DNA of 64,000 bases from sequence record MZ065353.1, one strand, 5' to 3'. This DNA comes from Escherichia virus KFS-EC3. The notes under the pieces were generated by a model that saw only the letters and a list, made by a program, of their open reading frames with translations, was not told the origin of the DNA and did not search any database. Positions 1 to 64,000 of this stretch are shown piece after piece; within the stretch, counting starts at the first letter, position 1; each line of letters opens with the position of its first letter. The position numbers were made by a program, and so were the translations under genes.

Positions 1-51
1 TCCGGAACAGCAGCGCGACGTTATCGCTCGTACCTTTACTGAGAGCTTGTA

Positions 52-273
52 ATGGCAAAGATAATTATTGAAGGTTCTAAAGATGTGTTAAATGCTTTCG
101 CCGAGTGGTTTAGTAATTCAGGCGAACAGCAATTTAATGAAGCGTGGACCATGGGTGATATTGATGGAATTTATCCTACGACAGAAATTTCTGTTCAAGG
201 ATATGGCATTCATGAACCTATTCGTTTAGTTGAATATGATTTATGTACTGGTGAGGAAGTCAAATATGATTGA
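52..273 (+). CDS. hypothetical protein (73 aa)
   Basis: ORF track; start overlaps upstream stop; lies in the vs.x region upstream of regB. Confidence 0.5.
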   Translation: MAKIIIEGSKDVLNAFAEWFSNSGEQQFNEAWTMGDIDGIYPTTEISVQGYGIHEPIRLVEYDLCTGEEVKYD

Positions 274-532
274 AGATATTAAAGGTTATAAGCCACATAC
301 TGAAGAGAAAATCGGTAAAGTGAATGCAATCAAAGACGCTGAAGTTCGTTTAGGACTTATCTTTGACGCTTTATATGACGAATTCTGGGAAGCACTAGAT
401 AATTGTGAAGACTGCGAATTCGCGAAGAATTATGCTGAAAGCCTCGATCAGTTAACTATTGCTAAAACGAAACTCAAAGAAGCCAGTATGTGGGCTTGTC
501 GTGCTGTGTTCCAACCAGAGGAAAAATATTAA
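266..532 (+). CDS. hypothetical protein (88 aa)
   Basis: ATG at 266 with GAGGAAG 6 nt upstream; track start at 230 is a TTG extension. Confidence 0.55.
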
Positions 533-810
533 TGGCACAATTGCTATCAGGTTTTGGTACTCATTATTATGCAGCAGACCGTCGTGTATCTGTTGCTCCT
601 AAGAAAATTCAAAGTCTTGATGACTTCCAAGAAGTAGTCCGTAAAGCTTTCCAGGACTATGCGCGTTATCTTAAAGAAGATTCACAGGACTGTCTTGAAG
701 AAGATGAAATTGCTTACTATGAGCAACGTCTTGAACAGCTTAAAAACCTGCATGAGGTCCGTGCAGAAGTTTCAAAGTCTATGAATAAATTGATTAGATT
801 TAAAGAATAA
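532..810 (+). CDS. hypothetical protein (92 aa)
   Basis: ATG overlaps upstream stop (TAATG); GAGGA RBS; track start at 490 is an upstream extension. Confidence 0.55.
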
Positions 811-812
811 TT

Positions 813-842
813 GTTTACTTTTCCTCTTGACTGTGGTATAAT
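813..842 (+). promoter_or_regulatory. T4-type early sigma70 promoter (GTTTAC, 17-nt spacer, GTATAAT)
   Basis: GTTTAC at 813 and TATAAT at 837; AAGAGGAG RBS and ATG 870 follow. Confidence 0.6.
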
Positions 843-869
843 TTTTCTATCAGTTAAGAGGAGAATAAC

Positions 870-1331
870 ATGACTATCAACACAGAAGTTTTTATCCGTC
901 GAAATAAGCTTCGTCGTCACTTTGAGTCGGAGTTTCGTCAAATTAACAATGAGATTCGTGAGGCATCAAAAGCAGCAGGGGTCTCATCGTTTCATCTAAA
1001 ATATTCTCAGCATCTTCTTGATCGTGCAATTCAACGGGAGATTGATGAGACATATGTTTTTGAATTATTCCACAAAATAAAAGACCATGTTTTAGAAGTT
1101 AATGAATTCCTGAGTATGCCTCCACGTCCTGATATTGACGAGGATTTTATTGATGGGGTTGAATATCGTCCTGGACGTTTAGAAATCACAGATGGAAATC
1201 TTTGGCTTGGATTTACAGTTTGTAAACCTAATGCGAAGTTCAAAGACCCGTCACTTCAGTGCAGGATGGCAATTATCAACAGTCGTCGTTTACCAGGAAA
1301 GGCTTCTAAAGCAGTAATTAAAACTCAATGA
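870..1331 (+). CDS. regB: RegB sequence-specific endoribonuclease
   Basis: 153 aa; sequence and length recognised as T4 RegB; position between vs.x ORFs and tk cluster. Confidence 0.7.
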   Translation: MTINTEVFIRRNKLRRHFESEFRQINNEIREASKAAGVSSFHLKYSQHLLDRAIQREIDETYVFELFHKIKDHVLEVNEFLSMPPRPDIDEDFIDGVEYRPGRLEITDGNLWLGFTVCKPNAKFKDPSLQCRMAIINSRRLPGKASKAVIKTQ

Positions 1332-1338
1332 GGTAAGC

Positions 1339-1884
1339 ATGAGAAAAGCACTACTCGCTGGTCTATTGGCCATTTCAATGATGGCACATAGCTCCGAGCA
1401 TACTTTCAGTAATGTCCAACTCGATAACATGCGCTACGCATATCAATTCGGGGAACAATTTTCTAAGGATGGAAAATATAAAACACACAAAAATATCCAC
1501 AAGAGCGGATTGGGTCATATAATGGCTGCTATTTTATGGCAAGAAAGCTCTGCCGGAGTTAATTTAAAATCTAAACCAAAGCATCATGCCTATGGAATGT
1601 TCCAAAATTATTTGCCTACTATGCGAGCGAGAGTCAAGGAACTTGGTTATAATATGACCGATGCTGAAATAAAAAGAATGTTGAATAAACGGTCCAATTC
1701 AGCTTCCTGGGCGTACATTGAACTTTCTTATTGGTTAAATATACATAAGGGCGATATAAGAAAGGCGATATCCTCTTATAATTCGGGATGGAATGTTAAA
1801 GCAGGTTCTAAATATGCTTCTGAAGTCCTAGAAAAGGCTAATTACCTTAAAAATAATAAACTTTTGGAAATAGTAAATGACTAA
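1339..1884 (+). CDS. secreted lytic-transglycosylase-like protein (SLT motifs)
   Basis: N-terminal signal peptide; motifs WQESS, YGMFQ and SYNSG resemble SLT family motifs. Confidence 0.6.
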   Translation: MRKALLAGLLAISMMAHSSEHTFSNVQLDNMRYAYQFGEQFSKDGKYKTHKNIHKSGLGHIMAAILWQESSAGVNLKSKPKHHAYGMFQNYLPTMRARVKELGYNMTDAEIKRMLNKRSNSASWAYIELSYWLNIHKGDIRKAISSYNSGWNVKAGSKYASEVLEKANYLKNNKLLEIVND

Positions 1885-2218
1885 AATTTTGGTTTTATGT
1901 ATAGGATTAATTTCATTTTCTGCGTTAGCAGATACATCATATACTGAAATTAGAGAGTATGTAAACCGTACTGCCGCGGATTATTGTGGGAAAAATAAAG
2001 CATGCCAAGCTGAATTTGCGCAGAAATTAATATATGCATATAAAGACGGAGAAAGAGATAAATCAAGCAGATACAAAAATGATACATTGTTAAAACGATA
2101 TGCTAAAAAGTGGAATACCTTAGAATGTTCAGTTGCGGAGGAGAAAGATAAAGCCGCTTGTCATTCAATGGTTGACCGTTTAGTAGATTCTTATAATCGA
2201 GGATTGAGTACTAGATGA
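1877..2218 (+). CDS. secreted hypothetical protein (113 aa)
   Basis: hydrophobic signal-like N-terminus; overlapping stop/start coupling with neighbours. Confidence 0.55.
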   Translation: MTKILVLCIGLISFSALADTSYTEIREYVNRTAADYCGKNKACQAEFAQKLIYAYKDGERDKSSRYKNDTLLKRYAKKWNTLECSVAEEKDKAACHSMVDRLVDSYNRGLSTR

Positions 2219-2694
2219 TTGTAAAATATATCAAGGGCGATATTGTCGCCCTATTTCTTCAAGGTAATATTATTGCGCACGGGTGCAATTGCTTCCACAC
2301 AATGGGCTCTGGCGTAGCAGGTCAATTAGCAAGAGCCTATCCCAAAATTTTAGAAATAGATAAAACCACTACCGAGTACGGTTCTCGTGATAAATTAGGC
2401 GATATGTCTATTGTTTTTAAACACAGTCCTACAGGATTTGGTATATGCTATAACCTTTATACGCAATACGAACCGGGTCCTAATCTTGATTATGGTGCTT
2501 TAGTAAACTGCATGATAGAATTAAATCTACAGGCAGAGACCCTTTTGTTTAAACCAGTAATTTATATTCCACGCATAGGTTGCGGTATTGCTGGCGGCGA
2601 TTGGGATAAGGTTTCTAAATTAATCGACATGTTTACTCCTGATATTGATTTAATAGTGGTGGATTATGAAAGCACATTACCCGCATCCGTTTGA
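2215..2694 (+). CDS. macro-domain-like (ADP-ribose binding/processing) protein
   Basis: GDIVALFLQGNIIAHGCNCFHTMGSGVAGQ resembles macro-domain GDIT...NAAN...GGGV motifs; 159 aa. Confidence 0.45.
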   Translation: MIVKYIKGDIVALFLQGNIIAHGCNCFHTMGSGVAGQLARAYPKILEIDKTTTEYGSRDKLGDMSIVFKHSPTGFGICYNLYTQYEPGPNLDYGALVNCMIELNLQAETLLFKPVIYIPRIGCGIAGGDWDKVSKLIDMFTPDIDLIVVDYESTLPASV

Positions 2695-2878
2695 TCCTAA
2701 AAACAAAGTGGAAATTATTCGTCAATGGGAACGCATTTGCCGTACTAAATGCCCAATTAATAGTCCACATGATGTAGATAAAGACTATATTGGAACATTC
2801 GTTGAATATACCTTTATTGATAAGAAAGGTCGTAAACAGCATGTAGAAGAATATTGCTTAAAGGTTACATGGTTATGA
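2666..2878 (+). CDS. hypothetical protein (70 aa)
   Basis: ATG ORF overlapping the end of the upstream gene by 29 nt. Confidence 0.45.
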   Translation: MKAHYPHPFDPKNKVEIIRQWERICRTKCPINSPHDVDKDYIGTFVEYTFIDKKGRKQHVEEYCLKVTWL

Positions 2879-3081
2879 GCCAAACTAGCATTCTTAAAAA
2901 TGCACATTGTGAAAAGTGTAAATGGCCAGTTGTTTTTGCTTTATGCAATGATGAAATGGCTTGTGATTTCGATTATTGGTGCTATTGCTCTAATAAAGGA
3001 TGCATTAATCATAAAGGTGAAGGATTTTATTCAGGATTTTATCCTTATCCCGATTTTGTTAAAGAAGGTAAACCAAAATGA
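2875..3081 (+). CDS. Cys-rich small protein (68 aa)
   Basis: ATGA start/stop overlap; CxxC..CxxC..C pattern suggests metal binding. Confidence 0.45.
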   Translation: MSQTSILKNAHCEKCKWPVVFALCNDEMACDFDYWCYCSNKGCINHKGEGFYSGFYPYPDFVKEGKPK

Positions 3082-3251
3082 ATAGTTCTGAGTTACAATA
3101 TGAAGTGTTACGTGAGCTTGATAATTTAATTGAACTCGCTGTTAATAAAGGTTTTGCCATCGGAATTGGTCAAAAAGATACTGATCATTTAACTATGGAA
3201 ATATTTAAGCAAAAGCGAATTATTTTAAAACTTCTGGAAATTAATATATGA
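3078..3251 (+). CDS. hypothetical protein (57 aa)
   Basis: ATG overlapping upstream stop and downstream start (ATGA both ends); below the 60-aa track cutoff. Confidence 0.4.
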   Translation: MNSSELQYEVLRELDNLIELAVNKGFAIGIGQKDTDHLTMEIFKQKRIILKLLEINI

Positions 3252-3433
3252 GTCTGAGTAAAGAACAAAAAGATAAATTGTTTGAGCTTATCCATGAACT
3301 TCTAGATGAGCATACAGAAGCAAACACCTTTTATGATGAATATGGCCCGCTATCTCCCGATCAGCAAGAAGAATTTGCTGACCGGTTTGATAAGAAAGAA
3401 AACGAATTAATAGCTTATGTGAATACGCTTTAA
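3248..3433 (+). CDS. hypothetical acidic protein (61 aa)
   Basis: ORF track; translationally coupled upstream. Confidence 0.5.
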   Translation: MSLSKEQKDKLFELIHELLDEHTEANTFYDEYGPLSPDQQEEFADRFDKKENELIAYVNTL

Positions 3434-3442
3434 GAAGGTGAT

Positions 3443-4024
3443 ATGGCGAGTTTAATTTTTACTTATGCAGCAATGAATGCTGGAAAATCTGCTTCTCTTT
3501 TGACTGCTGCGCATAATTATAAAGAGCGCGGAATGAGTGTATTAGTTCTTAAGCCTGCTATTGATACTCGCGATTCTGTCTGTGAAGTCGTTTCTCGCAT
3601 TGGAATTAAACAGGAAGCGAATATTATTACGGATGATATGGATATTTTTGAGTTCTATAAATGGGCTGAAGCACAAAAAGATATTCATTGTGTATTTGTA
3701 GATGAAGCTCAGTTTTTAAAAACTGAACAGGTACATCAATTAAGCCGAATTGTTGATATATATAATGTTCCTGTTATGGCTTATGGGCTAAGGACTGATT
3801 TCGCTGGAAAATTATTTGAAGGTTCTAAAGAACTTTTGGCGATTGCAGATAAACTTATTGAACTAAAAGCAGTTTGTCATTGTGGTAAAAAAGCTATTAT
3901 GACAGCTCGATTAATGGAAGATGGAACGCCAGTTAAAGAAGGCAATCAAATCTGTATTGGTGATGAAATTTATGTTTCTTTGTGTAGAAAACATTGGAAT
4001 GAATTAACTAAAAAGCTCGGTTAG
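3443..4024 (+). CDS. tk: thymidine kinase
   Basis: 193 aa; P-loop AMNAGKS; CxxC pairs near C-terminus; matches T4 Tk length. Confidence 0.95.
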   Translation: MASLIFTYAAMNAGKSASLLTAAHNYKERGMSVLVLKPAIDTRDSVCEVVSRIGIKQEANIITDDMDIFEFYKWAEAQKDIHCVFVDEAQFLKTEQVHQLSRIVDIYNVPVMAYGLRTDFAGKLFEGSKELLAIADKLIELKAVCHCGKKAIMTARLMEDGTPVKEGNQICIGDEIYVSLCRKHWNELTKKLG

Positions 4025-4033
4025 TGCAAAAGT

Positions 4034-4041
4034 TATAAATA
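4034..4041 (+). promoter_or_regulatory. possible late promoter (TATAAATA)
   Basis: exact TATAAATA 26 nt upstream of the ATG at 4067. Confidence 0.35.
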
Positions 4042-4066
4042 GGTTTATCTAACTAAAGGGGTATAT

Positions 4067-4279
4067 ATGCTACAATTAACTGAAAAGCAACTTCGCAATC
4101 TTACTGTTCTTCAATTAGATGAAATTCGTAGGGAAGTTGGAAATATCATTTCAGCTTTGCGTCGAGAAGTATCACTCAACCAATCTCCGGCAGACTATAC
4201 TAGATTGCGAAATTTTGAAAAATACCTTGATAAAGTTAAGGCCGTGCATCGGCATAAAGTAAATACAGGACAAAAATGA
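4067..4279 (+). CDS. hypothetical protein (70 aa)
   Basis: ORF track; AAAGGGG RBS. Confidence 0.55.
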
Positions 4280-4291
4280 TAGGAGGCCTTT

Positions 4292-4585
4292 ATGGCCTTA
4301 AAAGCAACGGCACTATTTGCCATGCTAGGATTAGCGTTTGCTTTATCTCCACCAATTGAAGCGAATGTCGATCCTCATTTTGATAAATTTATGGAATCTG
4401 GTATTAGACATGTTTATATGCTTTTTGAAAATAAAAGCGTAGAATCATCTGAACAGTTCTATAGTTTTATGCGAACGACTTATAAAAATGACCCGTGCTC
4501 TTCCGATTTTGAATGTATAGAGCGAGGCGCGGAGATGGCACAATCATACGCTAGAATTATGAACATTAAATTGGAGACTGAATGA
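4292..4585 (+). CDS. rI: lysis-inhibition regulator rI (signal-anchored periplasmic protein)
   Basis: 97 aa; sequence recognised as T4 RI; AGGAGG RBS. Confidence 0.85.
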   Translation: MALKATALFAMLGLAFALSPPIEANVDPHFDKFMESGIRHVYMLFENKSVESSEQFYSFMRTTYKNDPCSSDFECIERGAEMAQSYARIMNIKLETE

Positions 4586-4968
4586 AATTCAGCGACTTTT
4601 CACAAAGTGGAAAACCTTCAAAGGCAGATGAATACTTAGGTTTATTAATGGCTGCACAAGCTTATTTTCATTCTGCGCATTTTGAAACTAAAAGTTATGC
4701 TAGACACAAAGCATACGATTTTATTTTCTCTGAGTTGCCAGATTTGATTGATAAATTTGGTGAGCAATATTTGGGGTATTCTGGTAGAAAATACACGCCT
4801 TCTATTCCAGATGCCAGTAAACTTCCTACCGACACAATTAAAATGATTGATCGCATACTAGACCAATCTAATAGCATTTATAAAGAAATGCCTCCAGCCA
4901 TTCAAAGCACGATAGATGATATTACTGGGATGTTTTACCAGAGCAAATATCTTCTTTCCCTCGAATAA
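4582..4968 (+). CDS. hypothetical protein (128 aa)
   Basis: ORF track; ATGA overlap with rI stop. Confidence 0.6.
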
Positions 4969-4972
4969 CATT

Positions 4973-4995
4973 AGTCTCCTTCGGGAGACTTTTTT
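4973..4995 (+). terminator. rho-independent terminator
   Basis: AGTCTCC-TTCG-GGAGACT hairpin followed by a T-run. Confidence 0.7.
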
Positions 4996-5005
4996 CATTT
5001 TACCG

Positions 5006-5035
5006 GTTTACTTTCCATTTGAGCTGTGATACTAT
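5006..5035 (+). promoter_or_regulatory. T4-type early promoter (GTTTAC cassette)
   Basis: GTTTAC, 17-nt spacer, TACTAT; ATG 58 nt downstream of GTTTAC. Confidence 0.55.
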
Positions 5036-5063
5036 ACAACTATCGGATAAAGAGGAGAACATC

Positions 5064-5252
5064 ATGAAAATTGAAGCACTCAATCAAGAAGGAAACATCT
5101 ACGTCATCATTAATGGTGATTTTTTCGTCGACATGGATGAAGTTACTAGTGAAGAACTTGTAGAAGTTCTTAAGAAACGCTATAGTATGTGTGATGAAGC
5201 TGCAACTCATATGGCGTGTGCAATATTCTCTCTTTCATATGTGGTGGAATAA
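5064..5252 (+). CDS. hypothetical acidic protein (62 aa)
   Basis: ATG with AAGAGGAG RBS; track start at 5019 is an extension. Confidence 0.5.
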
Positions 5253-5455
5253 TGATTAGCATTGAACAAGCAGATAAAATTAAAGAATTGGTAGCTTTAA
5301 TTCGCAAAGCAGATGAGGAACTTAGTGACTTTGCTTGGTTTTCGTCAGGCATTGCAAATAAAGGTGCCGAAGAACTTGAAGCTAAAGTTGATAATGCTGT
5401 AGAAGCTTTAGATATGTTTCTTGATGAAATTATCGATCATAATACGAGAGTTTAA
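5252..5455 (+). CDS. hypothetical acidic helical protein (67 aa)
   Basis: TAATG coupling; GGTGG RBS. Confidence 0.5.
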   Translation: MISIEQADKIKELVALIRKADEELSDFAWFSSGIANKGAEELEAKVDNAVEALDMFLDEIIDHNTRV

Positions 5456-5457
5456 AT

Positions 5458-5652
5458 ATGCTAACACGCGAACAGTTTGAAAAAATCATTAAATTAGCAC
5501 GTGATATTGAAATAGATTCATATCAATTAGCAGTTGAGCATTGTGAAGGATATTCATATGACGGTATAGAAACAGCTAAAAAGGATTTGGATAAATCTAA
5601 AGCTAAGTTAGTTCAATATCTTGAAATGATTAGGTGGAATAATGAAAACTGA
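5458..5652 (+). CDS. hypothetical acidic helical protein (64 aa)
   Basis: ORF track. Confidence 0.5.
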   Translation: MLTREQFEKIIKLARDIEIDSYQLAVEHCEGYSYDGIETAKKDLDKSKAKLVQYLEMIRWNNEN

Positions 5653-5815
5653 AAAGCAGATGTTTTTAATGAAACTAATTGAAGAATATGCTAATGCAGT
5701 TTCTGACTATGAATGTTCTTCTCGGGAAAGAGGTACAGCTTTCGCAAAGGAAGAAATGAAAATCATGGTTGATGCTCACACAAAGCTTCAGAATTTTATT
5801 GAAAACGTCATTTAA
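5642..5815 (+). CDS. hypothetical protein (57 aa)
   Basis: ATG overlapping upstream gene end; GGTGG RBS; below track cutoff. Confidence 0.4.
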   Translation: MKTEKQMFLMKLIEEYANAVSDYECSSRERGTAFAKEEMKIMVDAHTKLQNFIENVI

Positions 5816-5817
5816 TG

Positions 5818-5847
5818 GTTTACAAGTTGGCAAGGTTATGGTATAGT
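5818..5847 (+). promoter_or_regulatory. T4-type early promoter (GTTTAC cassette)
   Basis: GTTTAC, 17-nt spacer, GTATAGT; 58 nt to ATG 5876. Confidence 0.5.
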
Positions 5848-5875
5848 AATCTTGTCAACTGCCAAGGAGAAGAGA

Positions 5876-5983
5876 ATGAAAGTTTTGTTTGCTGTGTATG
5901 TGATGATTCAATATAATTACCCAATGTTTACGTATAATTTGGTGAACAACATTATTGATATGATTCAGAGGAGTATACAATGA
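5876..5983 (+). CDS. possible small hydrophobic ORF (35 aa)
   Basis: AAGGAG RBS; stop overlaps the ATG of the next gene. Confidence 0.3.
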   Translation: MKVLFAVYVMIQYNYPMFTYNLVNNIIDMIQRSIQ

Positions 5984-6525
5984 TGAGTGAGGCGAAACGA
6001 TTAGTATTAGAAGTTAGTTCACTTTTTGGTGAATTGGCTATAGAAAAAGTAAATAATATGTATCGTTTGACACAAGAAGACGATATGCTATATTTTACGC
6101 CTAACGAAATTGTTCGTTTAACCCAAATTGAAAATTCTTATACTGATAAAATTGTAAGCATTAATGATGAGCATAAAATTCATTTCTATTCTTTATGCCC
6201 AGGATTTAACATTGAAAGCGAGTCAATATGCTTATCAATTAATAATTGGGATAGTTTTATAGATAAGATTAAATATTTTTATTATTCTAATGAAAGAAAA
6301 CATAGTTTAAAATGGCTCAAAAATCGCAATGCTATTATTACTAACGCTTGTGATCAGAATGATGAAACTGTTTTAAACGTATCAAAATGCTATGAAGATG
6401 GAGATGTCTTAACTATTCGTCAAATTGACGATTTTCGATCGCATATCATTACATTAAACAAAGACGAAGCTATTGCACTAAAAACTTATCTTGATTCTGT
6501 TATTCCAACTATGATTTCAAAGTGA
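5980..6525 (+). CDS. hypothetical protein (181 aa)
   Basis: ORF track; GAGGAG RBS. Confidence 0.6.
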   Translation: MMSEAKRLVLEVSSLFGELAIEKVNNMYRLTQEDDMLYFTPNEIVRLTQIENSYTDKIVSINDEHKIHFYSLCPGFNIESESICLSINNWDSFIDKIKYFYYSNERKHSLKWLKNRNAIITNACDQNDETVLNVSKCYEDGDVLTIRQIDDFRSHIITLNKDEAIALKTYLDSVIPTMISK

Positions 6526-6599
6526 GGAAATATGTTTATTTCAAGTGGAACAGACATGTGTTATAAATGCAAAGCAAAATTAAATGAGACGAAGAACCA

Positions 6600-7379
6600 A
6601 TGAATTATACTAAAGTATATAATAATTTAATTAAGAAAGGAAAACTCAGAAAATTAGATAAATCTAAATTAAATTTTTATACGGAAAAGCATCATATTAT
6701 TCCATCTTGTATTGGTGGTAATGATGATTCTGATAATCTAGTTTTATTAACAGCTAGAGAGCATTTTATAGCCCATTGGCTTTTAGCTAAAATTCATTAT
6801 AATTCGCCTGGATTAATTTATGCATGGTGGTCATTTTATAATTTTGGAGAAGATTCTTTAGGAAGAAATCTCAAATTAACTTCAAGAGGATATCAGTTAG
6901 TTAGAGAAAAATTTTCAAAAATACATTCTAATACAATGAAAGAAATGTGGAAGTCTAATGAATACAGAGAAAAACGTTCGATAACATTAAGTCTTCCTGA
7001 AATAAGGGCTAAAATTTCAGAATCCCAGTTAGAAGCACAAAACAAACCGGAAGTTAAAGAAAAAATATCTAAAGGGGTGAAAGCTGCTTTTAAACGACCG
7101 GGAGTTAAAGAAAAACACTCTGCTGCAGTCAAAAAATCTTTGAATAATTTTGAAACTAAAAAGAAACAATCAAATTCATCTAAAATTAGACAAAGAACTG
7201 GTAAACATTGGCAAGACTATGACTTACTTTATAAGTTATGGATTAAATTAAATAGACCTAAACGCGGGTCATTCGGAACTTATATAAGTAAATTAGGATA
7301 TCCAAAATCTAATTATCATCGATTGATTGTACAATTTAATGAAGATTATGAAAGGTCTAATAATGAAAACTGTAGTTAA
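6600..7379 (+). CDS. free-standing HNH homing endonuclease (Mob-like mobile gene)
   Basis: HNH motif EKHHIIPSCIGGNDDSDNLVLLTAREHFIAH; C-terminal basic NUMOD-like repeats. Confidence 0.7.
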   Translation: MNYTKVYNNLIKKGKLRKLDKSKLNFYTEKHHIIPSCIGGNDDSDNLVLLTAREHFIAHWLLAKIHYNSPGLIYAWWSFYNFGEDSLGRNLKLTSRGYQLVREKFSKIHSNTMKEMWKSNEYREKRSITLSLPEIRAKISESQLEAQNKPEVKEKISKGVKAAFKRPGVKEKHSAAVKKSLNNFETKKKQSNSSKIRQRTGKHWQDYDLLYKLWIKLNRPKRGSFGTYISKLGYPKSNYHRLIVQFNEDYERSNNENCS

Positions 7380-8373
7380 GTCTTATTTTGGTAGTCATCT
7401 TTATGGAACTTCTACTCCAGAATCTGATGTAGATTTTAAAGAAATCTTTGTTCCTCCTGCTCGTGATATTCTTATAGGAAATGTTAAAGAGCATATGAGT
7501 AAAAACACTAACAACACATCATCTAAAAACACTAAAGATGATATTGACCATGAACTATACAGTCTTAAGTATTTCTTTAAATTAGCAGCAGATGGTGAAA
7601 CTGTAGCATTGGATATGCTCCACACTCCACCGGAACTAGTAGTTAAATCTGATTTACCTGATGTATGGAAGTTTATTCAAGACAATCGTTCTCGTTTTTA
7701 TACGACTAACATGAAATCCTATTTAGGATATGTTCGCAAGCAAGCTTCTAAATACGGCGTCAAGGGTTCTCGTTTGGCCGCATTACGTGATGTATTGAAA
7801 GTAGTTAATCAAATCCCTGAGCAATGGGTTGATTACCAAGAAGACGGTTCCATTAAGCAGCGTCGAACTAAAGTTGAAGATATTAAGCATCGTCTTCCAG
7901 AGAACGAATTTTGTGAATGGGTATTCCATAATCATGAGAAAACAGGCCCACAAACGTTCTACACTGTGTTGGGTCGTAAATATCAAACAACGCTTTCTCT
8001 TATCGAGCTTAAACAGTCACTGAACAAATTAGATGCTGAATACGGCGAACGCGCTCGTAAGGCTGAAGCGAATGAGGGCATTGACTGGAAAGCTCTAAGT
8101 CATGCTTGCCGTGGTGGACTCCAACTATTGGAAATTTACAAAACTGGTGACTTAGTCTATCCACTTCAAGATGCTCCATTTATTCTCGACGTGAAGTTGG
8201 GTAAACATCCATTTAAAACTGTTCAAGAGTTTTTGGAAGATGTGGTCGATCAAGTAGAAGCAGCATCCATTGAAGCTTCTAAGAACGGTATGCAGCAAAA
8301 AGTAGATATGGGTTTCTGGGATGACTTCCTTGAGAGGGTTTATCTTGAAAACCATCGAAGTTATTATAAATGA
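7363..8373 (+). CDS. Pol-beta-superfamily nucleotidyltransferase-like protein
   Basis: FGSHLYGTSTPESDVDF fits GS-x(n)-[DE]x[DE]; 336 aa from ATG 7363. Confidence 0.55.
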   Translation: MKTVVKSYFGSHLYGTSTPESDVDFKEIFVPPARDILIGNVKEHMSKNTNNTSSKNTKDDIDHELYSLKYFFKLAADGETVALDMLHTPPELVVKSDLPDVWKFIQDNRSRFYTTNMKSYLGYVRKQASKYGVKGSRLAALRDVLKVVNQIPEQWVDYQEDGSIKQRRTKVEDIKHRLPENEFCEWVFHNHEKTGPQTFYTVLGRKYQTTLSLIELKQSLNKLDAEYGERARKAEANEGIDWKALSHACRGGLQLLEIYKTGDLVYPLQDAPFILDVKLGKHPFKTVQEFLEDVVDQVEAASIEASKNGMQQKVDMGFWDDFLERVYLENHRSYYK

Positions 8374-8376
8374 TAA

Positions 8377-8400
8377 GGGAGCCTTCGGGCTCCCTTTTTT
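8377..8400 (+). terminator. rho-independent terminator
   Basis: GGGAGCC-TTCG-GGCTCCC hairpin followed by TTTTTT. Confidence 0.75.
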
Positions 8401-8424
8401 ATTTCAAAAATTTTTCACAAAACT

Positions 8425-8454
8425 GTTTACAAGCATAAAGCTTTATGGTACTAT
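8425..8454 (+). promoter_or_regulatory. T4-type early promoter cassette (PeSL-like)
   Basis: AAAATTTTTCACAAAACTGTTTAC upstream element, GTTTAC, TACTAT; shared TATACAACTATCAAC leader. Confidence 0.55.
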
Positions 8455-8488
8455 ACAACTATCAACTGATACGGATTTGGAGAATAAA

Positions 8489-9457
8489 ATGAAAACTGTA
8501 ACTATCAATAAGGGTATCTACTTCGGTAAAGAAATCTCTGGAACTTTTGAGCTCTTAGGCGAATGGTTCCCAGATAATGCTCCGGTAGATGCACAAGGAG
8601 ATGGTAAAGTTTTTGTTGAAATTGACGGTAAACGTCGCGGTGTTTGGGTTTACAAATCAGATATTTCATATGATGGTGTAAAAGTTGAAGAAGTTAAAGA
8701 ATCATATGAAGATATGAAAACCCGCATTAATAAAAGATTTAATGTTATGGGAATGATGACGAATGGTATTATTAATGGAAATATTCGTTCATTAATTATC
8801 TCTGGCGCAGCAGGTATTGGTAAAACGTATTCTTTAGATAAAGCTTTAAATAAAGCAAATGATAATGGATACATTGAATATAAAAGCATTAATGGTAAAA
8901 TCTCTGGTATTGGTCTTTATGAGCAGCTTTGGAATAATCGTGAAGAGAACTCTGTCCTTTTGATTGATGATGTGGATGTTTTCTCTGATATGGACATTCT
9001 TAATCTTCTAAAAGCTGCTCTGGACACCGGAGAGACCCGTAAAGTCTGCTGGAGCACTGCATCTTCTTACTTAGAAGAAAAAGGCATTGACCGTGAGTTT
9101 GAATTTAAAGGAACGATTGTTTTTATCACAAACGTTGACATTGACCGCGAATTAGACCGTGGTACTAAACTTGCCCCACACTTACAAGCATTAGTGTCCC
9201 GCTCAGTTTATTTGGATTTGGGTGTTCACACTAATGAAGAAATTATGGTCAGGGTTGAAGATGTTATTCTTTCAACCGACATGATGCAAAAGCGCGGTCT
9301 TTCTGATGAAGAAACTTATAAAGCATTATCATGGATGAAAGTCAATGTTAATCGTTTACGCAATGTTTCACTGCGTACTGCTCTTTATCTTGCTGACTTT
9401 ATTATGACCGACAAAAACGGTTGGGAAGAAATTGCTGAGGTTACTCTTCTGAAATAA
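8489..9457 (+). CDS. P-loop ATPase (AAA-like)
   Basis: Walker A GAAGIGKT and Walker B LLIDDVD; track start at 8321 is an extension across the promoter. Confidence 0.65.
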   Translation: MKTVTINKGIYFGKEISGTFELLGEWFPDNAPVDAQGDGKVFVEIDGKRRGVWVYKSDISYDGVKVEEVKESYEDMKTRINKRFNVMGMMTNGIINGNIRSLIISGAAGIGKTYSLDKALNKANDNGYIEYKSINGKISGIGLYEQLWNNREENSVLLIDDVDVFSDMDILNLLKAALDTGETRKVCWSTASSYLEEKGIDREFEFKGTIVFITNVDIDRELDRGTKLAPHLQALVSRSVYLDLGVHTNEEIMVRVEDVILSTDMMQKRGLSDEETYKALSWMKVNVNRLRNVSLRTALYLADFIMTDKNGWEEIAEVTLLK

Positions 9458-9558
9458 TTCATAAGAGGACTTCTATGACAAAAAGGCAGTTCAGAAATAG
9501 ATTATATGGACTGCCATTAAAAAGATGACTAGAATTAAACTGGTGAATGGAGGTAGTG

Positions 9559-9861
9559 ATGTTATACTCAAAGGCTCGTGAAATTTACGAAACTAAAATT
9601 AAAGAAGCAGTATTTCAGTTCGCAACAACGATGCGATGGACAAATGATTGGGAGTATTCAAAAAATCATAAGAAGCCCATGGTGACAAGAAAGGCTCATA
9701 TGTTAGTGTTAATAGACCGTGAGCAGATTAAAGCCCGAGAAGCCCTCCAGAATCATAAAAAGGCTGCCTTTGAATGGTTTATGGATAACACTGCTCCTGA
9801 GACTAAGAAAGCAGTGAGCGCATGGTTCAGTGGAAAAAATTGTGAAAGAAGTTTCTTTTAG
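9559..9861 (+). CDS. hypothetical protein (100 aa)
   Basis: ATG with GGAGG RBS. Confidence 0.5.
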   Translation: MLYSKAREIYETKIKEAVFQFATTMRWTNDWEYSKNHKKPMVTRKAHMLVLIDREQIKAREALQNHKKAAFEWFMDNTAPETKKAVSAWFSGKNCERSFF

Positions 9862-9863
9862 TG

Positions 9864-9921
9864 GTTTACAAGACTGTTCCTCTGTGGTACTATACAACTA
9901 TCAACTACGGAGGAACAGAAA
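9864..9921 (+). promoter_or_regulatory. promoter-early-stem-loop (PeSL) cassette
   Basis: GTTTAC, TACTAT; perfect 9-bp inverted repeat CTGTTCCTC/GAGGAACAG flanks the -10; identical copy at 62139. Confidence 0.6.
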
Positions 9922-10449
9922 ATGAACGCTAAAGATATTTTCAACTTGGTAAATTACAACGATGGTAAATTTAAATCTGAAGCACAAAGCAAGTTCTTTA
10001 ATGACATCTCAATCGGAGGTGAAATCACTGTTGATGGAGGACAAATTTACAAATCCCGTTGGAATTGGATCGTTATTATTGATGAGATTGGTATTGTAGA
10101 AATTTACAAGAATACGAATAAAAATCGTACATTACATTGGTCTCGTGATACTAACGAACAGTACAAAAAGGATAAAGCATCTAAATTATCTCGTGTAACT
10201 CAAGAAGATATTGAGTTCATCAAGAAAGATATTTTAATGTATGATAACTTAATTGCTGAAGAGCAAGCTGTTATTGATAAATTTGACGAGATTAAAGCTT
10301 CTCGTGAAATTCCTGATTTTATGAAAGAATCAGTAAATGAACGATACACTCTCATTTCAGAGCGTATTGAAACTTACAAAAAGCAAAGAGCTGAACGCCA
10401 AAATACTCTTCGGAAGTTTGAAGAACGGTTAAAGACGGTACTCGCATAA
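9922..10449 (+). CDS. hypothetical protein (175 aa)
   Basis: ORF track; GGAGGA RBS within the cassette. Confidence 0.6.
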   Translation: MNAKDIFNLVNYNDGKFKSEAQSKFFNDISIGGEITVDGGQIYKSRWNWIVIIDEIGIVEIYKNTNKNRTLHWSRDTNEQYKKDKASKLSRVTQEDIEFIKKDILMYDNLIAEEQAVIDKFDEIKASREIPDFMKESVNERYTLISERIETYKKQRAERQNTLRKFEERLKTVLA

Positions 10450-10504
10450 CCGCTTTATACCAAGGATGGTATAATGGTTCTAAGCCCTTTTAATTGAGAT
10501 TATT

Positions 10505-10912
10505 ATGAAACAGTTGATAATTAAAAGATTGAATTTATTGATATGTTGTTTATGTGTAGTAGTTGCATATGGTTATTACGCAATTAATGATTATATGCAT
10601 TATAAAGATTATGATGTTACTGTAGTTAATACCATTACAGGAACACAAGGAAAAGGGTCTAGTTTATCGTTTATTGCCGTATATGAACTCAAAGACGGTT
10701 ATAGATTTAGTGAATATATTTCCCCAGAGATGTATTCTTCAATAGAAAAAGGTGATAATATTACTGTAAGTTTACGTCCTTTTGACGTAAAACAGACACT
10801 GTTTGATAATATTGTTTGGTTCTTTGGAATGGTATTAGTTCAATCTGTGTGTGGTGCTTATGTAGTCTGTTCAATCATATTCTGTGTATTTAGTAAAATT
10901 GAAAATGAGTGA
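10505..10912 (+). CDS. membrane protein (135 aa)
   Basis: N- and C-terminal hydrophobic helices. Confidence 0.55.
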   Translation: MKQLIIKRLNLLICCLCVVVAYGYYAINDYMHYKDYDVTVVNTITGTQGKGSSLSFIAVYELKDGYRFSEYISPEMYSSIEKGDNITVSLRPFDVKQTLFDNIVWFFGMVLVQSVCGAYVVCSIIFCVFSKIENE

Positions 10913-10919
10913 GGAAAAT

Positions 10920-11810
10920 ATGTCAGTAGTAATTAATAATGTCAATGCAGTAATTAAATCATTAGTTAATAAAAAAATGATGAATGAATGGACTGTACTT
11001 CGCCGTGGAGAGCCAGATAAATTTTTTCATAGATTTAACCCAACTTTGGATTTGAATGTTATCGACAAAGATGTTCATGCAGAAATTTTAGATAAGTTTA
11101 AAGTTGATATTGGATTTGGATTAGAAAAACATTTGCAGCGAACAAGCGGATCTGGAATGAGTTTATCTAATCGCATTATGAAAGCCCTTAATAAAATTGG
11201 AGCATTGTCTCGTATTAATGCGAGTGAAATCCTTCGTAATTATAATAAAGGATATGACCTTTATGGTCGACTAATGCCAAAATTATCATTCGATCAAATG
11301 ATTGCGGATTTGTGGAAAAATCAACGACGATTATTAGCATTAGGCGCTCGATTAGCTAAAGGTCTAGATAAACAAATGATTTTTAAGACCAATAATACAG
11401 AAGACCTTAAATGCTTTAAATTTAGTATTCGCGGAGATGATTATTACATCAGAGCTCGCTCTACAGATTATGTTAATATGGGGCATCATCTCTGTTTAGC
11501 TTTTGAAGTTTTAAAAGAAGCTGGAACATTAGAATATTCATCTGGTGCAAAATGCCCTATTGGTTCAAGTTGTATTTTAATTTATCGCCCGGATGAATCC
11601 AGTTCAACTAAATTGCCTACAAAACCTGTACCAGTTCGTAGTAACGAAAAACATTCTGAACAAATTGATTATTTTAATAAACAGATTGAAGAGCTGAATA
11701 TTTCTATTCAACAATATGATGATGAAATTTTCAGACTATCTGGACTGAGTAGTAAAGCTAAATCTGAGCGTGAAAAGTTAATTAAAATTGTCGATTTACT
11801 TAAATCTTAA
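10920..11810 (+). CDS. hypothetical protein with C-terminal coiled coil (296 aa)
   Basis: ATG with GAGGAAAA RBS; track start at 10884 is an extension. Confidence 0.6.
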   Translation: MSVVINNVNAVIKSLVNKKMMNEWTVLRRGEPDKFFHRFNPTLDLNVIDKDVHAEILDKFKVDIGFGLEKHLQRTSGSGMSLSNRIMKALNKIGALSRINASEILRNYNKGYDLYGRLMPKLSFDQMIADLWKNQRRLLALGARLAKGLDKQMIFKTNNTEDLKCFKFSIRGDDYYIRARSTDYVNMGHHLCLAFEVLKEAGTLEYSSGAKCPIGSSCILIYRPDESSSTKLPTKPVPVRSNEKHSEQIDYFNKQIEELNISIQQYDDEIFRLSGLSSKAKSEREKLIKIVDLLKS

Positions 11811-11818
11811 GGAACACC

Positions 11819-12841
11819 ATGAAAACTCGTTCTCAAATTGAAGATATGGTTCGTACTGCCAGCGATACTCGTAATGTTATGACATTTTTGTGTGAAAATA
11901 ATTTAGACCCTGATAAAGTTAATCGTGCTATTCATCACTTTAAATATCTAAATAGCAGTGAATGGTTACGTCATTTTAGTAAAGCGGGGTATATTACACA
12001 AATGACGGCTCGTGAGCAGCTCACCGATTTCTGTAAAACCATTGATTATAAAAATCCTCTATTTGTTCAAGGCGTTGGTCAGAGTAAGGTCGATTTATCA
12101 TCTGGATTTTTCAATCCAAATCATTATCGTATTGAATGGAGATTTATTGCTCTATTCCGTAAACAATTAAAGCAAATTTTGTCGACGGCTAGTCGATTAA
12201 AAGGTTCTGACATTAACTTAAAGAACCTGAAATTTGATGGTTATACTCTTCAGATGGAAGTAAGACCATTAAAAGAAAATAACAGAACTGCACGAATTAG
12301 CTTTAAACCTAATACAAAAAATTCTCTTTCAATTTGCGAATGCCTTAAATCGCAGTTGACAGAAGCATTTAAGTATATGGATGTTGTTGCCGCAGTTCAG
12401 TCTAAGATTTTACCTCGTTTTGGGCGATTTAAATTAGACACAACAACATATGAACTTGATATGATCGTTTCATTTAAATACGATTTTTTGAGAAAGGACG
12501 AAATCCCGCAAGAGAAAAAGCAGGAAGTGCAAGATATTTTAAATTTATCCAATTACTCATCAAACGATCCTAAATTTTGGATGTATAGTTCAGGTAATAA
12601 GGATGCATGGAAATTCAATAAAGCGAATTTTCTTCCTGTTGAAAATCCGAGTCTTAAACCTGTTGAAAAATGGCACGCGGATGCGATTGAGAAGTCTATC
12701 AAGGCAGTAGATGATGAACTCGTTAAAGCAACTAATGAAGTGTTAGAAGCTGAAAAGATGCTAGAAAAAGCTCAAGAAAAAGTCAAAAATCTCACGAAGC
12801 AACGTTCTAAACTGAACAATGCACTAAATGCACTAAACTAG
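11819..12841 (+). CDS. hypothetical protein with C-terminal coiled coil (340 aa)
   Basis: ORF track; AAGGAACACC RBS. Confidence 0.6.
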   Translation: MKTRSQIEDMVRTASDTRNVMTFLCENNLDPDKVNRAIHHFKYLNSSEWLRHFSKAGYITQMTAREQLTDFCKTIDYKNPLFVQGVGQSKVDLSSGFFNPNHYRIEWRFIALFRKQLKQILSTASRLKGSDINLKNLKFDGYTLQMEVRPLKENNRTARISFKPNTKNSLSICECLKSQLTEAFKYMDVVAAVQSKILPRFGRFKLDTTTYELDMIVSFKYDFLRKDEIPQEKKQEVQDILNLSNYSSNDPKFWMYSSGNKDAWKFNKANFLPVENPSLKPVEKWHADAIEKSIKAVDDELVKATNEVLEAEKMLEKAQEKVKNLTKQRSKLNNALNALN

Positions 12842-12870
12842 TTTACTTCGCCACAAGGATGTGGTATAAT
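12841..12870 (+). promoter_or_regulatory. T4-type early promoter
   Basis: GTTTAC, 17-nt spacer, GTATAAT; 58 nt to ATG 12899. Confidence 0.6.
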
Positions 12871-12898
12871 GTTCTTACTTTCTACTGAGGAGATTAAT

Positions 12899-13825
12899 AT
12901 GACTCGTAAACATTATATTGAATATTTTGACAGTCTTATTACTAAACACCGTAATTATCAGATCGGACACAGAGCAGTAATCAATAATATTCTTCGTGAT
13001 TTCCTTCAATATGTTGGCCAGGAAAATCATATCTGTAAAGATACTCAGAACGCCTATTCTCATTCATTGGGCAATTTGCTTGAATGGTTTAAACGTTCTC
13101 GTATGTTATCTTCTACTGTAGCTCGCGATAACATTAAAAACTTTATGAAGCCGAGCTTCATTAAATCTGCAACATCTATAACCGATTTGGTTGAATTTAC
13201 TATTGTTAACGATGTTAAAAAGACCCACTTGGCTGATTGGTTATCTACCATTCCTGAAACTAAATTTGCTGATAAATTTGCTTGTCAATTCAATGACCAA
13301 GTGAATATGCTTTTTAAGCATGCTCGCAAACTATTTACTGCTGGTGATGACCGTACAAATACAGTTCATGTTAAGGATTGGGTTATTGCTGATGAAGTAA
13401 CACACAAGCCAGGTGGTTCATCAGTGTTAATTAATATCCAGGTTCCTTATTATTACTCACGTAATCTTGGCACCATGAACTCTAAAGAAATTAATAAGCA
13501 CAACAAAACTATTCGTTCGTTGTCTTATAAACTCCGCATGATGTTAAAAATCATGGACGTAGTAGAAATGTATGACGAAATCGAAGATAATGGTTCAATG
13601 TTATACAGTTCACGTATTCTAATTAAACTGAAGAACCCTAATACATATAAGACAGTTGTAAAAGAGCCTAAAGTAGAAAAGATTGATAACTTGAGCGAAG
13701 AACGTGAATATCTCAATGCTCGTTTGATTGAAGTTGAAGCCCAGATTGCCGAACACACCAAATTGTTAAAAGCTCTTAATGCAAAAGCAAATGGTTTACG
13801 TAATGCTATTGAGGTATTGAAATGA
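12899..13825 (+). CDS. hypothetical protein with C-terminal coiled coil (308 aa)
   Basis: ATG with GAGGAG RBS; the track ATG at 12869 lies inside the -10 box. Confidence 0.6.
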   Translation: MTRKHYIEYFDSLITKHRNYQIGHRAVINNILRDFLQYVGQENHICKDTQNAYSHSLGNLLEWFKRSRMLSSTVARDNIKNFMKPSFIKSATSITDLVEFTIVNDVKKTHLADWLSTIPETKFADKFACQFNDQVNMLFKHARKLFTAGDDRTNTVHVKDWVIADEVTHKPGGSSVLINIQVPYYYSRNLGTMNSKEINKHNKTIRSLSYKLRMMLKIMDVVEMYDEIEDNGSMLYSSRILIKLKNPNTYKTVVKEPKVEKIDNLSEEREYLNARLIEVEAQIAEHTKLLKALNAKANGLRNAIEVLK

Positions 13826-14190
13826 AAAAGCGTCTATTAGAAGATATTGCCGAAGCTTCAGATTTTCCTGAATGGACTCCATGCGCTGGGTTTGATAAAG
13901 GACTGTTAGTTACTGACGATTTAGATTTTAAACCTCCAGCCTGGGATGCTATTATGGCTATGGTTGAACGTCGCGAAAGGGCTTCTAAAAACGTTCCTAA
14001 TTGTCCTGAATGCGGTACTGAACAGGTTCAATTGATTAACTGGCGTAAACCGGAACTTGAATATAAATGCCGTCATTGTAAACACAAATTTAGCAAGCAT
14101 GCTCCGGAAATGGTTAAATTACCTGACTCTACTGAGTTCTTTAAAGAACTTGCGAGTGTTCAACCAATGCCTAATAATATTTTGGATTAA
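13822..14190 (+). CDS. zinc-ribbon protein (122 aa)
   Basis: CPECG...CRHC pairs; ATGA coupling. Confidence 0.55.
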
Positions 14191-14191
14191 A

Positions 14192-14434
14192 ATGACCAAG
14201 CGTAAAGAATATATGGAGACTGCTGAAAAGGCAGTCCGTGAATTAGCAATAGCGTATTATAATGAACATGGTAAATTTCCTGATAGATACAGCGTGCTTA
14301 AATCTGCTTTAACTCGTTCATATAAAAATATGCTATCAGAAGTAAGTGATATTATATACAAACATAAAGAACAAACGGGCCAAAGTCTTGATTACGATGA
14401 GACTTTTAAACAAGTACTAGGAATTAAGGAATAA
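14192..14434 (+). CDS. hypothetical protein (80 aa)
   Basis: ATG directly after upstream stop. Confidence 0.5.
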
Positions 14435-14435
14435 T

Positions 14436-14699
14436 ATGTTTAAAGTATATGGTTATGATAGCAACATCCATAAATGTGTGTATTGCGATAATGCAAAACG
14501 TCTTTTGACTGTAAAGAAACAGCCATTTGAATTTATCAACATTATGCCGGAAAAAGGTGTTTTTGATGATGAGAAAATCGCTGAGCTTCTAACGAAACTA
14601 GGTCGTGATACTCAAATTGGTTTGACGATGCCACAAGTATTTGCTCCTGATGGAAGTCATATTGGTGGATTTGACCAATTGCGGGAATACTTTAAATGA
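14436..14699 (+). CDS. nrdC: phage thioredoxin/glutaredoxin
   Basis: 87 aa; active site VYCDNA; sequence recognised as T4 NrdC. Confidence 0.9.
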   Translation: MFKVYGYDSNIHKCVYCDNAKRLLTVKKQPFEFINIMPEKGVFDDEKIAELLTKLGRDTQIGLTMPQVFAPDGSHIGGFDQLREYFK

Positions 14700-14911
14700 T
14701 GCTCGAAGGAACTGATTATATCCATGACTACCGCGGAAGCGCGGTATATGTAGGTGATGAAGTCGCAGTTTACTATGGGTATGGAACTTTGATGACAGCC
14801 AAGGTTATTCAAATTAAAAATAACCGTGCTAAACTCGAAGTTTATTATTCTAATGGTGAAAAGTCTATTTCTAAATGGAAATACGGCGATTGTATGGTCA
14901 AACTGGGGTAA
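14696..14911 (+). CDS. hypothetical protein (71 aa)
   Basis: ORF track; ATGA coupling to nrdC. Confidence 0.5.
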   Translation: MMLEGTDYIHDYRGSAVYVGDEVAVYYGYGTLMTAKVIQIKNNRAKLEVYYSNGEKSISKWKYGDCMVKLG

Positions 14912-14913
14912 AT

Positions 14914-15084
14914 ATGATTTACGATATTAGCGTATCAAGAACTCCGTCAATGGTTACTATTCCAGCTGAAGAATTAGATCGTCTTCAGAAAATTGAAGAG
15001 CTTCTTTGGGAAATTGAATCTGATTTGCCATCAGGACTAGAATCCTGGATTGATTACGAAGAACTTAATAAATTGCGAAATTAA
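14914..15084 (+). CDS. hypothetical protein (56 aa)
   Basis: ATG 3 nt after upstream stop. Confidence 0.4.
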   Translation: MIYDISVSRTPSMVTIPAEELDRLQKIEELLWEIESDLPSGLESWIDYEELNKLRN

Positions 15085-15094
15085 TTGGTGACAA

Positions 15095-15415
15095 ATGACT
15101 ATTGAAAATAAATTAGATGTTGATGCAGTTCTGAGCGAAATCATCGAAGACCATGATGCATTTTCAGAAAATTATGATTTCGATTTTTCGGATTATCTTA
15201 AACCTATCGAAATAGAAGACTGGGTGCAAGATGGTAAATGCCAATATCGTCAGTGTGTTTATTTTAGTCCAAAACATAACGTTCATGTGTCTGTAAATGA
15301 ATCTCGCTCAGGTTCTTACCATTCTGACTGGTATTATGCAGTTCCGACTGTTGAACTAGTCGAGCCCCGTGAACGTGTAGTAACTCAGACAATACGAGAA
15401 TGGATTACGCTATAA
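15095..15415 (+). CDS. hypothetical acidic protein (106 aa)
   Basis: ORF track. Confidence 0.55.
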   Translation: MTIENKLDVDAVLSEIIEDHDAFSENYDFDFSDYLKPIEIEDWVQDGKCQYRQCVYFSPKHNVHVSVNESRSGSYHSDWYYAVPTVELVEPRERVVTQTIREWITL

Positions 15416-15538
15416 AACCTTGGTGGGCGGCTAGATGGGAAACAGTAGAGCCAGAGCCGGAAGAACCGGTTTACACTGATGAAGAAACAGTATATAATGA
15501 ACCAACGATAAATGACTTAATTGATATGGAGATGGGGC

Positions 15539-15985
15539 ATGATTACAGTAGATAAGTGGTTTAGAATTAATCGTGCTGATAAAGGGCTGTGTAATTATTG
15601 GCCGGAACTTAGTGCAGGTACTGTCTTTAAAGTTCGTGAACTTGCAAAAGAATGCGAAGATGATATAGAACCTGATACTGGAATTATTGAAATTGAACTT
15701 TCTGGCGGAAAGGTTATTAACATCTACGATAAGCCAATTACGTATTGGTGCTTGTGGAATACTGAATCCGCAGAAAATGGCGAAATTGAAGAAGTTGTAG
15801 AACGAACTGATCAAGTTCTTCATAAACCTAAAGCCGCTTTTCAAGGTGAACGCATTTCATATGCATTAGCTAAATTAGCTGCACAAGAAAATAACGATGG
15901 TTATGAAGGAAATTTGATGCAAGCTGCGGCAGAATACATTGAATGGCTTGAAACTCAAATTTCTTTTTCTGACCGAGCGTTTTAA
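15539..15985 (+). CDS. hypothetical protein (148 aa), at the position of T4 pin
   Basis: ATG with GGAGATGGGG RBS; track start at 15521 is TTG. Confidence 0.5.
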   Translation: MITVDKWFRINRADKGLCNYWPELSAGTVFKVRELAKECEDDIEPDTGIIEIELSGGKVINIYDKPITYWCLWNTESAENGEIEEVVERTDQVLHKPKAAFQGERISYALAKLAAQENNDGYEGNLMQAAAEYIEWLETQISFSDRAF

Positions 15986-16034
15986 TACTTGAAAATAATA
16001 AATACCCTTATCTATTTAAGGTAAGGGTTTTATT

Positions 16035-16508
16035 ATGTTATTGACTGGCAAATTATATAAAGAAGAAAAACAGAAATTTTATGATGCACAAAACGGTAAA
16101 TGCTTAATTTGCCAACGAGAACTAAATCCTGATGTTCAAGCTAATCACCTCGATCATGACCATGAATTAAATGGACCAAAAGCAGGAAAGGTACGTGGAT
16201 TGCTTTGTAATCTCTGCAATGCCGCAGAAGGTCAAATGAAACACAAATTTAATCGTTCTGGCTTAAAGGGACAAGGCGTTGATTATCTTGAATGGTTAGA
16301 AAATTTACTTACTTATTTAAAATCCGATTACACCCAAAATAATATTCACCCTAACTTCGTTGGAGATAAATCAAAGGAATTTTCTCGTTTAGGAAAAGAG
16401 GAAATGATGGCTGAGATGCTTCAAAGAGGATTTGAATATAATGAATCTGACACTAAAACACAATTAATAGCTTCATTTAAGAAGCAGCTTAGAAAGAGTT
16501 TAAAATGA
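16035..16508 (+). CDS. 49: endonuclease VII (Holliday-junction resolvase)
   Basis: 157 aa; zinc-binding CxxC...CxxC; length and order match T4 gp49. Confidence 0.9.
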   Translation: MLLTGKLYKEEKQKFYDAQNGKCLICQRELNPDVQANHLDHDHELNGPKAGKVRGLLCNLCNAAEGQMKHKFNRSGLKGQGVDYLEWLENLLTYLKSDYTQNNIHPNFVGDKSKEFSRLGKEEMMAEMLQRGFEYNESDTKTQLIASFKKQLRKSLK

Positions 16509-18322
16509 CAATTGAAAAAGAAATTGAAGGATTGATTCATAAAACTAATAAAGACCTTTTGAACGAGAATGCTAATAAAGATTCTCGTGTTTTTCCAACT
16601 CAACGGGACCTTATGGCTGGTATTGTGTCTAAACACATTGCCAAAAATATGGTCCCGTCTTTTATTATGAAAGCGCATGAAAGCGGAATTATCCATTTCC
16701 ATGATATTGATTATTCCCCTGCTCTTCCATTTACTAATTGCTGTTTAGTAGATTTAAAAGGAATGCTTGAAAACGGATTTAAGCTAGGCAATGCACAGAT
16801 TGAAACTCCTAAATCAATCGGCGTTGCTACTGCAATTATGGCACAAATTACTGCACAGGTCGCTTCACATCAGTATGGCGGAACGACTTTTGCTAATGTA
16901 GATAAAATACTTTCTCCTTATGTTAAACGCACCTATGCAAAACATATTGAGGATGCAGAAAAATGGCAAATCGCTGATGCGTTGAATTATGCCCAATCTA
17001 AAACAGAAAAAGACGTATACGATGCATTCCAAGCTTATGAATATGAAGTAAATACTCTCTTTAGTTCAAACGGACAAACGCCTTTTGTAACAATTACATT
17101 TGGTACGGGAACTGACTGGACTGAACGAATGATTCAGAAAGCAATTCTGAAAAATCGCATTAAAGGCCTTGGTCGCGATGGGATAACTCCTATTTTCCCT
17201 AAGCTTGTTATGTTCGTTGAAGAAGGTGTTAATCTTTATAAAGACGATCCGAACTATGATATTAAGCAGCTTGCTCTAGAGTGTGCAAGCAAAAGAATGT
17301 ATCCTGATATTATTTCAGCTAAGAACAATAAAGCTATCACCGGTTCATCTATTCCTGTTTCTCCAATGGGTTGCCGTAGTTTCTTAAGCGTATGGAAAGA
17401 TTCGACTGGTAATGAAATTCTTGATGGACGTAATAATCTTGGCGTTGTAACACTGAATCTTCCTCGTATTGCGTTAGATTCTTATATTGGAACACAGTTT
17501 AATGAACAGAAATTTACTGAATTATTCAATGAGCGAATGGATTTATGTTTTGAAGCTTTGATGTGTAGAATTAGTTCCTTAAAAGGAGTTAAAGCGACTG
17601 TTGCTCCTATTCTTTACCAAGAAGGTGCATTCGGGGTTCGTCTTAAACCTGATGATGACATAATTGAGTTATTTAAAAACGGTAGAAGTTCAGTGTCCCT
17701 AGGATACATTGGTATTCACGAATTGAATATTCTTGTCGGTCGTGATATTGGACAGGAAATTTTGACTAAAATGAATGCTCGTCTTAAACAGTGGACTGAA
17801 AGAACCGGTTTTGCTTTTAGCTTGTATTCTACACCTGCTGAAAACCTGTGCTATCGCTTCTGTAAACTTGATACTGAAAAATATGGAAGTGTAAAAGATG
17901 TTACTGATAAAGGCTGGTACACTAACAGTTTCCATGTTTCAGTAGAAGAAAATATCACTCCGTTTGAAAAGATTTCTCGCGAAGCACCATATCATTTCAT
18001 TGCGACAGGTGGTCACATTTCTTATGTTGAACTTCCTGATATGAAAAATAACCTAAAGGGTCTTGAGGCTGTATGGGATTATGCTGCACAACATTTAGAT
18101 TATTTTGGTGTTAACATGCCAGTAGATAAATGTTTTACGTGTGGAAGTACCCATGAAATGACTCCTACTGAAAACGGGTTTGTTTGTTCTATTTGTGGAG
18201 AAACTGATCCTAAAAAGATGAACACAATAAGAAGAACTTGTGGTTATTTGGGAAATCCGAACGAACGCGGATTTAATCTCGGCAAAAATAAAGAAATCAT
18301 GCATAGGGTTAAACACCAATGA
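16505..18322 (+). CDS. nrdD: anaerobic ribonucleotide reductase, large subunit (intron-less)
   Basis: 605 aa contiguous ORF; glycyl-radical motif RTCGYLG; C-terminal Zn ribbon. Confidence 0.95.
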   Translation: MTIEKEIEGLIHKTNKDLLNENANKDSRVFPTQRDLMAGIVSKHIAKNMVPSFIMKAHESGIIHFHDIDYSPALPFTNCCLVDLKGMLENGFKLGNAQIETPKSIGVATAIMAQITAQVASHQYGGTTFANVDKILSPYVKRTYAKHIEDAEKWQIADALNYAQSKTEKDVYDAFQAYEYEVNTLFSSNGQTPFVTITFGTGTDWTERMIQKAILKNRIKGLGRDGITPIFPKLVMFVEEGVNLYKDDPNYDIKQLALECASKRMYPDIISAKNNKAITGSSIPVSPMGCRSFLSVWKDSTGNEILDGRNNLGVVTLNLPRIALDSYIGTQFNEQKFTELFNERMDLCFEALMCRISSLKGVKATVAPILYQEGAFGVRLKPDDDIIELFKNGRSSVSLGYIGIHELNILVGRDIGQEILTKMNARLKQWTERTGFAFSLYSTPAENLCYRFCKLDTEKYGSVKDVTDKGWYTNSFHVSVEENITPFEKISREAPYHFIATGGHISYVELPDMKNNLKGLEAVWDYAAQHLDYFGVNMPVDKCFTCGSTHEMTPTENGFVCSICGETDPKKMNTIRRTCGYLGNPNERGFNLGKNKEIMHRVKHQ

Positions 18323-18789
18323 ATTATGATAGATTTTATCCTTGCGATTTTGTGAATGGCCCTGGATGCAGGGTCGTTCTTTTCGTCACAGGTTGTTTGC
18401 ATAAATGCGAAGGGTGTTATAATAAATCAACATGGAATGCTAGAAATGGCGTTCCATTCACTGGTGAAACACTGGAACAATTAATTGAATGTTTGAATAA
18501 TGATTATATAGAAGGATTAACTATAACTGGAGGAGACCCTCTCTATCCTGATAACCGAGATGTTGTTCATTGCATTGTTCAAACAGTAAAAAATCTTTAT
18601 CCCAATAAAAGCATTTGGTTGTGGACAGGATATAAATTTGAAGATATTAAACAACTAGAAATGCTTAAATATGTTGATGTTATTATTGATGGGAAGTATG
18701 AGAAAAATCTTCCGACCAAAAAGCTGTGGCGAGGATCAGATAATCAGCGACTTTGGTCAAATACCGATGGGGTGTGGAAACATGATTAA
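18319..18789 (+). CDS. nrdG: anaerobic RNR activating enzyme (radical SAM)
   Basis: 156 aa; CLHKCEGC radical-SAM cysteine cluster; ATGA coupling to nrdD. Confidence 0.95.
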   Translation: MNYDRFYPCDFVNGPGCRVVLFVTGCLHKCEGCYNKSTWNARNGVPFTGETLEQLIECLNNDYIEGLTITGGDPLYPDNRDVVHCIVQTVKNLYPNKSIWLWTGYKFEDIKQLEMLKYVDVIIDGKYEKNLPTKKLWRGSDNQRLWSNTDGVWKHD

Positions 18790-18895
18790 ATTGAATTATA
18801 TTATGGACACTATAAATGATATGATTTTTCATTTTGGTCCAGAATTTTATTCGCAATATAGTTTAGTGCTTATCAATGCTTGGTTAATCAATTAA
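18782..18895 (+). CDS. possible small ORF (37 aa)
   Basis: ATG overlapping nrdG end; no strong RBS. Confidence 0.25.
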   Translation: MIKLNYIMDTINDMIFHFGPEFYSQYSLVLINAWLIN

Positions 18896-18904
18896 GGGTA
18901 AAAT

Positions 18905-19117
18905 ATGTATAAATTTCGTAAAGGTTTAGCTGATTTTCTTACAACTGTAACATTCTTTTTGTTTATGGCAGTTGGAGCTATTTTTCTTATTCCTTTTATT
19001 GCTATATTTTTCGTGATTAGTTTGATTTCTCCAGAAAAAGGACTGTCTTCTAGCGAGTTCAATGAGCGTCTGGATAAAATTACTAATAAGCTGAATGCTG
19101 CTCTTAGTAAGGAATAG
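18905..19117 (+). CDS. small membrane protein (70 aa)
   Basis: two hydrophobic helices; AAGGGTAAAAT RBS. Confidence 0.5.
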   Translation: MYKFRKGLADFLTTVTFFLFMAVGAIFLIPFIAIFFVISLISPEKGLSSSEFNERLDKITNKLNAALSKE

Positions 19118-19119
19118 TT

Positions 19120-19428
19120 GTGAAACAAAACAAGATTGAAGTCTATGGAATTCCAGATGAAGTAGGTCGTTGTCCTGGATGTCAATCAGTTACAAAACTT
19201 CTAAAGGAGCTCAATGCTCCTTTTACTTTCTATAAAGTTCTTACAAATAATGGTAAGATTGAGTATGATCGTCCACTGATTGTATCTCTTGCTAAACGCG
19301 CTGGATTCACATCTCTTAACATTCGTTATCCAGTCATTTTCATTAATGATTCTAGACAAAAGAACATTAAACACTTCAAAGAAACTCTCATTTCACTTGG
19401 ATATGATAGAGATATCATAGAAGATTAA
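19120..19428 (+). CDS. nrdH: glutaredoxin-like protein (NrdH-like)
   Basis: CPGC redox motif; apparent GTG start with AAGGAA RBS. Confidence 0.6.
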   Translation: MKQNKIEVYGIPDEVGRCPGCQSVTKLLKELNAPFTFYKVLTNNGKIEYDRPLIVSLAKRAGFTSLNIRYPVIFINDSRQKNIKHFKETLISLGYDRDIIED

Positions 19429-19431
19429 GAC

Positions 19432-19452
19432 GGGCCCTCTGGGCCTTTCTTT
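19432..19452 (+). terminator. weak terminator-like hairpin
   Basis: GGCCC-TCT-GGGCC followed by a T-rich tract. Confidence 0.35.
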
Positions 19453-19526
19453 CTCACATTCTGTATATTACCATTCTAAGCTATCGTTCCCTTCTTATCG
19501 TTCCCTAAAATAATTTTCACAAAGTT

Positions 19527-19556
19527 GTTTACAAGAAGTTCAAACTGTGGTATTAT
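19527..19556 (+). promoter_or_regulatory. T4-type early promoter
   Basis: AATTTTCACAAAGTTGTTTAC element, GTTTAC, 17 nt, GTATTAT. Confidence 0.5.
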
Positions 19557-19586
19557 TAACATATGAATTGCCTTTGAGGATTTGAT

Positions 19587-19763
19587 ATGGTTGATAAAGA
19601 GATTAAAAGGGATCAGTATTATCGTGTTAATGGACATATTGTTATTGTTACAGCAGTAGATGATCTAGATGTTCATTATACTGTACTTAAATGGAATAAA
19701 CAGATGATTTGTGATCGTGCCGTATTTAGTTCAGTTGCTAAGGAAATTAAACTCCATGGGTAA
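19587..19763 (+). CDS. hypothetical protein (58 aa)
   Basis: ATG with TGAGGA RBS. Confidence 0.4.
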   Translation: MVDKEIKRDQYYRVNGHIVIVTAVDDLDVHYTVLKWNKQMICDRAVFSSVAKEIKLHG

Positions 19764-20049
19764 AACGTATCGTCGTAAAGACTTAAAAGTTCGTGATTAT
19801 GACTATTTCGGAAAGCGTAAAGCTCCTGATGGTGTAAGTCATAAAGATATGGTTGAAAACATTTTTCGCTCTGATAAATGGCGTAGAATGAAAGGCATTG
19901 ATTCAGAAGTTAAAGATGAGCTAAATCGCCAATTACGCGGTGAAGTAAGAAAGTTGAAAAAATCAGTTTACATTGATGATGATTTTGATTATAATACTTC
20001 TCAACGAGTTGCTAAGCGCAAATCAAACGAGTGTTATCGTTACAGCTGA
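19756..20049 (+). CDS. basic hypothetical protein (97 aa)
   Basis: ATG overlapping upstream gene end. Confidence 0.5.
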   Translation: MGKTYRRKDLKVRDYDYFGKRKAPDGVSHKDMVENIFRSDKWRRMKGIDSEVKDELNRQLRGEVRKLKKSVYIDDDFDYNTSQRVAKRKSNECYRYS

Positions 20050-20056
20050 GGAAAAT

Positions 20057-20188
20057 ATGAATATCAAACGCATGCTTTTTAAACAAGGATTATACACTTT
20101 AAATGTTGCTCCAAAAGGCGATACGACCAAGTGGTCAGTAAATGACTGGATTAAATTTATTGATGAAAATGGTAACTGGAAAATTTAA
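20057..20188 (+). CDS. hypothetical protein (43 aa)
   Basis: ATG with GAGGAAAA RBS. Confidence 0.35.
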   Translation: MNIKRMLFKQGLYTLNVAPKGDTTKWSVNDWIKFIDENGNWKI

Positions 20189-20389
20189 ATGAATCCCGAA
20201 TCTAAATTATCGCAACGAATTGCTGAAGCTCGTCGTCAGTTCTTTGAAAATATGATAGCCCAAGGTATTGATGACGAAGTTTTTCTAAACTGGTTTTGGA
20301 ATCACAAATATTCAAAATGCGCAGGAGCAATATTAATATCAGCCGCAATGATGTATGAAGGCTGGAAGGGTGCCAAACAGTTTAGCTAA
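20189..20389 (+). CDS. hypothetical protein (66 aa)
   Basis: ORF track; terminator directly downstream. Confidence 0.5.
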   Translation: MNPESKLSQRIAEARRQFFENMIAQGIDDEVFLNWFWNHKYSKCAGAILISAAMMYEGWKGAKQFS

Positions 20390-20406
20390 GGGCTTCGGCC
20401 CTTTTT
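20389..20406 (+). terminator. rho-independent terminator (GGGC-TTCG-GCCC module)
   Basis: AGGGCTTCGGCCCT hairpin followed by TTTTT. Confidence 0.65.
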
Positions 20407-20441
20407 GGATAATAAAATTTTAATGTAATTGAGGATAATGT

Positions 20442-20768
20442 ATGACTATTCAAATTAAAAACGCCATCAATTCTTATGCATATGATAAAGTAGTTTCTTT
20501 GCTAGAAAAAGGCGATATTGTAACTCCTCAAATTTTGGATAAATGGGAAAAAGAGCTTCATCAGACGATGAAACAGAACGATCAGAAGATTGGACGCAAT
20601 ACTGTCCGCGAATTGTTGGTTCAATATATCTTGTCAGAATTTGATGTTAAAGCTTTTGGTGTAGAATCTAAAGCTTATCAAAAGCATGAAATTTCCGATA
20701 AAACTATTCGTCGCATGAAAAATCAACGCAAGAAAAAATTTGCTGACCTGAAAATTGCTAAGGTATGA
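20442..20768 (+). CDS. hypothetical protein (108 aa)
   Basis: ORF track; GAGGA RBS. Confidence 0.55.
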   Translation: MTIQIKNAINSYAYDKVVSLLEKGDIVTPQILDKWEKELHQTMKQNDQKIGRNTVRELLVQYILSEFDVKAFGVESKAYQKHEISDKTIRRMKNQRKKKFADLKIAKV

Positions 20769-20986
20769 ATATGAACGAAGCTCTTATTAACGATTTACGT
20801 CTTGCCGGATATGAAGTAAATACAAATGGCATTGGTTTAACTCAAATTGAAGGAAATGGATTTATCCTTGAGTATGAATTTAGCCAATGGTGGTTATACG
20901 CTAATTATGGCGAATTGATTGAATACGTTGACCAGTTTGATTCACTAGATGCAGCTCTTGAAGCGGCTAAGTTGATGAATGTATGA
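20765..20986 (+). CDS. hypothetical acidic protein (73 aa)
   Basis: ORF track. Confidence 0.5.
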   Translation: MNMNEALINDLRLAGYEVNTNGIGLTQIEGNGFILEYEFSQWWLYANYGELIEYVDQFDSLDAALEAAKLMNV

Positions 20987-21251
20987 AATTAATTAATATT
21001 TCTATTGCTATTGAAAATTTTGGTATTTTCTATGTTGACCAATACATGAAAATTTCATTTTTCCAAATAAGATTGGTGTTGGATATTGGGAAAGCCATGT
21101 TTCTGAATTAAATGAAAGTGAATATGCTAGCACACATGAAAAGTTTTTAGACTTTTTATATCATGCTGATTTAACTAGTCATTACATAGATATTCATGAA
21201 TTTAAAAAGATGATGGAAAAAGTGTTCCAAGCATACTGCTTACTTAGATAA
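20983..21251 (+). pseudogene. probable frameshifted small gene (about 89 codons across two frames)
   Basis: ATG at 20983 opens a 43-codon frame; overlapping it, a 71-codon protein-like frame (21039-21251) has no start codon. Confidence 0.3.
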
Positions 21252-21329
21252 CTGATATCCTCTATGCTTTAAGATAGATCTTCAAATATTATGATATAAT
21301 AGATCTATGAATTGAGCTAAGAGGTGAAA

Positions 21330-21887
21330 ATGTCAGAAACTAAGCCTAAATATAATTACGTAAACAATAAAGAGCTTTTACAAGCTATTATTGATTGGAA
21401 AACAGAATTAGCAAATAATAAAGACCCAAATAAAGTAGTTCGTCAGAATGATACTATCGGATTAGCCATTATGCTTATCGCAGAAGGCTTATCTAAACGT
21501 TTCAACTTTTCAGGATACACCCAATCTTGGAAACAAGAAATGATTGCAGATGGTATAGAAGCTTCTATTAAGGGGCTTCATAATTTTGATGAAACGAAAT
21601 ATAAAAACCCACATGCATATATAACTCAAGCTTGTTTTAATGCATTCGTCCAACGTATTAAAAAAGAACGTAAGGAAGTTGCAAAGAAATATAGTTACTT
21701 CGTTCACAATGTCTATGACAGTCGTGACGACGATATGGTTGCGTTAGTAGATGAAACTTTTATTCAAGACATCTACGATAAAATGACGCATTACGAAGAA
21801 TCAACCTATAGAACACCGGGGGCTGAAAAGAAAAGTGTTGTAGACGATTCTCCTAGTTTGGATTTTTTATATGAGGCTAACGATTAA
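21330..21887 (+). CDS. 55: late-transcription sigma factor gp55
   Basis: 185 aa from ATG 21330; length, sequence and position match T4 gp55. Confidence 0.9.
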
Positions 21888-22089
21888 CCTCTCCGGATTC
21901 TTGGAAGAAATACCTGAAGTTGAAGCTATTCCCTATTTACTTAAAATGTATCTCAGGGAAGTTTTAGCTCTTGACATTGATATTGATCCAGAAAATCCGT
22001 ATGATACCGCTTTTAAATCTAATGGTGTAGAATTAAACTATCGGTATCATTTAACAGATGATGATTTTTATTTTATATTAGAGAAATAA
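21871..22089 (+). CDS. hypothetical protein (72 aa)
   Basis: ORF track; overlaps the end of gene 55. Confidence 0.5.
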
Positions 22090-22090
22090 T

Positions 22091-22408
22091 ATGACTGATA
22101 AACCCGAAATTAATGATGAAGTGGAAAAGCTTATTTCTTCTATTGAAGAAAAGAACCGTCTTGAAGCAGAAAGAAAAGCAAATAAGTTATTGTCTAAAAA
22201 CAAACGCGAACTGAACCGTCTTTATAAACACGCTCAAATTGCAGCTGAAAACAATAATTTTGCTCAATACGAATATGCTATCAAGAAAAGTCGGGATATT
22301 CTAAAACAGCCATATAACGATGAACTTATTAGTATTCTTTGGAAGACTACTAGATCGCAGATTGAGGATATGATTGATGCTTACACACGTAAAATTCAAG
22401 CGTCTTAA
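22091..22408 (+). CDS. hypothetical protein (105 aa)
   Basis: ORF track. Confidence 0.55.
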   Translation: MTDKPEINDEVEKLISSIEEKNRLEAERKANKLLSKNKRELNRLYKHAQIAAENNNFAQYEYAIKKSRDILKQPYNDELISILWKTTRSQIEDMIDAYTRKIQAS

Positions 22409-22580
22409 AATTAATGCAGGATTTACTGAATCTTTGAATGGTCATCTTTGCGTGAAAATTTCTGAAAAAGAATACCATGATAGTTCAATTAAAGAAGTTA
22501 ATCCTCCTATTGTAAGAGCAGACCCTAATATGAAAGTGTGGGTTGATTCCTATCAAGTCAAAAAATGGTGGCAACTGTGA
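22374..22580 (+). CDS. hypothetical protein (68 aa)
   Basis: ORF track; GAGGA RBS. Confidence 0.45.
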   Translation: MMLTHVKFKRLKINAGFTESLNGHLCVKISEKEYHDSSIKEVNPPIVRADPNMKVWVDSYQVKKWWQL

Positions 22581-22583
22581 AAG

Positions 22584-22757
22584 ATGAACACCCAGACTTC
22601 TGAAATAGATTATAATAAAATTCGTTCCTCTAAAGTAGAAATGATGAGGCGCTTTAAAGAGTCTCATGATAAAGCTAAAGCAGAAGGAACTATAACATAT
22701 AAACGTATAAAATTTAGAAGCTCTAATGAGCCTCTGTATGGTGTATTATGCGGATAG
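22584..22757 (+). CDS. hypothetical protein (57 aa)
   Basis: ATG 3 nt after upstream stop. Confidence 0.4.
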   Translation: MNTQTSEIDYNKIRSSKVEMMRRFKESHDKAKAEGTITYKRIKFRSSNEPLYGVLCG

Positions 22758-22773
22758 GAGCTTCGGCTCCTAT
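22754..22773 (+). other. RNA hairpin (GGAGC-TTCG-GCTCC) without a clean T-run
   Basis: 8-bp stem with UUCG loop beginning in the stop codon; MotA-box-like ATTGCTTTA follows. Confidence 0.4.
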
Positions 22774-22823
22774 ATTGCTTTATAAATTTTTGGTAAAATA
22801 AACCAAAACAATGAGGATATTAA

Positions 22824-24026
22824 ATGAAAGTATGCATTTTTATGGCTCGAGGTCTTGAAGGTTGTGGCGTAACTAAATTTTCTCTTGAGCAGCGTGATTG
22901 GTTTATTAAAAATGGTCATGAAGTAACTTTGGTTTATGCTAAAGATAAATCATTTACCCGTAATTGCGCGCATGATTATAAATCATTTTCAATTCCGGTT
23001 TTATTGGCAAAAGAATACGATAAAACACTTAAGCTGGTAAATGATTGTGATATTCTAATTATCAATTCAGTTCCTGCTACTTCAGTTGAAGAAGACACTA
23101 TTAATAACTATAAAAAAATTATTGATAACATTAAACCTTCGGTTCGTGTTGTAGTTTATCAACATGACCATTCTTCTCTTTCTTTGCGCCGAAATTTGGG
23201 ATTAGAAGAAACTGTTCGTCGAGCTGATGTTATTTTTAGTCATTCTGATAATGGTGATTTTAATAAAGTTCTGATGAAAGAATGGTATCCGGAAACTGTT
23301 TCTCTGTTTGATGATATTGAAGAAGCACCGACCGTATATAACTTTCAGCCTCCTATGGATATTGCGAAGGTTCGATCAACCTACTGGAAAGATGTTTCTG
23401 AAATTAACATGAATATCAACCGTTGGATTGGTCGTACGACTACATGGAAAGGCTTTTATCAGATGTTTGATTTTCACGAAAAACATCTTAAACCTGCAGG
23501 ACTAAGTACTGTTATGGAAGGTCTGGAACGTTCTCCAGCGTTCATTCCTATTAAAGAAAAAGGAATTCCATACGAGTATTATCGTCTTCATCAAGTAGAC
23601 CAAATTAAAATTGCTCCTAATTTGCCAACGCAAATTCTCGACCGTTATGTAAATAGCGAAATGCTTGAACGCATGAGTAAATCCGGATTTGGTTATCAGC
23701 TGAGTAAATTAGATAAAAAATATCTACAACGTTCTTTAGAATACACTCATCTCGAGCTTGGCGCGTGCGGAACAATTCCAGTATTTTGGAAATCTACTGG
23801 CGAAAATTTAAAATTCCGTGTTGATAATACTCCGTTAATTTCTCATGATAGCGGTATCGTTTGGTTTGATGAAAATGACATGGAATCAACATTTGAACGT
23901 ATTAAAGAACTGTCATCTGACCGAGCTCTTTATGACCGTGAACGTGAAAAAGCTTATGAATTTTTGTATCAGCATCAAGATTCAAGCTTCTGCTTTAAAG
24001 AGCAGTTTGACATTATTACAAAATAA
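22824..24026 (+). CDS. a-gt: alpha-glucosyltransferase (hydroxymethylcytosine DNA)
   Basis: 400 aa; length, sequence and position (between 55 and 47) match T4 alpha-gt. Confidence 0.85.
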   Translation: MKVCIFMARGLEGCGVTKFSLEQRDWFIKNGHEVTLVYAKDKSFTRNCAHDYKSFSIPVLLAKEYDKTLKLVNDCDILIINSVPATSVEEDTINNYKKIIDNIKPSVRVVVYQHDHSSLSLRRNLGLEETVRRADVIFSHSDNGDFNKVLMKEWYPETVSLFDDIEEAPTVYNFQPPMDIAKVRSTYWKDVSEINMNINRWIGRTTTWKGFYQMFDFHEKHLKPAGLSTVMEGLERSPAFIPIKEKGIPYEYYRLHQVDQIKIAPNLPTQILDRYVNSEMLERMSKSGFGYQLSKLDKKYLQRSLEYTHLELGACGTIPVFWKSTGENLKFRVDNTPLISHDSGIVWFDENDMESTFERIKELSSDRALYDREREKAYEFLYQHQDSSFCFKEQFDIITK

Positions 24027-24042
24027 AGGGCTTCGGCCCTTT
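24025..24042 (+). terminator. hairpin terminator (GGGC-TTCG-GCCC module)
   Basis: AAAGGGCTTCGGCCCTTT immediately after the stop. Confidence 0.45.
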
Positions 24043-24065
24043 AGCTTTATACGGAGTTTGATATA

Positions 24066-24206
24066 ATGATATTTCTTGGATATGTGATACTTTTTCTCGC
24101 ATTTTATCTATTCACTAGAGCGTGTTGGATTGGGTTCTTTAGCACTCCAGATGGATTTATTTCAATAATTTTATTTTGCATTTCGATGACGGTTCTTGAT
24201 ATATGA
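24066..24206 (+). CDS. small membrane peptide (46 aa)
   Basis: GGAG RBS; hydrophobic; stop overlaps the gene 47 ATG. Confidence 0.4.
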   Translation: MIFLGYVILFLAFYLFTRACWIGFFSTPDGFISIILFCISMTVLDI

Positions 24207-25222
24207 AAATTTTAAATTTAGGTGATTGGCATTTAGGCGTTAAAGCTGATGATGAGTGGGTTCAATCCATTCAGTTGGATGGAATTAAACAAGCAATAGA
24301 ATATTCTAAGAAAAATGGAATTACTACATGGATTCAATATGGTGATATTTTTGATGTGCGAAAAGCAATCACGCATAAAACTATGGAGTTCGCCCGTGAA
24401 ATAGTTCAAATGCTTGATGATGCTGGTATTACCCTACATACTGTTGTAGGAAACCATGATATGCACTTTAAAAATACTTTAACTCCAAATGCTTCTACTG
24501 AGCTTTTGGCTAAATATCCTAATGTTAAAGTATATGATAAGCCTACTACAGTAGATTTTGACGGATGTTTGATTGATTTAATTCCTTGGATGTGTGAAGA
24601 AAATACTGGTGAAATTCTTGAACACATCAAAACTTCGTCTGCTTCTTTTTGTGTTGGTCACTGGGAACTGAATGGATTTTATTTTTATAAAGGAATGAAA
24701 TCTCACGGTCTTGAACCTGATTTCCTTAAGACTTATAAAGAGGTGTGGTCTGGTCACTTCCATACTATCTCTGAGGCTGCTAACGTCAGATATATTGGGA
24801 CACCATGGACACTAACTGCAGGTGACGAGAATGACCCTCGTGGGTTCTGGATGTTTGATACAGAAACAGAACGAATGGAATTTATTCCAAACAACACTAC
24901 CTGGCATCGTCGAATTCAATATCCATTTAAGGGAAAAATTGACTATAAAGATTTTACAAATCTATCAGTACGTGTTATAGTAACTGAGGTAGACAAAAAT
25001 CTGACGAAGTTCGAATCTGAACTAGAAAAAGTTGTGCATTCATTACGAGTTGTGTCAAAGATTGATAACTCTGTCGAGTCAGATGATAGTGAAGAAGTTG
25101 AAGTTCAATCTCTTCAGACGTTGATGGAAGAATACATTAATGCAATTCCAGACATCACTGATTCTGACCGCGAAGCACTTATTCAATATGCAAATCAGTT
25201 ATATGTAGAGGCAACACAATGA
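24203..25222 (+). CDS. 47: recombination nuclease subunit (Mre11/SbcD-like)
   Basis: 339 aa; phosphoesterase motifs (GDWH, GNHD); precedes gene 46. Confidence 0.95.
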   Translation: MKILNLGDWHLGVKADDEWVQSIQLDGIKQAIEYSKKNGITTWIQYGDIFDVRKAITHKTMEFAREIVQMLDDAGITLHTVVGNHDMHFKNTLTPNASTELLAKYPNVKVYDKPTTVDFDGCLIDLIPWMCEENTGEILEHIKTSSASFCVGHWELNGFYFYKGMKSHGLEPDFLKTYKEVWSGHFHTISEAANVRYIGTPWTLTAGDENDPRGFWMFDTETERMEFIPNNTTWHRRIQYPFKGKIDYKDFTNLSVRVIVTEVDKNLTKFESELEKVVHSLRVVSKIDNSVESDDSEEVEVQSLQTLMEEYINAIPDITDSDREALIQYANQLYVEATQ

Positions 25223-25482
25223 CTTTTGATGAATTTAAAAATGCTATGATGAGTCAGCATTTTGAATGCGAAGTAAAAGATGATATTGGGCATAAAGAAA
25301 TTATTGAATATTGGTTTGAACCGCTAGAGGTTGAAGATAATTGTATTAAAAAGGTCACGGTCTGCACTGACTGGGCTGTATCTTTTAACTTCAACATTTT
25401 AGATAATGACACACCTAAATCATTACAAGATATGGCTGTATCTTGTATTAAGGATGCATATTGTGAAGTTTTCGACATTTGA
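25219..25482 (+). CDS. hypothetical protein (87 aa)
   Basis: ORF track; ATGA coupling. Confidence 0.5.
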   Translation: MTFDEFKNAMMSQHFECEVKDDIGHKEIIEYWFEPLEVEDNCIKKVTVCTDWAVSFNFNILDNDTPKSLQDMAVSCIKDAYCEVFDI

Positions 25483-25669
25483 CATTAACGATGAATTCAT
25501 AGCAAATATTGATTACACCGAAGAAGATTCTAGATATGTTGGAATAATTTATATCACATCAAAAGCAGCACAAGGTGTTGTTTGCATGGCTGAATTTGAT
25601 GAATACTTTTTAGATTATGATGATATGATAGAATGGTCTAAAAGATACATTAAAAGGAATCTTTTGTGA
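25454..25669 (+). CDS. hypothetical protein (71 aa)
   Basis: ATG at 25454 with AAGG RBS. Confidence 0.45.
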   Translation: MHIVKFSTFDINDEFIANIDYTEEDSRYVGIIYITSKAAQGVVCMAEFDEYFLDYDDMIEWSKRYIKRNLL

Positions 25670-27348
25670 AGAATTTTAAACTAAACCGAGTTAGGTATCA
25701 AAATATAATGTCAGTAGGTGGAAATCCTATTGACATTCAACTAGATAAGGTTCAAAAAACTCTTATTACTGGACGAAATGGCGGTGGTAAGTCTACTATG
25801 TTAGAAGCCATCACATTTGGGCTTTTTGGCAAGCCATTTCGTGATGTAAAGAAAGGTCAATTAATAAACAGCACAAATAAGAAAGAACTTTTAGTTGAAC
25901 TGTGGATGGAATATGATGAGAAAAAGTACTATATCAAAAGAGGACAAAAACCAAACGTTTTCGAAATCACCGTTAACGGTACACGTCTTAATGAATCTGC
26001 CAGCAGTAAAGATTTCCAAGCAGAATTTGAACAGCTTATCGGAATGTCATATGCCAGTTTCAAGCAGATTGTTGTCCTTGGTACAGCAGGGTATACCCCT
26101 TTCATGGGTTTGTCGACCCCTGCGCGAAGAAAGCTTGTGGAAGACCTGCTTGAGGTAGGAACATTAGCTGAAATGGATAAGCTTAATAAAGCACTAATAC
26201 GTGAATTAAATTCACAAAACCAAGTGCTTGATGTTAAAAAAGATAGTATTATCCAGCAAATTAAAATATATAATGATAACGTTGAACGCCAGAAAAAATT
26301 AACTGGTGATAACCTTACTCGTCTGCAGAATATGTATGATGATTTGGCAAAAGAAGCTAGAACGCTAAAATCGGAAATAGAAGAAGCTAATGAAAGATTA
26401 GTTAATATTGTTTTGGATGAAGACCCGACTGATGCATTTAATAAAATCGGTCAAGAAGCATTTTTAATAAAATCAAAAATTGACTCGTATAATAAAGTCA
26501 TTAATATGTATCACGAAGGTGGATTATGTCCAACCTGTTTGTCACAATTAAGTTCCGGTGATAAAGTTGTTTCTAAAATTAAAGATAAAGTTTCTGAATG
26601 CACGCATTCGTTTGAACAGCTTTCAACACATCGTGATAATTTAAAAGTTCTTGTTGATGAATACCGAGATAATATTAAAACTCAGCAGTCGTTGGCAAAT
26701 GATATTCGCAATAAAAAGCAATCTCTAATCACGACGGTAGATAAAGCTAAAAAGGTTAAAGCAGCTATAGAAAAAGCATCTTCTGAGTTTATTGACCATG
26801 CTGATGAAATAGCACTGCTTCAAGAAGAACTTGATAAAATTGTTAAGACAAAAACTAATTTAGTAATGGAAAAATACCACCGAGGAATTTTGACTGATAT
26901 GCTCAAAGATTCTGGTATTAAAGGTGCTATTATTAAAAAGTACATTCCATTATTTAATAAGCAGATTAACCATTATCTTAAAATAATGGAAGCGGATTAT
27001 GTGTTTACATTAGATGAAGAATTTAATGAGACAATTAAATCCCGTGGTCGTGAAGATTTTAGTTATGCTTCATTCAGTCAAGGTGAAAAAGCACGAATTG
27101 ATATTGCTCTTTTATTTACTTGGCGTGATATTGCTGAAAAAGTTTCAGGTGTTAAAATAAACACATTAATTCTTGACGAAGTTTTTGATTCAGCGACCGA
27201 TGTTGAAGGTGTAAAAGCTATTTCAACTATTTTAGATAGTTTAAAAAATACTAATGTTTTTGTTATTTCGCATAGAGACCACGACCCACAAGCATACGGT
27301 CAACATCTTCAAATGAAGAAAGTTGGTCGATTTACTGTAATGGTTTAA
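25666..27348 (+). CDS. 46: recombination ATPase subunit (Rad50/SbcC-like)
   Basis: 560 aa; Walker A GRNGGGKST; coiled coil; CPTC zinc hook; apparent GTG start. Confidence 0.95.
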   Translation: MKNFKLNRVRYQNIMSVGGNPIDIQLDKVQKTLITGRNGGGKSTMLEAITFGLFGKPFRDVKKGQLINSTNKKELLVELWMEYDEKKYYIKRGQKPNVFEITVNGTRLNESASSKDFQAEFEQLIGMSYASFKQIVVLGTAGYTPFMGLSTPARRKLVEDLLEVGTLAEMDKLNKALIRELNSQNQVLDVKKDSIIQQIKIYNDNVERQKKLTGDNLTRLQNMYDDLAKEARTLKSEIEEANERLVNIVLDEDPTDAFNKIGQEAFLIKSKIDSYNKVINMYHEGGLCPTCLSQLSSGDKVVSKIKDKVSECTHSFEQLSTHRDNLKVLVDEYRDNIKTQQSLANDIRNKKQSLITTVDKAKKVKAAIEKASSEFIDHADEIALLQEELDKIVKTKTNLVMEKYHRGILTDMLKDSGIKGAIIKKYIPLFNKQINHYLKIMEADYVFTLDEEFNETIKSRGREDFSYASFSQGEKARIDIALLFTWRDIAEKVSGVKINTLILDEVFDSATDVEGVKAISTILDSLKNTNVFVISHRDHDPQAYGQHLQMKKVGRFTVMV

Positions 27349-27360
27349 TTTATAAGAGAT

Positions 27361-27386
27361 TATGCTTTAATTTATTAGAGTATAAT
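27361..27386 (+). promoter_or_regulatory. MotA-dependent middle promoter candidate
   Basis: MotA box TATGCTTTA about 12 nt upstream of TATAAT; inside an AGAGATTA/TAATCTCT inverted repeat. Confidence 0.45.
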
Positions 27387-27403
27387 CTCTATGGAGGAAA
27401 AAC

Positions 27404-27592
27404 ATGGAATATTCAACTGGACAGCATCTATTAACTATTCCTGAAATAAAACGATATATTCTGAGAAATAATTTTTCTAATGAAGAGCATATAGTTACTG
27501 AATCTATGCTTAAGAATGCATTTAAAGCAGAATATACGAAAATAATGTCCAACAGAAATGAAGCTTGGACTGTTACTGATTATTATGACTAA
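27404..27592 (+). CDS. hypothetical protein (62 aa)
   Basis: GGAGGAAAAAC RBS. Confidence 0.5.
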   Translation: MEYSTGQHLLTIPEIKRYILRNNFSNEEHIVTESMLKNAFKAEYTKIMSNRNEAWTVTDYYD

Positions 27593-27601
27593 AGGTGTAT
27601 T

Positions 27602-27991
27602 ATGACTAAAATTACTGTGAATTATACTGTTGATGTAAAAGATATTCAGCCAAAACACGTGCGTTCTGAATCAAATCCACAAAACCAAAATAAAATTCGT
27701 CGAGCATGGGTTTTGTCTCTTTCTGATAACGCGATGGAAGTTATTCAGAACAAAATTAAATCTGCACCTGCTCGTCATGCGTATTATGAAGCTATCGATC
27801 GTGAAGTAAGTAATAAATGGATTGAACTAATGCGCAAACATACGGCAGAATCTCTAAACGCTGGTGCCAAATTTATTATGACTTCATGTGGTGAACGCCT
27901 TGAAGATGATTATTGCGGTAATGCAGATGAACGTCTAATTGTTGCTGCTCAAATTGTTGCTGAAACAATTGCTGCCGATTTTAATCGTTAA
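27602..27991 (+). CDS. rpbA: RNA polymerase-binding protein RpbA
   Basis: 129 aa; length and position (between 46 and 45) match T4 RpbA. Confidence 0.75.
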
Positions 27992-28015
27992 TTGCTTTAT
28001 TAAATTAGTTATAAA
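27991..28015 (+). promoter_or_regulatory. MotA-dependent middle promoter candidate for gene 45
   Basis: MotA box ATTGCTTTA and TATAAA -10. Confidence 0.45.
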
Positions 28016-28046
28016 ATTAAATCTCATTTGAATTGAAGGAAATTAC

Positions 28047-28733
28047 ATGAAACTGTCTAAAGATACTACTGCTCTGCTTAAAAATTTCGCTACTATTAAC
28101 TCTGGTATTATGCTTAAATCCGGTCAATTTATTATGACTCGCGCAGTTAATGGTACAACTTATGCGGAAGCAAATATTTCTGACACTATTGATTTTGATG
28201 TAGCAATTTACGATTTGAACGGTTTTCTCGGTATTCTGTCCCTAGTTAATGACGATGCAGAAATTTCCCAGTCAGAAGATGGAAATATTAAAATTGCTGA
28301 TGCTCGTTCAACAATTTTTTGGCCAGCAGCTGATCCGAGTACAGTAGTTGCTCCTAATAAACCAATTCCATTCCCGGTAGCATCTGTTGTTACTGAAATT
28401 AAAGCTGAAGATCTTCAGCAGCTGTTGCGTGTATCTCGTGGTCTGCAGATTGATACAATTGCTATCACAGTAAAAGAAGGTAAAATCGTAATTAACGGTT
28501 TTAATAAAGTAGAAGATTCTGCTTTGACCCGTGTTAAATATTCTTTGACTCTTGGTGATTATGATGGTGAAAATACATTTAATTTCATTATCAATATGGC
28601 AAATATGAAAATGCAACCAGGAAATTATAAACTTCTGCTCTGGGCAAAAGGTAAACAAGGCGCTGCTAAATTTGAAGGTGAACACGCGAATTATGTAGTA
28701 GCTCTTGAAGCTGATTCTACCCACGACTTTTAA
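28047..28733 (+). CDS. 45: sliding clamp
   Basis: 228 aa; length, sequence and position match T4 gp45. Confidence 0.95.
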   Translation: MKLSKDTTALLKNFATINSGIMLKSGQFIMTRAVNGTTYAEANISDTIDFDVAIYDLNGFLGILSLVNDDAEISQSEDGNIKIADARSTIFWPAADPSTVVAPNKPIPFPVASVVTEIKAEDLQQLLRVSRGLQIDTIAITVKEGKIVINGFNKVEDSALTRVKYSLTLGDYDGENTFNFIINMANMKMQPGNYKLLLWAKGKQGAAKFEGEHANYVVALEADSTHDF

Positions 28734-28736
28734 TAA

Positions 28737-28750
28737 AGGGCTTCGGCCCT
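28737..28750 (+). terminator. hairpin terminator (GGGC-TTCG-GCCC module)
   Basis: AGGGCTTCGGCCCT after the gene 45 stop. Confidence 0.5.
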
Positions 28751-28784
28751 TTATAATTTACACTAAAACTTGAATGAGGAAATT

Positions 28785-29744
28785 ATGATTACTGTAAATG
28801 AAAAAGAACACATTCTTGAACAGAAATATCGTCCATCTACTATCGATGAATGTATTCTTCCCGCCTTTGATAAAGAAACCTTTAAATCTATTACAAGTAA
28901 AGGTAAAATTCCACATATTATTCTTCATTCTCCTTCTCCAGGAACAGGTAAAACAACTGTAGCAAAAGCATTGTGTCATGATGTAAATGCTGATATGATG
29001 TTTGTGAATGGATCAGACTGTAAAATTGATTTCGTTCGTGGTCCTTTGACTAATTTTGCTAGTGCAGCTTCATTTGATGGTCGTCAAAAAGTAATCGTTA
29101 TTGATGAATTTGACCGCTCAGGGTTAGCAGAGTCTCAGCGACATCTTCGTTCCTTTATGGAAGCTTATAGTTCAAACTGTAGTATTATTATTACTGCTAA
29201 CAATATTGATGGTATTATTAAACCGCTTCAGTCACGCTGCCGAGTTATTACATTCGGTCAACCGACTGATGAAGATAAAATTGAAATGATGAAGCAGATG
29301 ATTCGTCGATTGACTGAAATCTGCAAGCATGAAGGAATTGCTATAGCTGATATGAAAGTTGTAGCAGCTTTGGTTAAAAAGAATTTTCCGGATTTTCGTA
29401 AAACTATTGGTGAGCTCGATAGTTATTCATCTAAAGGTGTTTTGGATGCTGGTATTTTATCACTGGTTACTAACGATCGTGGTGCTATTGATGATGTTCT
29501 TGAATCTCTCAAAAATAAAGATGTTAAACAGCTCAGAGCTTTAGCACCAAAATATGCAGCTGATTATTCGTGGTTCGTAGGTAAACTTGCCGAAGAAATC
29601 TATACACGCGTAACTCCGCAAAGTATTATTCGTATGTATGAAATTGTTGGTGAAAATAACCAGTATCATGGAATTGCGGCTAATACGGAATTACATTTAG
29701 CATATCTTTTCATTCAATTAGCATGCGAAATGCAGTGGAAGTGA
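28785..29744 (+). CDS. 44: clamp-loader large subunit (AAA+)
   Basis: 319 aa from ATG 28785 (TGAGGAAATT RBS); Walker A GTGKTT. Confidence 0.95.
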
Positions 29745-29745
29745 T

Positions 29746-30309
29746 ATGAGCTTATTTGAAGATGATATTCAATTAAACGAGCATCAAGTTGCTTGGTATT
29801 CAAAAGATTGGACAGCTGTCCAATCTGCTGCTGATTCTTTTAAGGAAAAAGCTGAAAATGAATTTTTTGAAATAATTGGAGCTATTAATAATAAAACTAA
29901 ATGCTCTATTGCTCAAAAAGATTATTCAAAATACATGGTTGAGAATGCATTATCACAATTTCCTGAATGCATGCCAGCTGTATATGCTATGAATTTAATT
30001 GGATCAGGTTTAAGCGATGAAGCCCATTTTAATTATCTGATGGCTGCTGTTCCTCGTGGTAAAAGATATGGTAAATGGGCAAAACTGGTCGAAGATTCTA
30101 CTGAAGTATTGATTATTAAGTTACTTGCTAAGCGGTATCAAGTTAATACAAATGATGCAATTAACTATAAATCAATTCTTACTAAAAATGGAAAACTTCC
30201 TTTAGTATTAAAAGAACTAAAAGGTTTAGTCACGGATGATTTTTTAAAAGAAGTGACTAAGAACGTAAAAGAACAGAAACAACTCAAAAAACTAGCATTG
30301 GAATGGTAA
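29746..30309 (+). CDS. 62: clamp-loader small subunit
   Basis: 187 aa; position between 44 and regA. Confidence 0.9.
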
Positions 30310-30310
30310 A

Positions 30311-30679
30311 ATGATTGAAATTACTCTTAAAAAACCTGAAGATTTTCTGAAAGTAAAAGAAACTTTGACTCGTATGGGAATTGCTAATAATAAAGATAAA
30401 GTTCTGTATCAGTCCTGCCACATTCTTCAGAAAAAAGGACTATACTATATCGTTCATTTTAAAGAAATGCTTCGTATGGATGGCCGTCAGGTTGAAATGA
30501 CAGAAGAAGATGAAGTTCGTCGTGATTCGATTGCGTGGCTGTTAGAAGATTGGGGACTGATTGAAATCGTTCCTGGTCAAAGAACTTTTATGAAAGATTT
30601 AACCAATAATTTCCGAGTTATTTCTTTTAAACAAAAACACGAATGGAAACTCGTTCCTAAATATACGATTGGTAATTAA
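30311..30679 (+). CDS. regA: translational repressor RegA
   Basis: 122 aa; length and position match T4 RegA. Confidence 0.9.
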   Translation: MIEITLKKPEDFLKVKETLTRMGIANNKDKVLYQSCHILQKKGLYYIVHFKEMLRMDGRQVEMTEEDEVRRDSIAWLLEDWGLIEIVPGQRTFMKDLTNNFRVISFKQKHEWKLVPKYTIGN

Positions 30680-30689
30680 GGCAAATTAT

Positions 30690-30926
30690 ATGACACAATC
30701 AGAGATTCAGTTTACCGAAGCTTTTCTAATATTCGAAAATCTAAAACAAACATATGGTTTGTCTTCTACCCAACTGGTTTTTGACCTCCCGGAAGATAAA
30801 CAAATAGAATTCCAAAAAGAATTCCAACGATTAGTTTACCCGCACCAGCTCGCATTTCAGGCGATTATCAAAACCACAAATAAAGATGGTAAGTCCGTTA
30901 TATCGCGTCGTACAATAGAAATTTAA
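30690..30926 (+). CDS. hypothetical protein (78 aa)
   Basis: ATG at 30690. Confidence 0.5.
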   Translation: MTQSEIQFTEAFLIFENLKQTYGLSSTQLVFDLPEDKQIEFQKEFQRLVYPHQLAFQAIIKTTNKDGKSVISRRTIEI

Positions 30927-30932
30927 AGCAAA

Positions 30933-30952
30933 GGGGCTTCGGCCCCTTATTT
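30933..30952 (+). terminator. rho-independent terminator
   Basis: GGGGC-TTCG-GCCCC followed by a T-rich tract. Confidence 0.6.
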
Positions 30953-30968
30953 GGAGTATAATATATCA

Positions 30969-31009
30969 AGAGCCTAATAACTCGGGCTATAAACTAAGGA
31001 ATATCTATG
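30969..31009 (+). promoter_or_regulatory. putative gp43 translational operator (hairpin plus RBS)
   Basis: AGCC...GGCT hairpin and UAAGGAA RBS just upstream of the gene 43 ATG; T4 gp43 autoregulates via such a site. Confidence 0.4.
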
Positions 31010-33703
31010 AAAGAATTTTATATCTCTATCGAAACAGTCGGAAATAACATTGTTGAGCGTTATATTGATGAAAATGGAAAGGAACGTACTCGTGAAGTAG
31101 AATATCTTCCGACTATGTTTAGGCATTGTAAGGAAGAGTCAAAATACAAAGACATTTATGGTAAAAATTGCGCTCCTCAAAAATTTCCATCAATGAAAGA
31201 TGCACGAGACTGGATGAAGCGAATGGAAGACATCGGTCTCGAAGCTCTCGGTATGAACGATTTTAAACTCGCTTATATCAGTGATACATATGGTTCAGAA
31301 ATTGTTTATGACCGAAAATTTGTTCGTGTAGCTAACTGTGACATTGAGGTTACTGGTGATAAATTTCCTGACCCAATGAAAGCAGAATATGAAATTGATG
31401 CTATCACTCATTATGATTCAATTGACGATCGTTTTTACGTCTTTGATTTGTTGAATTCAATGTACGGTTCAGTATCAAAATGGGATGCAAAGTTAGCTGC
31501 TAAGCTTGACTGTGAAGGTGGTGATGAAGTTCCTCAAGAAATTCTTGACCGAGTAATTTATATGCCATTTGATAATGAGCGTGATATGCTCATGGAATAT
31601 ATTAATCTCTGGGAACAGAAACGACCTGCTATTTTTACCGGTTGGAATATTGAGGGATTTGACGTTCCGTATATCATGAACCGTGTTAAAATGGTTCTCG
31701 GCGAACGTAGTATGAAACGCTTCTCTCCAATCGGTCGAGTAAAATCTAAACTAATTCAAAATATGTACGGTAGCAAAGAAATTTATTCTATCGATGGCGT
31801 ATCTATTCTTGATTATTTAGATTTGTACAAGAAATTCGCATTTACTAATTTGCCATCATTCTCTTTGGAATCAGTTGCTCAACATGAAACCAAAAAAGGT
31901 AAATTGCCATACGATGGTCCTATTAATAAACTTCGTGAGACTAATCATCAACGATACATTAGTTATAACATCATTGACGTAGAATCAGTTCAAGCAATTG
32001 ATAAAATTCGTGGGTTTATCGATCTAGTTTTAAGTATGTCTTATTACGCTAAAATGCCTTTTTCTGGTGTAATGAGCCCTATTAAAACTTGGGATGCTAT
32101 TATTTTTAACTCACTGAAAGGTGAACATAAGGTTATTCCTCAACAAGGTTCGCATGTTAAACAGAGTTTTCCAGGTGCATTTGTATTTGAACCTAAACCG
32201 ATTGCTCGTCGATACATTATGAGTTTTGACTTGACGTCTCTGTATCCTAGCATTATTCGTCAGGTTAACATTAGTCCTGAGACTATTCGTGGGCAGTTTA
32301 AAGTTCATCCAATTCATGAATATATCGCAGGAACAGCTCCTAAGCCAAGTGATGAATATTCTTGCTCTCCGAATGGATGGATGTATGATAAGCACCAAGA
32401 AGGTATCATTCCAAAGGAAATCGCTAAAGTATTTTTCCAGCGTAAAGATTGGAAAAAGAAAATGTTCGCGGAAGAAATGAATGCCGAAGCTATTAAAAAG
32501 ATTATTATGAAAGGTGCAGGGTCTTGCTCAACTAAACCAGAAGTTGAACGATATGTTAAGTTCAGTGATGATTTCTTAAACGAATTATCGAATTACACCG
32601 AATCTGTTCTTAATAGTCTGATCGAAGAATGTGAAAAAGCAGCTACACTTGCTAACACAAATCAGCTGAACCGTAAAATTCTTATTAACAGTCTTTATGG
32701 TGCTCTTGGTAATATTCATTTCCGTTACTATGATTTGCGAAATGCTACTGCTATCACAATTTTTGGTCAAGTTGGTATTCAGTGGATTGCTCGTAAAATT
32801 AATGAATATCTGAATAAAGTATGTGGAACTGATGGTGAAGATTTCATCGCCGCGGGTGATACTGATTCGGTATATGTTTGTGTAGATAAAGTAATTGAAA
32901 AAGTAGGTCTTGACCGCTTTAAAGAACAAAATGATTTAGTTGAATTCATGAATCAGTTTGGTAAGAAAAAGATGGAACCTATGATTGATGTTGCATATCG
33001 TGAGTTATGTGATTATATGAATAACCGCGAGCATCTGATGCATATGGACCGTGAAGCTATTTCTTGCCCTCCGCTTGGTTCAAAGGGTGTTGGTGGATTT
33101 TGGAAAGCGAAAAAACGTTATGCTCTGAACGTTTATGATATGGAAGATAAGCGATTTGCCGAACCGCATCTAAAAATCATGGGTATGGAAACTCAGCAGA
33201 GCTCAACACCAAAAGCAGTACAAGAAGCTCTCGAAGAAAGTATTCGTCGTATTCTTCAGGAAGGCGAAGAGTCTGTCCAAGAATACTACAAGAACTTTGA
33301 GAAAGAATATCGTCAACTTGACTATAAAGTTATTGCTGAAGTAAAAACTGCGAACGATATAGCGAAATATGATGATAAAGGTTGGCCAGGATTTAAATGT
33401 CCGTTCCATATTCGTGGTGTGCTAACTTATCGTCGAGCTGTTAGCGGTTTAGGTGTAGCTCCAATTTTGGATGGAAATAAGGTAATGGTTCTTCCATTAC
33501 GTGAAGGAAATCCATTTGGTGACAAGTGCATTGCTTGGCCATCGGGTACGGAACTTCCAAAAGAAATTCGTTCTGACGTACTGTCTTGGATTGACTACTC
33601 AACTTTGTTCCAAAAATCGTTTGTTAAACCGCTTGCGGGCATGTGTGAATCGGCAGGTATGGACTATGAGGAAAAAGCTTCGTTAGACTTCCTGTTTGGC
33701 TGA
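31007..33703 (+). CDS. 43: DNA polymerase (B family) with 3'-5' exonuclease
   Basis: 898 aa; polymerase motifs DxxSLYPS and YGDTDS; length matches T4 gp43. Confidence 0.97.
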   Translation: MKEFYISIETVGNNIVERYIDENGKERTREVEYLPTMFRHCKEESKYKDIYGKNCAPQKFPSMKDARDWMKRMEDIGLEALGMNDFKLAYISDTYGSEIVYDRKFVRVANCDIEVTGDKFPDPMKAEYEIDAITHYDSIDDRFYVFDLLNSMYGSVSKWDAKLAAKLDCEGGDEVPQEILDRVIYMPFDNERDMLMEYINLWEQKRPAIFTGWNIEGFDVPYIMNRVKMVLGERSMKRFSPIGRVKSKLIQNMYGSKEIYSIDGVSILDYLDLYKKFAFTNLPSFSLESVAQHETKKGKLPYDGPINKLRETNHQRYISYNIIDVESVQAIDKIRGFIDLVLSMSYYAKMPFSGVMSPIKTWDAIIFNSLKGEHKVIPQQGSHVKQSFPGAFVFEPKPIARRYIMSFDLTSLYPSIIRQVNISPETIRGQFKVHPIHEYIAGTAPKPSDEYSCSPNGWMYDKHQEGIIPKEIAKVFFQRKDWKKKMFAEEMNAEAIKKIIMKGAGSCSTKPEVERYVKFSDDFLNELSNYTESVLNSLIEECEKAATLANTNQLNRKILINSLYGALGNIHFRYYDLRNATAITIFGQVGIQWIARKINEYLNKVCGTDGEDFIAAGDTDSVYVCVDKVIEKVGLDRFKEQNDLVEFMNQFGKKKMEPMIDVAYRELCDYMNNREHLMHMDREAISCPPLGSKGVGGFWKAKKRYALNVYDMEDKRFAEPHLKIMGMETQQSSTPKAVQEALEESIRRILQEGEESVQEYYKNFEKEYRQLDYKVIAEVKTANDIAKYDDKGWPGFKCPFHIRGVLTYRRAVSGLGVAPILDGNKVMVLPLREGNPFGDKCIAWPSGTELPKEIRSDVLSWIDYSTLFQKSFVKPLAGMCESAGMDYEEKASLDFLFG

Positions 33704-33716
33704 TAGAATAAATCTA

Positions 33717-33737
33717 GGGACCTCCGGGTCCCTTTTT
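33717..33737 (+). terminator. rho-independent terminator
   Basis: GGGACC-TCCG-GGTCCC followed by TTTTT. Confidence 0.75.
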
Positions 33738-33820
33738 CATACAAGTAATATAAATCTATACTTAGGAAAAATAGATGATTCTAGGTCCTATAAATTCATT
33801 AAAAATTTTTTCACAAAACT

Positions 33821-33878
33821 GTTTACATCCCTGTTCTTCCATGGTACTATACAACTATCAACTACGGAGGAACACAAA
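33821..33878 (+). promoter_or_regulatory. early promoter cassette (PeSL-like)
   Basis: upstream element plus GTTTAC, TACTAT and the TATACAACTATCAACTACGGAGGAACA leader; 58 nt to ATG. Confidence 0.55.
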
Positions 33879-34130
33879 ATGAAAAACATTCAAACTAATT
33901 TTATTCAAAATTTAAAAGTTGTTAATGCAGAAAAAGCTAATAAACTCTTTAAAGTTAAAGAATTCGAAAATGAAGGTAATACTTATGGTATTATAGAACA
34001 AAATGGAATGGTGACTGGATTAGAAATTTATAATGGCAAAGGAAAATTTCAGTCACAGCCAATTTCTGTTATGGGTGTAAGAAAAGGAATTAAAACTGAA
34101 GATGCTTTAAAATTATTTGTTAAGTTTTAA
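33879..34130 (+). CDS. hypothetical protein (83 aa)
   Basis: ATG at fixed cassette distance; track start at 33696 is an extension. Confidence 0.55.
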   Translation: MKNIQTNFIQNLKVVNAEKANKLFKVKEFENEGNTYGIIEQNGMVTGLEIYNGKGKFQSQPISVMGVRKGIKTEDALKLFVKF

Positions 34131-34142
34131 GAGGAAATTATT

Positions 34143-34523
34143 ATGAAAATCGCTATTTTGGTTATTGCGTTGGGTCTTACTGGTTGTGTAGCTCAAGGAC
34201 CGGTAGTAAATCAATCTGATGTAGGAAAAATTGTAAACTGTTCAAGCAAATTTTATAATCCTAACGTCAAGTGTTATAAAGAAGCTCCAAAACAGACAGT
34301 AGAACAAATGCAGGCGAATTTTGACGAAGCTATTCGTCCAGACGAATCTGCTCAAGCATATCGTAATTCAGATGTAATTACACGTGAAGAAAAAATTGAA
34401 AACTACTGCGCCGAACTTTGGGCTAATTGGGCTAATAATTACCAATGGCGTACTGGTAAAAATGCTCCGATGGAGTATGTAGTGAATTCTTATAATTCAT
34501 GCGTAAAAAATTTGACTAAGTGA
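34143..34523 (+). CDS. lipoprotein (126 aa)
   Basis: signal peptide with lipobox LTGC. Confidence 0.6.
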   Translation: MKIAILVIALGLTGCVAQGPVVNQSDVGKIVNCSSKFYNPNVKCYKEAPKQTVEQMQANFDEAIRPDESAQAYRNSDVITREEKIENYCAELWANWANNYQWRTGKNAPMEYVVNSYNSCVKNLTK

Positions 34524-34530
34524 GGAAAAC

Positions 34531-34782
34531 ATGGAAACTTTAGTAGCAGGTTCAATTTTTATGGTTTTAGTTTCAGGCGTGTTGGCTATTATTATATACA
34601 TGCTTCCATGGTTCATCGCCTTGATGCGTGGGTCAAAATCGACAGTAGGAATCTTTTTCACGTCTTTACTGTTTAATTGGTCAATTATTGGTTGGTTTAT
34701 TACATTTATTTGGTCAATTGCGGGTGAAACTAAAAAATCCGCACAACCAAATCAAGTAATTATCATCAGAGAGAAGGAATGA
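34531..34782 (+). CDS. imm: immunity (superinfection exclusion) membrane protein
   Basis: 83 aa; two TM helices; length and position (between 43 and 42) match T4 Imm. Confidence 0.8.
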   Translation: METLVAGSIFMVLVSGVLAIIIYMLPWFIALMRGSKSTVGIFFTSLLFNWSIIGWFITFIWSIAGETKKSAQPNQVIIIREKE

Positions 34783-34928
34783 AAAGCAAAATTTTAGCAG
34801 TATTGCTTTTAATCTTGATGATTATAATAAGTATATACTATAGCGTAACGGTTCCTTGTATGATTCCGACACTTATTATAGGTTGGGGTTTATTACTGTT
34901 ACAAGTTAAATATGAATGTATCAATTGA
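34779..34928 (+). CDS. small membrane peptide (49 aa)
   Basis: ATGA overlap with imm stop; two hydrophobic segments. Confidence 0.35.
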   Translation: MKSKILAVLLLILMIIISIYYSVTVPCMIPTLIIGWGLLLLQVKYECIN

Positions 34929-34935
34929 GGTTTAA

Positions 34936-35676
34936 ATGATTAGTGACTCTATGACAGTTGAAGAAATCCGTCTTCATTTGGGGCTTGCATTAAAGGAAAA
35001 AGATTTCGTAGTTGATAAAACTGGTGTTAAAACTATTGAAATTATTGGTGCATCATTTGTAGCAGATGAACCTTTTATTTTTGGCGCTCTTAATGATGAA
35101 TACATTCAACGTGAACTTGAATGGTATAAGTCTCAAAGTCTGTTTGTTAAAGATATTCCAGGTGAAACACCGAAGATTTGGCAGCAGGTAGCATCTTCTA
35201 AAGGCGAAATTAACTCGAATTATGGTTGGGCCATCTGGTCAGAAGATAACTATGCCCAGTATGATATGTGTTTAGCTGAACTTGGTCAAAATCCTGATTC
35301 TCGACGCGGTATCATGATTTATACTCGTCCATCCATGCAATTTGACTACAATAAAGATGGTATGTCAGATTTCATGTGTACGAATACAGTACAGTACCTG
35401 ATTCGTGATAAGAAAGTCAATGCGGTTGTTAGCATGAGAAGCAATGATTGCTGGGCAGGCTATCGTAATGATTATGCTTGGCAAAAATACGTACTAGATA
35501 AATTAGTATCTGATTTGAATGCAGGCGACCCATCGCGGCAATATAAAGCAGGTTCTATTATATGGAACGTTGGAAGTCTTCATGTGTACGAAAATCAGTT
35601 TTATTTAGTTGACCATTGGTGGAACACCGGTGAGACTCATATTGCTAAAAAGGATTATACTGGAAAATGGAAGTAA
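34936..35676 (+). CDS. 42: dCMP hydroxymethylase
   Basis: 246 aa; thymidylate-synthase-like fold; length matches T4 gp42. Confidence 0.95.
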   Translation: MISDSMTVEEIRLHLGLALKEKDFVVDKTGVKTIEIIGASFVADEPFIFGALNDEYIQRELEWYKSQSLFVKDIPGETPKIWQQVASSKGEINSNYGWAIWSEDNYAQYDMCLAELGQNPDSRRGIMIYTRPSMQFDYNKDGMSDFMCTNTVQYLIRDKKVNAVVSMRSNDCWAGYRNDYAWQKYVLDKLVSDLNAGDPSRQYKAGSIIWNVGSLHVYENQFYLVDHWWNTGETHIAKKDYTGKWK

Positions 35677-36308
35677 ATGTGCCACATGTTTATAAGTATA
35701 AACATCCTAAAACTAAAAAGTGGTATATAGGAAGTCATGATGGTCACAACCCGAATTATGATGGTTCGGGTGTAGTTTGGCAACATGCTAAAAAGAAATA
35801 TGGAATAAAATCCTTTAATAAAGAAATATTATATGAAGGACCAATGTTTAGACAGGTTGAAGAAATTATTTTAACTTGTTTAGATGCTGCTAATTGTCCG
35901 GATTCATATAATTTAAAGAATGAAGCATGGGGAGGAAGTTTTCCAGGCAAATTAAATGGAATGTACGGTAAAAAACTATCTCCAGAAGAAAGATATAAGT
36001 GCGGAAATGCCTTTCGTGGAATCAAGCGTCCTGATCATTCTAAAAGAATGAAAGGCGAAGGTAATCCAATGTATGGTAAAAATGAGCAGGCATATGGAAT
36101 TATAAATCGAGCCAAGGAAAATTCTGGTAAAACTTATGAAGAAATTTTTGGCGTAGAAAAAGCTAAAATAATTAAAGAAACGATGTCTAAAAATCGTAAA
36201 GGAAAACCTCATAATTTGATAGAAAAAATATGTCCGCATTGCGGACTAAAAGGACGTGGGCCAAATATGACAAGATACCATTTTGACAAATGTAAGGCAC
36301 TTAAATGA
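35667..36308 (+). CDS. GIY-YIG homing endonuclease (Seg-like mobile gene)
   Basis: N-terminal HVYKYKHPKTKKWYIGS GIY-YIG variant; C-terminal NUMOD-like repeats; Zn finger CPHCG. Confidence 0.65.
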   Translation: MEVNVPHVYKYKHPKTKKWYIGSHDGHNPNYDGSGVVWQHAKKKYGIKSFNKEILYEGPMFRQVEEIILTCLDAANCPDSYNLKNEAWGGSFPGKLNGMYGKKLSPEERYKCGNAFRGIKRPDHSKRMKGEGNPMYGKNEQAYGIINRAKENSGKTYEEIFGVEKAKIIKETMSKNRKGKPHNLIEKICPHCGLKGRGPNMTRYHFDKCKALK

Positions 36309-37147
36309 TTCAATTCGTAATTCCAAGCTATCAACGCGTAGGGGCAGTTTCTGCCCTTGATATGTTTCCGACTGATTATGAACCTCATATTGTAGTACGT
36401 GAACACGAAGAAAAAGCTTATTATGACGCTTACGGGTCTAGGGCTAAAATTATAACTATTCCTGATGATGTCAATGGAATTGCTGGTACTCGTAAAGCAA
36501 TTACTGATATGTATGCAGGTCAACGAATTTGGATGATTGATGATGATACTACTATTCGTATGAGTTCAATGCGAAAGAAAGATGATCGTCGCTGCGTAGA
36601 TAAAATTAATCAGTTAACTCGTGAACAGTTCTATGAATTGATTCAATACGTTGAAGATGCCATGGATTGCGGGTATTATCATGGTCATGCTCGTTTACCA
36701 ATTTTTAAAATTACTTCATCTTGGGGTAATTATCGTGAAAATTCATATGGATTCACGAATACTTGGTATGACCTCGGGAAACTTACAACAGAACAAATTG
36801 GGTATGGAAAAATTGATTTATGCGAAGATATGTATGCATTTCTCAATTTAATTAATCAAGGTTATCCGCATTTGGCCTTGTTCAAATATCTGGTTGTATC
36901 CGGAAAAGCGCAAGCTCCTGGTGGATGTAGTTCAATTCGTAGTAATTCAAAACATAATAGAGCTCTTGAGCAAATCAATAGAGAGTTTCCAGAGCAAGCT
37001 CGTTGGAAAACTTCTAATATTGAAAAACGAAAATCATTAGGTGAAGAAGACGAGCCATTAAAGGTTCTTCGCATGTGTGTTTCGCGCAAAGAAAAATCAG
37101 AAGCGTTTCATAAGTTTAATGCTATTCATCCAATAGCAGTTGATTAA
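36305..37147 (+). CDS. putative glycosyltransferase (DxD motif)
   Basis: 280 aa; RIWMIDDDTT DxD motif; sits where T4 has beta-gt. Confidence 0.5.
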   Translation: MIQFVIPSYQRVGAVSALDMFPTDYEPHIVVREHEEKAYYDAYGSRAKIITIPDDVNGIAGTRKAITDMYAGQRIWMIDDDTTIRMSSMRKKDDRRCVDKINQLTREQFYELIQYVEDAMDCGYYHGHARLPIFKITSSWGNYRENSYGFTNTWYDLGKLTTEQIGYGKIDLCEDMYAFLNLINQGYPHLALFKYLVVSGKAQAPGGCSSIRSNSKHNRALEQINREFPEQARWKTSNIEKRKSLGEEDEPLKVLRMCVSRKEKSEAFHKFNAIHPIAVD

Positions 37148-37224
37148 TGCCTAAATTTATTGTGTTATAATTACTCTATCTTTAACCAGTGAGGAAAATA
37201 TAATGATGCCTATGGAAAAAATGA

Positions 37225-38406
37225 ATGTCTATTGCAGATTTAAAATCCCGTTTGATTAAAGCTTCCACTTCTAAAATGACTGCTGAACTGACTACATCTA
37301 AATTCTTTAATGAAAAGGATGTAATCCGTACAAAAATTCCAATGCTCAATATCGCTATTTCCGGCGCGATTGATGGTGGTATGCAGTCTGGTTTAACCAT
37401 TTTTGCAGGTCCTTCTAAACACTTTAAATCAAATATGTCTTTGACTATGGTTGCGGCGTATTTGAACAAATATCCTGATGCGGTTTGTTTATTCTATGAT
37501 AGCGAATTTGGTATTACTCCAGCTTATTTGCGATCCATGGGAGTTGACCCGGAACGTGTAATTCATACACCAATCCAGTCAGTTGAACAACTGAAAATTG
37601 ATATGGTGAATCAGCTTGAAGCTATTGAGCGCGGTGAAAAAGTTATTGTATTCATCGACTCAATCGGTAATATGGCTTCTAAGAAAGAAACGGAAGATGC
37701 CTTGAATGAAAAATCTGTGGCAGATATGACTCGTGCTAAATCACTGAAGTCATTATTCCGTATTGTTACTCCTTATTTTAGTATTAAAAACATTCCGTGC
37801 GTTGCGGTTAACCATACAATTGAAACAATTGAAATGTTTAGTAAAACCGTGATGACAGGTGGTACAGGCGTAATGTATTCGGCTGATACTGTATTCATTA
37901 TCGGTAAGCGCCAGATTAAAGATGGTTCTGATCTTCAGGGGTATCAATTTGTTCTAAATGTAGAAAAATCTCGTACCGTCAAAGAAAAAAGTAAATTCTT
38001 TATTGATGTTAAATTTGACGGTGGTATCGATCCTTATTCTGGATTGTTAGATATGGCTCTTGAATTAGGATTTGTGGTAAAACCTAAAAATGGCTGGTAT
38101 GCTCGTGAATTTCTTGATGAAGAAACCGGCGAGATGATTCGCGAAGAAAAATCTTGGCGTGCAAAAGATACCAACTGCACTACATTCTGGGGTCCTTTAT
38201 TTAAGCATCAGCCATTCCGAGATGCTATTAAACGCGCTTATCAGTTAGGTGCTATTGATAGTAATGAAATTGTTGAAGCTGAAGTTGATGAATTGATTAA
38301 CTCAAAGGTTGAAAAATTTAAATCTCCAGAAAGTAAAAGTAAATCAGCAGCTGATTTAGAAACTGACCTAGATCAGTTAAGTGATATGGAAGAATTTAAT
38401 GAATAA
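37225..38406 (+). CDS. uvsX: RecA-like recombinase UvsX
   Basis: 393 aa; Walker A GPSKHFKS; sequence recognised as UvsX. Confidence 0.95.
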   Translation: MSIADLKSRLIKASTSKMTAELTTSKFFNEKDVIRTKIPMLNIAISGAIDGGMQSGLTIFAGPSKHFKSNMSLTMVAAYLNKYPDAVCLFYDSEFGITPAYLRSMGVDPERVIHTPIQSVEQLKIDMVNQLEAIERGEKVIVFIDSIGNMASKKETEDALNEKSVADMTRAKSLKSLFRIVTPYFSIKNIPCVAVNHTIETIEMFSKTVMTGGTGVMYSADTVFIIGKRQIKDGSDLQGYQFVLNVEKSRTVKEKSKFFIDVKFDGGIDPYSGLLDMALELGFVVKPKNGWYAREFLDEETGEMIREEKSWRAKDTNCTTFWGPLFKHQPFRDAIKRAYQLGAIDSNEIVEAEVDELINSKVEKFKSPESKSKSAADLETDLDQLSDMEEFNE

Positions 38407-38743
38407 AGATGATTTAGATTTAGATCTAGAAATTATCGATGAATCCCCCTCTTCGGAGGGGGAAGAAGAAAGAAAAGAACGTCTTTTTAATGAATCTCTT
38501 AAGATAATTAAATCTGCTATGGAAAATGTTATCCAGGAGATTGTCATTAAACTAGAAGACGGTTCTACACACATTGTGTATGTGACAAAATTAGATTGGG
38601 TTGATGGAAAAGTCGTAATGGACTTTGCTGTTCTTGACCAAGAAAGAAAAGCTGAGTTAGCTCCTCATGTAGAAAAATGTATTACAATGCAACTACAAGA
38701 TGCGTTTAATAAAAGGTCAAAGAAAAAATTTAAATTCTTTTAA
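38399..38743 (+). CDS. 40: gene 40 head-assembly protein
   Basis: 114 aa from ATG overlapping uvsX stop; length and position match T4 gp40. Confidence 0.75.
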   Translation: MNKDDLDLDLEIIDESPSSEGEEERKERLFNESLKIIKSAMENVIQEIVIKLEDGSTHIVYVTKLDWVDGKVVMDFAVLDQERKAELAPHVEKCITMQLQDAFNKRSKKKFKFF

Positions 38744-38752
38744 GGAGTAAGT

Positions 38753-40180
38753 GTGGTAGAAATTATTCTTTCTCATCTCATATTTGATCAAGCTTATTTT
38801 TCAAAAGTTTGGCCATATATGGATTCAGAATATTTTGAAAGTGGTCCAGCTAAAAATACATTCAAATTAATTAAATCTCATGTTAATGAGTACCATAGCG
38901 TTCCATCTATTAATGCGTTAAATGTTGCATTAGAAAATAGTTCATTTACTGAAACAGAATATTCTGGTGTAAAAACACTTATTTCAAAACTGGCCGATTC
39001 TCCGGAAGACCATAGCTGGTTAGTAAAAGAAACAGAAAAATATGTTCAGCAAAGGGCGATGTTTAACGCCACATCTAAAATAATTGAAATTCAAACTAAT
39101 GCTGAGCTTCCTCCGGAAAAACGAAATAAGAAAATGCCAGATGTAGGTGCTATTCCTGACATCATGCGCCAAGCATTATCAATTTCATTTGATAGCTACG
39201 TTGGTCATGATTGGATGGATGACTACGAAGCACGTTGGCTATCTTATATGAATAAAGCTCGTAAGGTTCCATTTAAACTCAAAATTCTAAATAAAATTAC
39301 TAAAGGCGGAGCTGAGACTGGAACACTGAACGTTTTAATGGCTGGTGTTAACGTTGGTAAGTCATTAGGATTGTGTTCATTGGCAGCAGATTATTTGCAG
39401 CTCGGACACAATGTTCTTTACATTTCCATGGAAATGGCAGAAGAAGTCTGTGCTAAACGTATTGATGCTAATATGCTTGACGTTTCTCTTGATGACATTG
39501 ATGATGGGCATATTTCTTACGCTGAATATAAAGGAAAAATGGAAAAATGGCGTGAGAAATCTACTCTTGGACGTTTAATCGTTAAACAGTATCCTACTGG
39601 TGGAGCAGACGCTAATACATTTCGATCGCTTTTAAACGAATTAAAGCTCAAGAAGAATTTTGTTCCAACAATCATTATTGTTGACTATCTAGGTATTTGT
39701 AAATCTTGTCGCATCAGAGTTTATTCAGAAAATAGTTACACAACTGTTAAAGCTATCGCAGAGGAATTGCGTGCTCTGGCTGTTGAAACCGAAACTGTTC
39801 TTTGGACTGCAGCACAGGTTGGTAAACAAGCTTGGGATTCTTCTGATGTTAACATGAGCGATATTGCAGAATCTGCCGGTCTTCCAGCAACAGCCGATTT
39901 TATGCTTGCGGTCATTGAAACCGAGGAGTTAGCAGCTGCTGAACAACAACTCATTAAGCAAATCAAATCACGATACGGTGATAAGAATAAATGGAATAAG
40001 TTTTTGATGGGTGTTCAAAAAGGAAATCAGAAATGGGTAGAAATTGAACAAGATTCTACTCCAACTGAAGTGAACGAAGTAGCAGGTTCACAGCAGATTC
40101 AGGCTGAACAGAATCGCTATCAAAGAAACGAATCCGCTCGAGCTCAGTTAGATGCTTTGGCAAATGAATTAAAATTTTAG
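38753..40180 (+). CDS. 41: replicative DNA helicase
   Basis: 475 aa; GTG start; DnaB-family Walker A GVNVGKS; sequence recognised as gp41. Confidence 0.95.
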   Translation: MVEIILSHLIFDQAYFSKVWPYMDSEYFESGPAKNTFKLIKSHVNEYHSVPSINALNVALENSSFTETEYSGVKTLISKLADSPEDHSWLVKETEKYVQQRAMFNATSKIIEIQTNAELPPEKRNKKMPDVGAIPDIMRQALSISFDSYVGHDWMDDYEARWLSYMNKARKVPFKLKILNKITKGGAETGTLNVLMAGVNVGKSLGLCSLAADYLQLGHNVLYISMEMAEEVCAKRIDANMLDVSLDDIDDGHISYAEYKGKMEKWREKSTLGRLIVKQYPTGGADANTFRSLLNELKLKKNFVPTIIIVDYLGICKSCRIRVYSENSYTTVKAIAEELRALAVETETVLWTAAQVGKQAWDSSDVNMSDIAESAGLPATADFMLAVIETEELAAAEQQLIKQIKSRYGDKNKWNKFLMGVQKGNQKWVEIEQDSTPTEVNEVAGSQQIQAEQNRYQRNESARAQLDALANELKF

Positions 40181-40209
40181 TTTACAAGCCGACAAGACTA
40201 TGGTATAGT
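40180..40209 (+). promoter_or_regulatory. early promoter cassette with stem-loop
   Basis: GTTTAC, GTATAGT; ACAAGACTA/TAGTCTTGT inverted repeat around the -10. Confidence 0.5.
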
Positions 40210-40238
40210 AGTCTTGTTGGTTAAATGAGGAGATTTTT

Positions 40239-40421
40239 ATGGAATTGGTAAAGGTAGTTTTTATGGGGTGGTTTAAGAATGAAAGCATGTTTACTAAAGA
40301 AATCACAATGATGAAAGATGACGTTCAATGGGCTACTACTCAATATGCTGAAGTTAATAAAGCGCTAGTTAAAGCTTTCATTGATGACAAGAAAGTATGC
40401 GAAGTGGATTGCCGAGGATAA
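40239..40421 (+). CDS. dmd: Dmd antitoxin (inhibitor of RnlA/LsoA toxins)
   Basis: 60 aa; sequence and position (next to gene 41) match T4 Dmd. Confidence 0.85.
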   Translation: MELVKVVFMGWFKNESMFTKEITMMKDDVQWATTQYAEVNKALVKAFIDDKKVCEVDCRG

Positions 40422-40422
40422 T

Positions 40423-40680
40423 ATGCATATTGTTTTATTTAAACCTACTCCGTATAACGTCAGGAAAAATACTCAATTCAAAGCACTTATCGCAGATACG
40501 TGGGAATTGGTATTAGATATTCCAGCAGAAGAAAGCCCTCCATTTGGTCGAGTGGAATTTATTAAGTTTGCTGTGCGCCCTACAAAGCGGCAGATTCGCC
40601 AATGCAAAAGATACTTTCGTAAAATCGTCAAGTTAGAGAAACAGTTTGTAACATGTGATTATACAGAAGTTTTAAAATAG
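40423..40680 (+). CDS. hypothetical protein (85 aa)
   Basis: ATG 2 nt after dmd stop. Confidence 0.55.
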   Translation: MHIVLFKPTPYNVRKNTQFKALIADTWELVLDIPAEESPPFGRVEFIKFAVRPTKRQIRQCKRYFRKIVKLEKQFVTCDYTEVLK

Positions 40681-40682
40681 TA

Positions 40683-40725
40683 GTTTACAAGCTGATAGAG
40701 TTGTGTTATAGTAATTCTATCAGCT
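40683..40725 (+). promoter_or_regulatory. early promoter cassette with stem-loop
   Basis: GTTTAC, TTATAGT; AGCTGATAGA/TCTATCAGCT 10-bp inverted repeat around the -10. Confidence 0.5.
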
Positions 40726-40743
40726 AATCGCGGAGAAAAGAAA

Positions 40744-40998
40744 ATGATGCTAGTTAATAGAGAATATCAGTTTAAATCAGAAGAAGATTTGGAAAAATTC
40801 GCGAGTGGTTGTGAACTGAATAGACGCACAGCTAAAGTCATAGGATTAAAACCCTTTACAGTTCTAGATTGTGAAGTTTCTAAATTCCGCAGAGGGTGTT
40901 CTATTAGCGGTCATGCTCTTGTTGATGGGAACACATTTTTCTTTGTTTTTAGCGTCAGAGAACTTTTATTGATTAACGAACTTGAGGAAATAAAATAG
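40744..40998 (+). CDS. hypothetical protein (84 aa)
   Basis: ORF track; GGAGAAAAG RBS. Confidence 0.5.
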   Translation: MMLVNREYQFKSEEDLEKFASGCELNRRTAKVIGLKPFTVLDCEVSKFRRGCSISGHALVDGNTFFFVFSVRELLLINELEEIK

Positions 40999-41062
40999 TT
41001 TACTTTTGTTTTAAACATGTTATTATAGACCTATCAAAACAAACGAGTAAATGGAGAACAAA

Positions 41063-41245
41063 ATGTCTAAAGTATCAGGTTATCAATTATTAACACAAGA
41101 ACAACGCTCAGAGATGGATTCTTTACAAGAACGGTGTCAGCATAGAAATAACGCACTTGATTCATTTTTATTAGTTGAATATGAAAACTTGTGCTCTAGA
41201 CTTGAAAAAGAATATGTTCATCAACATGAAGGAGGAGAAGAATGA
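41063..41245 (+). CDS. hypothetical protein (60 aa)
   Basis: ATG with GGAGAACAAA RBS. Confidence 0.45.
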   Translation: MSKVSGYQLLTQEQRSEMDSLQERCQHRNNALDSFLLVEYENLCSRLEKEYVHQHEGGEE

Positions 41246-41348
41246 AACTGAAATCACCAATTATTGCAATTTGTCTGTTTGCTTCTACTAGTGTTTACTT
41301 TTGTTGAAAATTGAGATACTATAAACATAAACTACTGAGGAGATTATC

Positions 41349-41642
41349 ATGAAAAAATTTATCTTTGCTGCAATTTTTGCTTTATCTTCTTGCGCTGCTC
41401 AGCCTGCTATGGCAGGTTATGATAAAGACTTGTGTGAATGGTCTATGACTGCAGATCAGACTGAAGTTGAAACTCAAATTGAAGCAGATATTATGAATAT
41501 CGTTGAGCGTGATCGTCCTGAAATGAAAGCTGAAGTGCAAAAACAGCTTAAGTCTGGTGGTGTAATGCAGTATAATTATGTTCTATATTGCGATAAAAAC
41601 TTTAATAATAAAAATATCGTCGCTGAAGTGGTAGGTGAATAA
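41349..41642 (+). CDS. sp: Spackle periplasmic superinfection-exclusion protein
   Basis: 97 aa with signal peptide; length and position match T4 Sp. Confidence 0.7.
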   Translation: MKKFIFAAIFALSSCAAQPAMAGYDKDLCEWSMTADQTEVETQIEADIMNIVERDRPEMKAEVQKQLKSGGVMQYNYVLYCDKNFNNKNIVAEVVGE

Positions 41643-42268
41643 TGCTTTACCAAATGCACAAGTGCAAAGATACATACAAATATAAAGGTGCCCAGTGTTA
41701 TATCATTAATCGTGAAAACGCGGGTCCAGGTCATTCGCATCAATCACGGTTTGTATTCGTTAAAAACAATGAAATTATAGCAGTTGCTAATTACATGCTT
41801 GTGACTAATGACGTTAATCCGGTGCCTTTTACATATTATAATCTAATGGACTTGGCGTACGATTATAATTGGTTTAATCATGATAATTTGGCTCATATTG
41901 AAGGCGTAGGATTTGACATCTCTTATTCTAGTTACTCGTTATGTCCTATGAGCAGAGCTCATAAAGAGCCTGAATATTTTTCATTTCGTCGGCGTGTAGA
42001 CTTTAAACGCAGCACAGAGTATGTCGGTGGAATCTTTGTTAAAGATAATCGAATTACTCGCATTATTTATCCTTTGGGCTGTGGTCAAAAAGATATTGAT
42101 GTTGATTTAGACTTTACTGAAAACATCATTAATCATATTGCTTCTGTGTATTTTGATATTGATCACAAAATTGTAATATGTGGATATGAATTACCATCAG
42201 AAAAACAGTCTAAAGTGAATGTTTCTATTGATGACCAAATTTTTAATGCTTTTATGAATAGAGGTTAA
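41642..42268 (+). CDS. hypothetical protein (208 aa)
   Basis: ORF track; ATGC overlap with sp stop. Confidence 0.6.
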   Translation: MLYQMHKCKDTYKYKGAQCYIINRENAGPGHSHQSRFVFVKNNEIIAVANYMLVTNDVNPVPFTYYNLMDLAYDYNWFNHDNLAHIEGVGFDISYSSYSLCPMSRAHKEPEYFSFRRRVDFKRSTEYVGGIFVKDNRITRIIYPLGCGQKDIDVDLDFTENIINHIASVYFDIDHKIVICGYELPSEKQSKVNVSIDDQIFNAFMNRG

Positions 42269-42269
42269 T

Positions 42270-42434
42270 ATGAAAACATATAAAGAATTTATCAAAGAAG
42301 ATATGGTAGCTGGAGATTCAGGTGGTAATCCTGAAAATATCTCCACTGGAACAACATCAGGCGCTGTAGTAAATAAAGGTCCTGAACAGATTCCTAAAAA
42401 GAAAAAAGAGGAATCTAAAGAAAAAGAAGAGTAA
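42270..42434 (+). CDS. hypothetical lysine-rich protein (54 aa)
   Basis: ATG with GAGG RBS; below track cutoff. Confidence 0.4.
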   Translation: MKTYKEFIKEDMVAGDSGGNPENISTGTTSGAVVNKGPEQIPKKKKEESKEKEE

Positions 42435-42436
42435 AA

Positions 42437-43465
42437 ATGTCATCAATACCTTGGATTGATAATGAGTTTGCATATCGTGCATTAGCTCATTTACCTAAAT
42501 TCACACAAGTAAATAATAGTTCAACTTTTAAATTGCGGTTTAGATGCCCTGTTTGTGGAGATTCAAAAACCGACCAAAATAAAGCCCGTGGATGGTATTA
42601 TGGCGATAATAATGAAGGAAATATTCATTGTTATAACTGCAACTATCATGCACCAATCGGAATATATTTAAAGGAGTTTGAACCCGATTTATATCGTGAG
42701 TATATCTTTGAAATAAGAAAAGAAAAAGGTAAAAGTCGTCCAGTAGAAAAACCTAAAGAACTTCCTAAACAACCTGAGAAGAAAATAATTAAATCTCTTC
42801 CGTCATGCATTAGATTAGATAAATTGGCGGAAGACCATCCAATTATAAAATATGTAAAAGCTCGCTGTATTCCAAAGGATAAATGGAAATATCTTTGGTT
42901 TACAACCGAATGGCCTAAATTAGTTAATAGCATAGCACCAGGAACATACAAAAAGGAAATACCTGAGCCTCGTCTTGTTATTCCAATTTATAATGCTAAT
43001 GGAAAAGCTGAGTCTTTTCAAGGACGTGCATTAAAGAAAGATGCTCCTCAAAAATATATCACCATCAAAGCTTATCCTGAAGCAACAAAAATCTATGGCG
43101 TTGAACGAGTTAAAGATGGTGATGTATATGTTCTAGAAGGACCTATAGATTCACTTTTTATTGAAAATGGTATAGCTATTACAGGTGGTCAATTAGACCT
43201 AGAAATTGTTCCATTTAAAGATAGACGTGTGTGGGTTTTAGATAATGAACCTCGTCATCCTGACACTATTAAACGAATGACTAAATTAGTTGATGCAGGA
43301 GAAAGGGTTATGTTTTGGGACAAATCTCCCTGGAAATCAAAAGATGTTAATGATATGATTAGAAAGGAAGGTGCAACCCCTGAACAAATTATGGAATATA
43401 TGAAAAATAATATTGCCCAGGGGTTGATGGCTAAAATGCGGCTATCTAAATATGCTAAGATTTAA
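42437..43465 (+). CDS. 61: DNA primase
   Basis: 342 aa; zinc-ribbon CPVCGDS...CYNC; TOPRIM region; length matches T4 gp61. Confidence 0.95.
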   Translation: MSSIPWIDNEFAYRALAHLPKFTQVNNSSTFKLRFRCPVCGDSKTDQNKARGWYYGDNNEGNIHCYNCNYHAPIGIYLKEFEPDLYREYIFEIRKEKGKSRPVEKPKELPKQPEKKIIKSLPSCIRLDKLAEDHPIIKYVKARCIPKDKWKYLWFTTEWPKLVNSIAPGTYKKEIPEPRLVIPIYNANGKAESFQGRALKKDAPQKYITIKAYPEATKIYGVERVKDGDVYVLEGPIDSLFIENGIAITGGQLDLEIVPFKDRRVWVLDNEPRHPDTIKRMTKLVDAGERVMFWDKSPWKSKDVNDMIRKEGATPEQIMEYMKNNIAQGLMAKMRLSKYAKI

Positions 43466-43662
43466 ATTAACCCAACTAAAGCAAATGCTAAATCTACGAA
43501 TGTATCAAGAGTAATTACTGGAATATTAACACCATGAGCAATAGCAATTGGTGATAAAACAAAATTCCAAAGTAAAATTCCTACCATAGCAGAAATAGTA
43601 AAAGCTATACGTTTTTTATTACCTTTTATGGCATTAACAAGTGCCATTAATTTTTGTACCAT
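43462..43662 (-). CDS. antisense small membrane protein (66 aa)
   Basis: minus-strand ATG preceded by AAGGAGG at 4 nt; two hydrophobic helices; stop overlaps gp61 stop. Confidence 0.45.
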   Translation of the reverse strand: MVQKLMALVNAIKGNKKRIAFTISAMVGILLWNFVLSPIAIAHGVNIPVITLDTFVDLAFALVGLI

Positions 43663-43672
43663 ATGTCCTCCT

Positions 43673-43698
43673 TATTGCTTTATATATTTATTGTATAA
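43673..43698 (+). promoter_or_regulatory. MotA-dependent middle promoter candidate for gene 56
   Basis: MotA box ATTGCTTTA about 12 nt upstream of TATAAT. Confidence 0.45.
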
Positions 43699-43733
43699 TT
43701 AATCTACTAACCCATGAATTGAAAGGAAAAATA

Positions 43734-44252
43734 ATGGCTTACTTTAATGAATGTTCGCAACTGATCGAAGGCGCTGATAAAGCTCAAAATGAATACTGGG
43801 ATATTCTCGGTGACGAAAAAGACCCACTGCAAGTTATGCTTGATATGCAGAAATCTTTGCAGGTTCGTTTAGCTAAAGATAAACCTGAATATAACCGTCA
43901 TCCTGATGATTTGGCTACTGCAGGCGAAGTTGTCGATTGGCTGCGTAATCAGAAAGATTACATTGATGATGAATTCCGTGAACTTCTGACTTCTCTTGGT
44001 GGTATGAGCAATGGTGAAAAAGATGCATCTGCTGTATGGAAGCCTTGGAAGTCGCAGCATGGTGAACGTCGTGAAACTCTAATTACTGATTTGTCACCAC
44101 AAGACCAATTGGAAATTAAATTCGAAATGATTGATATTCTTCATTTCGTTCTGAACATGTTCCAAGGTCTCGGTCTTACGGCTGAAGAAATCTTTAAACT
44201 TTATTATCTGAAAAATGCTGAAAACTTCGCTCGTCAAGACCGAGGTTATTAA
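43734..44252 (+). CDS. 56: dCTPase/dUTPase
   Basis: 172 aa from ATG 43734; MazG-like; length and position match T4 gp56. Confidence 0.85.
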   Translation: MAYFNECSQLIEGADKAQNEYWDILGDEKDPLQVMLDMQKSLQVRLAKDKPEYNRHPDDLATAGEVVDWLRNQKDYIDDEFRELLTSLGGMSNGEKDASAVWKPWKSQHGERRETLITDLSPQDQLEIKFEMIDILHFVLNMFQGLGLTAEEIFKLYYLKNAENFARQDRGY

Positions 44253-44452
44253 TGGCTCGTTTAAATAAACGCCAGCTTAAGAAAGCCCACAAGAAACGTA
44301 TTGACCAGCTATTTAAAAATTATGACAAGGAGCTCGTATGTGAGCTCTTATCTAATCAGCTCCACAAAGCTTACACAATTAAAACTGGACATATACAATT
44401 AGGTAAGGTGCATGAAGAAGCCTTAAAATTAATTATAGAGCATTCAAAATGA
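44252..44452 (+). CDS. basic hypothetical protein (66 aa)
   Basis: ORF track; ATGG coupling. Confidence 0.5.
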   Translation: MARLNKRQLKKAHKKRIDQLFKNYDKELVCELLSNQLHKAYTIKTGHIQLGKVHEEALKLIIEHSK

Positions 44453-44658
44453 AATTTGATTTTTATGCATGGCAAAAAGCCGGGAGACCGGCTAGTCGAG
44501 CATTTGGTTCTGATGGATATAATATTAGAGCTCATTGGAAGTTTAATGCTCCAGACGATTATTCTCCGGTAGTTATTAACGGTGATGTTGTTATATTAAC
44601 TAAAATTGGATATTTTAGCGTTCCACGAGAATTTATTATAAATAATCATGTAATTTAA
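44449..44658 (+). CDS. hypothetical protein (69 aa)
   Basis: ORF track; ATGA coupling. Confidence 0.5.
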   Translation: MKFDFYAWQKAGRPASRAFGSDGYNIRAHWKFNAPDDYSPVVINGDVVILTKIGYFSVPREFIINNHVI

Positions 44659-44674
44659 ATAAAAGGAGAATTAC

Positions 44675-44920
44675 ATGGCTAGTACTCGCGGTTATGTTAA
44701 TATCAAAACGTTTGAGCAGAAATTAGATGGAAATAAGAAAATTGAAGGAAAGGAAATTTCTGTAGCTTTCCCTCTTTATTCTGACGTTCACAAAATTTCT
44801 GGCTCTCATTACCAGACATTCCCTTCAGAAAAAGCAGCATATTCTACAGTATATGAAGAAAATCAACGTACTGAATGGATTACTGCAAACGAAGATTTGT
44901 GGAAAGTAACTGGTGAATAA
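44675..44920 (+). CDS. soc: small outer capsid protein
   Basis: 81 aa; sequence recognised as T4 Soc; AAGGAGA RBS. Confidence 0.9.
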   Translation: MASTRGYVNIKTFEQKLDGNKKIEGKEISVAFPLYSDVHKISGSHYQTFPSEKAAYSTVYEENQRTEWITANEDLWKVTGE

Positions 44921-44926
44921 TTTCAA

Positions 44927-44950
44927 GGACTCCTCCGGGAGTCCTTTTTT
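44927..44950 (+). terminator. rho-independent terminator
   Basis: GGACTCC-TCCG-GGAGTCC followed by TTTTTT. Confidence 0.75.
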
Positions 44951-44960
44951 CATTTTACCG

Positions 44961-44990
44961 GTTTACTTTCTAAAATGAGTATGGTATAAT
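44961..44990 (+). promoter_or_regulatory. T4-type early promoter
   Basis: GTTTAC, 17 nt, GTATAAT; 56 nt to ATG 45017. Confidence 0.55.
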
Positions 44991-45016
44991 AGAATTATCT
45001 TATAGAGGAGAGCACT

Positions 45017-45223
45017 ATGTTAAATCGCTGGATTAAACCAAATGAAGATTTAGATATTATCATTTCACGGCATGTAATGAAGAAATATGAACTACAGCCA
45101 TGGTCTACAGAAGTTGTTGTGCATTCATTTATGATGTACGCAGATGGTTCTGTCGAATTTAATGCAGAGATTCGATATGATTATGGCGAGAAGCAAGTCG
45201 AATTCAAGAGAGGCTTTTTGTAA
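45017..45223 (+). CDS. hypothetical protein (68 aa)
   Basis: ORF track; GAGGAGAG RBS. Confidence 0.5.
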   Translation: MLNRWIKPNEDLDIIISRHVMKKYELQPWSTEVVVHSFMMYADGSVEFNAEIRYDYGEKQVEFKRGFL

Positions 45224-45564
45224 TGTTTATCTTTAATTGGTTTAAAAGCTTCTTTACGGATTTTTTCTCTACGACTCCCGGAGAAGGTGTAGTTCCTATT
45301 TCAAATGACTACCTTCCTTTAACTGTAGTTGAATATGTTTATATGGGAGATGGAACAGTAGAAGCAGTTACTATGACTTATGAAGAAGCCCAAGAATATT
45401 ATAAAAATCCTTGGCGCTGGTCAACACCTACTACATCATCTAATACGCAGAATACGCAGTCTAGTTCTGATTCATATGATACTAATGTTCCTGTTCATGT
45501 ATGGACGGGCGATTCGTGTGGAAGTTCTTGTGATTCTAGTTGTTCATCTACATCTTGTGATTGA
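45223..45564 (+). CDS. hypothetical protein with Cys/Ser-rich C-terminal tail (113 aa)
   Basis: tail [18 protein letters not shown]; shares a YxxDG(S/T)VE motif with the upstream ORF. Confidence 0.5.
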
Positions 45565-45572
45565 GGAAAATT

Positions 45573-46058
45573 ATGGAAGCGATTTTGTTTGAAATGTATA
45601 TTAGCAGTAATAGTATGTCGTTTGCTAAAGACGTTCCAATTACCGTAGCAGTAATGATTGATAAGGGTTATTGTGACCCAATGTATCTCGTAGAAAATTT
45701 TGTTTCAATGCCAGTTCCAGAAGATGCTGAAATAAAACTTAAAAAGATCGGAATTATTGAAACTGTACCAAATATTCCATTTAGAGCAATTGAAGCATTT
45801 ACTAAATCCGAATACATTAATGTTAGCGCAGAACAATATAATGATAAACCTTTATCTTTCTATTCGTATGATTCAGTATATAGCTGGAAAATAGATAAAG
45901 GAAATAAATTTATAATTGTGAGTGAAGATGCTTTATCATACTTTATTTCTTCTGTATGGAATAGTTTACATCCAAATTTGCTAAAAATTCATGAATTTGA
46001 TGATGCTCCTACTGTTGTTTTAGGTAAAACAAATGAAAGTTCTGAAGAAAATGTTTGA
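45573..46058 (+). CDS. mrh: hypothetical protein (161 aa), possible Mrh
   Basis: ATG with TGAGGAAAATT RBS; length and position fit T4 mrh; sequence not recognised. Confidence 0.4.
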
Positions 46059-46236
46059 ATGGTTCAATAGACCAAACTCAATGTACATTGACGATGGTTG
46101 GGTTGAACAAGCAAATAAAGAAATGCAGAACGAATCAGAAGAATGGATGAAATCAATGATTAGTGCTGAGAAAGAAAAGAAATTAGAACGCTCAGCGCTT
46201 AAATTGATGAGAGACATCTATGGGGATAAATCATGA
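46033..46236 (+). CDS. hypothetical protein (67 aa)
   Basis: ORF track; overlaps the end of the upstream gene. Confidence 0.4.
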
Positions 46237-46397
46237 ACAGAGATATGACGCTAGAAGAGGCCAAGGCTAAAGCAAATGAAGCATTGGATTTGCTTCTTAA
46301 AATTGGCAGTAAAATGATGGAAGAAAATGAGAAATATATCCAGGAAAACAAAATTCCTGACGGCCCATTAGTAGGCAAGAGGAAATCACATGATTGA
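46233..46397 (+). CDS. hypothetical protein (54 aa)
   Basis: ATG overlapping upstream stop; below track cutoff. Confidence 0.35.
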
Positions 46398-46860
46398 AGT
46401 AGCAAAACATTATTCAATAGAATTTATGTCCAAAGAAGGTAAATCAGTAAATACACTTGATAAAAAGTGCTCATTAATTATTCCTTTAGCAGAAAATCCG
46501 GATCTTTTAATTAAAGATATAAAAGAAAGAAAATATCCAGAAAATGTTATTCTAATTATAAAGCATACTGAAGATATTTTGCAGAATACTGATTCACCAT
46601 TTTCTTCTTCTGAAGCTTTAACTATTAAAGGCTATAAAAGAGCTCATGAATATGGTCTTTTTGACCTGTTTGAAGACGATAAAGTTAAATTAGTTAGTCA
46701 ACCTTCTAAAAGTAAAACATTCATTATTGAAGATATTAAAGATATAAATGCATTCGTTAAGATGGTCTGGGCTCATTTTGATGTTGGACTACGCTGGAGA
46801 ATGTCCGAAGAAGAAAGAAAGATTATTGAAGCTAATCGTCAATTTGGTTTTTATCGCTAG
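46390..46860 (+). CDS. hypothetical protein (156 aa)
   Basis: ORF track. Confidence 0.55.
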
Positions 46861-46868
46861 GAATTAAT

Positions 46869-47051
46869 ATGGATTTATTTGAGATGTTAGAAGATAATCA
46901 TTCTACGAATATCCAGAATGATTCTAGTGATTATAAGAAAGAGTACCGTATAGTATTACAGAATTATGGAATTGAAGCCCCAGATGCTCTTCTAGAAGAA
47001 CTAGCTTCATACCATCTTGACCCTCCGCCCTGGGCTCCCTGGGCAAAATAA
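46869..47051 (+). CDS. hypothetical protein (60 aa)
   Basis: ORF track. Confidence 0.45.
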   Translation: MDLFEMLEDNHSTNIQNDSSDYKKEYRIVLQNYGIEAPDALLEELASYHLDPPPWAPWAK

Positions 47052-47062
47052 TTCAAAAAGTT

Positions 47063-47092
47063 GTTTACTTTCCTTCCTAACAATGATATGAT
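47063..47092 (+). promoter_or_regulatory. T4-type early promoter
   Basis: GTTTAC, 17 nt, TATGAT; GGAGG RBS follows. Confidence 0.5.
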
Positions 47093-47118
47093 AGCTTCTG
47101 AAGTATATGGAGGCTATC

Positions 47119-47742
47119 ATGATTATTAATCTTGCAGATGTTGAACAGTTATCTATAAAAGCTGAAAGCGTTGATTTTCAATATGATATGTATAAAAAAG
47201 TCTGTGAAAAATTTACTGACTTTGAGCAGTCAGTTCTTTGGCAATGTATGGAAGCCAAAAAGAATGAAGCTCTTCATCGGCAGTTGAATAAAATCATTAA
47301 AAAGCATTTAACTGAATCACCTTATCAGTTATATCGTGGTATATCAAAATCGACAAAAGAACTCATTAAAGATTTACAAGTTGGAGAAGTGTTTTCAACG
47401 AACAGAGTAGATTCATTTACTACTAGTTTGCATACAGCGTGTTCTTTTTCTTATGCTGAATATTTCACTGAAATAATATTTCGCTTAAAAACTGATAAAG
47501 CTTTTAATTACTCTGACCATATCAGCGATATTATACTTTCTTCTCCTAATACTGAGTTTAAGTATACATATGAAGATACTGATGGATTAGATTCAGAACG
47601 TACTGATAACTTAATGATGATTGTGCGTGAACAAGAATGGATGATTCCAATTGGAAAGTATAAAATAACTTCTATTTCAAAAGAAAAATTACACGATTCG
47701 TTTGGAACATTTAAAGTGTATGATATTGAGGTAGTTGAATGA
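47119..47742 (+). CDS. modB: ADP-ribosyltransferase ModB
   Basis: 207 aa from ATG 47119; paralog of the next gene; size and order match T4 modB-modA. Confidence 0.7.
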   Translation: MIINLADVEQLSIKAESVDFQYDMYKKVCEKFTDFEQSVLWQCMEAKKNEALHRQLNKIIKKHLTESPYQLYRGISKSTKELIKDLQVGEVFSTNRVDSFTTSLHTACSFSYAEYFTEIIFRLKTDKAFNYSDHISDIILSSPNTEFKYTYEDTDGLDSERTDNLMMIVREQEWMIPIGKYKITSISKEKLHDSFGTFKVYDIEVVE

Positions 47743-48341
47743 AATATTCAGCAATGCAATTAAAAGATTTTAAAATCAAATCAATGGATGCATCTGTGCG
47801 TGCTTCTATTCGTGAAGAATTACTTTCTGAAGGATTTAATTTATCCGAAATTGAACTTTTAATTCATTGTATTACTAATAAGCCAGACGATCATTCTTGG
47901 TTAAATGAAATAATCAAATCTCGTTTGGTTCCAAACGATAAACCTCTTTGGAGAGGTGTTCCAGTTGAGACTAAACAGGTGTTAAATCAAGGAATTGATA
48001 TTATTACATTTGATAAAGTAGTATCAGCTTCATATGATAAAAATATAGCTCTGCATTTTGCTTCTGGATTAGAATACAACACGCAAGTTATTTTTGAATT
48101 CAAAGCTCCTATGGTGTTTAATTTCCAGGAGTATGCTATAAAAGCTTTACGCTGTAAAGAATATAGCCCAAGTTTTAAATTTCCGGATAGCCACCGTTAT
48201 CGTAATATGGAATTAGTTTCAGATGAACAAGAAGTAATGATACCAGCTGGAAGTGTATTTAGAATTGCGGATAGATATGAGTATAAAAAGTATTCAACAT
48301 ACACTATCTATACTCTTGATTTTGAAGGATTTAATCTATAA
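47739..48341 (+). CDS. modA: ADP-ribosyltransferase ModA
   Basis: 200 aa; paralog of upstream gene; ATGA coupling. Confidence 0.7.
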   Translation: MKYSAMQLKDFKIKSMDASVRASIREELLSEGFNLSEIELLIHCITNKPDDHSWLNEIIKSRLVPNDKPLWRGVPVETKQVLNQGIDIITFDKVVSASYDKNIALHFASGLEYNTQVIFEFKAPMVFNFQEYAIKALRCKEYSPSFKFPDSHRYRNMELVSDEQEVMIPAGSVFRIADRYEYKKYSTYTIYTLDFEGFNL

Positions 48342-48397
48342 TGGAAGGACTTAGATTCATTATACCATGAAAGTTTTAAAGCATTTTTCATAAAGTT

Positions 48398-48427
48398 GTT
48401 TACAAGCTGAAGTAAAAATGTTATAGT
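48398..48427 (+). promoter_or_regulatory. T4-type early promoter
   Basis: GTTTAC, 17 nt, TTATAGT; 60 nt to ATG 48458. Confidence 0.5.
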
Positions 48428-48457
48428 ATAAGTAGTTAACCCGTCCGTGAGAAAAAT

Positions 48458-49204
48458 ATGAAACTGTCTAAAAATCAAATTCGTAAAATTACACGTCGTT
48501 TAGAGCATACTCAGGCATCTGCCAAAAGACGTTCTAAAGATTTTAACTTAGACTTCAATTACATTAAGAACATTTTAGATCAGAAAGTTTGCGCTTACTC
48601 GGGAGAACCTTTTGATAATCGTATTGAAGGAGAGAAATTATCATTAGAACGTTTTGATAATAACGTTGGATACATTAAAGGGAATGTTATTGCAGTAAAG
48701 AAAAAGTACAATACATTTCGTTCTGATTATACTTTAGAAGAGTTGATTGAAAAGCGTGATTTGTTTGCTTTACGAATTGGTCGTTCATCTGCGAAAAAAG
48801 TTCATAAACTAAATTTAGATGAAAAGAAATGGGCTAAAATCAAAAAGACTTATAATCAAATTAAAGCTATACAGAAAAAACGCGAAAACCGAATTGAGCA
48901 CATTTCTCAGCTTTCTAAATCAAAACAAACTTCTGACGTTAAGCTAACGATTATAGCACTTAAAGCTCGTATTGATGGTTCTCGTATAGCAGAAGGCGCT
49001 GAAGTTGTTAAATTGAACGTTCTTCTTAAAGGCTCGGATTGGAAAACTGTGAAAAAGTTGTCAGAAGCAGAAATGCAATATGATATGTGTGATAAAATTA
49101 TTCAAGGTGTAGAGCGGTATCAAAACTTGTCTTTTATTGATAAACTTAAACTGAAAAGAGGATACCCGCTAAATTGTTCAATTTTTAAACTTATCCGAGG
49201 ATAA
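48458..49204 (+). CDS. srd: hypothetical protein (248 aa), possible Srd
   Basis: length and position (between modA and dda) fit T4 srd; sequence not independently recognised. Confidence 0.5.
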   Translation: MKLSKNQIRKITRRLEHTQASAKRRSKDFNLDFNYIKNILDQKVCAYSGEPFDNRIEGEKLSLERFDNNVGYIKGNVIAVKKKYNTFRSDYTLEELIEKRDLFALRIGRSSAKKVHKLNLDEKKWAKIKKTYNQIKAIQKKRENRIEHISQLSKSKQTSDVKLTIIALKARIDGSRIAEGAEVVKLNVLLKGSDWKTVKKLSEAEMQYDMCDKIIQGVERYQNLSFIDKLKLKRGYPLNCSIFKLIRG

Positions 49205-49205
49205 T

Positions 49206-49517
49206 ATGTTTTATGTATATGCGATAGTGTATAGAGATAAAGATGGATTTGCGGTGCCTGTTCCTCTTGATGAACATCGTCCTGCTGTATTTTTTGAAAG
49301 GGAGATTGCCGATAAAGTTTTTACAACTCTTAAAGAGCAGTATCGACTAGCTTTAGGTATGGGAATTCCGAGATTAGTTGAGACTCCACGCAAGTTTTGG
49401 TTTAATAAAATAGAAGTTAAACATGTTAAGCCTGATGTAGACACACAAAGATTATATCGGCGAATTTTAGATACTGGGCGTATTGTTAGTATACCAATTG
49501 CAGGGAATTTACGATGA
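49206..49517 (+). CDS. hypothetical protein (103 aa)
   Basis: ORF track; ATGA coupling to dda. Confidence 0.55.
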   Translation: MFYVYAIVYRDKDGFAVPVPLDEHRPAVFFEREIADKVFTTLKEQYRLALGMGIPRLVETPRKFWFNKIEVKHVKPDVDTQRLYRRILDTGRIVSIPIAGNLR

Positions 49518-50833
49518 CATTTGATGATTTGACAGAAGGCCAGAAAAATGCCTTTAACATCGTTATGAGGGCTATTAAAGAAAAGAAACATCATGTAACT
49601 ATTAATGGACCTGCTGGTACTGGTAAGACTACTCTTACTAAGTTCATCATTGAAGCCTTAATATCTACAGGCGAAACTGGCATTATTTTAGCAGCTCCTA
49701 CTCATGCAGCTAAAAAGATTCTTTCAAAACTGTCAGGGAAAGAAGCGAGTACTATTCACAGTATTCTTAAAATTAACCCAGTAACATACGAAGAAAACGT
49801 TCTTTTTGAGCAAAAAGAAGTACCGGATTTGGCTAAATGCAGGGTATTAATCTGCGACGAAGTGTCAATGTATGATAGAAAGCTATTTAAAATTTTGCTT
49901 TCAACTATCCCGCCATGGTGTACTATAATTGGAATAGGAGATAATAAGCAAATTAGACCTGTTGACCCAGGAGAAAACACTGCTTATATCAGTCCGTTCT
50001 TTACGCACAAAGACTTTTATCAGTGTGAACTCACTGAAGTTAAACGCAGTAATGCTCCTATTATTGATGTAGCTACTGATGTTCGCAACGGTAAGTGGAT
50101 TTATGATAAAGTTGTTGACGGGCATGGAGTACGTGGATTTACTGGTGATACCGCTTTACGCGATTTTATGGTAAATTATTTTTCAATTGTAAAATCACTA
50201 GATGATTTGTTTGAAAATCGCGTAATGGCATTTACGAATAAATCTGTTGATAAGTTAAATAGCATTATTCGCAAAAAGATTTTTGAAACTGATAAAGATT
50301 TTATCGTTGGTGAAATTATTGTAATGCAGGAACCATTAATTAAAACATATAAAATTGATGGAAAGCCTGTGTCAGAAATTATTTTTAATAACGGACAATT
50401 AGTTCGTATTATAGAAGCAGAGTATACATCAACATTTGTTAAAGCTCGTGGTGTTTCTGGAGAATATCTAATTCGTCATTGGGATTTAACAGTAGAAACT
50501 TACGGCGATGATGAATATTATCGTGAAAAGATTAAAATAATTTCATCTGATGAAGAGCTGTATAAGTTTAACTTATTTTTAGGTAAAACGGCAGAAACTT
50601 ATAAAAATTGGAATAAAGGTGGAAAAGCTCCATGGAGTGATTTTTGGGATGCTAAATCACAGTTTAGTAAAGTGAAAGCACTTCCTGCATCAACATTCCA
50701 TAAAGCACAGGGTATGTCTGTAGACCGTGCTTTTATCTATACGCCTTGTATCCATTATGCAGATGCTGAACTAGCTCAGCAGCTTCTTTATGTTGGTGTC
50801 ACTCGTGGTCGTTATGATGTGTTTTATGTGTGA
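49514..50833 (+). CDS. dda: Dda DNA helicase (SF1B)
   Basis: 439 aa; Walker A GPAGTGKTT; length matches T4 Dda. Confidence 0.95.
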   Translation: MTFDDLTEGQKNAFNIVMRAIKEKKHHVTINGPAGTGKTTLTKFIIEALISTGETGIILAAPTHAAKKILSKLSGKEASTIHSILKINPVTYEENVLFEQKEVPDLAKCRVLICDEVSMYDRKLFKILLSTIPPWCTIIGIGDNKQIRPVDPGENTAYISPFFTHKDFYQCELTEVKRSNAPIIDVATDVRNGKWIYDKVVDGHGVRGFTGDTALRDFMVNYFSIVKSLDDLFENRVMAFTNKSVDKLNSIIRKKIFETDKDFIVGEIIVMQEPLIKTYKIDGKPVSEIIFNNGQLVRIIEAEYTSTFVKARGVSGEYLIRHWDLTVETYGDDEYYREKIKIISSDEELYKFNLFLGKTAETYKNWNKGGKAPWSDFWDAKSQFSKVKALPASTFHKAQGMSVDRAFIYTPCIHYADAELAQQLLYVGVTRGRYDVFYV

Positions 50834-50839
50834 GGATAT

Positions 50840-51100
50840 ATGATTAACATCAATTCAAAATATTTAAATCGTCTAATAGATGGTATAAAGAAGCATACTG
50901 ATAAGCAAGATAATCTCAGTGTTATGGTAACAGGAGCTGAGCTCCTTTATAAGCTTAATCTTATAAGTGATACTATACTGGCAATTAAACGAATTGAAAA
51001 ACAATCATATCATAGTAATACAGATACGGTAATTACATTAGATGAAAGTGTCTGTAAGCTGCTAATTAAATTTGAGGAAGCTATTCGTGGAAATAACTAA
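50840..51100 (+). CDS. hypothetical protein (86 aa), member of a tandem paralog trio
   Basis: ORF track; similar in size and C-terminal pattern to the next two ORFs. Confidence 0.55.
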   Translation: MININSKYLNRLIDGIKKHTDKQDNLSVMVTGAELLYKLNLISDTILAIKRIEKQSYHSNTDTVITLDESVCKLLIKFEEAIRGNN

Positions 51101-51332
51101 AGACCAGTTTTATCTACTTCAAGATAAAGTGAGCGAAATTTATGAAATAGCTTATAGTAAAAATCGCAAAAACGTGAAAATTGAATCGGGAAAGTTAATG
51201 CTTCAATTGGAAGAAATTGAACGAGATTTGATTGCATTAGAATTCTTTTGTGGTGAAGTGAAAACTGTTACAATCAGTGATTATGTTTTAGGCGAAATTA
51301 GCCATCTTTATAAGGCGGTTATTAATGATTGA
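51087..51332 (+). CDS. hypothetical protein (81 aa), tandem paralog
   Basis: GTG start with GAGGAAG RBS; track start at 51072 is TTG. Confidence 0.5.
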   Translation: MEITKDQFYLLQDKVSEIYEIAYSKNRKNVKIESGKLMLQLEEIERDLIALEFFCGEVKTVTISDYVLGEISHLYKAVIND

Positions 51333-51567
51333 ATTAAGTTTGCATCAGTTTAAATCTCTTATGGCAAATGTTAAAGCTGTCATTCAAGAAAATTCAGGAC
51401 CTGATAATGTTACTATTCGCGAAAAAGCTTTAAAGATAGTATACAGTCTTGAAGAGATACAAAAAGATATTGAATCTATGGCAAAATTTATTGATGAGCC
51501 CATTAATAAAGTTTATATCCAAGATTATACTGTAGGTCAAATTCGCGATTTAGCGAGGAAAATTTAA
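51325..51567 (+). CDS. hypothetical protein (80 aa), tandem paralog
   Basis: ORF track. Confidence 0.55.
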   Translation: MIELSLHQFKSLMANVKAVIQENSGPDNVTIREKALKIVYSLEEIQKDIESMAKFIDEPINKVYIQDYTVGQIRDLARKI

Positions 51568-52250
51568 TGTTTGATTTTATTATAGATTTTGAAACAATGG
51601 GAAGCGGTGAAAAAGCAGCTGTTATTGACTTAGCTGTTATTGCCTTTGACCCTAACCCAGAAGTAGTTGAATCCTTTGATGAATTAGTTTCACGCGGCAT
51701 TAAAATCAAGTTTGATTTAAAAAGCCAAAAAGGACATCGTCTTTTTACTAAAAGCACTATCGAATGGTGGAAAAATCAGTCTCCTGAAGCTCGAAAAAAT
51801 ATTGCGCCATCAGATGAAGATGTAAGCACTATCGATGGTATTGCAAAATTTAATGATTACATCAATGCACATAACATCGATCCTTGGAAATCTCAAGGCT
51901 GGTGCCGTGGAATGTCGTTTGATTTTCCAATTTTAGTCGATCTCATTCGCGATATTCAGCGTCTTAACGGCGTTTCTGAGAATGAACTTGACACATTTAA
52001 GTTAGAACCATGTAAATTCTGGAATCAACGTGATATTCGTACTAGAATTGAAGCACTTTTGCTTGTTCGTGATATGACCACGTGTCCTCTTCCAAAGGGA
52101 ACTTTAGATGGATTCGTTGCACATGATTCTATTCATGACTGTGCGAAAGACATCCTGATGATGAAGTATGCTTTGCGATATGCTATGGGTCTTGAAGATG
52201 CTCCGTCAGAGGAAGATTGCGATCCTCTATCCCTTCCAACAAAACGATAA
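51567..52250 (+). CDS. dexA: exonuclease A (DnaQ-like 3'-5' exonuclease)
   Basis: 227 aa; DEDD-type motif FDFIIDFET; length matches T4 DexA. Confidence 0.9.
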   Translation: MFDFIIDFETMGSGEKAAVIDLAVIAFDPNPEVVESFDELVSRGIKIKFDLKSQKGHRLFTKSTIEWWKNQSPEARKNIAPSDEDVSTIDGIAKFNDYINAHNIDPWKSQGWCRGMSFDFPILVDLIRDIQRLNGVSENELDTFKLEPCKFWNQRDIRTRIEALLLVRDMTTCPLPKGTLDGFVAHDSIHDCAKDILMMKYALRYAMGLEDAPSEEDCDPLSLPTKR

Positions 52251-52256
52251 AAAGTT

Positions 52257-52286
52257 GTTTACTTCCTCGGTTAGTTATGGTATTAT
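52257..52286 (+). promoter_or_regulatory. T4-type early promoter
   Basis: GTTTAC, 17 nt, GTATTAT; a 30-codon ORF (52314-52406) follows. Confidence 0.5.
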
Positions 52287-52408
52287 AACACCATAGCTAC
52301 TGAGGATAATAAAATGAAAATTTATCGTGTTGAACTTCTGAACGTTGTTCATGCAGGTGATTTTAGCGTAGTACCTCGTAGTGCAGTGGTAGCTATTTTA
52401 AATTAATA

Positions 52409-52438
52409 GTTTACAAACTCTTGGGACCAGAGTATAAT
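52409..52438 (+). promoter_or_regulatory. T4-type early promoter
   Basis: GTTTAC, 17 nt, GTATAAT; GGACC/GGTCC inverted repeat around the -10. Confidence 0.55.
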
Positions 52439-52482
52439 GGTCCTGTGGAGTATAAAATCTTTTTAACAAGTGAGAGATAACT

Positions 52483-52971
52483 ATGATTATTAATATTGGT
52501 GAAATTGCTCGTGTATCTGATAAATCACGTTCTAAAGCAGCAGGAAAATTGGTCGAAATTGTAAGCATTCAGCTTAAACATGGTGTTAAAGATGAAGATT
52601 CTGAAGTAAAAGTGCGTATCATTCCTAAAGATGGAAAGTCTAAACCTCAGTTTGGCTATGTTCGTGCGAAATTTCTTGAGTCTGCGTTTTTGAAAGCTGT
52701 TCCTGCTAAAGGAATTGAAACGATTGATACTTCGCATGTAGGTGTAGACTTTAAGTGGAAACTCGGTCAGGCTATTAAGTTCATTGCTCCTTGTGAATTT
52801 AAATTTATCAAAGATGATGGTGTGGCTGTTTATACTCGTGCTATGTGCGCATACATTACCGATCAGTGGGTAGAAGACGGTGTTAAGCTGTATAATGTGG
52901 TATTTTTAGGAACATACAAAGTCATTCCTGAAAGCTGGATTAAACACTATAGCAAAGCTCTCTATGCATAA
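52483..52971 (+). CDS. motB: MotB DNA-binding protein
   Basis: 162 aa; length and position (after dexA) match T4 MotB. Confidence 0.7.
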   Translation: MIINIGEIARVSDKSRSKAAGKLVEIVSIQLKHGVKDEDSEVKVRIIPKDGKSKPQFGYVRAKFLESAFLKAVPAKGIETIDTSHVGVDFKWKLGQAIKFIAPCEFKFIKDDGVAVYTRAMCAYITDQWVEDGVKLYNVVFLGTYKVIPESWIKHYSKALYA

Positions 52972-52987
52972 AGTTTAAGGAATTATT

Positions 52988-53407
52988 ATGAATATTGTAA
53001 ATCTCTCTACTGGTGATTACGTATATGTATCCGTTGCTTCTCGTTCTAAAGTTGCAGGAAAGCTGGTTGAAGTTCTTTCTATAAGTGATCCAGTTTTTGG
53101 TCGTAACGAGGTTAAAGTTCGTGACGCTGATGGTAACATTGGTTATGTCTCAAGCCAATTCATTGAGCCAGAAGAAAGCGCATTTAAATGGAAACTTTGT
53201 TCTTCAGTTTTAGTTGTAAAAGACCATAAATTCACAATTGCGGCGGCAACAGATGGAACTCCGTGGACAACGAATCAAGTCGCTGGTTTTATTTCGGACC
53301 GTTGGGTAGAAGATGGCGTCAAGCTCTACAATATTGTTTTTGCAGGCCAGTTCATGGTAGTTCCTGAATTCCAAATTAAAAAATGGTGCGAAGCAGCTTT
53401 AGCATAA
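52988..53407 (+). CDS. MotB paralog (139 aa)
   Basis: shares SRSK(A/V)AGKLVE(I/V) and WVEDGVKLYN(I/V)VF motifs with motB. Confidence 0.6.
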   Translation: MNIVNLSTGDYVYVSVASRSKVAGKLVEVLSISDPVFGRNEVKVRDADGNIGYVSSQFIEPEESAFKWKLCSSVLVVKDHKFTIAAATDGTPWTTNQVAGFISDRWVEDGVKLYNIVFAGQFMVVPEFQIKKWCEAALA

Positions 53408-53514
53408 ATTTGCATAAAGTTTAAAATTTTTTCATAAAACTATATACATCAGTAGTTGATTATGGTACTATATCAATATCAACTACTGATACAGAAAACA
53501 ACTTGGAGAATAAA

Positions 53515-53784
53515 ATGGAAAACTTAATTATCATCGAACAATCTTTCAACGATTATGGTATGGCTTATGGTTATCGTGCGATAATGGAAGATTCTCGTGG
53601 ATGTGTTATCGATATTGCTGAATGTAAAGATTTACTGCAGCTTTTGAAGATTGTTCGTAAAAATTGGGATTGTGAAAACATTAAAGTTCGTGTTGTAACG
53701 GAAGAAGAAACTGTTTTTCATGATGTAAAATTTGCCAAAGGTGCTGCTACTCTTCTGAAACGCATTGCTCCACTGTTCAATTAA
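53515..53784 (+). CDS. hypothetical protein (89 aa)
   Basis: ATG with GGAGAATAAA RBS downstream of a degenerate promoter cassette. Confidence 0.5.
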   Translation: MENLIIIEQSFNDYGMAYGYRAIMEDSRGCVIDIAECKDLLQLLKIVRKNWDCENIKVRVVTEEETVFHDVKFAKGAATLLKRIAPLFN

Positions 53785-53797
53785 TGAGGAAATTGTA

Positions 53798-54013
53798 ATG
53801 AAACGTAAAATTGTTCAGAACTGCACTAATGACGAATTTGAAGATGTATTATTCGATCCAGATTTGGTAGTAGTTCAAAAGGAACATACTGTTAAGTTTA
53901 CTCACTTGACTTCGGTTTATGTGTATGAGAAAGTCGGCGATAAACAGCCAATTTACGGTGTATTTCGTGAAATTACTGAAGATGGCACAACTTACTGGAA
54001 GGAAATTTATTAA
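53798..54013 (+). CDS. cef: hypothetical protein (71 aa), possible Cef
   Basis: TGAGGAAATT RBS; length and position fit T4 cef; sequence not recognised. Confidence 0.4.
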
Positions 54014-54432
54014 TGGCTATTAAATTTGAAGTTAATAAATGGTATCAATTTAAAAATAAACAGGCTCAAGAAAATTTTATTAAAGACCATACTGATAACG
54101 GAATCTATGCACGACGTTTAGGTATGGAACCTTTTAAAATTTTAGATGTGGACTATTACGGGCGTCCTACTAAAATTGTGACATCTACTGGCACAGTTGG
54201 ATATGCAACACATGGTGATATCCTTGACGAAAACTTTATCTGGCTTTCTACTAACGAAGCTGGGTTCTTTGATGAAGTGGAAAATCCATACCAGGCATCT
54301 GAAGAACAAGAGCAGGAAGAGCAAGAACAAATAGAAGATTTCACAGAATTCCCAGTCATGAAAGTTACTATTGAAAATAATGAACAGGCATGGTCCTTGT
54401 ATCAGATGTTGAAAGCACACTTTAAGGAATAA
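54013..54432 (+). CDS. hypothetical acidic protein (139 aa)
   Basis: ORF track; acidic [10 protein letters not shown] stretch. Confidence 0.55.
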
Positions 54433-54434
54433 TT

Positions 54435-54611
54435 ATGCCAATGTATGATTATAAATGCCAATCCGAAGATTGCGGGCATGAATATGAAAAAATTAAAAAG
54501 ATTTCTGAACGAGAAAATGATGTTTGCCCTAAATGTCATCGTTTGTCTACTCGTCGGCCTTCTGCTCCTAAGCATGTAAATGGTGGTTTTTACGACTTAC
54601 TTAAAGGGTAA
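54435..54611 (+). CDS. zinc-ribbon small protein (58 aa)
   Basis: MPMYDYKC...C...CPKC four-Cys ribbon; below track cutoff. Confidence 0.45.
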   Translation: MPMYDYKCQSEDCGHEYEKIKKISERENDVCPKCHRLSTRRPSAPKHVNGGFYDLLKG

Positions 54612-54613
54612 TT

Positions 54614-54985
54614 ATGTTTAAAATCGGTAAGAAATATCGTATTCGCGAAGGTGAAGAACAGAAATATCTACTTTCTGCTAGTAATAGGAATAGTTCTATT
54701 AATGCCGTAATATCTACAAGCGAATTTATCGTTGAAGATATGAAAGGTCATAATGTTACAATGATTAGTACAGCATCTGGAAATGATGGAAAAATTCTTC
54801 ATAGTTGTCAGAGTAATGTTCTAATTTATGATGAAGAATTTGACTTCTTCAAAGAAGTTTCCGAAGATTTTAATTTTGAATGTACTATCACTATGAAATC
54901 TGGCGACCCTCTTTCTTTTACAGTTAAAGATGAAAGAAGTCGCTTGAGAATTATTAGTCTCCTTCAAGCCATTAAATTTGAGTGA
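54614..54985 (+). CDS. hypothetical protein (123 aa)
   Basis: ORF track. Confidence 0.55.
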   Translation: MFKIGKKYRIREGEEQKYLLSASNRNSSINAVISTSEFIVEDMKGHNVTMISTASGNDGKILHSCQSNVLIYDEEFDFFKEVSEDFNFECTITMKSGDPLSFTVKDERSRLRIISLLQAIKFE

Positions 54986-54989
54986 AATT

Positions 54990-55250
54990 ATGAAATATGT
55001 TAATCGTTCTATCGCGGCATTAGTATTAGCAGTATCTTTAGTAGGATGTACTGATGCTGATAATGCAACCAAAGTTTTGTCTTCAAGTGGTTTTACTAAT
55101 ATTGAAATCACTGGATATAATTGGTTCGGTTGCTCTGAAAATGATTTCCAGCATACTGGATTTCGTGCTATTGGACCTACCGGGCAGAAAGTAGAAGGAA
55201 CCGTATGTTCTGGTCTATTCTTCAAGGATTCGACTATCCGTTTTAAATAA
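54990..55250 (+). CDS. lipoprotein (86 aa)
   Basis: signal peptide with lipobox LVGC. Confidence 0.55.
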   Translation: MKYVNRSIAALVLAVSLVGCTDADNATKVLSSSGFTNIEITGYNWFGCSENDFQHTGFRAIGPTGQKVEGTVCSGLFFKDSTIRFK

Positions 55251-55267
55251 AAGGCCTTCGGGCCTTT
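55251..55267 (+). terminator. hairpin terminator
   Basis: AAGGCC-TTCG-GGCCTT after the stop. Confidence 0.5.
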
Positions 55268-55319
55268 AGCTTTATGATTACCGGAGTATAATATTCCCGA
55301 AACCAAACGAGGATAAGTG

Positions 55320-57137
55320 ATGATTAAGAATGAAATTAAAATTCTGAGCGATATTGAACATATCAAAAAGCGTAGCGGCATGTACATTGGTTCTTCTGCT
55401 AATGAAATGCATGAGCGCTTTCTGTTTGGTAAATGGGAAAGTGTTCAGTATGTACCTGGTCTTGTTAAGCTTATTGATGAAATTATCGATAACTCAGTAG
55501 ATGAAGGTATTCGTACTAAGTTTAAATTCGCGAATAAAATTAATGTTACTATTAAAAACAATCAAGTAACAGTTGAAGATAACGGTCGTGGTATTCCACA
55601 AGCGATGGTTAAAACACCTACTGGTGAAGAAATTCCTGGTCCTGTTGCTGCCTGGACTATTCCAAAAGCAGGTGGTAACTTTGGTGATGATAAAGAACGC
55701 GTCACTGGCGGTATGAATGGTGTTGGTTCTAGTTTAACTAACATTTTTTCTGTGATGTTTGTTGGTGAAACTGGCGACGGTCAAAATAATATTGTAGTTC
55801 GTTGTTCAAATGGCATGGAAAATAAATCATGGGAAACTATTCCTGGAAAATGGAAAGGAACTCGTGTTACTTTCATTCCTGATTTTATGTCATTTGAAAC
55901 TAATGAGCTATCTCAAGTTTATCTTGACATTACACTGGATCGTCTCCAGACACTTGCAGTAGTTTATCCTGATATTCAATTTACCTTTAACGGTAAAAAG
56001 GTTCAGGGTAATTTTAAGAAATATGCACGCCAATATGATGAGCATGCTATCGTTCAAGAACAGGAAAACTGTTCTATTGCGGTCGGTCGTTCACCCGACG
56101 GTTTTCGTCAATTAACATACGTTAATAACATTCATACTAAGAATGGTGGCCATCACATTGACTGTGTTATGGATGATATTTGTGAAGACCTTATTCCACA
56201 AATCAAACGTAAATTTAAAATTGACGTAACTAAAGCACGTGTTAAAGAATGTTTGACTATCGTTATGTTTGTTCGTGATATGAAAAACATGCGATTTGAT
56301 TCTCAGACTAAAGAGCGTTTGACTTCTCCATTTGGTGAAATTCGTAGTCATATTCAGCTTGATGCTAAAAAGATTTCACGTGCTATTTTAAATAATGAAG
56401 CAATTTTAATGCCAATTATTGAAGCTGCTTTGGCTCGTAAATTGGCGGCAGAAAAAGCAGCAGAAACTAAAGCAGCTAAAAAGGCTTCTAAAGCTAAGGT
56501 TCATAAACATATTAAAGCGAATCTTTGTGGTAAAGATGCTGACACGACTCTTTTCTTGACTGAGGGTGATTCTGCTATCGGATATCTTATTGATGTTCGT
56601 GATAAAGAACTTCATGGTGGTTATCCATTACGTGGTAAAGTTCTCAACAGTTGGGGTATGTCATATGCTGATATGCTTAAAAATAAAGAACTGTTTGATA
56701 TTTGCGCAATCACTGGATTAGTTCTTGGTGAAAAGGCTGAAAACTTAAATTATCATAATATTGCCATTATGACTGACGCTGACCATGATGGTCTAGGAAG
56801 CATTTATCCTTCTCTGCTCGGATTTTTTAGTAATTGGCCAGAACTGTTTGAACAAGGAAGAATTCGCTTTGTCAAAACTCCTGTAATCATCGCTCAGGTC
56901 GGTAAAAAACAAGAATGGTTTTATACAGTCGCTGAATATGAGAGTGCCAAAGATGCTCTACCTAAACATAGCATCCGTTATATTAAAGGACTTGGCTCTT
57001 TGGAAAAATCTGAATATCGTGAGATGATTCAAAATCCAGTATATGATGTTGTTAAACTTCCTGAGAACTGGAAAGAGCTTTTTGAAATGCTCATGGGAGA
57101 TAATGCTGACCTTCGTAAAGAATGGATGAGCCAATAG
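55320..57137 (+). CDS. 39: DNA topoisomerase II large subunit (GyrB-like), uninterrupted
   Basis: 605 aa single ORF; GHKL ATPase and TOPRIM motifs; no gene 39/60 split. Confidence 0.95.
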   Translation: MIKNEIKILSDIEHIKKRSGMYIGSSANEMHERFLFGKWESVQYVPGLVKLIDEIIDNSVDEGIRTKFKFANKINVTIKNNQVTVEDNGRGIPQAMVKTPTGEEIPGPVAAWTIPKAGGNFGDDKERVTGGMNGVGSSLTNIFSVMFVGETGDGQNNIVVRCSNGMENKSWETIPGKWKGTRVTFIPDFMSFETNELSQVYLDITLDRLQTLAVVYPDIQFTFNGKKVQGNFKKYARQYDEHAIVQEQENCSIAVGRSPDGFRQLTYVNNIHTKNGGHHIDCVMDDICEDLIPQIKRKFKIDVTKARVKECLTIVMFVRDMKNMRFDSQTKERLTSPFGEIRSHIQLDAKKISRAILNNEAILMPIIEAALARKLAAEKAAETKAAKKASKAKVHKHIKANLCGKDADTTLFLTEGDSAIGYLIDVRDKELHGGYPLRGKVLNSWGMSYADMLKNKELFDICAITGLVLGEKAENLNYHNIAIMTDADHDGLGSIYPSLLGFFSNWPELFEQGRIRFVKTPVIIAQVGKKQEWFYTVAEYESAKDALPKHSIRYIKGLGSLEKSEYREMIQNPVYDVVKLPENWKELFEMLMGDNADLRKEWMSQ

Positions 57138-57166
57138 TTTACTTTACCACAAGGATGTGGTATAAT
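57137..57166 (+). promoter_or_regulatory. T4-type early promoter
   Basis: GTTTAC, 17 nt, GTATAAT. Confidence 0.6.
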
Positions 57167-57191
57167 TAATTGGGCAAATGAGGATATTGAA

Positions 57192-57395
57192 ATGAAATCA
57201 TATAAAGTAAATTTAGAACTTTTTGATAAAGCAGTTCATCGAGAATATAGAATCATTCAACGCTTTTTCGATATGGGAGAAGCCGAAGAGTTTAAAAACC
57301 GCTTTAAGGATATTAGAGATAAAATTCAATCCGACACCGCAACTAAAGATGAACTACTAGAAGTTGCTGAAGTTATTAAACGCAATATGAATTAA
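57192..57395 (+). CDS. hypothetical protein (67 aa)
   Basis: ORF track; TGAGGA RBS. Confidence 0.55.
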
Positions 57396-57405
57396 TGAGG
57401 AAATT

Positions 57406-59583
57406 ATGATTATCACCACTGAAAAAGAAACAATTCTTGGTAATGGTTCTAAATCAAAAGCATTTAGCATCACAGCGTCTCCTAAAGTATTTAAAATTCT
57501 ATCATCTGATTTGTATACAAACAAGATTCGCGCAGTAGTTCGTGAATTGATTACTAATATGATTGATGCCCATGCTCTTAATGGAAATCCTGAAAAATTT
57601 ATCATACAAGTTCCAGGACGATTAGATCCGCGATTTGTTTGCCGAGATTTTGGTCCAGGTATGAGCGATTTTGATATTCAGGGTGATGATAATTCTCCTG
57701 GGTTGTATAATTCATACTTTAGTTCATCTAAGGCTGAATCTAACGATTTCATTGGTGGATTTGGTTTAGGTTCTAAATCTCCGTTTAGTTATACTGATAC
57801 GTTCAGTATTACTTCGTACCATAAAGGTGAAATTCGCGGTTATGTAGCTTATATGGATGGTGATGGTCCACAGATTAAACCTACATTCGTAAAAGAAATG
57901 GGTCCAGACGATAAAACTGGTATTGAAATCGTAGTTCCAGTTGAAGAAAAAGACTTTAGAAATTTTGCTTATGAAGTTTCTTATATCATGCGACCATTCA
58001 AAGATTTGGCTATCATTAATGGTCTTGACCGTGAAATTGATTATTTTCCGGATTTTGATGATTATTATGGCGTAAATCCAGAAAGATACTGGCCAGATCG
58101 TGGTGGATTGTATGCTATCTATGGTGGTATTGTTTATCCTATTGATGGTGTTATTAGAGACCGTAACTGGTTAAGCATTCGCAATGAAGTGAATTATATT
58201 AAGTTTCCAATGGGTTCGTTGGATATTGCTCCATCGCGTGAAGCGCTTTCATTAGATGATCGTACTCGTAAAAATATTATTGAGCGTGTTAAAGAACTCA
58301 GTGAGCAGGCATTTAATGAAGATGTAAAACGATTTAAAGAATCTACATCTCCTCGTCATACATACCGTGAATTGATGAAGATGGGATATTCTGCTCGAGA
58401 TTATATGATTAGTAATTCGGTCAAATTCACGACTAAAAATCTGTCATATAAGAAGATGCAGAGCATGTTTGAACCTGACAGTAAGTTATGTAATGCAGGA
58501 GTTGTGTATGAAGTAAATCTTGACCCTCGACTGAAACGCATTAAGCAAAGCCATGAAACTTCAGCCGTTGCATCAAGTTATCGTCTGTTTGGTATTAATG
58601 CAACAAAAATTAATATCGTTATTGATAATATTAAAAATCGTGTTAATATTGTCCGTGGATTAGCCCATGCGTTAGATGATAAAGAATTTAATAACACTTT
58701 AAATATTCACCATAATGAACGTCTTCTGTTTATTAATCCAGAAGTAGAATCGCAAATTGATTTACTTCCTGATATTATAGCAATGTTTGAAAGTGATGAA
58801 GTTAACATTCATTATTTGTCAGAAATTGAAGCTTTAGTTAAAAGCTATATTCCGAAGGTAGTTAAAAGTAAAGCTCCTCGTCCTAAAGCTGCCACAGCAT
58901 TTAAGTTTGAAATTAAAGATGGACGGTGGGAAAAAGAGGAGTTATTTACTCTCACATCAGAAGCAGATGAAATTACTGGTTATGTAGCATACATGCATCG
59001 CTCTGACATTTTCTCTATGGATGGTACTACATCTCTTTGTAATCCATCTACGAGTATTTTGATTCGTATGGCTAATCTTATTGGCATTAATGAATTTTAT
59101 GTTATTCGTCCGCTTTTACAGAAAAAGGTAAAAGAACTCGGTCAGTGCCAATGTATTTTTGAAACTCTGCGTGATTTATATGTAGATGCTTTTGATGATG
59201 TAGATTATGATAAGTATGTAGGATATTCAAGTTCAGCTCAACGATATATTGATAAAATTATTAAGTATCCTGAACTAGATTTTATGATGAAGTACTTCAG
59301 TATAGATGATGTTTCTGAAGAATATACTCGCCTTGGTAATATGGTTAGTTCATTGCGAGGTGTATATTTCAACGGTGGAAAAGATACCATCGGTCATGAT
59401 ATTTGGACAGTAACTAATCTCTTTGATGAATTGTCACGTAATGCTTCAAAAAACAGTGATAAAATGGTTGCTGAGTTTACCAAGAAATTCCGTATTGTTT
59501 CTGACTTCATCGGATATCGCAGCTCTTTAAGTGATGATGAAGTTTCCCAAATCGCTAAAACTATGAAGGCCCTTGCGGCCTAA
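57406..59583 (+). CDS. rIIA: rIIA protein
   Basis: 725 aa; length and position match T4 rIIA. Confidence 0.95.
59567..59581 (+). other. hairpin spanning the last rIIA codons
   Basis: AGGCC-CTTGC-GGCCT overlapping codons for ALAA and the stop. Confidence 0.35.
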
Positions 59584-59594
59584 TAAGGAAAATT

Positions 59595-60533
59595 ATGTAC
59601 AATATTAAATGCCTGACCAAAAACGAACAAGCTGAAATTGTTAAATTGTATTCAAGCGGTAATTATACTCAGCAGGAATTGGCTGATTGGCAAGGTGTAT
59701 CGGTTGACACAATCCGCCGTGTTTTGAAAAATGCCGAAGAAGCTGGTCGTTCTAAAGTTACTATTAGTGGTGACATTACAGTTAAAGTTAAGAGCGATGC
59801 AGTTATTGCTCCAGTTGCTAAATCTGACATTATTTGGAATGCATCTAAAAAATTCATTTCAATTACTGTTGATGGTGTAACTTATAACGCAACTCCTAAT
59901 ACTCATTCAAACTTCCAGGAAATTCTTAATCTGCTTGTTGCAGATAAACTGGAAGAAGCAGCACAAAAAATTAATGTTCGCCGTGCTGTTGAAAAATATA
60001 TTTCCGGCGATGTTCGAATTGAAGGTGGAAGTTTGTTCTATCAAAATATCGAATTGCGATCTGGTTTAGTTGATCGTATTCTTGATTCGATGGAAAAAGG
60101 TGAAAATTTTGAATTTTATTTTCCGTTCTTGGAAAATCTGTTGGAAAACCCAAGCCAAAAAGCGGTGTCTCGACTCTTTGATTTCTTGGTAGCAAATGAT
60201 ATTGAAATTACAGAAGATGGCCACTTCTATGCTTGGAAAGTAGTTCGCAGTAATTACTTCGACTGCCATTCAAATACTTTTGATAACAGTCCGGGTAAAG
60301 TAGTTAAAATGCCACGTACTCGCGTGAATGACGACGATACACAAACTTGTTCTCGTGGTTTGCATGTGTGTTCTAAATCTTATATTCGTCACTTTGGTAG
60401 TTCAACTAGTCGAGTCGTAAAAGTTAAAGTACACCCTCGCGATGTAGTATCAATTCCAATTGATTACAATGATGCTAAAATGCGTACCTGCCAATACGAA
60501 GTAGTTGAAGACGTTACTGAACAATTCAAATAA
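59595..60533 (+). CDS. rIIB: rIIB protein
   Basis: 312 aa; sequence recognised as T4 rIIB. Confidence 0.95.
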   Translation: MYNIKCLTKNEQAEIVKLYSSGNYTQQELADWQGVSVDTIRRVLKNAEEAGRSKVTISGDITVKVKSDAVIAPVAKSDIIWNASKKFISITVDGVTYNATPNTHSNFQEILNLLVADKLEEAAQKINVRRAVEKYISGDVRIEGGSLFYQNIELRSGLVDRILDSMEKGENFEFYFPFLENLLENPSQKAVSRLFDFLVANDIEITEDGHFYAWKVVRSNYFDCHSNTFDNSPGKVVKMPRTRVNDDDTQTCSRGLHVCSKSYIRHFGSSTSRVVKVKVHPRDVVSIPIDYNDAKMRTCQYEVVEDVTEQFK

Positions 60534-60547
60534 GGGCTTCGGCCCTT
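60532..60547 (+). terminator. hairpin (GGGC-TTCG-GCCC module)
   Basis: AAGGGCTTCGGCCCTT beginning inside the rIIB stop codon. Confidence 0.5.
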
Positions 60548-60564
60548 AACTATAAAGGAAAATT

Positions 60565-60759
60565 ATGTTAGGTTATCAAGCACGAGTAAAAGAAGAATAC
60601 GATCAGCTAATGCTCAAAATTAATGCGTTGAGCAAATTTTTAGAAAGCACAAAGTTTTTAACAGTTAATGAAGTTGAACAAGAATTACTGCTTTCACAGT
60701 TTATCTCAATGAAATCTTATGCTGACTGCTTAGAGAAAAGAATTGCGCAATTCAAATAA
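60565..60759 (+). CDS. hypothetical helical protein (64 aa)
   Basis: ORF track; bracketed by two copies of the GGGCTTCGGCCC hairpin. Confidence 0.5.
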   Translation: MLGYQARVKEEYDQLMLKINALSKFLESTKFLTVNEVEQELLLSQFISMKSYADCLEKRIAQFK

Positions 60760-60761
60760 TT

Positions 60762-60785
60762 AAAGGGCTTCGGCCCTTTTGTTTT
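60762..60785 (+). terminator. rho-independent terminator (GGGC-TTCG-GCCC module)
   Basis: AAAGGGCTTCGGCCCTTTTGTTTT. Confidence 0.65.
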
Positions 60786-60795
60786 AAGGGAAATT

Positions 60796-61125
60796 ATGAT
60801 TTATTATATGAATATCAGTGATTCCGATATAAAAGAGATTAATCTACACGGAAATCATCACGCTAACATCGTGTACTGTAACAAATTTGAGTTTGGTCAT
60901 GAAAATTTAGGATTTCTTTATTGCAATGATGTTATAGTCATGGATAAAAAGAAACTCGATGAACTTGATCGTGAATCTTTAGATGAAAATGATCGAATTT
61001 ATTATGGTACTCTTAAAGTATATAACGCTTATCTCAGTGGTAAAAAGGAAAGTCTAAATGCAGAAAACGAATCCGGGTTTACAGAGACTGTTTCAGATTC
61101 CGACATTTACCCTATCGAACAATGA
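60796..61125 (+). CDS. hypothetical protein (109 aa)
   Basis: ORF track; 3' end overlaps denB start by 68 nt in another frame, so the true extent is uncertain. Confidence 0.45.
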   Translation: MIYYMNISDSDIKEINLHGNHHANIVYCNKFEFGHENLGFLYCNDVIVMDKKKLDELDRESLDENDRIYYGTLKVYNAYLSGKKESLNAENESGFTETVSDSDIYPIEQ

Positions 61126-61615
61126 TTTGACTGGTGAAATGAAGATCAAAATTGCTGATACTGCAAGATACTCTTTAAAACAAAATCCAAACCAAGATAA
61201 AGCAGAAGTCATCGAAAGATGCCGTATCGCTGTGTATGCAGAGTTTTTTGTAGCAGATTGGCTGAGCGGATATGTTAACAAAGGTCAAGAGGATGTTAAT
61301 GACCCGTATACATACGCATGGGATGTATTGGCACATCCAAGATACTGTGGGCTTCGAGTAGAAGTCAAGACACATCAAACTGACTCACGCTGGATTTCTG
61401 TAACAACAGGATGCAGCGGAGAGTATCCATACGGTTCTGGAATAAATCTAGGGCCCATTCTGAATCATCAAGTCGCAGACTGTATAATTATATTCAACAC
61501 TAAAGAAATTCATCCAGGTGTCATCCAGTACACTCCGAAGTTCATTGGTGACAGAGAAGACCTTCGTAAGGTTGTAAGAAAAAGTAACTACAACGGATGG
61601 TATCTTTCCATTTAA
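61058..61615 (+). CDS. denB: endonuclease IV (DenB)
   Basis: 185 aa; length and position (next to rIIB) match T4 DenB. Confidence 0.8.
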   Translation: MQKTNPGLQRLFQIPTFTLSNNDLTGEMKIKIADTARYSLKQNPNQDKAEVIERCRIAVYAEFFVADWLSGYVNKGQEDVNDPYTYAWDVLAHPRYCGLRVEVKTHQTDSRWISVTTGCSGEYPYGSGINLGPILNHQVADCIIIFNTKEIHPGVIQYTPKFIGDREDLRKVVRKSNYNGWYLSI

Positions 61616-61631
61616 AAATTTTCACAAAACG

Positions 61632-61689
61632 GTTTACATACCACAAGGACTGTGGTATTATACAACTATCAACTACGGAGGAACAGAAA
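61632..61689 (+). promoter_or_regulatory. early promoter cassette (PeSL-like)
   Basis: upstream element, GTTTAC, TATTAT, shared leader; 58 nt to ATG. Confidence 0.55.
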
Positions 61690-61953
61690 ATGAAATTTAA
61701 GTTCTTTTACGTTAAACATAAAATTACCGGTGAATTTATTGCATTTACGACTTCAACTACAGATGAAGGAGATATTTTTACTGCAGTATTTTTATCAAAA
61801 TGGGAATCAGATCAACCTTACTTATCATCACGTGAAGATCTTCAACAATTAGTTAATGGAGAATATAATGATTCATGGTCATATTTAGTCCATGATTGTG
61901 TTAAAAAGGCAATAAAACAAAAACGCTTGGAAATCGTTGAGATTGAACTATGA
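61690..61953 (+). CDS. hypothetical protein (87 aa)
   Basis: ATG at cassette distance; track start at 61597 is an extension. Confidence 0.55.
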   Translation: MKFKFFYVKHKITGEFIAFTTSTTDEGDIFTAVFLSKWESDQPYLSSREDLQQLVNGEYNDSWSYLVHDCVKKAIKQKRLEIVEIEL

Positions 61954-62036
61954 GTTCATTATGGTGGTGTTTCGTTTGGTTAATTAGTATTCCTTTAATT
62001 TGTTTAGCATTTACTTTTGTGATGAGGTTATTATGA
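61950..62036 (+). CDS. possible tiny membrane peptide (28 aa)
   Basis: ATGA coupling; hydrophobic. Confidence 0.25.
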   Translation: MSSLWWCFVWLISIPLICLAFTFVMRLL

Positions 62037-62131
62037 AAATTTTGAATTCTGTACTTATTGCTTGTGCGTGGTGGGTTGTGCAAGTTTCAGCGGTAGTAGT
62101 TGGTATTCACATTTATTACGAATATTTTTAA
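62033..62131 (+). CDS. possible tiny membrane peptide (32 aa)
   Basis: ATGA coupling; hydrophobic. Confidence 0.25.
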   Translation: MKILNSVLIACAWWVVQVSAVVVGIHIYYEYF

Positions 62132-62138
62132 AAAAGTT

Positions 62139-62196
62139 GTTTACAAGACTGTTCCTCTGTGGTACTATACAACTATCAACTACGGAGGAACAGAAA
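62139..62196 (+). promoter_or_regulatory. PeSL cassette (exact copy of 9864-9921)
   Basis: 63-bp identity to the cassette at 9864 through the first codons. Confidence 0.6.
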
Positions 62197-62310
62197 ATGA
62201 AAAAGATTGTTAAAGCTATATGGAATGTAATTATAATTTTAGTTGTTTTGAGTATATTCCCAATTGTTTTAATGATTGATGTATTAAACGCTTACTTTGG
62301 ATTTATGTGA
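62197..62310 (+). CDS. small membrane peptide (37 aa)
   Basis: ATG at cassette distance; single TM helix. Confidence 0.4.
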   Translation: MKKIVKAIWNVIIILVVLSIFPIVLMIDVLNAYFGFM

Positions 62311-62317
62311 GGAAAAT

Positions 62318-62515
62318 ATGAAGCGTAAACGTAGTGCTTTTACATTTATTGAATGGTTTTTCGATAATATTTTTCCGGCTTTATTCATTTTCATGCTGAT
62401 TTTCGCCTTAGGTTCAGTTGTAGTTGGAATTTATTTAATGGCGGTTGTCGGAATGGATATTCACCAAAACGGTTTAAAATCTGTAGTTGAAACAATTTGG
62501 AATGGTGTAAAATGA
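62318..62515 (+). CDS. small membrane protein (65 aa)
   Basis: GTGAGGAAAAT RBS; hydrophobic. Confidence 0.45.
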   Translation: MKRKRSAFTFIEWFFDNIFPALFIFMLIFALGSVVVGIYLMAVVGMDIHQNGLKSVVETIWNGVK

Positions 62516-62622
62516 TGAATTTGTTGAGTGGTTGGTTTTATATTCTTATGTTTTACATTGGTGCAAATTTCCCGTATTGGATGGGATGGTCAACAACTGC
62601 ATTTGGATTTTATACTCCTTGA
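62512..62622 (+). CDS. possible tiny membrane peptide (36 aa)
   Basis: ATGA coupling; hydrophobic, aromatic-rich. Confidence 0.3.
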   Translation: MMNLLSGWFYILMFYIGANFPYWMGWSTTAFGFYTP

Positions 62623-62630
62623 GGTGAATT

Positions 62631-62846
62631 ATGAAAATCTTTAAAGATGTAAAAGTTGGTGAAATTTTTTGCTTGGATAGCGGTGATCAGTTAATTCGCA
62701 TTTCACCTCTTAAGAGTACCAGCGAGAAAATGACAGTTAACGCTACTTTAGTAAATAACAGTAATGAACGTTTCTGTATTGAAAATGATACTGAAACTTA
62801 TACCGTAGAAGAGTTCTGGGAATTGAGCGTCGACTGCGACGATTAA
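62631..62846 (+). CDS. hypothetical protein (71 aa)
   Basis: ORF track; GAGGTGAATT RBS. Confidence 0.5.
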   Translation: MKIFKDVKVGEIFCLDSGDQLIRISPLKSTSEKMTVNATLVNNSNERFCIENDTETYTVEEFWELSVDCDD

Positions 62847-62906
62847 TTTATCGGCCGTGTGTATTCATGCGGCCTTGGAGTAGAAAATAATTTAGAGGAA
62901 ATTAAT

Positions 62907-63362
62907 ATGAAATACATGACTTCTAGTGATTTACGTGATGCAGGCGCTACTATTATTGGTACAATCAAGAATGGCGAATGGTTTTTGGGAACTCCGCATA
63001 AAGACATTTTATCTAAACCTGGATTTTACTTTTTAGTGAGTAAATTCGGTGGTCCATTTGGTTGTCCATGCGTATCTGCACGATTTTATGTAGGTAATCA
63101 GCGTTCTAAGCAAGGATTCAGCGCAGTTCTAAGTCATATTCGTCAACGTCGGTCTCAGCTTGCGCGTACTATTGCAAATAACAATGTTCCATACGCAGTA
63201 TTTTATCTGCCTGCTTCTAAGATGAAACCTCTGACGACTGGATTCGGAAAAGGTCAGTTAGCTTTAGCGTTTACTCGTAATCATCATTCTGAGTATCAAA
63301 CGCTTGAAGAAATGAACCGTATGTTGGCTGATAACTTTAAATTTGTTTTGCAGGCATACTAA
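62907..63362 (+). CDS. ndd: nucleoid disruption protein Ndd
   Basis: 151 aa from ATG 62907 (GAGGAAATTAAT RBS); length and position match T4 Ndd. Confidence 0.8.
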
Positions 63363-63535
63363 TGAAAGCTCTATTTGTAATGGGTTACCTATTAGTTTTA
63401 GCCTTATTCACATTGACTGGAATCTTTACGGCTTTAGGTCTACCTCTTAATGATAATGTGGCTGTCGTGATGTGTGTAGGTGGCGGATTTATCTGTTTTG
63501 AACGTTTATGCAAAATGTGTGGTGTGTATGAGTAA
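63362..63535 (+). CDS. small membrane protein (57 aa)
   Basis: ATG overlapping ndd stop; hydrophobic. Confidence 0.4.
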
Positions 63536-63608
63536 TTTCCATAACGAACATGTGATGCAGTTCTATCGTAACAATCTTAAAACCAAAGGCGTCTTCGGAC
63601 GCCAGTGA
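63528..63608 (+). CDS. stp: Stp peptide (activator of the Prr anticodon nuclease system)
   Basis: 26-aa product [26 protein letters not shown] recognised as T4 Stp. Confidence 0.8.
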
Positions 63609-63615
63609 GGAAAAT

Positions 63616-63774
63616 ATGAATATCGCAAAATTATTAGGAGTTATTTCATTTATTTGTTGGATAGTAGCATGTGTTTTAACTATCTGTATCGATGCTAGCA
63701 GTGTGTTTTCACAAGCTTTAGCCCAGGGTATGTGTGCATATTTAACATTTGTGTTGTTATCTACTAATGATTAA
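63616..63774 (+). CDS. ac: small membrane protein (52 aa), possible Ac
   Basis: GTGAGGAAAAT RBS; size and position (after stp) fit T4 ac; sequence not recognised. Confidence 0.4.
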   Translation: MNIAKLLGVISFICWIVACVLTICIDASSVFSQALAQGMCAYLTFVLLSTND

Positions 63775-63907
63775 GAAAATCTTGGGCTATTCATTAGCCC
63801 TTGCTGCTTTATTGGTAGCACTATATTATGGAGTAATGTTCGGATTAATTCAAGTCGTGCTTTTCATTTCTGATGTTATTATGGCACTACATTCACTAGT
63901 ATGGTAA
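63767..63907 (+). CDS. small membrane peptide (46 aa)
   Basis: ATG overlapping upstream gene end; hydrophobic. Confidence 0.35.
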   Translation: MIKKILGYSLALAALLVALYYGVMFGLIQVVLFISDVIMALHSLVW

Positions 63908-63911
63908 ATTT

Positions 63912-64000
63912 ATGCAACTGAATAATCGCGATTTAAAAAGTATCATTGATAATGAAGCATTGGCTTATGCTATGTACACGGTTGAAAATCGTGCTATCCC
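63912..64000 (+). CDS. 52: topoisomerase II medium subunit (GyrA-like), 5' fragment cut by window end
   Basis: N-terminus MQLNNRDLKSIIDNEALAYAMYTVENRAI has the GyrA-type AMY...RAIP motif; position after ac/stp. Confidence 0.7.
   Translation, partial: MQLNNRDLKSIIDNEALAYAMYTVENRAI

Follow-up and report, generated by a model that had tools for sequence, protein, structure and literature searches.

Identical early promoter-leader cassettes at nrdC.8 and ndd.4 of a T4-like phage are probably homogenized resident paralogs with a predicted SD-masking hairpin

The window analyzed here, a 64,000-nucleotide stretch of Escherichia virus KFS-EC3 (sequence record MZ065353.1), belongs to a T4-like phage (Tequatrovirus) and is presented in the direction of early transcription. 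Using blastn against three stretches of T4, it was found to be colinear with T4 from 56000 to 1 and then from 168903 to 165116, in reversed orientation; thus, the plus strand of the window corresponds to the early-transcribed strand of T4. Two identical promoter-leader cassettes lie on this strand, copy 1 (9864-9926) 5' of a homolog of nrdC.8 and copy 2 (62139-62201) 5' of a homolog of ndd.4. Identity between the window and Tequatroviruses is 95 to 99%. The region of copy 1 shares 98 to 99% identity with ime09, PP01, and other Tequatrovirus genomes, in which it spans nrdC.6 to nrdC.10, and the region of copy 2 is 91 to 95% identical to the denB-ndd region of Tequatroviruses. The nrdC.8 homolog (9922-10449, plus strand) encodes 175 amino acids and falls in phrog_2274, and the ndd.4 homolog (62197-62310, plus strand) encodes a hydrophobic 37-amino-acid peptide, MKKIVKAIWNVIIILVVLSIFPIVLMIDVLNAYFGFM, that falls in phrog_3098, confirming the 175-aa ORF and the 37-aa membrane peptide that an initial annotation of this DNA had placed behind the copies. 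As both are PHROG families without known function and a Pfam search gave no match for either homolog, the downstream genes provide no functional link between the two loci. Rfam was also searched with the whole window, without a match.

When both sites were read directly, each was found to hold the same 63 bp, GTTTACAAGACTGTTCCTCTGTGGTACTATACAACTATCAACTACGGAGGAACAGAAAATGAA, consisting of a promoter, a leader, an SD sequence, and ATGAA. The copies are direct repeats on the plus strand with 0 mismatches (100% identity). A pattern search of both strands of the window, allowing up to 3 mismatches, returned these two matches and no more, and no matches were obtained in 100 dinucleotide shuffles. The edges of the repeat are sharp, with g at 9863 against t at 62138 on one side and c at 9927 against a at 62202 on the other. 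The flanks of the two copies are unrelated except for A+T-richness upstream, where the 20 nt 5' of copy 1 (gaaagaagtttcttttagtg) are 70% A+T and the 20 nt 5' of copy 2 (cgaatatttttaaaaaagtt) are 85% A+T. The initial annotation had described an exact 63-bp duplication 52 kb apart, set in otherwise unrelated sequence, and both statements agree with the sites as read; its reference to ATGAA as the first two codons does not, as these letters make up one codon and two bases.

A consensus scan identified a promoter at 9865-9893 of copy 1 (plus strand), composed of TTTACA, a 17-nt spacer, a TGg extended -10, and the -10 box TACTAT (9888-9893). Copy 2 carries identical elements at 62140-62168 (plus strand), with TACTAT at 62163-62168. 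The G at 9864 completes the T4-type -35 hexamer GTTTAC, located at 9864-9869 in copy 1 and at 62139-62144 in copy 2. Judging from spacing, transcription on the plus strand is predicted to start near 9900 and near 62175, respectively, giving each copy a leader of approximately 22 nt. Within the leader, the SD sequence GGAGG (9909-9913 and 62184-62188) is separated by a gap of 8 nt from the ATG (9922 and 62197). Both copies match exactly the consensus TTTACW-N17-TAYWAT published for PeSL promoters of PST/T4 (PMC4122927). They also possess each of the elements of a T4 early promoter, namely, an UP-like A/T tract, the -35 GTTTAC, TGn, and the -10 TAnnnT, on the early strand. Compared with the UP/-35 GTTTAC/TGn/-10 class of T4 early promoters (PMC2988021, Hinton 2010 review), nothing essential differs: no recognition element is missing, the orientation is early, and orthologous sites exist at both loci in T4; in the window, conservation runs approximately 30 nt past the -10 box and through the leader. 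Both cassettes are therefore predicted, from these elements, to act as early promoters in this phage. The GenBank record of phage Lutter carries a predicted-promoter annotation at the orthologous site. Promoter features were looked for at these loci in the T4 GenBank record and none were present, and a literature search for genome-wide mapping of T4 5' ends found nothing usable.

Repeat finding together with a promoter pattern scan located approximately 20 GTTTAC-N18-TAnnnT promoters on the plus strand of the window. The core TACTATACAACTATC, (T)GGTACTATACAACTATC, is common to at least seven cassettes (5006, 8425, 9864, 33821, 53442 [diverged], 61632, and 62139), and a leader termed type A, ACTACGGAGGAACA, is common to four of these (9864, 33821, 61632, and 62139), so that the two-copy element of the initial annotation is better described as part of a larger family. 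Among the type-A members, the cassette at 33821-33883 (plus strand) has 33 exact bp in common with the pair and is predicted to drive an 83-aa ORF (33879-34130), and the cassette at 61632-61695 (plus strand), 507 bp 5' of copy 2, has 36 to 37 exact bp in common with the pair and is predicted to drive an 87-aa ORF in the ndd.6 slot. A further member (8425-8491, plus strand), 5' of nrdC.10, combines the same -10/initial-transcribed core with a different leader, type B, and shares 22 exact bp with the pair. The diverged member (53442-53517, plus strand) has an ATATAC -35, a type-B-like leader, and a 12- to 13-bp hairpin whose arms lie on either side of the -10 box, and a partial member (5006-5066, plus strand) has the TACTATACAACTATC core, with a terminator-like hairpin just before it.

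The two leader types resemble the target of RegB/S1, a single-stranded 11-mer, GGAGRAYARAA (PMC1702504, Durand et al. 2006), to different degrees. The type-B leader, found at 8425 and 53442, ends in GGAGAATAAAATG and fits the T4 consensus GGAGAAUAAAA exactly (consensus from PMC1702504). The type-A SD region, GGAGGAACAGA, likewise has GGAGG followed by an A-rich tract; it fits 8 of the 11 positions and misses positions 7, 8, and 10. In T4, the intergenic GGAG of nrdC.8 (ortholog GGAGGAACACA) is cleaved moderately by RegB in vivo (PMC1702504).

The window departs from T4 at the cassettes at 33821, 53442, and 61632. The 83-aa ORF at 33879-34130 is extra relative to T4 and sits before imm.1; the T4 imm.1 cassette, whose position corresponds to that of the type-A cassette at 33821, combines an anti-SD spacer, AAGACTGTTCTTCC, with a type-B leader, giving an orphan 5' arm. 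An extra motB-like gene adjoins the 53442 cassette on its upstream side. A single ORF of the ndd.6 slot (MKFKF...) follows three different leaders depending on the phage, and T4 has another small ORF there. The breakpoints of these swaps lie within the shared core TACTATACAACTATCAACT, which is equivalent to the loop of the hairpin described below, and at ATGAAA.

Homologous cassettes are present at both nrdC.8 and ndd.4 in T4 and in every Tequatrovirus sampled. Relative to the window sequence, the T4 nrdC.8 cassette has 2 differences (positions 12 and 55) and the T4 ndd.4 cassette has 7, and comparison of the two T4 cassettes shows 9 differences in 63 positions. No sequence has been gained at either site in the window compared with T4. 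As both loci hold cassettes and the genomes are colinear, the identity of the two copies is best regarded as that of homogenized resident paralogs and not as a new arrival, and the suggestion that the module was transposed could not be sustained. The copy 1 cassette is identical to the nrdC.8 cassettes of PP01, FL23, ECO4, and sutha. At the ndd.4 locus, 12 phage records match the window with 100% identity for 145 bp (62085-62229), and at the nrdC.8 locus ten records do so for 146 bp. There is no overlap between these lists, and FL23 has the identical 63 bp at both loci; thus, this phage is not alone in having the exact duplication, which marks an extreme of a continuum.

Cassettes for comparison within genomes were obtained from IMG/VR contigs and GenBank phage records. 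An exact 24-mer leader scan of IMG/VR gave 4 stretches and protein-anchored scans gave 8 loci each, and because these were too few for population statistics, the GenBank phage loci were added. Twelve genomes were compared in pairs, with eight pairs read directly; for FL23, slur03, Lutter, and ime09, one cassette was read and the other was taken from a 100% BLAST match to the window. The number of differences between the nrdC.8 and ndd.4 cassettes of the same genome was 0 in the window and FL23, 1 in Lutter, 2 in sutha and slur03, 3 in Lv5cm and IMG 2974787500, 4 in ECO4, 5 in ime09, 7 in IMG 3300045988, and 9 in T4, with G8 having 2 substitutions and 1 deletion.

The distribution of these differences is mosaic. 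At ndd.4, a spacer variant (C17/T20 versus T17/C20) and a 4-nt block (ACAA or TACC at positions 31 to 34) occur in all four combinations, the carriers being the window, sutha/Lv5cm, ECO4, and T4. This block sits in the initial transcribed region. Each of the four possible pairings of the variants at positions 12 and 55 is likewise represented at nrdC.8, by the window, T4, IMG 3300045988, and Lutter. IMG 2974787500 has at nrdC.8 the TATTAT-TACC allele that Sf24 and ime09 carry at ndd.4. The -10/initial-transcribed core and the SD were invariant in all alleles. Recurrent mutation is formally possible for the single-base sites and implausible for the 4-nt block, and as a repeated mutational origin of the block is unlikely, short-tract exchange is the simplest account. 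Overall, this small sample of about a dozen paired genomes points to gene conversion between paralogous cassettes.

The consequences of recombination between the two copies are constrained by their arrangement. As the repeats are direct, inversion of the interval, one of the outcomes envisaged in the initial annotation, is impossible. The deletion also envisaged there would remove a 52,275-bp interval corresponding to T4 nrdC.7 through denB via the rII region, which holds homologs of T4 genes 43, 44, 62, 45, 41, 61, 42, 46, 47, 55, 56, 39, and 60; because essential replication genes would be lost, such a deletion could not yield a viable phage. A 52-kb duplication would exceed T4 headful packaging. 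The homology required for T4 recombination was reportedly put at roughly 50 bp by Singer et al. in 1982, which would place a 63-bp repeat near the limit. Survivors of recombination between 9864 and 62139 should thus be non-crossover products only, in line with the allele mosaic. For copy 2, a crossover is realistic with the 61632 cassette, located 507 bp upstream and having 37 exact bp in common with it (61659-61695 and 62166-62202); such an exchange would release a PeSL-type mini-circle carrying the 87-aa ORF and ndd.5.

Folding of the cassette predicts a hairpin that joins the promoter spacer to the SD. Its 5' arm, CTGTTCCTCTGTGGT (9874-9888 in copy 1 and 62149-62163 in copy 2, plus strand), lies in the spacer, 5' of the predicted start site, and its 3' arm, ACTACGGAGGAACAG (9904-9918 and 62179-62193, plus strand), contains the SD GGAGG. 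The predicted stem is 15 bp, including two G-U pairs, and the predicted start site lies in the 15-nt loop, together with the greater part of the -10 box. The arms are partly constrained for other reasons, with TGn/-10 in one and the SD in the other. RNA reading through the cassette folds at -30.2 and -24.9 kcal/mol at the two copies (z scores of -5.5 and -4.5), and 0 of 200 shuffles equaled these values. The predicted probability that the SD is unpaired is 0.00 in RNA begun upstream, against 0.43 and 0.71 in RNA begun at the predicted start. When folded as DNA, the sense strand reaches -11 kcal/mol and the antisense strand -6.9 kcal/mol; the better fold of the sense strand is that expected if G-U pairs matter and therefore points to structure at the level of RNA. 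The stem is followed by AAAAUGAA at both copies, with no U-tract, and a terminator scan found no terminator-like site at either copy. A classical intrinsic terminator is not supported on these grounds.

In the ten close alleles compared, every change at the three variable stem pairs is to G-U, and the stem breaks at two terminal pairs. Pair counts identified no double-sided compensatory change in the stem among these ten alleles; the accompanying shuffle control, in which 500 of 500 shuffles attained the observed value, was uninformative. As double-sided compensation is absent from the close alleles, support for the hairpin comes from divergent orthologs and from an excess of structure across the family. 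In nrdC.8 orthologs with 68 to 70% protein identity, the spacer CTCCAGTAG pairs with the leader CTACTGGAG and masks the SD in the predicted fold (z = -4.2), and the 3' arm of the hairpin is centered on the SD both in these orthologs and in the window cassette. In orthologs with 85% identity, a hairpin formed by AGGTCTAT and ATAGACCT extends across the -10 box and stops short of the SD. Across the window, 12 of 21 early-type promoters had -35-to-ATG segments with a z score below -2, compared with 3 of 37 controls (Mann-Whitney p = 0.003), the controls being gene starts of the window that have an SD and no promoter. For several cassettes (813, 9864, 33821, 52257, and 62139, as well as 47063 via a different arm), SD pairing was predicted in the long RNA and not in the short RNA. 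In the 61632 cassette, the type-A leader is combined with a spacer that is not complementary to it, and in the T4 imm.1 cassette the spacer is followed by a leader of the other type; SD masking is thus not obligatory in the family.

The cassettes share their general plan with PeSLs, which are defined by an A+T-rich region, an early promoter, a stem-loop, an SD, and an ATG (PMC2839356, Arbiol et al. 2010), with the stem-loop often placed between the -35 and -10 boxes or across the -10 box (PMC2839356). PeSLs have been extended to PST/T4, where the exchange of ndd.4/.5 between T4 and PST serves as a worked example (PMC4122927, Comeau et al. 2014, Fig. 6A). The window cassettes similarly have A+T-rich upstream sequence, a strong sigma-70-like early promoter, a stem-loop on the -10 box, and a 3' SD and start codon; they lie in hyperplastic regions (nrdC.x and denB-ndd), where cassettes mark the exact places of indels and ORF replacements with respect to T4. 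The designation of the repeat as a PeSL-type regulatory module therefore stands, its promoter consensus, stem-loop overlapping the -10 box, SD, and start codon all having been found. Two differences were noted. The stem-loops published for PST/T4 lie just 5' of the promoter (AGNA-loop-TCNT), a structure that copy 2 lacks and that copy 1 has in weak form, with a stem of 4 bp, whereas the stem in the window joins the spacer and the SD. In addition, the signal in the window is that of conversion over 52 kb without rearrangement, whereas the published one is excision of mini-circles between neighboring cassettes.

A parallel for the predicted role of the hairpin is provided by the T4 genes e, soc, 49, and I-TevI, in which the SD is masked in RNA initiated upstream and a late promoter inside the hairpin gives rise to translatable RNA (PMC3014915). 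As in these genes, the promoter of the window cassettes lies inside the hairpin and its own transcript would lack the 5' arm, as predicted from the fold. The promoter of the known cases is internal and late, with a temporal effect, whereas that of the window is an early sigma-70 promoter whose own spacer would serve as the anti-SD arm. The kind of element (PeSL, T4 early promoter-leader cassette) is already known; what is added here is fine-scale evidence for conversion between distant cassettes and the candidate role of the spacer as an anti-SD arm. The putative SD-masking hairpin is the sole new angle and a mildly new one.

Taken as a whole, the cassettes are likely to be paralogous PeSL-type early cassettes at ancestral positions that have been homogenized by conversion and that carry a predicted SD-masking hairpin. 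Under this account, the ancestral cassettes in front of nrdC.8 and ndd.4 would have stayed in place, with neither copy having moved, and short-tract non-crossover recombination among cassettes of the family would have homogenized the two copies in this lineage. RNA reading through from upstream promoters would carry both arms, and its SD would be masked; RNA from the cassette's own promoter would begin in the loop, lack the 5' arm, and so be translatable and open to RegB. Translational gating by the spacer-SD hairpin is plausible but unproven. More specifically, and more tentatively, the spacer may act as an anti-SD in a sizeable subset of early cassettes (813, 9864, 33821, 52257, 62139, and possibly 47063), such that own-promoter RNA alone would allow translation of each small ORF and its exposure to RegB, with read-through RNA from the many early promoters upstream being silent at that ORF.

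If a mobile promoter cassette had recently transposed or inserted into one of the sites, 63 bp of exact identity with sharp edges and unrelated flanks would readily result, and a role of PeSLs in moving ORFs, in the form of mini-circles, has been proposed (PMC2839356). With a homologous cassette at both positions in T4 and in every relative examined, colinearity with T4 without a gain of sequence at either site, and a continuum of intermediate alleles with 1 to 9 changes, such an event is nevertheless very improbable. An explanation by strong purifying selection alone, keeping the promoter and translation start at an optimum without exchange, could draw on the consensus that T4 early promoters show beyond the -35, TGn, and -10 elements (PMC2988021) and on the invariance of the -10/initial-transcribed core and the SD in all alleles. 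However, the spacer is free to vary among other early promoters, yet it is identical in both copies; the T4 loci differ at 9 positions, so differences are tolerated; and the four-gamete patterns over 11 to 43 bp and the cross-locus 4-nt block require exchange. Selection by itself is thus an improbable explanation.

Another reading concerns the hairpin, which might act on transcription, as a terminator or attenuator, or on the DNA, as a hairpin or cruciform for recombination, with no masking of the SD. The authors who described PeSLs read the stem-loops as terminators or attenuators and proposed no translational gate (PMC2839356). In RB49, the drop in expression of a downstream lacZ caused by a PeSL stem-loop was similar to that caused by the rrnB T1 terminator, and crossovers were mapped within the stem-loop or loop (PMC2839356); in the window, the hairpin loop is the shared core at which module swaps appear to occur. 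On the other side, the missing U-tract and the blank terminator scan at both copies, the structure that is good on the sense strand only owing to G-U pairs, and the centering of the 3' arm on the SD, here and in the 68- to 70%-identical orthologs, make this reading somewhat unlikely.

For annotation, repeats of this type are regulatory cassettes, neither transposition scars nor assembly errors. Should anti-SD gating be true, it would extend the principle known from e, soc, 49, and I-TevI from late to early promoters, and the "terminator" stem-loops of PeSLs would be reinterpreted as translational insulators. It would also account for conversion tracts spanning the whole 63 bp, as both arms must move jointly. 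As a real gate, the spacer-SD hairpin would also offer a compact insulator design for phage engineering. The published PeSL model of plasticity in hyperplastic regions gains support from the present data, with the outcome suggested for distant copies being non-crossover conversion rather than excision. Variant blocks of a few bases appear to move between cassettes 52 kb apart, and promoters, leaders, and ORFs appear to swap at a core of 20 to 25 nt, suggesting, at single-base resolution, that T4-like phages keep short expression cassettes alike and reshuffle them.

At three of the cassettes (early promoter, leader and start codon), each named by its window start coordinate, the neighboring gene content differs from that of T4. 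Downstream of cassette 33821, an 83-aa ORF (phrog_18567; window positions 33879 to 34130) that has no T4 counterpart lies between the cassette and the imm.1 homologue, whereas in T4 this promoter carries another leader and drives imm.1 directly. At cassette 61632, the slot that in T4 holds the 28-aa ndd.6 is occupied in the window by an 87-aa ORF (phrog_2390; 61690 to 61953), and in relatives three leader types were found ahead of this same ORF, with the promoter unchanged. Just upstream of cassette 53442, and directly 3' of the motB homologue, is a second, shorter MotB-like gene of 139 aa (52988 to 53407; Pfam motB, E = 2.7e-20; phrog_1671); the matching interval of T4 (6646 to 6557) does not contain this gene.

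Hairpins were also identified in other early-promoter subclasses. In one, found at 12841 to 12870, 57137 to 57166, and also 61632 to 61661, a small hairpin, CCACAAGGA(C)TGTGG, is contained entirely within the promoter spacer; the copies at 12839 and 57135 share 94% identity across 32 nt. A third subclass, with the -10 box TATAGT (5818 to 5855, 40180 to 40217, and 40683 to 40720), has this box flanked by 9- to 16-bp inverted repeats (e.g., ACAAGACTA...TAGTCTTGT), which end before the Shine-Dalgarno sequence and have strong predicted folding (z-scores of -4 to -5). A hairpin of sequence GGGCTTCGGCCC, with UUCG as its tetraloop and a T-run after it, recurs at 20376 to 20403, 24020 to 24050, 28730 to 28760, 55245 to 55275, 60520 to 60547, and 60757 to 60787; these copies resemble a set of related intrinsic terminators located at the ends of genes, distinct from the promoter cassettes.

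The group I intron and I-TevII of T4 appear to be missing from the nrdD homologue: approximately 1 kb of T4 (45850 to 44814) has no counterpart in the window, with the junction at about 17040 to 17043, and no introns were found by Rfam anywhere in the window. Identity to T4 is about 70 to 76% across 12902 to 14091 (the nrdC.2-nrdC.3 region) and 43694 to 44215 (the gene 56/dam region), compared with 91 to 98% across the remainder of the window, and these two low-identity stretches look like mosaic replacement patches.

What the first reader, a model, noticed from the sequence alone, without database searches (positions are those of the whole stretch)
43462..43662. Convergent antisense small membrane-protein gene with a canonical RBS in the gene 61 / gene 56 gap
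This is the only minus-strand ORF of 60 or more codons that does not overlap a supported plus-strand gene. It has 66 codons, with its ATG preceded by AAGGAGG at 4-nt spacing. The product (MVQKLMALVNAIKGNKKRIAFTISAMVGILLWNFVLSPIAIAHGVNIPVITLDTFVDLAFALVGLI) has two hydrophobic segments. Its stop overlaps the gp61 stop (shared TTAA), and its RBS sits directly beside a MotA-box/TATAAT middle promoter for gene 56. From memory, T4 carries dam in this interval; no methyltransferase ORF is present here.
Basis: partly seen in the sequence, partly recalled or inferred. Interest (0 to 1): 0.55.

Follow-up and report, generated by a model that had tools for sequence, protein, structure and literature searches.

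The report
Conserved late small membrane-protein gene
The 66-codon reverse-strand reading frame between the primase and dCTPase genes of this T4-type phage is a real, widely conserved gene for a small membrane protein of unknown function, probably switched on late in infection; it is already annotated as a hypothetical protein in hundreds of relatives, though not in the T4 reference genome.

Summary
Window 43462..43662 (-) is a 66-codon ATG ORF with AAGGAGG 4 nt upstream and a stop that overlaps the gene 61 stop (TTAA). It is the only one of 62 minus-strand ORFs of 60 aa or more that has a strong ribosome-binding site, that is essentially free of plus-strand coding, and that matches a phage protein family (phrog_2024, E 5e-31).

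It is a real gene.
- It is intact in about 690 phage records.
- It holds the same position, convergent with primase, in at least six Tevenvirinae genera at 30-55% identity.
- Five residues are invariant (W32, N33, P38, G44, P48).
- dN/dS is about 0.1-0.4.

T4 itself carries it at 94% identity in the unannotated dam-61 gap of NC_000866.

Upstream sits AATAAATA, the commonest variant of the T4 late promoter. Its core ATAAATA occurs only 5 times in 64 kb against 40 expected, and it is kept before this ORF in all genera examined but one. Here it lies inside the spacer of the gene 56 middle promoter.

The product has a basic N-terminus, one transmembrane helix and a short C-terminal helix. It has no Pfam, NCBIfam, PADLOC or PDB relative. 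The "holin" labels on two copies are unsupported.

Verdict: an ordinary, already catalogued gene of unknown function, with modest interest.

The parts
43462..43662 (-). Coding sequence of the 66-aa small membrane protein (RB32ORF030w / phrog_2024 family), stop codon included
   Evidence: the ORF; phrog_2024, E 5.4e-31, full length; 692 phage records; dN/dS below 1; invariant W32, N33, P38, G44, P48.
43667..43673 (-). Shine-Dalgarno sequence AAGGAGG, 4 nt before the ATG
   Evidence: sequence; the only minus-strand ORF of 60 aa or more with a strong SD. GGAGG or AGGAG is kept upstream in all orthologues.
43685..43692 (-). Late-promoter-like box AATAAATA (gp55 type, the A(-13) variant). The inferred transcription start is near 43679, giving a leader of about 17 nt
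   Evidence: ATAAATA occurs 5 times in 64 kb against 40+/-5.7 expected; it is the rarest of the 21 A5T2 permutations, and 4 of the 5 sites precede an SD plus ATG. ATAAATA is kept upstream of the ORF in Tequatro-, Mosig-, Gapriver-, Dhaka- and Jiaodavirus and in L019, in unrelated flanking sequence. PMC2988020: A(-13) is the commonest T4 late-promoter variant. The start site is inferred, not measured.
43462..43465 (.). TTAA shared by the stop codons of gene 61 (+) and the small ORF (-)
   Evidence: The same 4-nt overlap is present in T4, RB51, ST0, VR25 copy B, CkP1 and dhabil.
42437..43465 (+). Gene 61 (DNA primase), the convergent neighbour
   Evidence: 342 aa; annotated as DNA primase in relatives; 99% identical to T4 gp61.
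43628..43657 (+). Terminator-like hairpin (43628..43647) plus T-run on the early strand, lying inside codons 6-12 of the small ORF. It is probably the end of the gene 61 transcript
   Evidence: A terminator is annotated at the same place in Yersinia phage fPS-2. The hairpin is present only in Tequatrovirus, not in the other genera.
43673..43699 (+). Middle promoter of gene 56: MotA box TAT-TGCTTTA (43673..43682), 11-nt spacer, -10 TATAAT (43694..43699). The late box for the small ORF lies in the spacer on the other strand
   Evidence: sequence. Consensus from PMC2988021. A middle promoter is annotated at this place in fPS-2. This is a consensus match only.
43734..44252 (+). Gene 56 (dCTPase/dUTPase), the divergent neighbour
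   Evidence: Annotated as dCTP pyrophosphatase in relatives.

Best explanation
This is a genuine protein-coding gene, a member of the RB32ORF030w / RB69ORF029w / phrog_2024 family that is conserved in the T-even-like phages of enterobacteria.

Expression (inferred). It is the only gene of reverse polarity in this early-gene block. It is therefore silent early and is transcribed late in infection by gp55-RNA polymerase from the AATAAATA box at 43692..43685. That gives a short leader of about 17 nt carrying a strong ribosome-binding site.

Local layout (shown from sequence). In this dam-less genome the late box sits in the spacer of the oppositely oriented middle promoter of gene 56. No terminator was found on the minus strand, so the transcript would run on as antisense into the 3' end of gene 61.

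Product (inferred). It is a 66-residue inner-membrane protein. It has a basic cytoplasmic N-terminus (5 Lys/Arg), one transmembrane helix of about 24 residues, a turn (H/Q/Y)G-x-x-(L/I/V)-P, and a short C-terminal helix on the periplasmic side. The invariant residues (W32, N33, P38, G44, P48) cluster in the outer half of the helix and in the turn.

Mechanism (a guess). It most likely works not as an enzyme or a pore but by packing its conserved helix face against another membrane protein late in infection. My best guess for the process is envelope or lysis-timing control.

My confidence step by step: real gene about 0.95; late expression about 0.8; single-span topology with the N-terminus inside about 0.65; a role in lysis or envelope control about 0.2-0.25.
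For: Real gene:
- Full-length match to phrog_2024, E 5.4e-31; all ten diverse members match it.
- Present in 692 phage records, 686 of them at 80% coverage or more.
- Positional orthologues between primase and dCTPase, on the opposite strand, in Mosigvirus, Gaprivervirus, Jiaodavirus, Karamvirus and Dhakavirus and in an uncultured contig.
- 30-55% identity with five invariant residues, while primase is 60-74% identical.
- dN/dS is 0.07-0.4 in most Tequatrovirus pairs (one near-identical pair, with 3 differences, gives 0.61), 0.1-0.3 in Jiaodavirus and 0.35-0.63 in Gaprivervirus. In the B type dS is saturated between genera with dN 0.24.
- It is the only minus-strand ORF with a strong SD.

Late expression:
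- ATAAATA is 8-fold depleted in the window (5 against 40), and 4 of the 5 sites precede an SD plus ATG. These include the sites before rI.-1/rI, the 157-aa gene-49-sized ORF and soc.
- The heptamer is kept 13-22 nt upstream of the ATG in six lineages although the flanks differ.
- A(-13) is the commonest late-promoter variant, and all early and middle T4 transcripts share the other polarity (PMC2988020; PMC1524935).
- No sigma-70-like promoter was found on the minus strand.

Membrane protein:
- GRAVY 1.25; the transmembrane segment has a mean Kyte-Doolittle value of 2.0.
- AlphaFold predicts helices 2-12, 16-42 and 52-63, mean pLDDT 76.
- The N-terminus carries 4-6 Lys/Arg in all genera.
Against: There is no expression data. 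No strand-specific RNA-seq, ribosome profiling or proteomic result for this ORF could be found or used.

The promoter box deviates from TATAAATA at position -13 in every lineage (A, G or C). It is ATTAAATA in Karamvirus CkP1. In Jiaodavirus and L019 the nearest box is so close that the leader would barely hold the SD.

The topology rests on hydrophobicity and the positive-inside rule only. In Tequatrovirus the C-terminal 18 residues are hydrophobic enough (Kyte-Doolittle 2.07) to re-enter the membrane.

Nothing links the protein to any particular partner or process. There is no informative neighbour, no domain and no structural relative.

From general knowledge of T4 genetics, no essential or r-type locus has been mapped to the dam-61 gap, so any phenotype is probably subtle.
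Confidence: 0.7

Rival explanations
1. It is a holin or pinholin, as two database records label it: a small late membrane protein that oligomerises and permeabilises the inner membrane to trigger lysis.
For: It is small, probably expressed late and has one or two hydrophobic helices with polar residues within them (N33, D53, D57). UniProt names the OE5505 copy 'Holin', and the EAWsc9 record says 'holin family protein'.
Against: It matches no holin family in Pfam or NCBIfam, even at E 10, for any of ten members, and PHROGs lists its family as of unknown function. The C-terminus is hydrophobic and acidic rather than the charged cytoplasmic tail typical of holins, and the basic cluster is at the N-terminus. 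It is not next to an endolysin or spanin gene. From established T4 knowledge, gene t encodes the holin and t mutants fail to lyse, so this protein is not sufficient for lysis.
Confidence: 0.08
2. The main product is RNA, not protein. A late antisense transcript starting here runs into the 3' end of gene 61 and silences primase mRNA late in infection; the ORF is secondary.
For: The genes converge and overlap by 4 nt in most genera. No terminator-like site was found on the minus strand downstream of the ORF. Late T4 transcripts can have either polarity, and both strands are transcribed at several sites (PMC2988020).
Against: Conservation is at the protein level: invariant residues at 30-55% identity with saturated synonymous sites between genera, and dN/dS below 1. 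A strong SD is kept in every lineage. In Jiaodavirus KPV15 a GC-rich hairpin separates the ORF from primase, so read-through is not conserved. An antisense effect could be an extra, not the main role.
Confidence: 0.07
3. It is a chance ORF. The interval is conserved for other reasons, such as the gene 61 terminator, the gene 56 promoter or origin region, or the scar of dam loss.
For: ORFs of this length are common on the minus strand (62 in the window). A terminator-like hairpin for gene 61 lies inside its 5' end. The T4 reference annotation omits it.
Against: The hairpin covers 30 nt and exists only in Tequatrovirus. The frame, SD and promoter box are kept in at least six genera with diverged DNA. 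dN/dS is below 1. T4 has dam and the ORF together, so it is not a deletion scar. Other minus-strand ORFs have no family match.
Confidence: 0.02
4. It is a counter-defence or exclusion factor: a small membrane protein that neutralises a membrane-bound host defence system or blocks superinfecting phage, and so matters only in particular hosts.
For: It evolves faster than its neighbours (31-54% against 60-74% for primase). There is gain and loss of paralogues: two tandem copies in VR25, a decayed second copy in EAWsc9, and the B type alone in Dhakavirus. It is restricted to phages of Enterobacterales. Selection is relaxed where a paralogue exists. It sits in a block rich in host-interaction genes (sp, 61.4, dmd).
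Against: Late expression is an odd time for most counter-defence or exclusion functions. T4 Imm and Sp act early (general knowledge). It has no similarity to any known defence or anti-defence protein. It is nearly universal in the group rather than patchy.
Confidence: 0.13

Closest known systems
RB32ORF030w / RB69ORF029w hypothetical proteins (PHROG family phrog_2024, unknown function)
   Same: This is the same gene. The product is 100% identical to annotated proteins of phages ime09 and vB_SsoM_113 and 97% identical to RB51 RB32ORF030w. It matches the profile over its full length. It holds the same position and orientation between genes 61 and 56.
   Different: Nothing differs. The family has no assigned function and no literature that I could find.
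T4 late genes embedded in the early region (soc, rI.-1/rI, gene 49), driven by TATAAATA-type promoters
   Same: It has an ATAAATA core box 20-30 nt upstream of an SD plus ATG, as before soc (44638), rI.-1/rI (4035) and the 157-aa ORF at 16035 in this window. The last uses the same AATAAATA variant.
   Different: Those genes lie on the early strand; this one is on the opposite strand and converges on gene 61. Its box is nested in the spacer of a middle promoter. Promoter activity has not been shown.
T4 RI antiholin (small late membrane-anchored regulator of the holin T)
   Same: Both are small, probably late, with an N-terminal membrane segment and a C-terminus facing the periplasm. This is the kind of helix- or domain-mediated modulator I propose.
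   Different: There is no sequence similarity to the RI copy in this window (best segment 6 residues, E 0.33 for a single comparison). RI has a periplasmic domain of about 70 residues; this protein has about 18-24 residues after the membrane helix.
Class II holins / pinholins (for example S21 of phage 21)
   Same: Similar size (60-70 aa), hydrophobic helices and probably late expression.
   Different: It matches no holin family profile. It has no charged C-terminal tail. It is not in a lysis cassette. T4 already has an unrelated holin, T (general knowledge).

Membership tests
phrog_2024 (RB32ORF030w / RB69ORF029w family) | Significant full-length match to the family profile | tested here: met
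   E 5.4e-31, residues 2-66 against profile positions 1-65 of 65. All 10 diverse members match.
phrog_2024 (RB32ORF030w / RB69ORF029w family) | Position between primase (61) and dCTPase (56), on the opposite strand and convergent with 61 | tested here: met
   Window; T4, RB51, fPS-2, ST0, VR25, KPV15, CkP1 and dhabil.
phrog_2024 (RB32ORF030w / RB69ORF029w family) | Conserved motif W-N-x4-P-x5-G-x3-P after a basic N-terminus | tested here: met
   W32, N33, P38, G44 and P48 are invariant in a 10-sequence cross-genus alignment. The N-terminus carries 4-6 K/R.
T4-type late gene (gp55-dependent) | TATAAATA-type box at -13 to -6, just upstream of the gene | tested here: met
   AATAAATA at 43692..43685. 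A(-13) is the commonest variant, 9 of 50 T4 sites (PMC2988020). The core is conserved in six lineages.
T4-type late gene (gp55-dependent) | A transcript that appears only late and depends on gp55, gp33 and gp45 | not testable with these tools
   No expression data are accessible. The published T4 omics paper I opened has no mention of antisense or unannotated features.
Holin | Match to a curated holin family (Pfam or NCBIfam) | tested here: not met
   No holin family hit at E up to 10 for any of 10 members.
Holin | At least one transmembrane helix followed by a charged, hydrophilic C-terminal domain | tested here: not met
   The transmembrane helix is present, but the C-terminus is hydrophobic and acidic (VITLDTFVDLAFALVGLI, no K/R).
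Holin | Genetic linkage with endolysin or spanin genes | tested here: not met
   The neighbours are primase and dCTPase in every genus examined.
Holin | Forms lethal membrane lesions and is required for lysis | not testable with these tools
   This needs expression and knockout experiments. From general knowledge, T4 lysis depends on gene t.
RI-type antiholin | Sequence similarity to RI, and a periplasmic domain that binds holin T | tested here: not met
   BLASTP against the window's own RI (4292..4585) gives only 6-residue segments, E 0.33. The tail after the membrane helix is about 18-24 residues.

The most novel reading that the evidence does not exclude
A late-expressed inner-membrane protein that is conserved across the enterobacterial T-even phages, yet missing from the T4 reference annotation, may be an overlooked component of late envelope biology. 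Candidate roles are a helix-packing partner of the holin T / RI / spanin machinery that tunes lysis timing or lysis inhibition, or a late membrane-level counter-defence factor. The locus would also be a compact bidirectional switch: a late promoter nested in the spacer of the gene 56 middle promoter, and the gene 61 terminator written into the small gene's coding sequence.
Probability: 0.2. Interest if true: 0.6.

Novelty: already known. Interest (0 to 1): 0.3.

Why it matters
The gene adds one more conserved protein of unknown function to the best-studied phage group. It shows that even the T4 reference annotation omits a gene that comparative data support strongly.

If the protein proves to take part in lysis timing, lysis inhibition or membrane-level host interplay, it would add a player to a classic system that is thought to be fully inventoried.

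The strong depletion of the late-promoter heptamer is also a practical result. The few sites that remain are good predictors of late transcription units in T4-type genomes.

Tried and rejected
Domain and family searches:
- Pfam, NCBIfam and PADLOC on the protein and on ten diverse members found nothing relevant. The only hits were chance ones at E above 0.02 to Borrelia P13 and SNARE.
- A PDB profile search gave nothing below E 0.15.
- Foldseek against viral models found only family members; the top hit is the OE5505 copy labelled 'Holin'.
- An exhaustive HMM search of 1.84 billion representative proteins gave only 6 clusters, three full-length or nearly so and three short fragments matching only the N-terminal part, so the family has no distant or bacterial relatives.
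- Rfam found no hit anywhere in the window.

Hypotheses tested and dropped:
- I tested whether the terminator-like hairpin inside the ORF explains its conservation. It does not, because the hairpin exists only in Tequatrovirus.
- I considered RI-like antiholin ancestry because of a locally similar 'FVLSP' string recalled from memory. The window's RI reads 'FALSP', and BLASTP shows no similarity.
- I checked whether other large minus-strand ORFs could be genes. None has a PHROG match.

Literature: searches for the ORF names, T4 ribosome profiling, unannotated T4 ORFs, candidate gene names such as 61.-1, and transposon or CRISPRi fitness maps found nothing on this locus. The 2003 T4 genome review is not held in the library.
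Full report
WHAT IS THERE

The window is a Tequatrovirus (T4-type) genome segment. The 1.4 kb around the finding is 99.4% identical to Shigella phage SH-1 and 95-99% identical to more than 330 other phage records.

Local gene order on the plus strand is sp, 61.2, 61.1 and 61 (primase, 42437..43465), then a gap, then 56 (dCTPase, 43734..44252) and soc.

The gap holds the reported ORF, 43462..43662 on the minus strand:
- 66 codons, starting at ATG;
- AAGGAGG at 43673..43667, with a spacing of 4 nt;
- a stop codon that shares TTAA (43462..43465) with the stop of gene 61.

IS IT MORE THAN CHANCE?

Length alone is not significant. The window has 62 minus-strand ORFs of 60 aa or more. This one stands apart on four counts:
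- It is the only one of the 62 preceded by a strong Shine-Dalgarno core.
- It has by far the least overlap with plus-strand ORFs (0.13 against 0.41 or more). The residual overlap is the 4 nt shared with gene 61 plus a mechanical GTG extension of gene 56.
- It matches a phage protein family over its full length (phrog_2024, E 5.4e-31).
- The eight largest other minus-strand ORFs match nothing.

IT IS A REAL, CONSERVED GENE

A tblastn search finds the protein in 692 phage records, 686 of them over at least 80% of its length. It is annotated in many of them as a hypothetical protein. RB51 names it RB32ORF030w, 'similar to RB69ORF029w'.

Orthologues sit at the same place, between primase and dCTPase, on the opposite strand and convergent with primase, in:
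- Mosigvirus ST0;
- Gaprivervirus VR25;
- Jiaodavirus KPV15;
- Karamvirus CkP1;
- Dhakavirus dhabil;
- uncultured viral contigs.

Identity to the window protein falls to 30-55%, while primase stays at 60-74%. W32, N33, P38, G44 and P48 are invariant, and A40 is nearly so.

Synonymous changes dominate:
- Tequatrovirus: dN/dS is 0.07-0.4 in most pairs (one near-identical pair, with 3 differences, gives 0.61), and variable sites by codon position are 7/2/12.
- Jiaodavirus: 0.1-0.3.
- Gaprivervirus: 0.35-0.63.
- B-type copies of two genera: synonymous sites are saturated, with dN 0.24.

The family is narrow. An exhaustive profile search of 1.84 billion representative proteins returns only six clusters, and all hosts are Enterobacterales.

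T4 ITSELF

That is right, but T4 has both genes. In NC_000866.4, dam is at 16846..17625 and gene 61 at 17935..18963. The 309-nt gap between them holds an intact 66-codon ORF (17738..17938), 94% identical to the window protein. The RefSeq record leaves it unannotated, as do several other T4, T2 and PP01 records. The ORF is therefore not a scar of dam loss.

HOW IT IS PROBABLY EXPRESSED

All T4 early and middle transcripts share one polarity; only late transcripts can have the other (PMC2988020). No sigma-70-like promoter is seen on the minus strand here.

AATAAATA lies at 43692..43685, 22 nt upstream of the ATG. The T4 late promoter is TATAAATA at -13 to -6. A at -13 is its commonest variant, found at 9 of 50 listed sites, and T/A variation at -13 is usual in T4-like phages (PMC1524935).

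The core ATAAATA is strikingly rare in the window:
- It occurs at 5 sites on both strands against 40 +/- 5.7 expected.
- It is the rarest of all 21 permutations of its letters.
- Four of the five sites lie about 20-32 nt upstream of an SD plus ATG: before rI.-1/rI (4035), before the 157-aa ORF at 16035, before soc (44638), and before this ORF.

The heptamer is kept 13-22 nt upstream of the ORF in the following lineages, although the surrounding sequence differs:
- T4-type and RB51-type Tequatrovirus;
- Mosigvirus;
- Gaprivervirus;
- Dhakavirus;
- Jiaodavirus;
- contig L019.

Only Karamvirus CkP1 deviates, with ATTAAATA.

I therefore infer a gp55-dependent late promoter, a start near 43679 and a leader of about 17 nt. 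This is inference from sequence; there is no transcript evidence.

LOCAL ARCHITECTURE

On the plus strand the same stretch is a consensus middle promoter for gene 56. The MotA box TAT-TGCTTTA is at 43673..43682, followed by an 11-nt spacer and TATAAT at 43694..43699. This fits the published (a/t)3TGCTTtA placed 12+/-1 bp from TAtaaT (PMC2988021). A middle promoter is annotated at this place in phage fPS-2. The late box lies inside that spacer on the other strand.

A terminator-like hairpin with a T-run on the plus strand (43628..43657) lies within codons 6-12 of the small ORF (also annotated in fPS-2). It probably ends the gene 61 transcript. It exists only in Tequatrovirus, so it cannot explain conservation of the ORF.

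No terminator was found on the minus strand after the ORF. The late transcript should therefore run antisense into gene 61. In KPV15 a GC-rich hairpin separates the two genes.

THE PROTEIN

- GRAVY is 1.25.
- AlphaFold, with a shallow alignment, gives helices 2-12, 16-42 and 52-63, mean pLDDT 76.
- Across genera the plan is constant: an N-terminus with 4-6 Lys/Arg; a hydrophobic helix of about 24 residues holding W-N and P; a turn (H/Q/Y)G-x-x-(L/I/V)-P; then 16-19 residues.
- Mean hydrophobicity of that tail ranges from 0.5 to 2.2. It often carries an acidic residue and, in some genera, Lys, His or Arg.

I read this as a single-span protein with the N-terminus inside and the C-terminus outside, and a short helix at the periplasmic face. 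In Tequatrovirus the tail is hydrophobic enough to re-enter the membrane, so a hairpin is not excluded.

WHAT IT IS NOT

- No Pfam, NCBIfam, PADLOC or PDB relative was found.
- Structural search finds only family members.
- The 'Holin' and 'holin family protein' labels on two copies have no profile support, and the architecture lacks the charged C-terminal tail of holins.
- It is not similar to the RI antiholin encoded in the same window.
- The dhabil copy is mislabelled 'dCTP pyrophosphatase'.

EVOLUTIONARY DYNAMICS

Two subfamilies exist. VR25 has an A and a B copy in tandem. EAWsc9 keeps A next to a decayed B remnant. Dhakavirus has B only. This turnover, a rate faster than that of primase, and relaxed constraint where a paralogue is present all fit an accessory role at the phage-host or envelope interface.

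MECHANISM

What is shown:
- It is a conserved coding sequence under purifying selection.
- It has a strong SD.
- It has a conserved late-promoter-like box.
- It has reverse polarity.

What is inferred:
- It is transcribed late by gp55-polymerase.
- It inserts into the inner membrane with the N-terminus inside.

What is guessed: it acts by helix packing against another membrane protein late in infection, most plausibly in envelope or lysis-timing control (about 0.2-0.25). The alternatives are:
- a membrane-level counter-defence or exclusion role (about 0.13);
- a true holin (about 0.08);
- a mainly antisense-RNA role (about 0.07).

I found no paper on this ORF.

VERDICT

The gene is already catalogued (phrog_2024; hundreds of 'hypothetical protein' annotations), so I rate novelty as 'already known' and interest as 0.3.

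The points of modest interest are:
- its absence from the T4 reference annotation;
- the conserved late box nested in a middle promoter;
- the genome-wide avoidance of the late-promoter heptamer.

Noticed in passing
window, whole (sites at 4035, 15998 and 44638 on +; 43691 and 42070 on -): The late-promoter core ATAAATA is about 8-fold depleted: 5 sites against 40+/-5.7 expected. It is the rarest of all 21 permutations of A5T2. Four of the five sites precede an SD plus ATG (rI.-1/rI, the 157-aa ORF at 16035, soc, and the 66-aa ORF). This suggests selection against stray late promoters in the early region.
   Followed up: partly
window 42064..42070 (-), inside gene 61.2: The fifth ATAAATA site (GATAAATA) lies antisense inside gene 61.2 and has no ORF to serve. 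The same box is present in T4 (L002 4331) and in phage fPS-2 (L004 3093). It may be a late antisense promoter, or it may be kept by the coding constraint of 61.2.
   Followed up: partly
T4 RefSeq NC_000866.4 17738..17938 (L002 2739..2939): T4 itself carries the intact 66-codon ORF in the dam-61 gap, but the reference record does not annotate it. Several other T4, T2 and PP01 records omit it as well.
   Followed up: yes
window 43628..43657 (+): A terminator-like hairpin plus T-run for the gene 61 transcript is written into codons 6-12 of the reverse-strand gene. It is present only in Tequatrovirus. In KPV15 a separate GC-rich hairpin lies between the two genes instead.
   Followed up: partly
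L006 1495..1692 and 1701..1901; L024 1201..1398 plus downstream remnant; L025 1474..1674: The family has two subtypes. Gaprivervirus VR25 has both in tandem. EAWsc9 has one copy plus a decayed remnant of the second. Dhakavirus dhabil has only the second type.
   Followed up: partly
L025 1474..1674 (dhabil_90); L024 1201..1398; UniProt A0A482MZV5: There are annotation errors or unsupported labels in public records. The dhabil copy is called 'dCTP pyrophosphatase'. The EAWsc9 and OE5505 copies are called holin, although no holin profile matches them.
   Followed up: yes
window 20987..21323 and 52251..52482: These are the two longest stretches without any plus-strand ORF of 50 aa or more (337 and 232 nt). 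There is no Rfam hit anywhere in the window. I did not examine them further.
   Followed up: no
window 54821..55387 (-): A 188-aa ATG ORF on the minus strand, 88% overlapped by plus-strand ORFs, has no PHROG match. The stretch of phage ime09 I fetched as the approximate counterpart (the coordinates do not map exactly) has only plus-orientation genes (goF, cef). It is probably spurious.
   Followed up: partly
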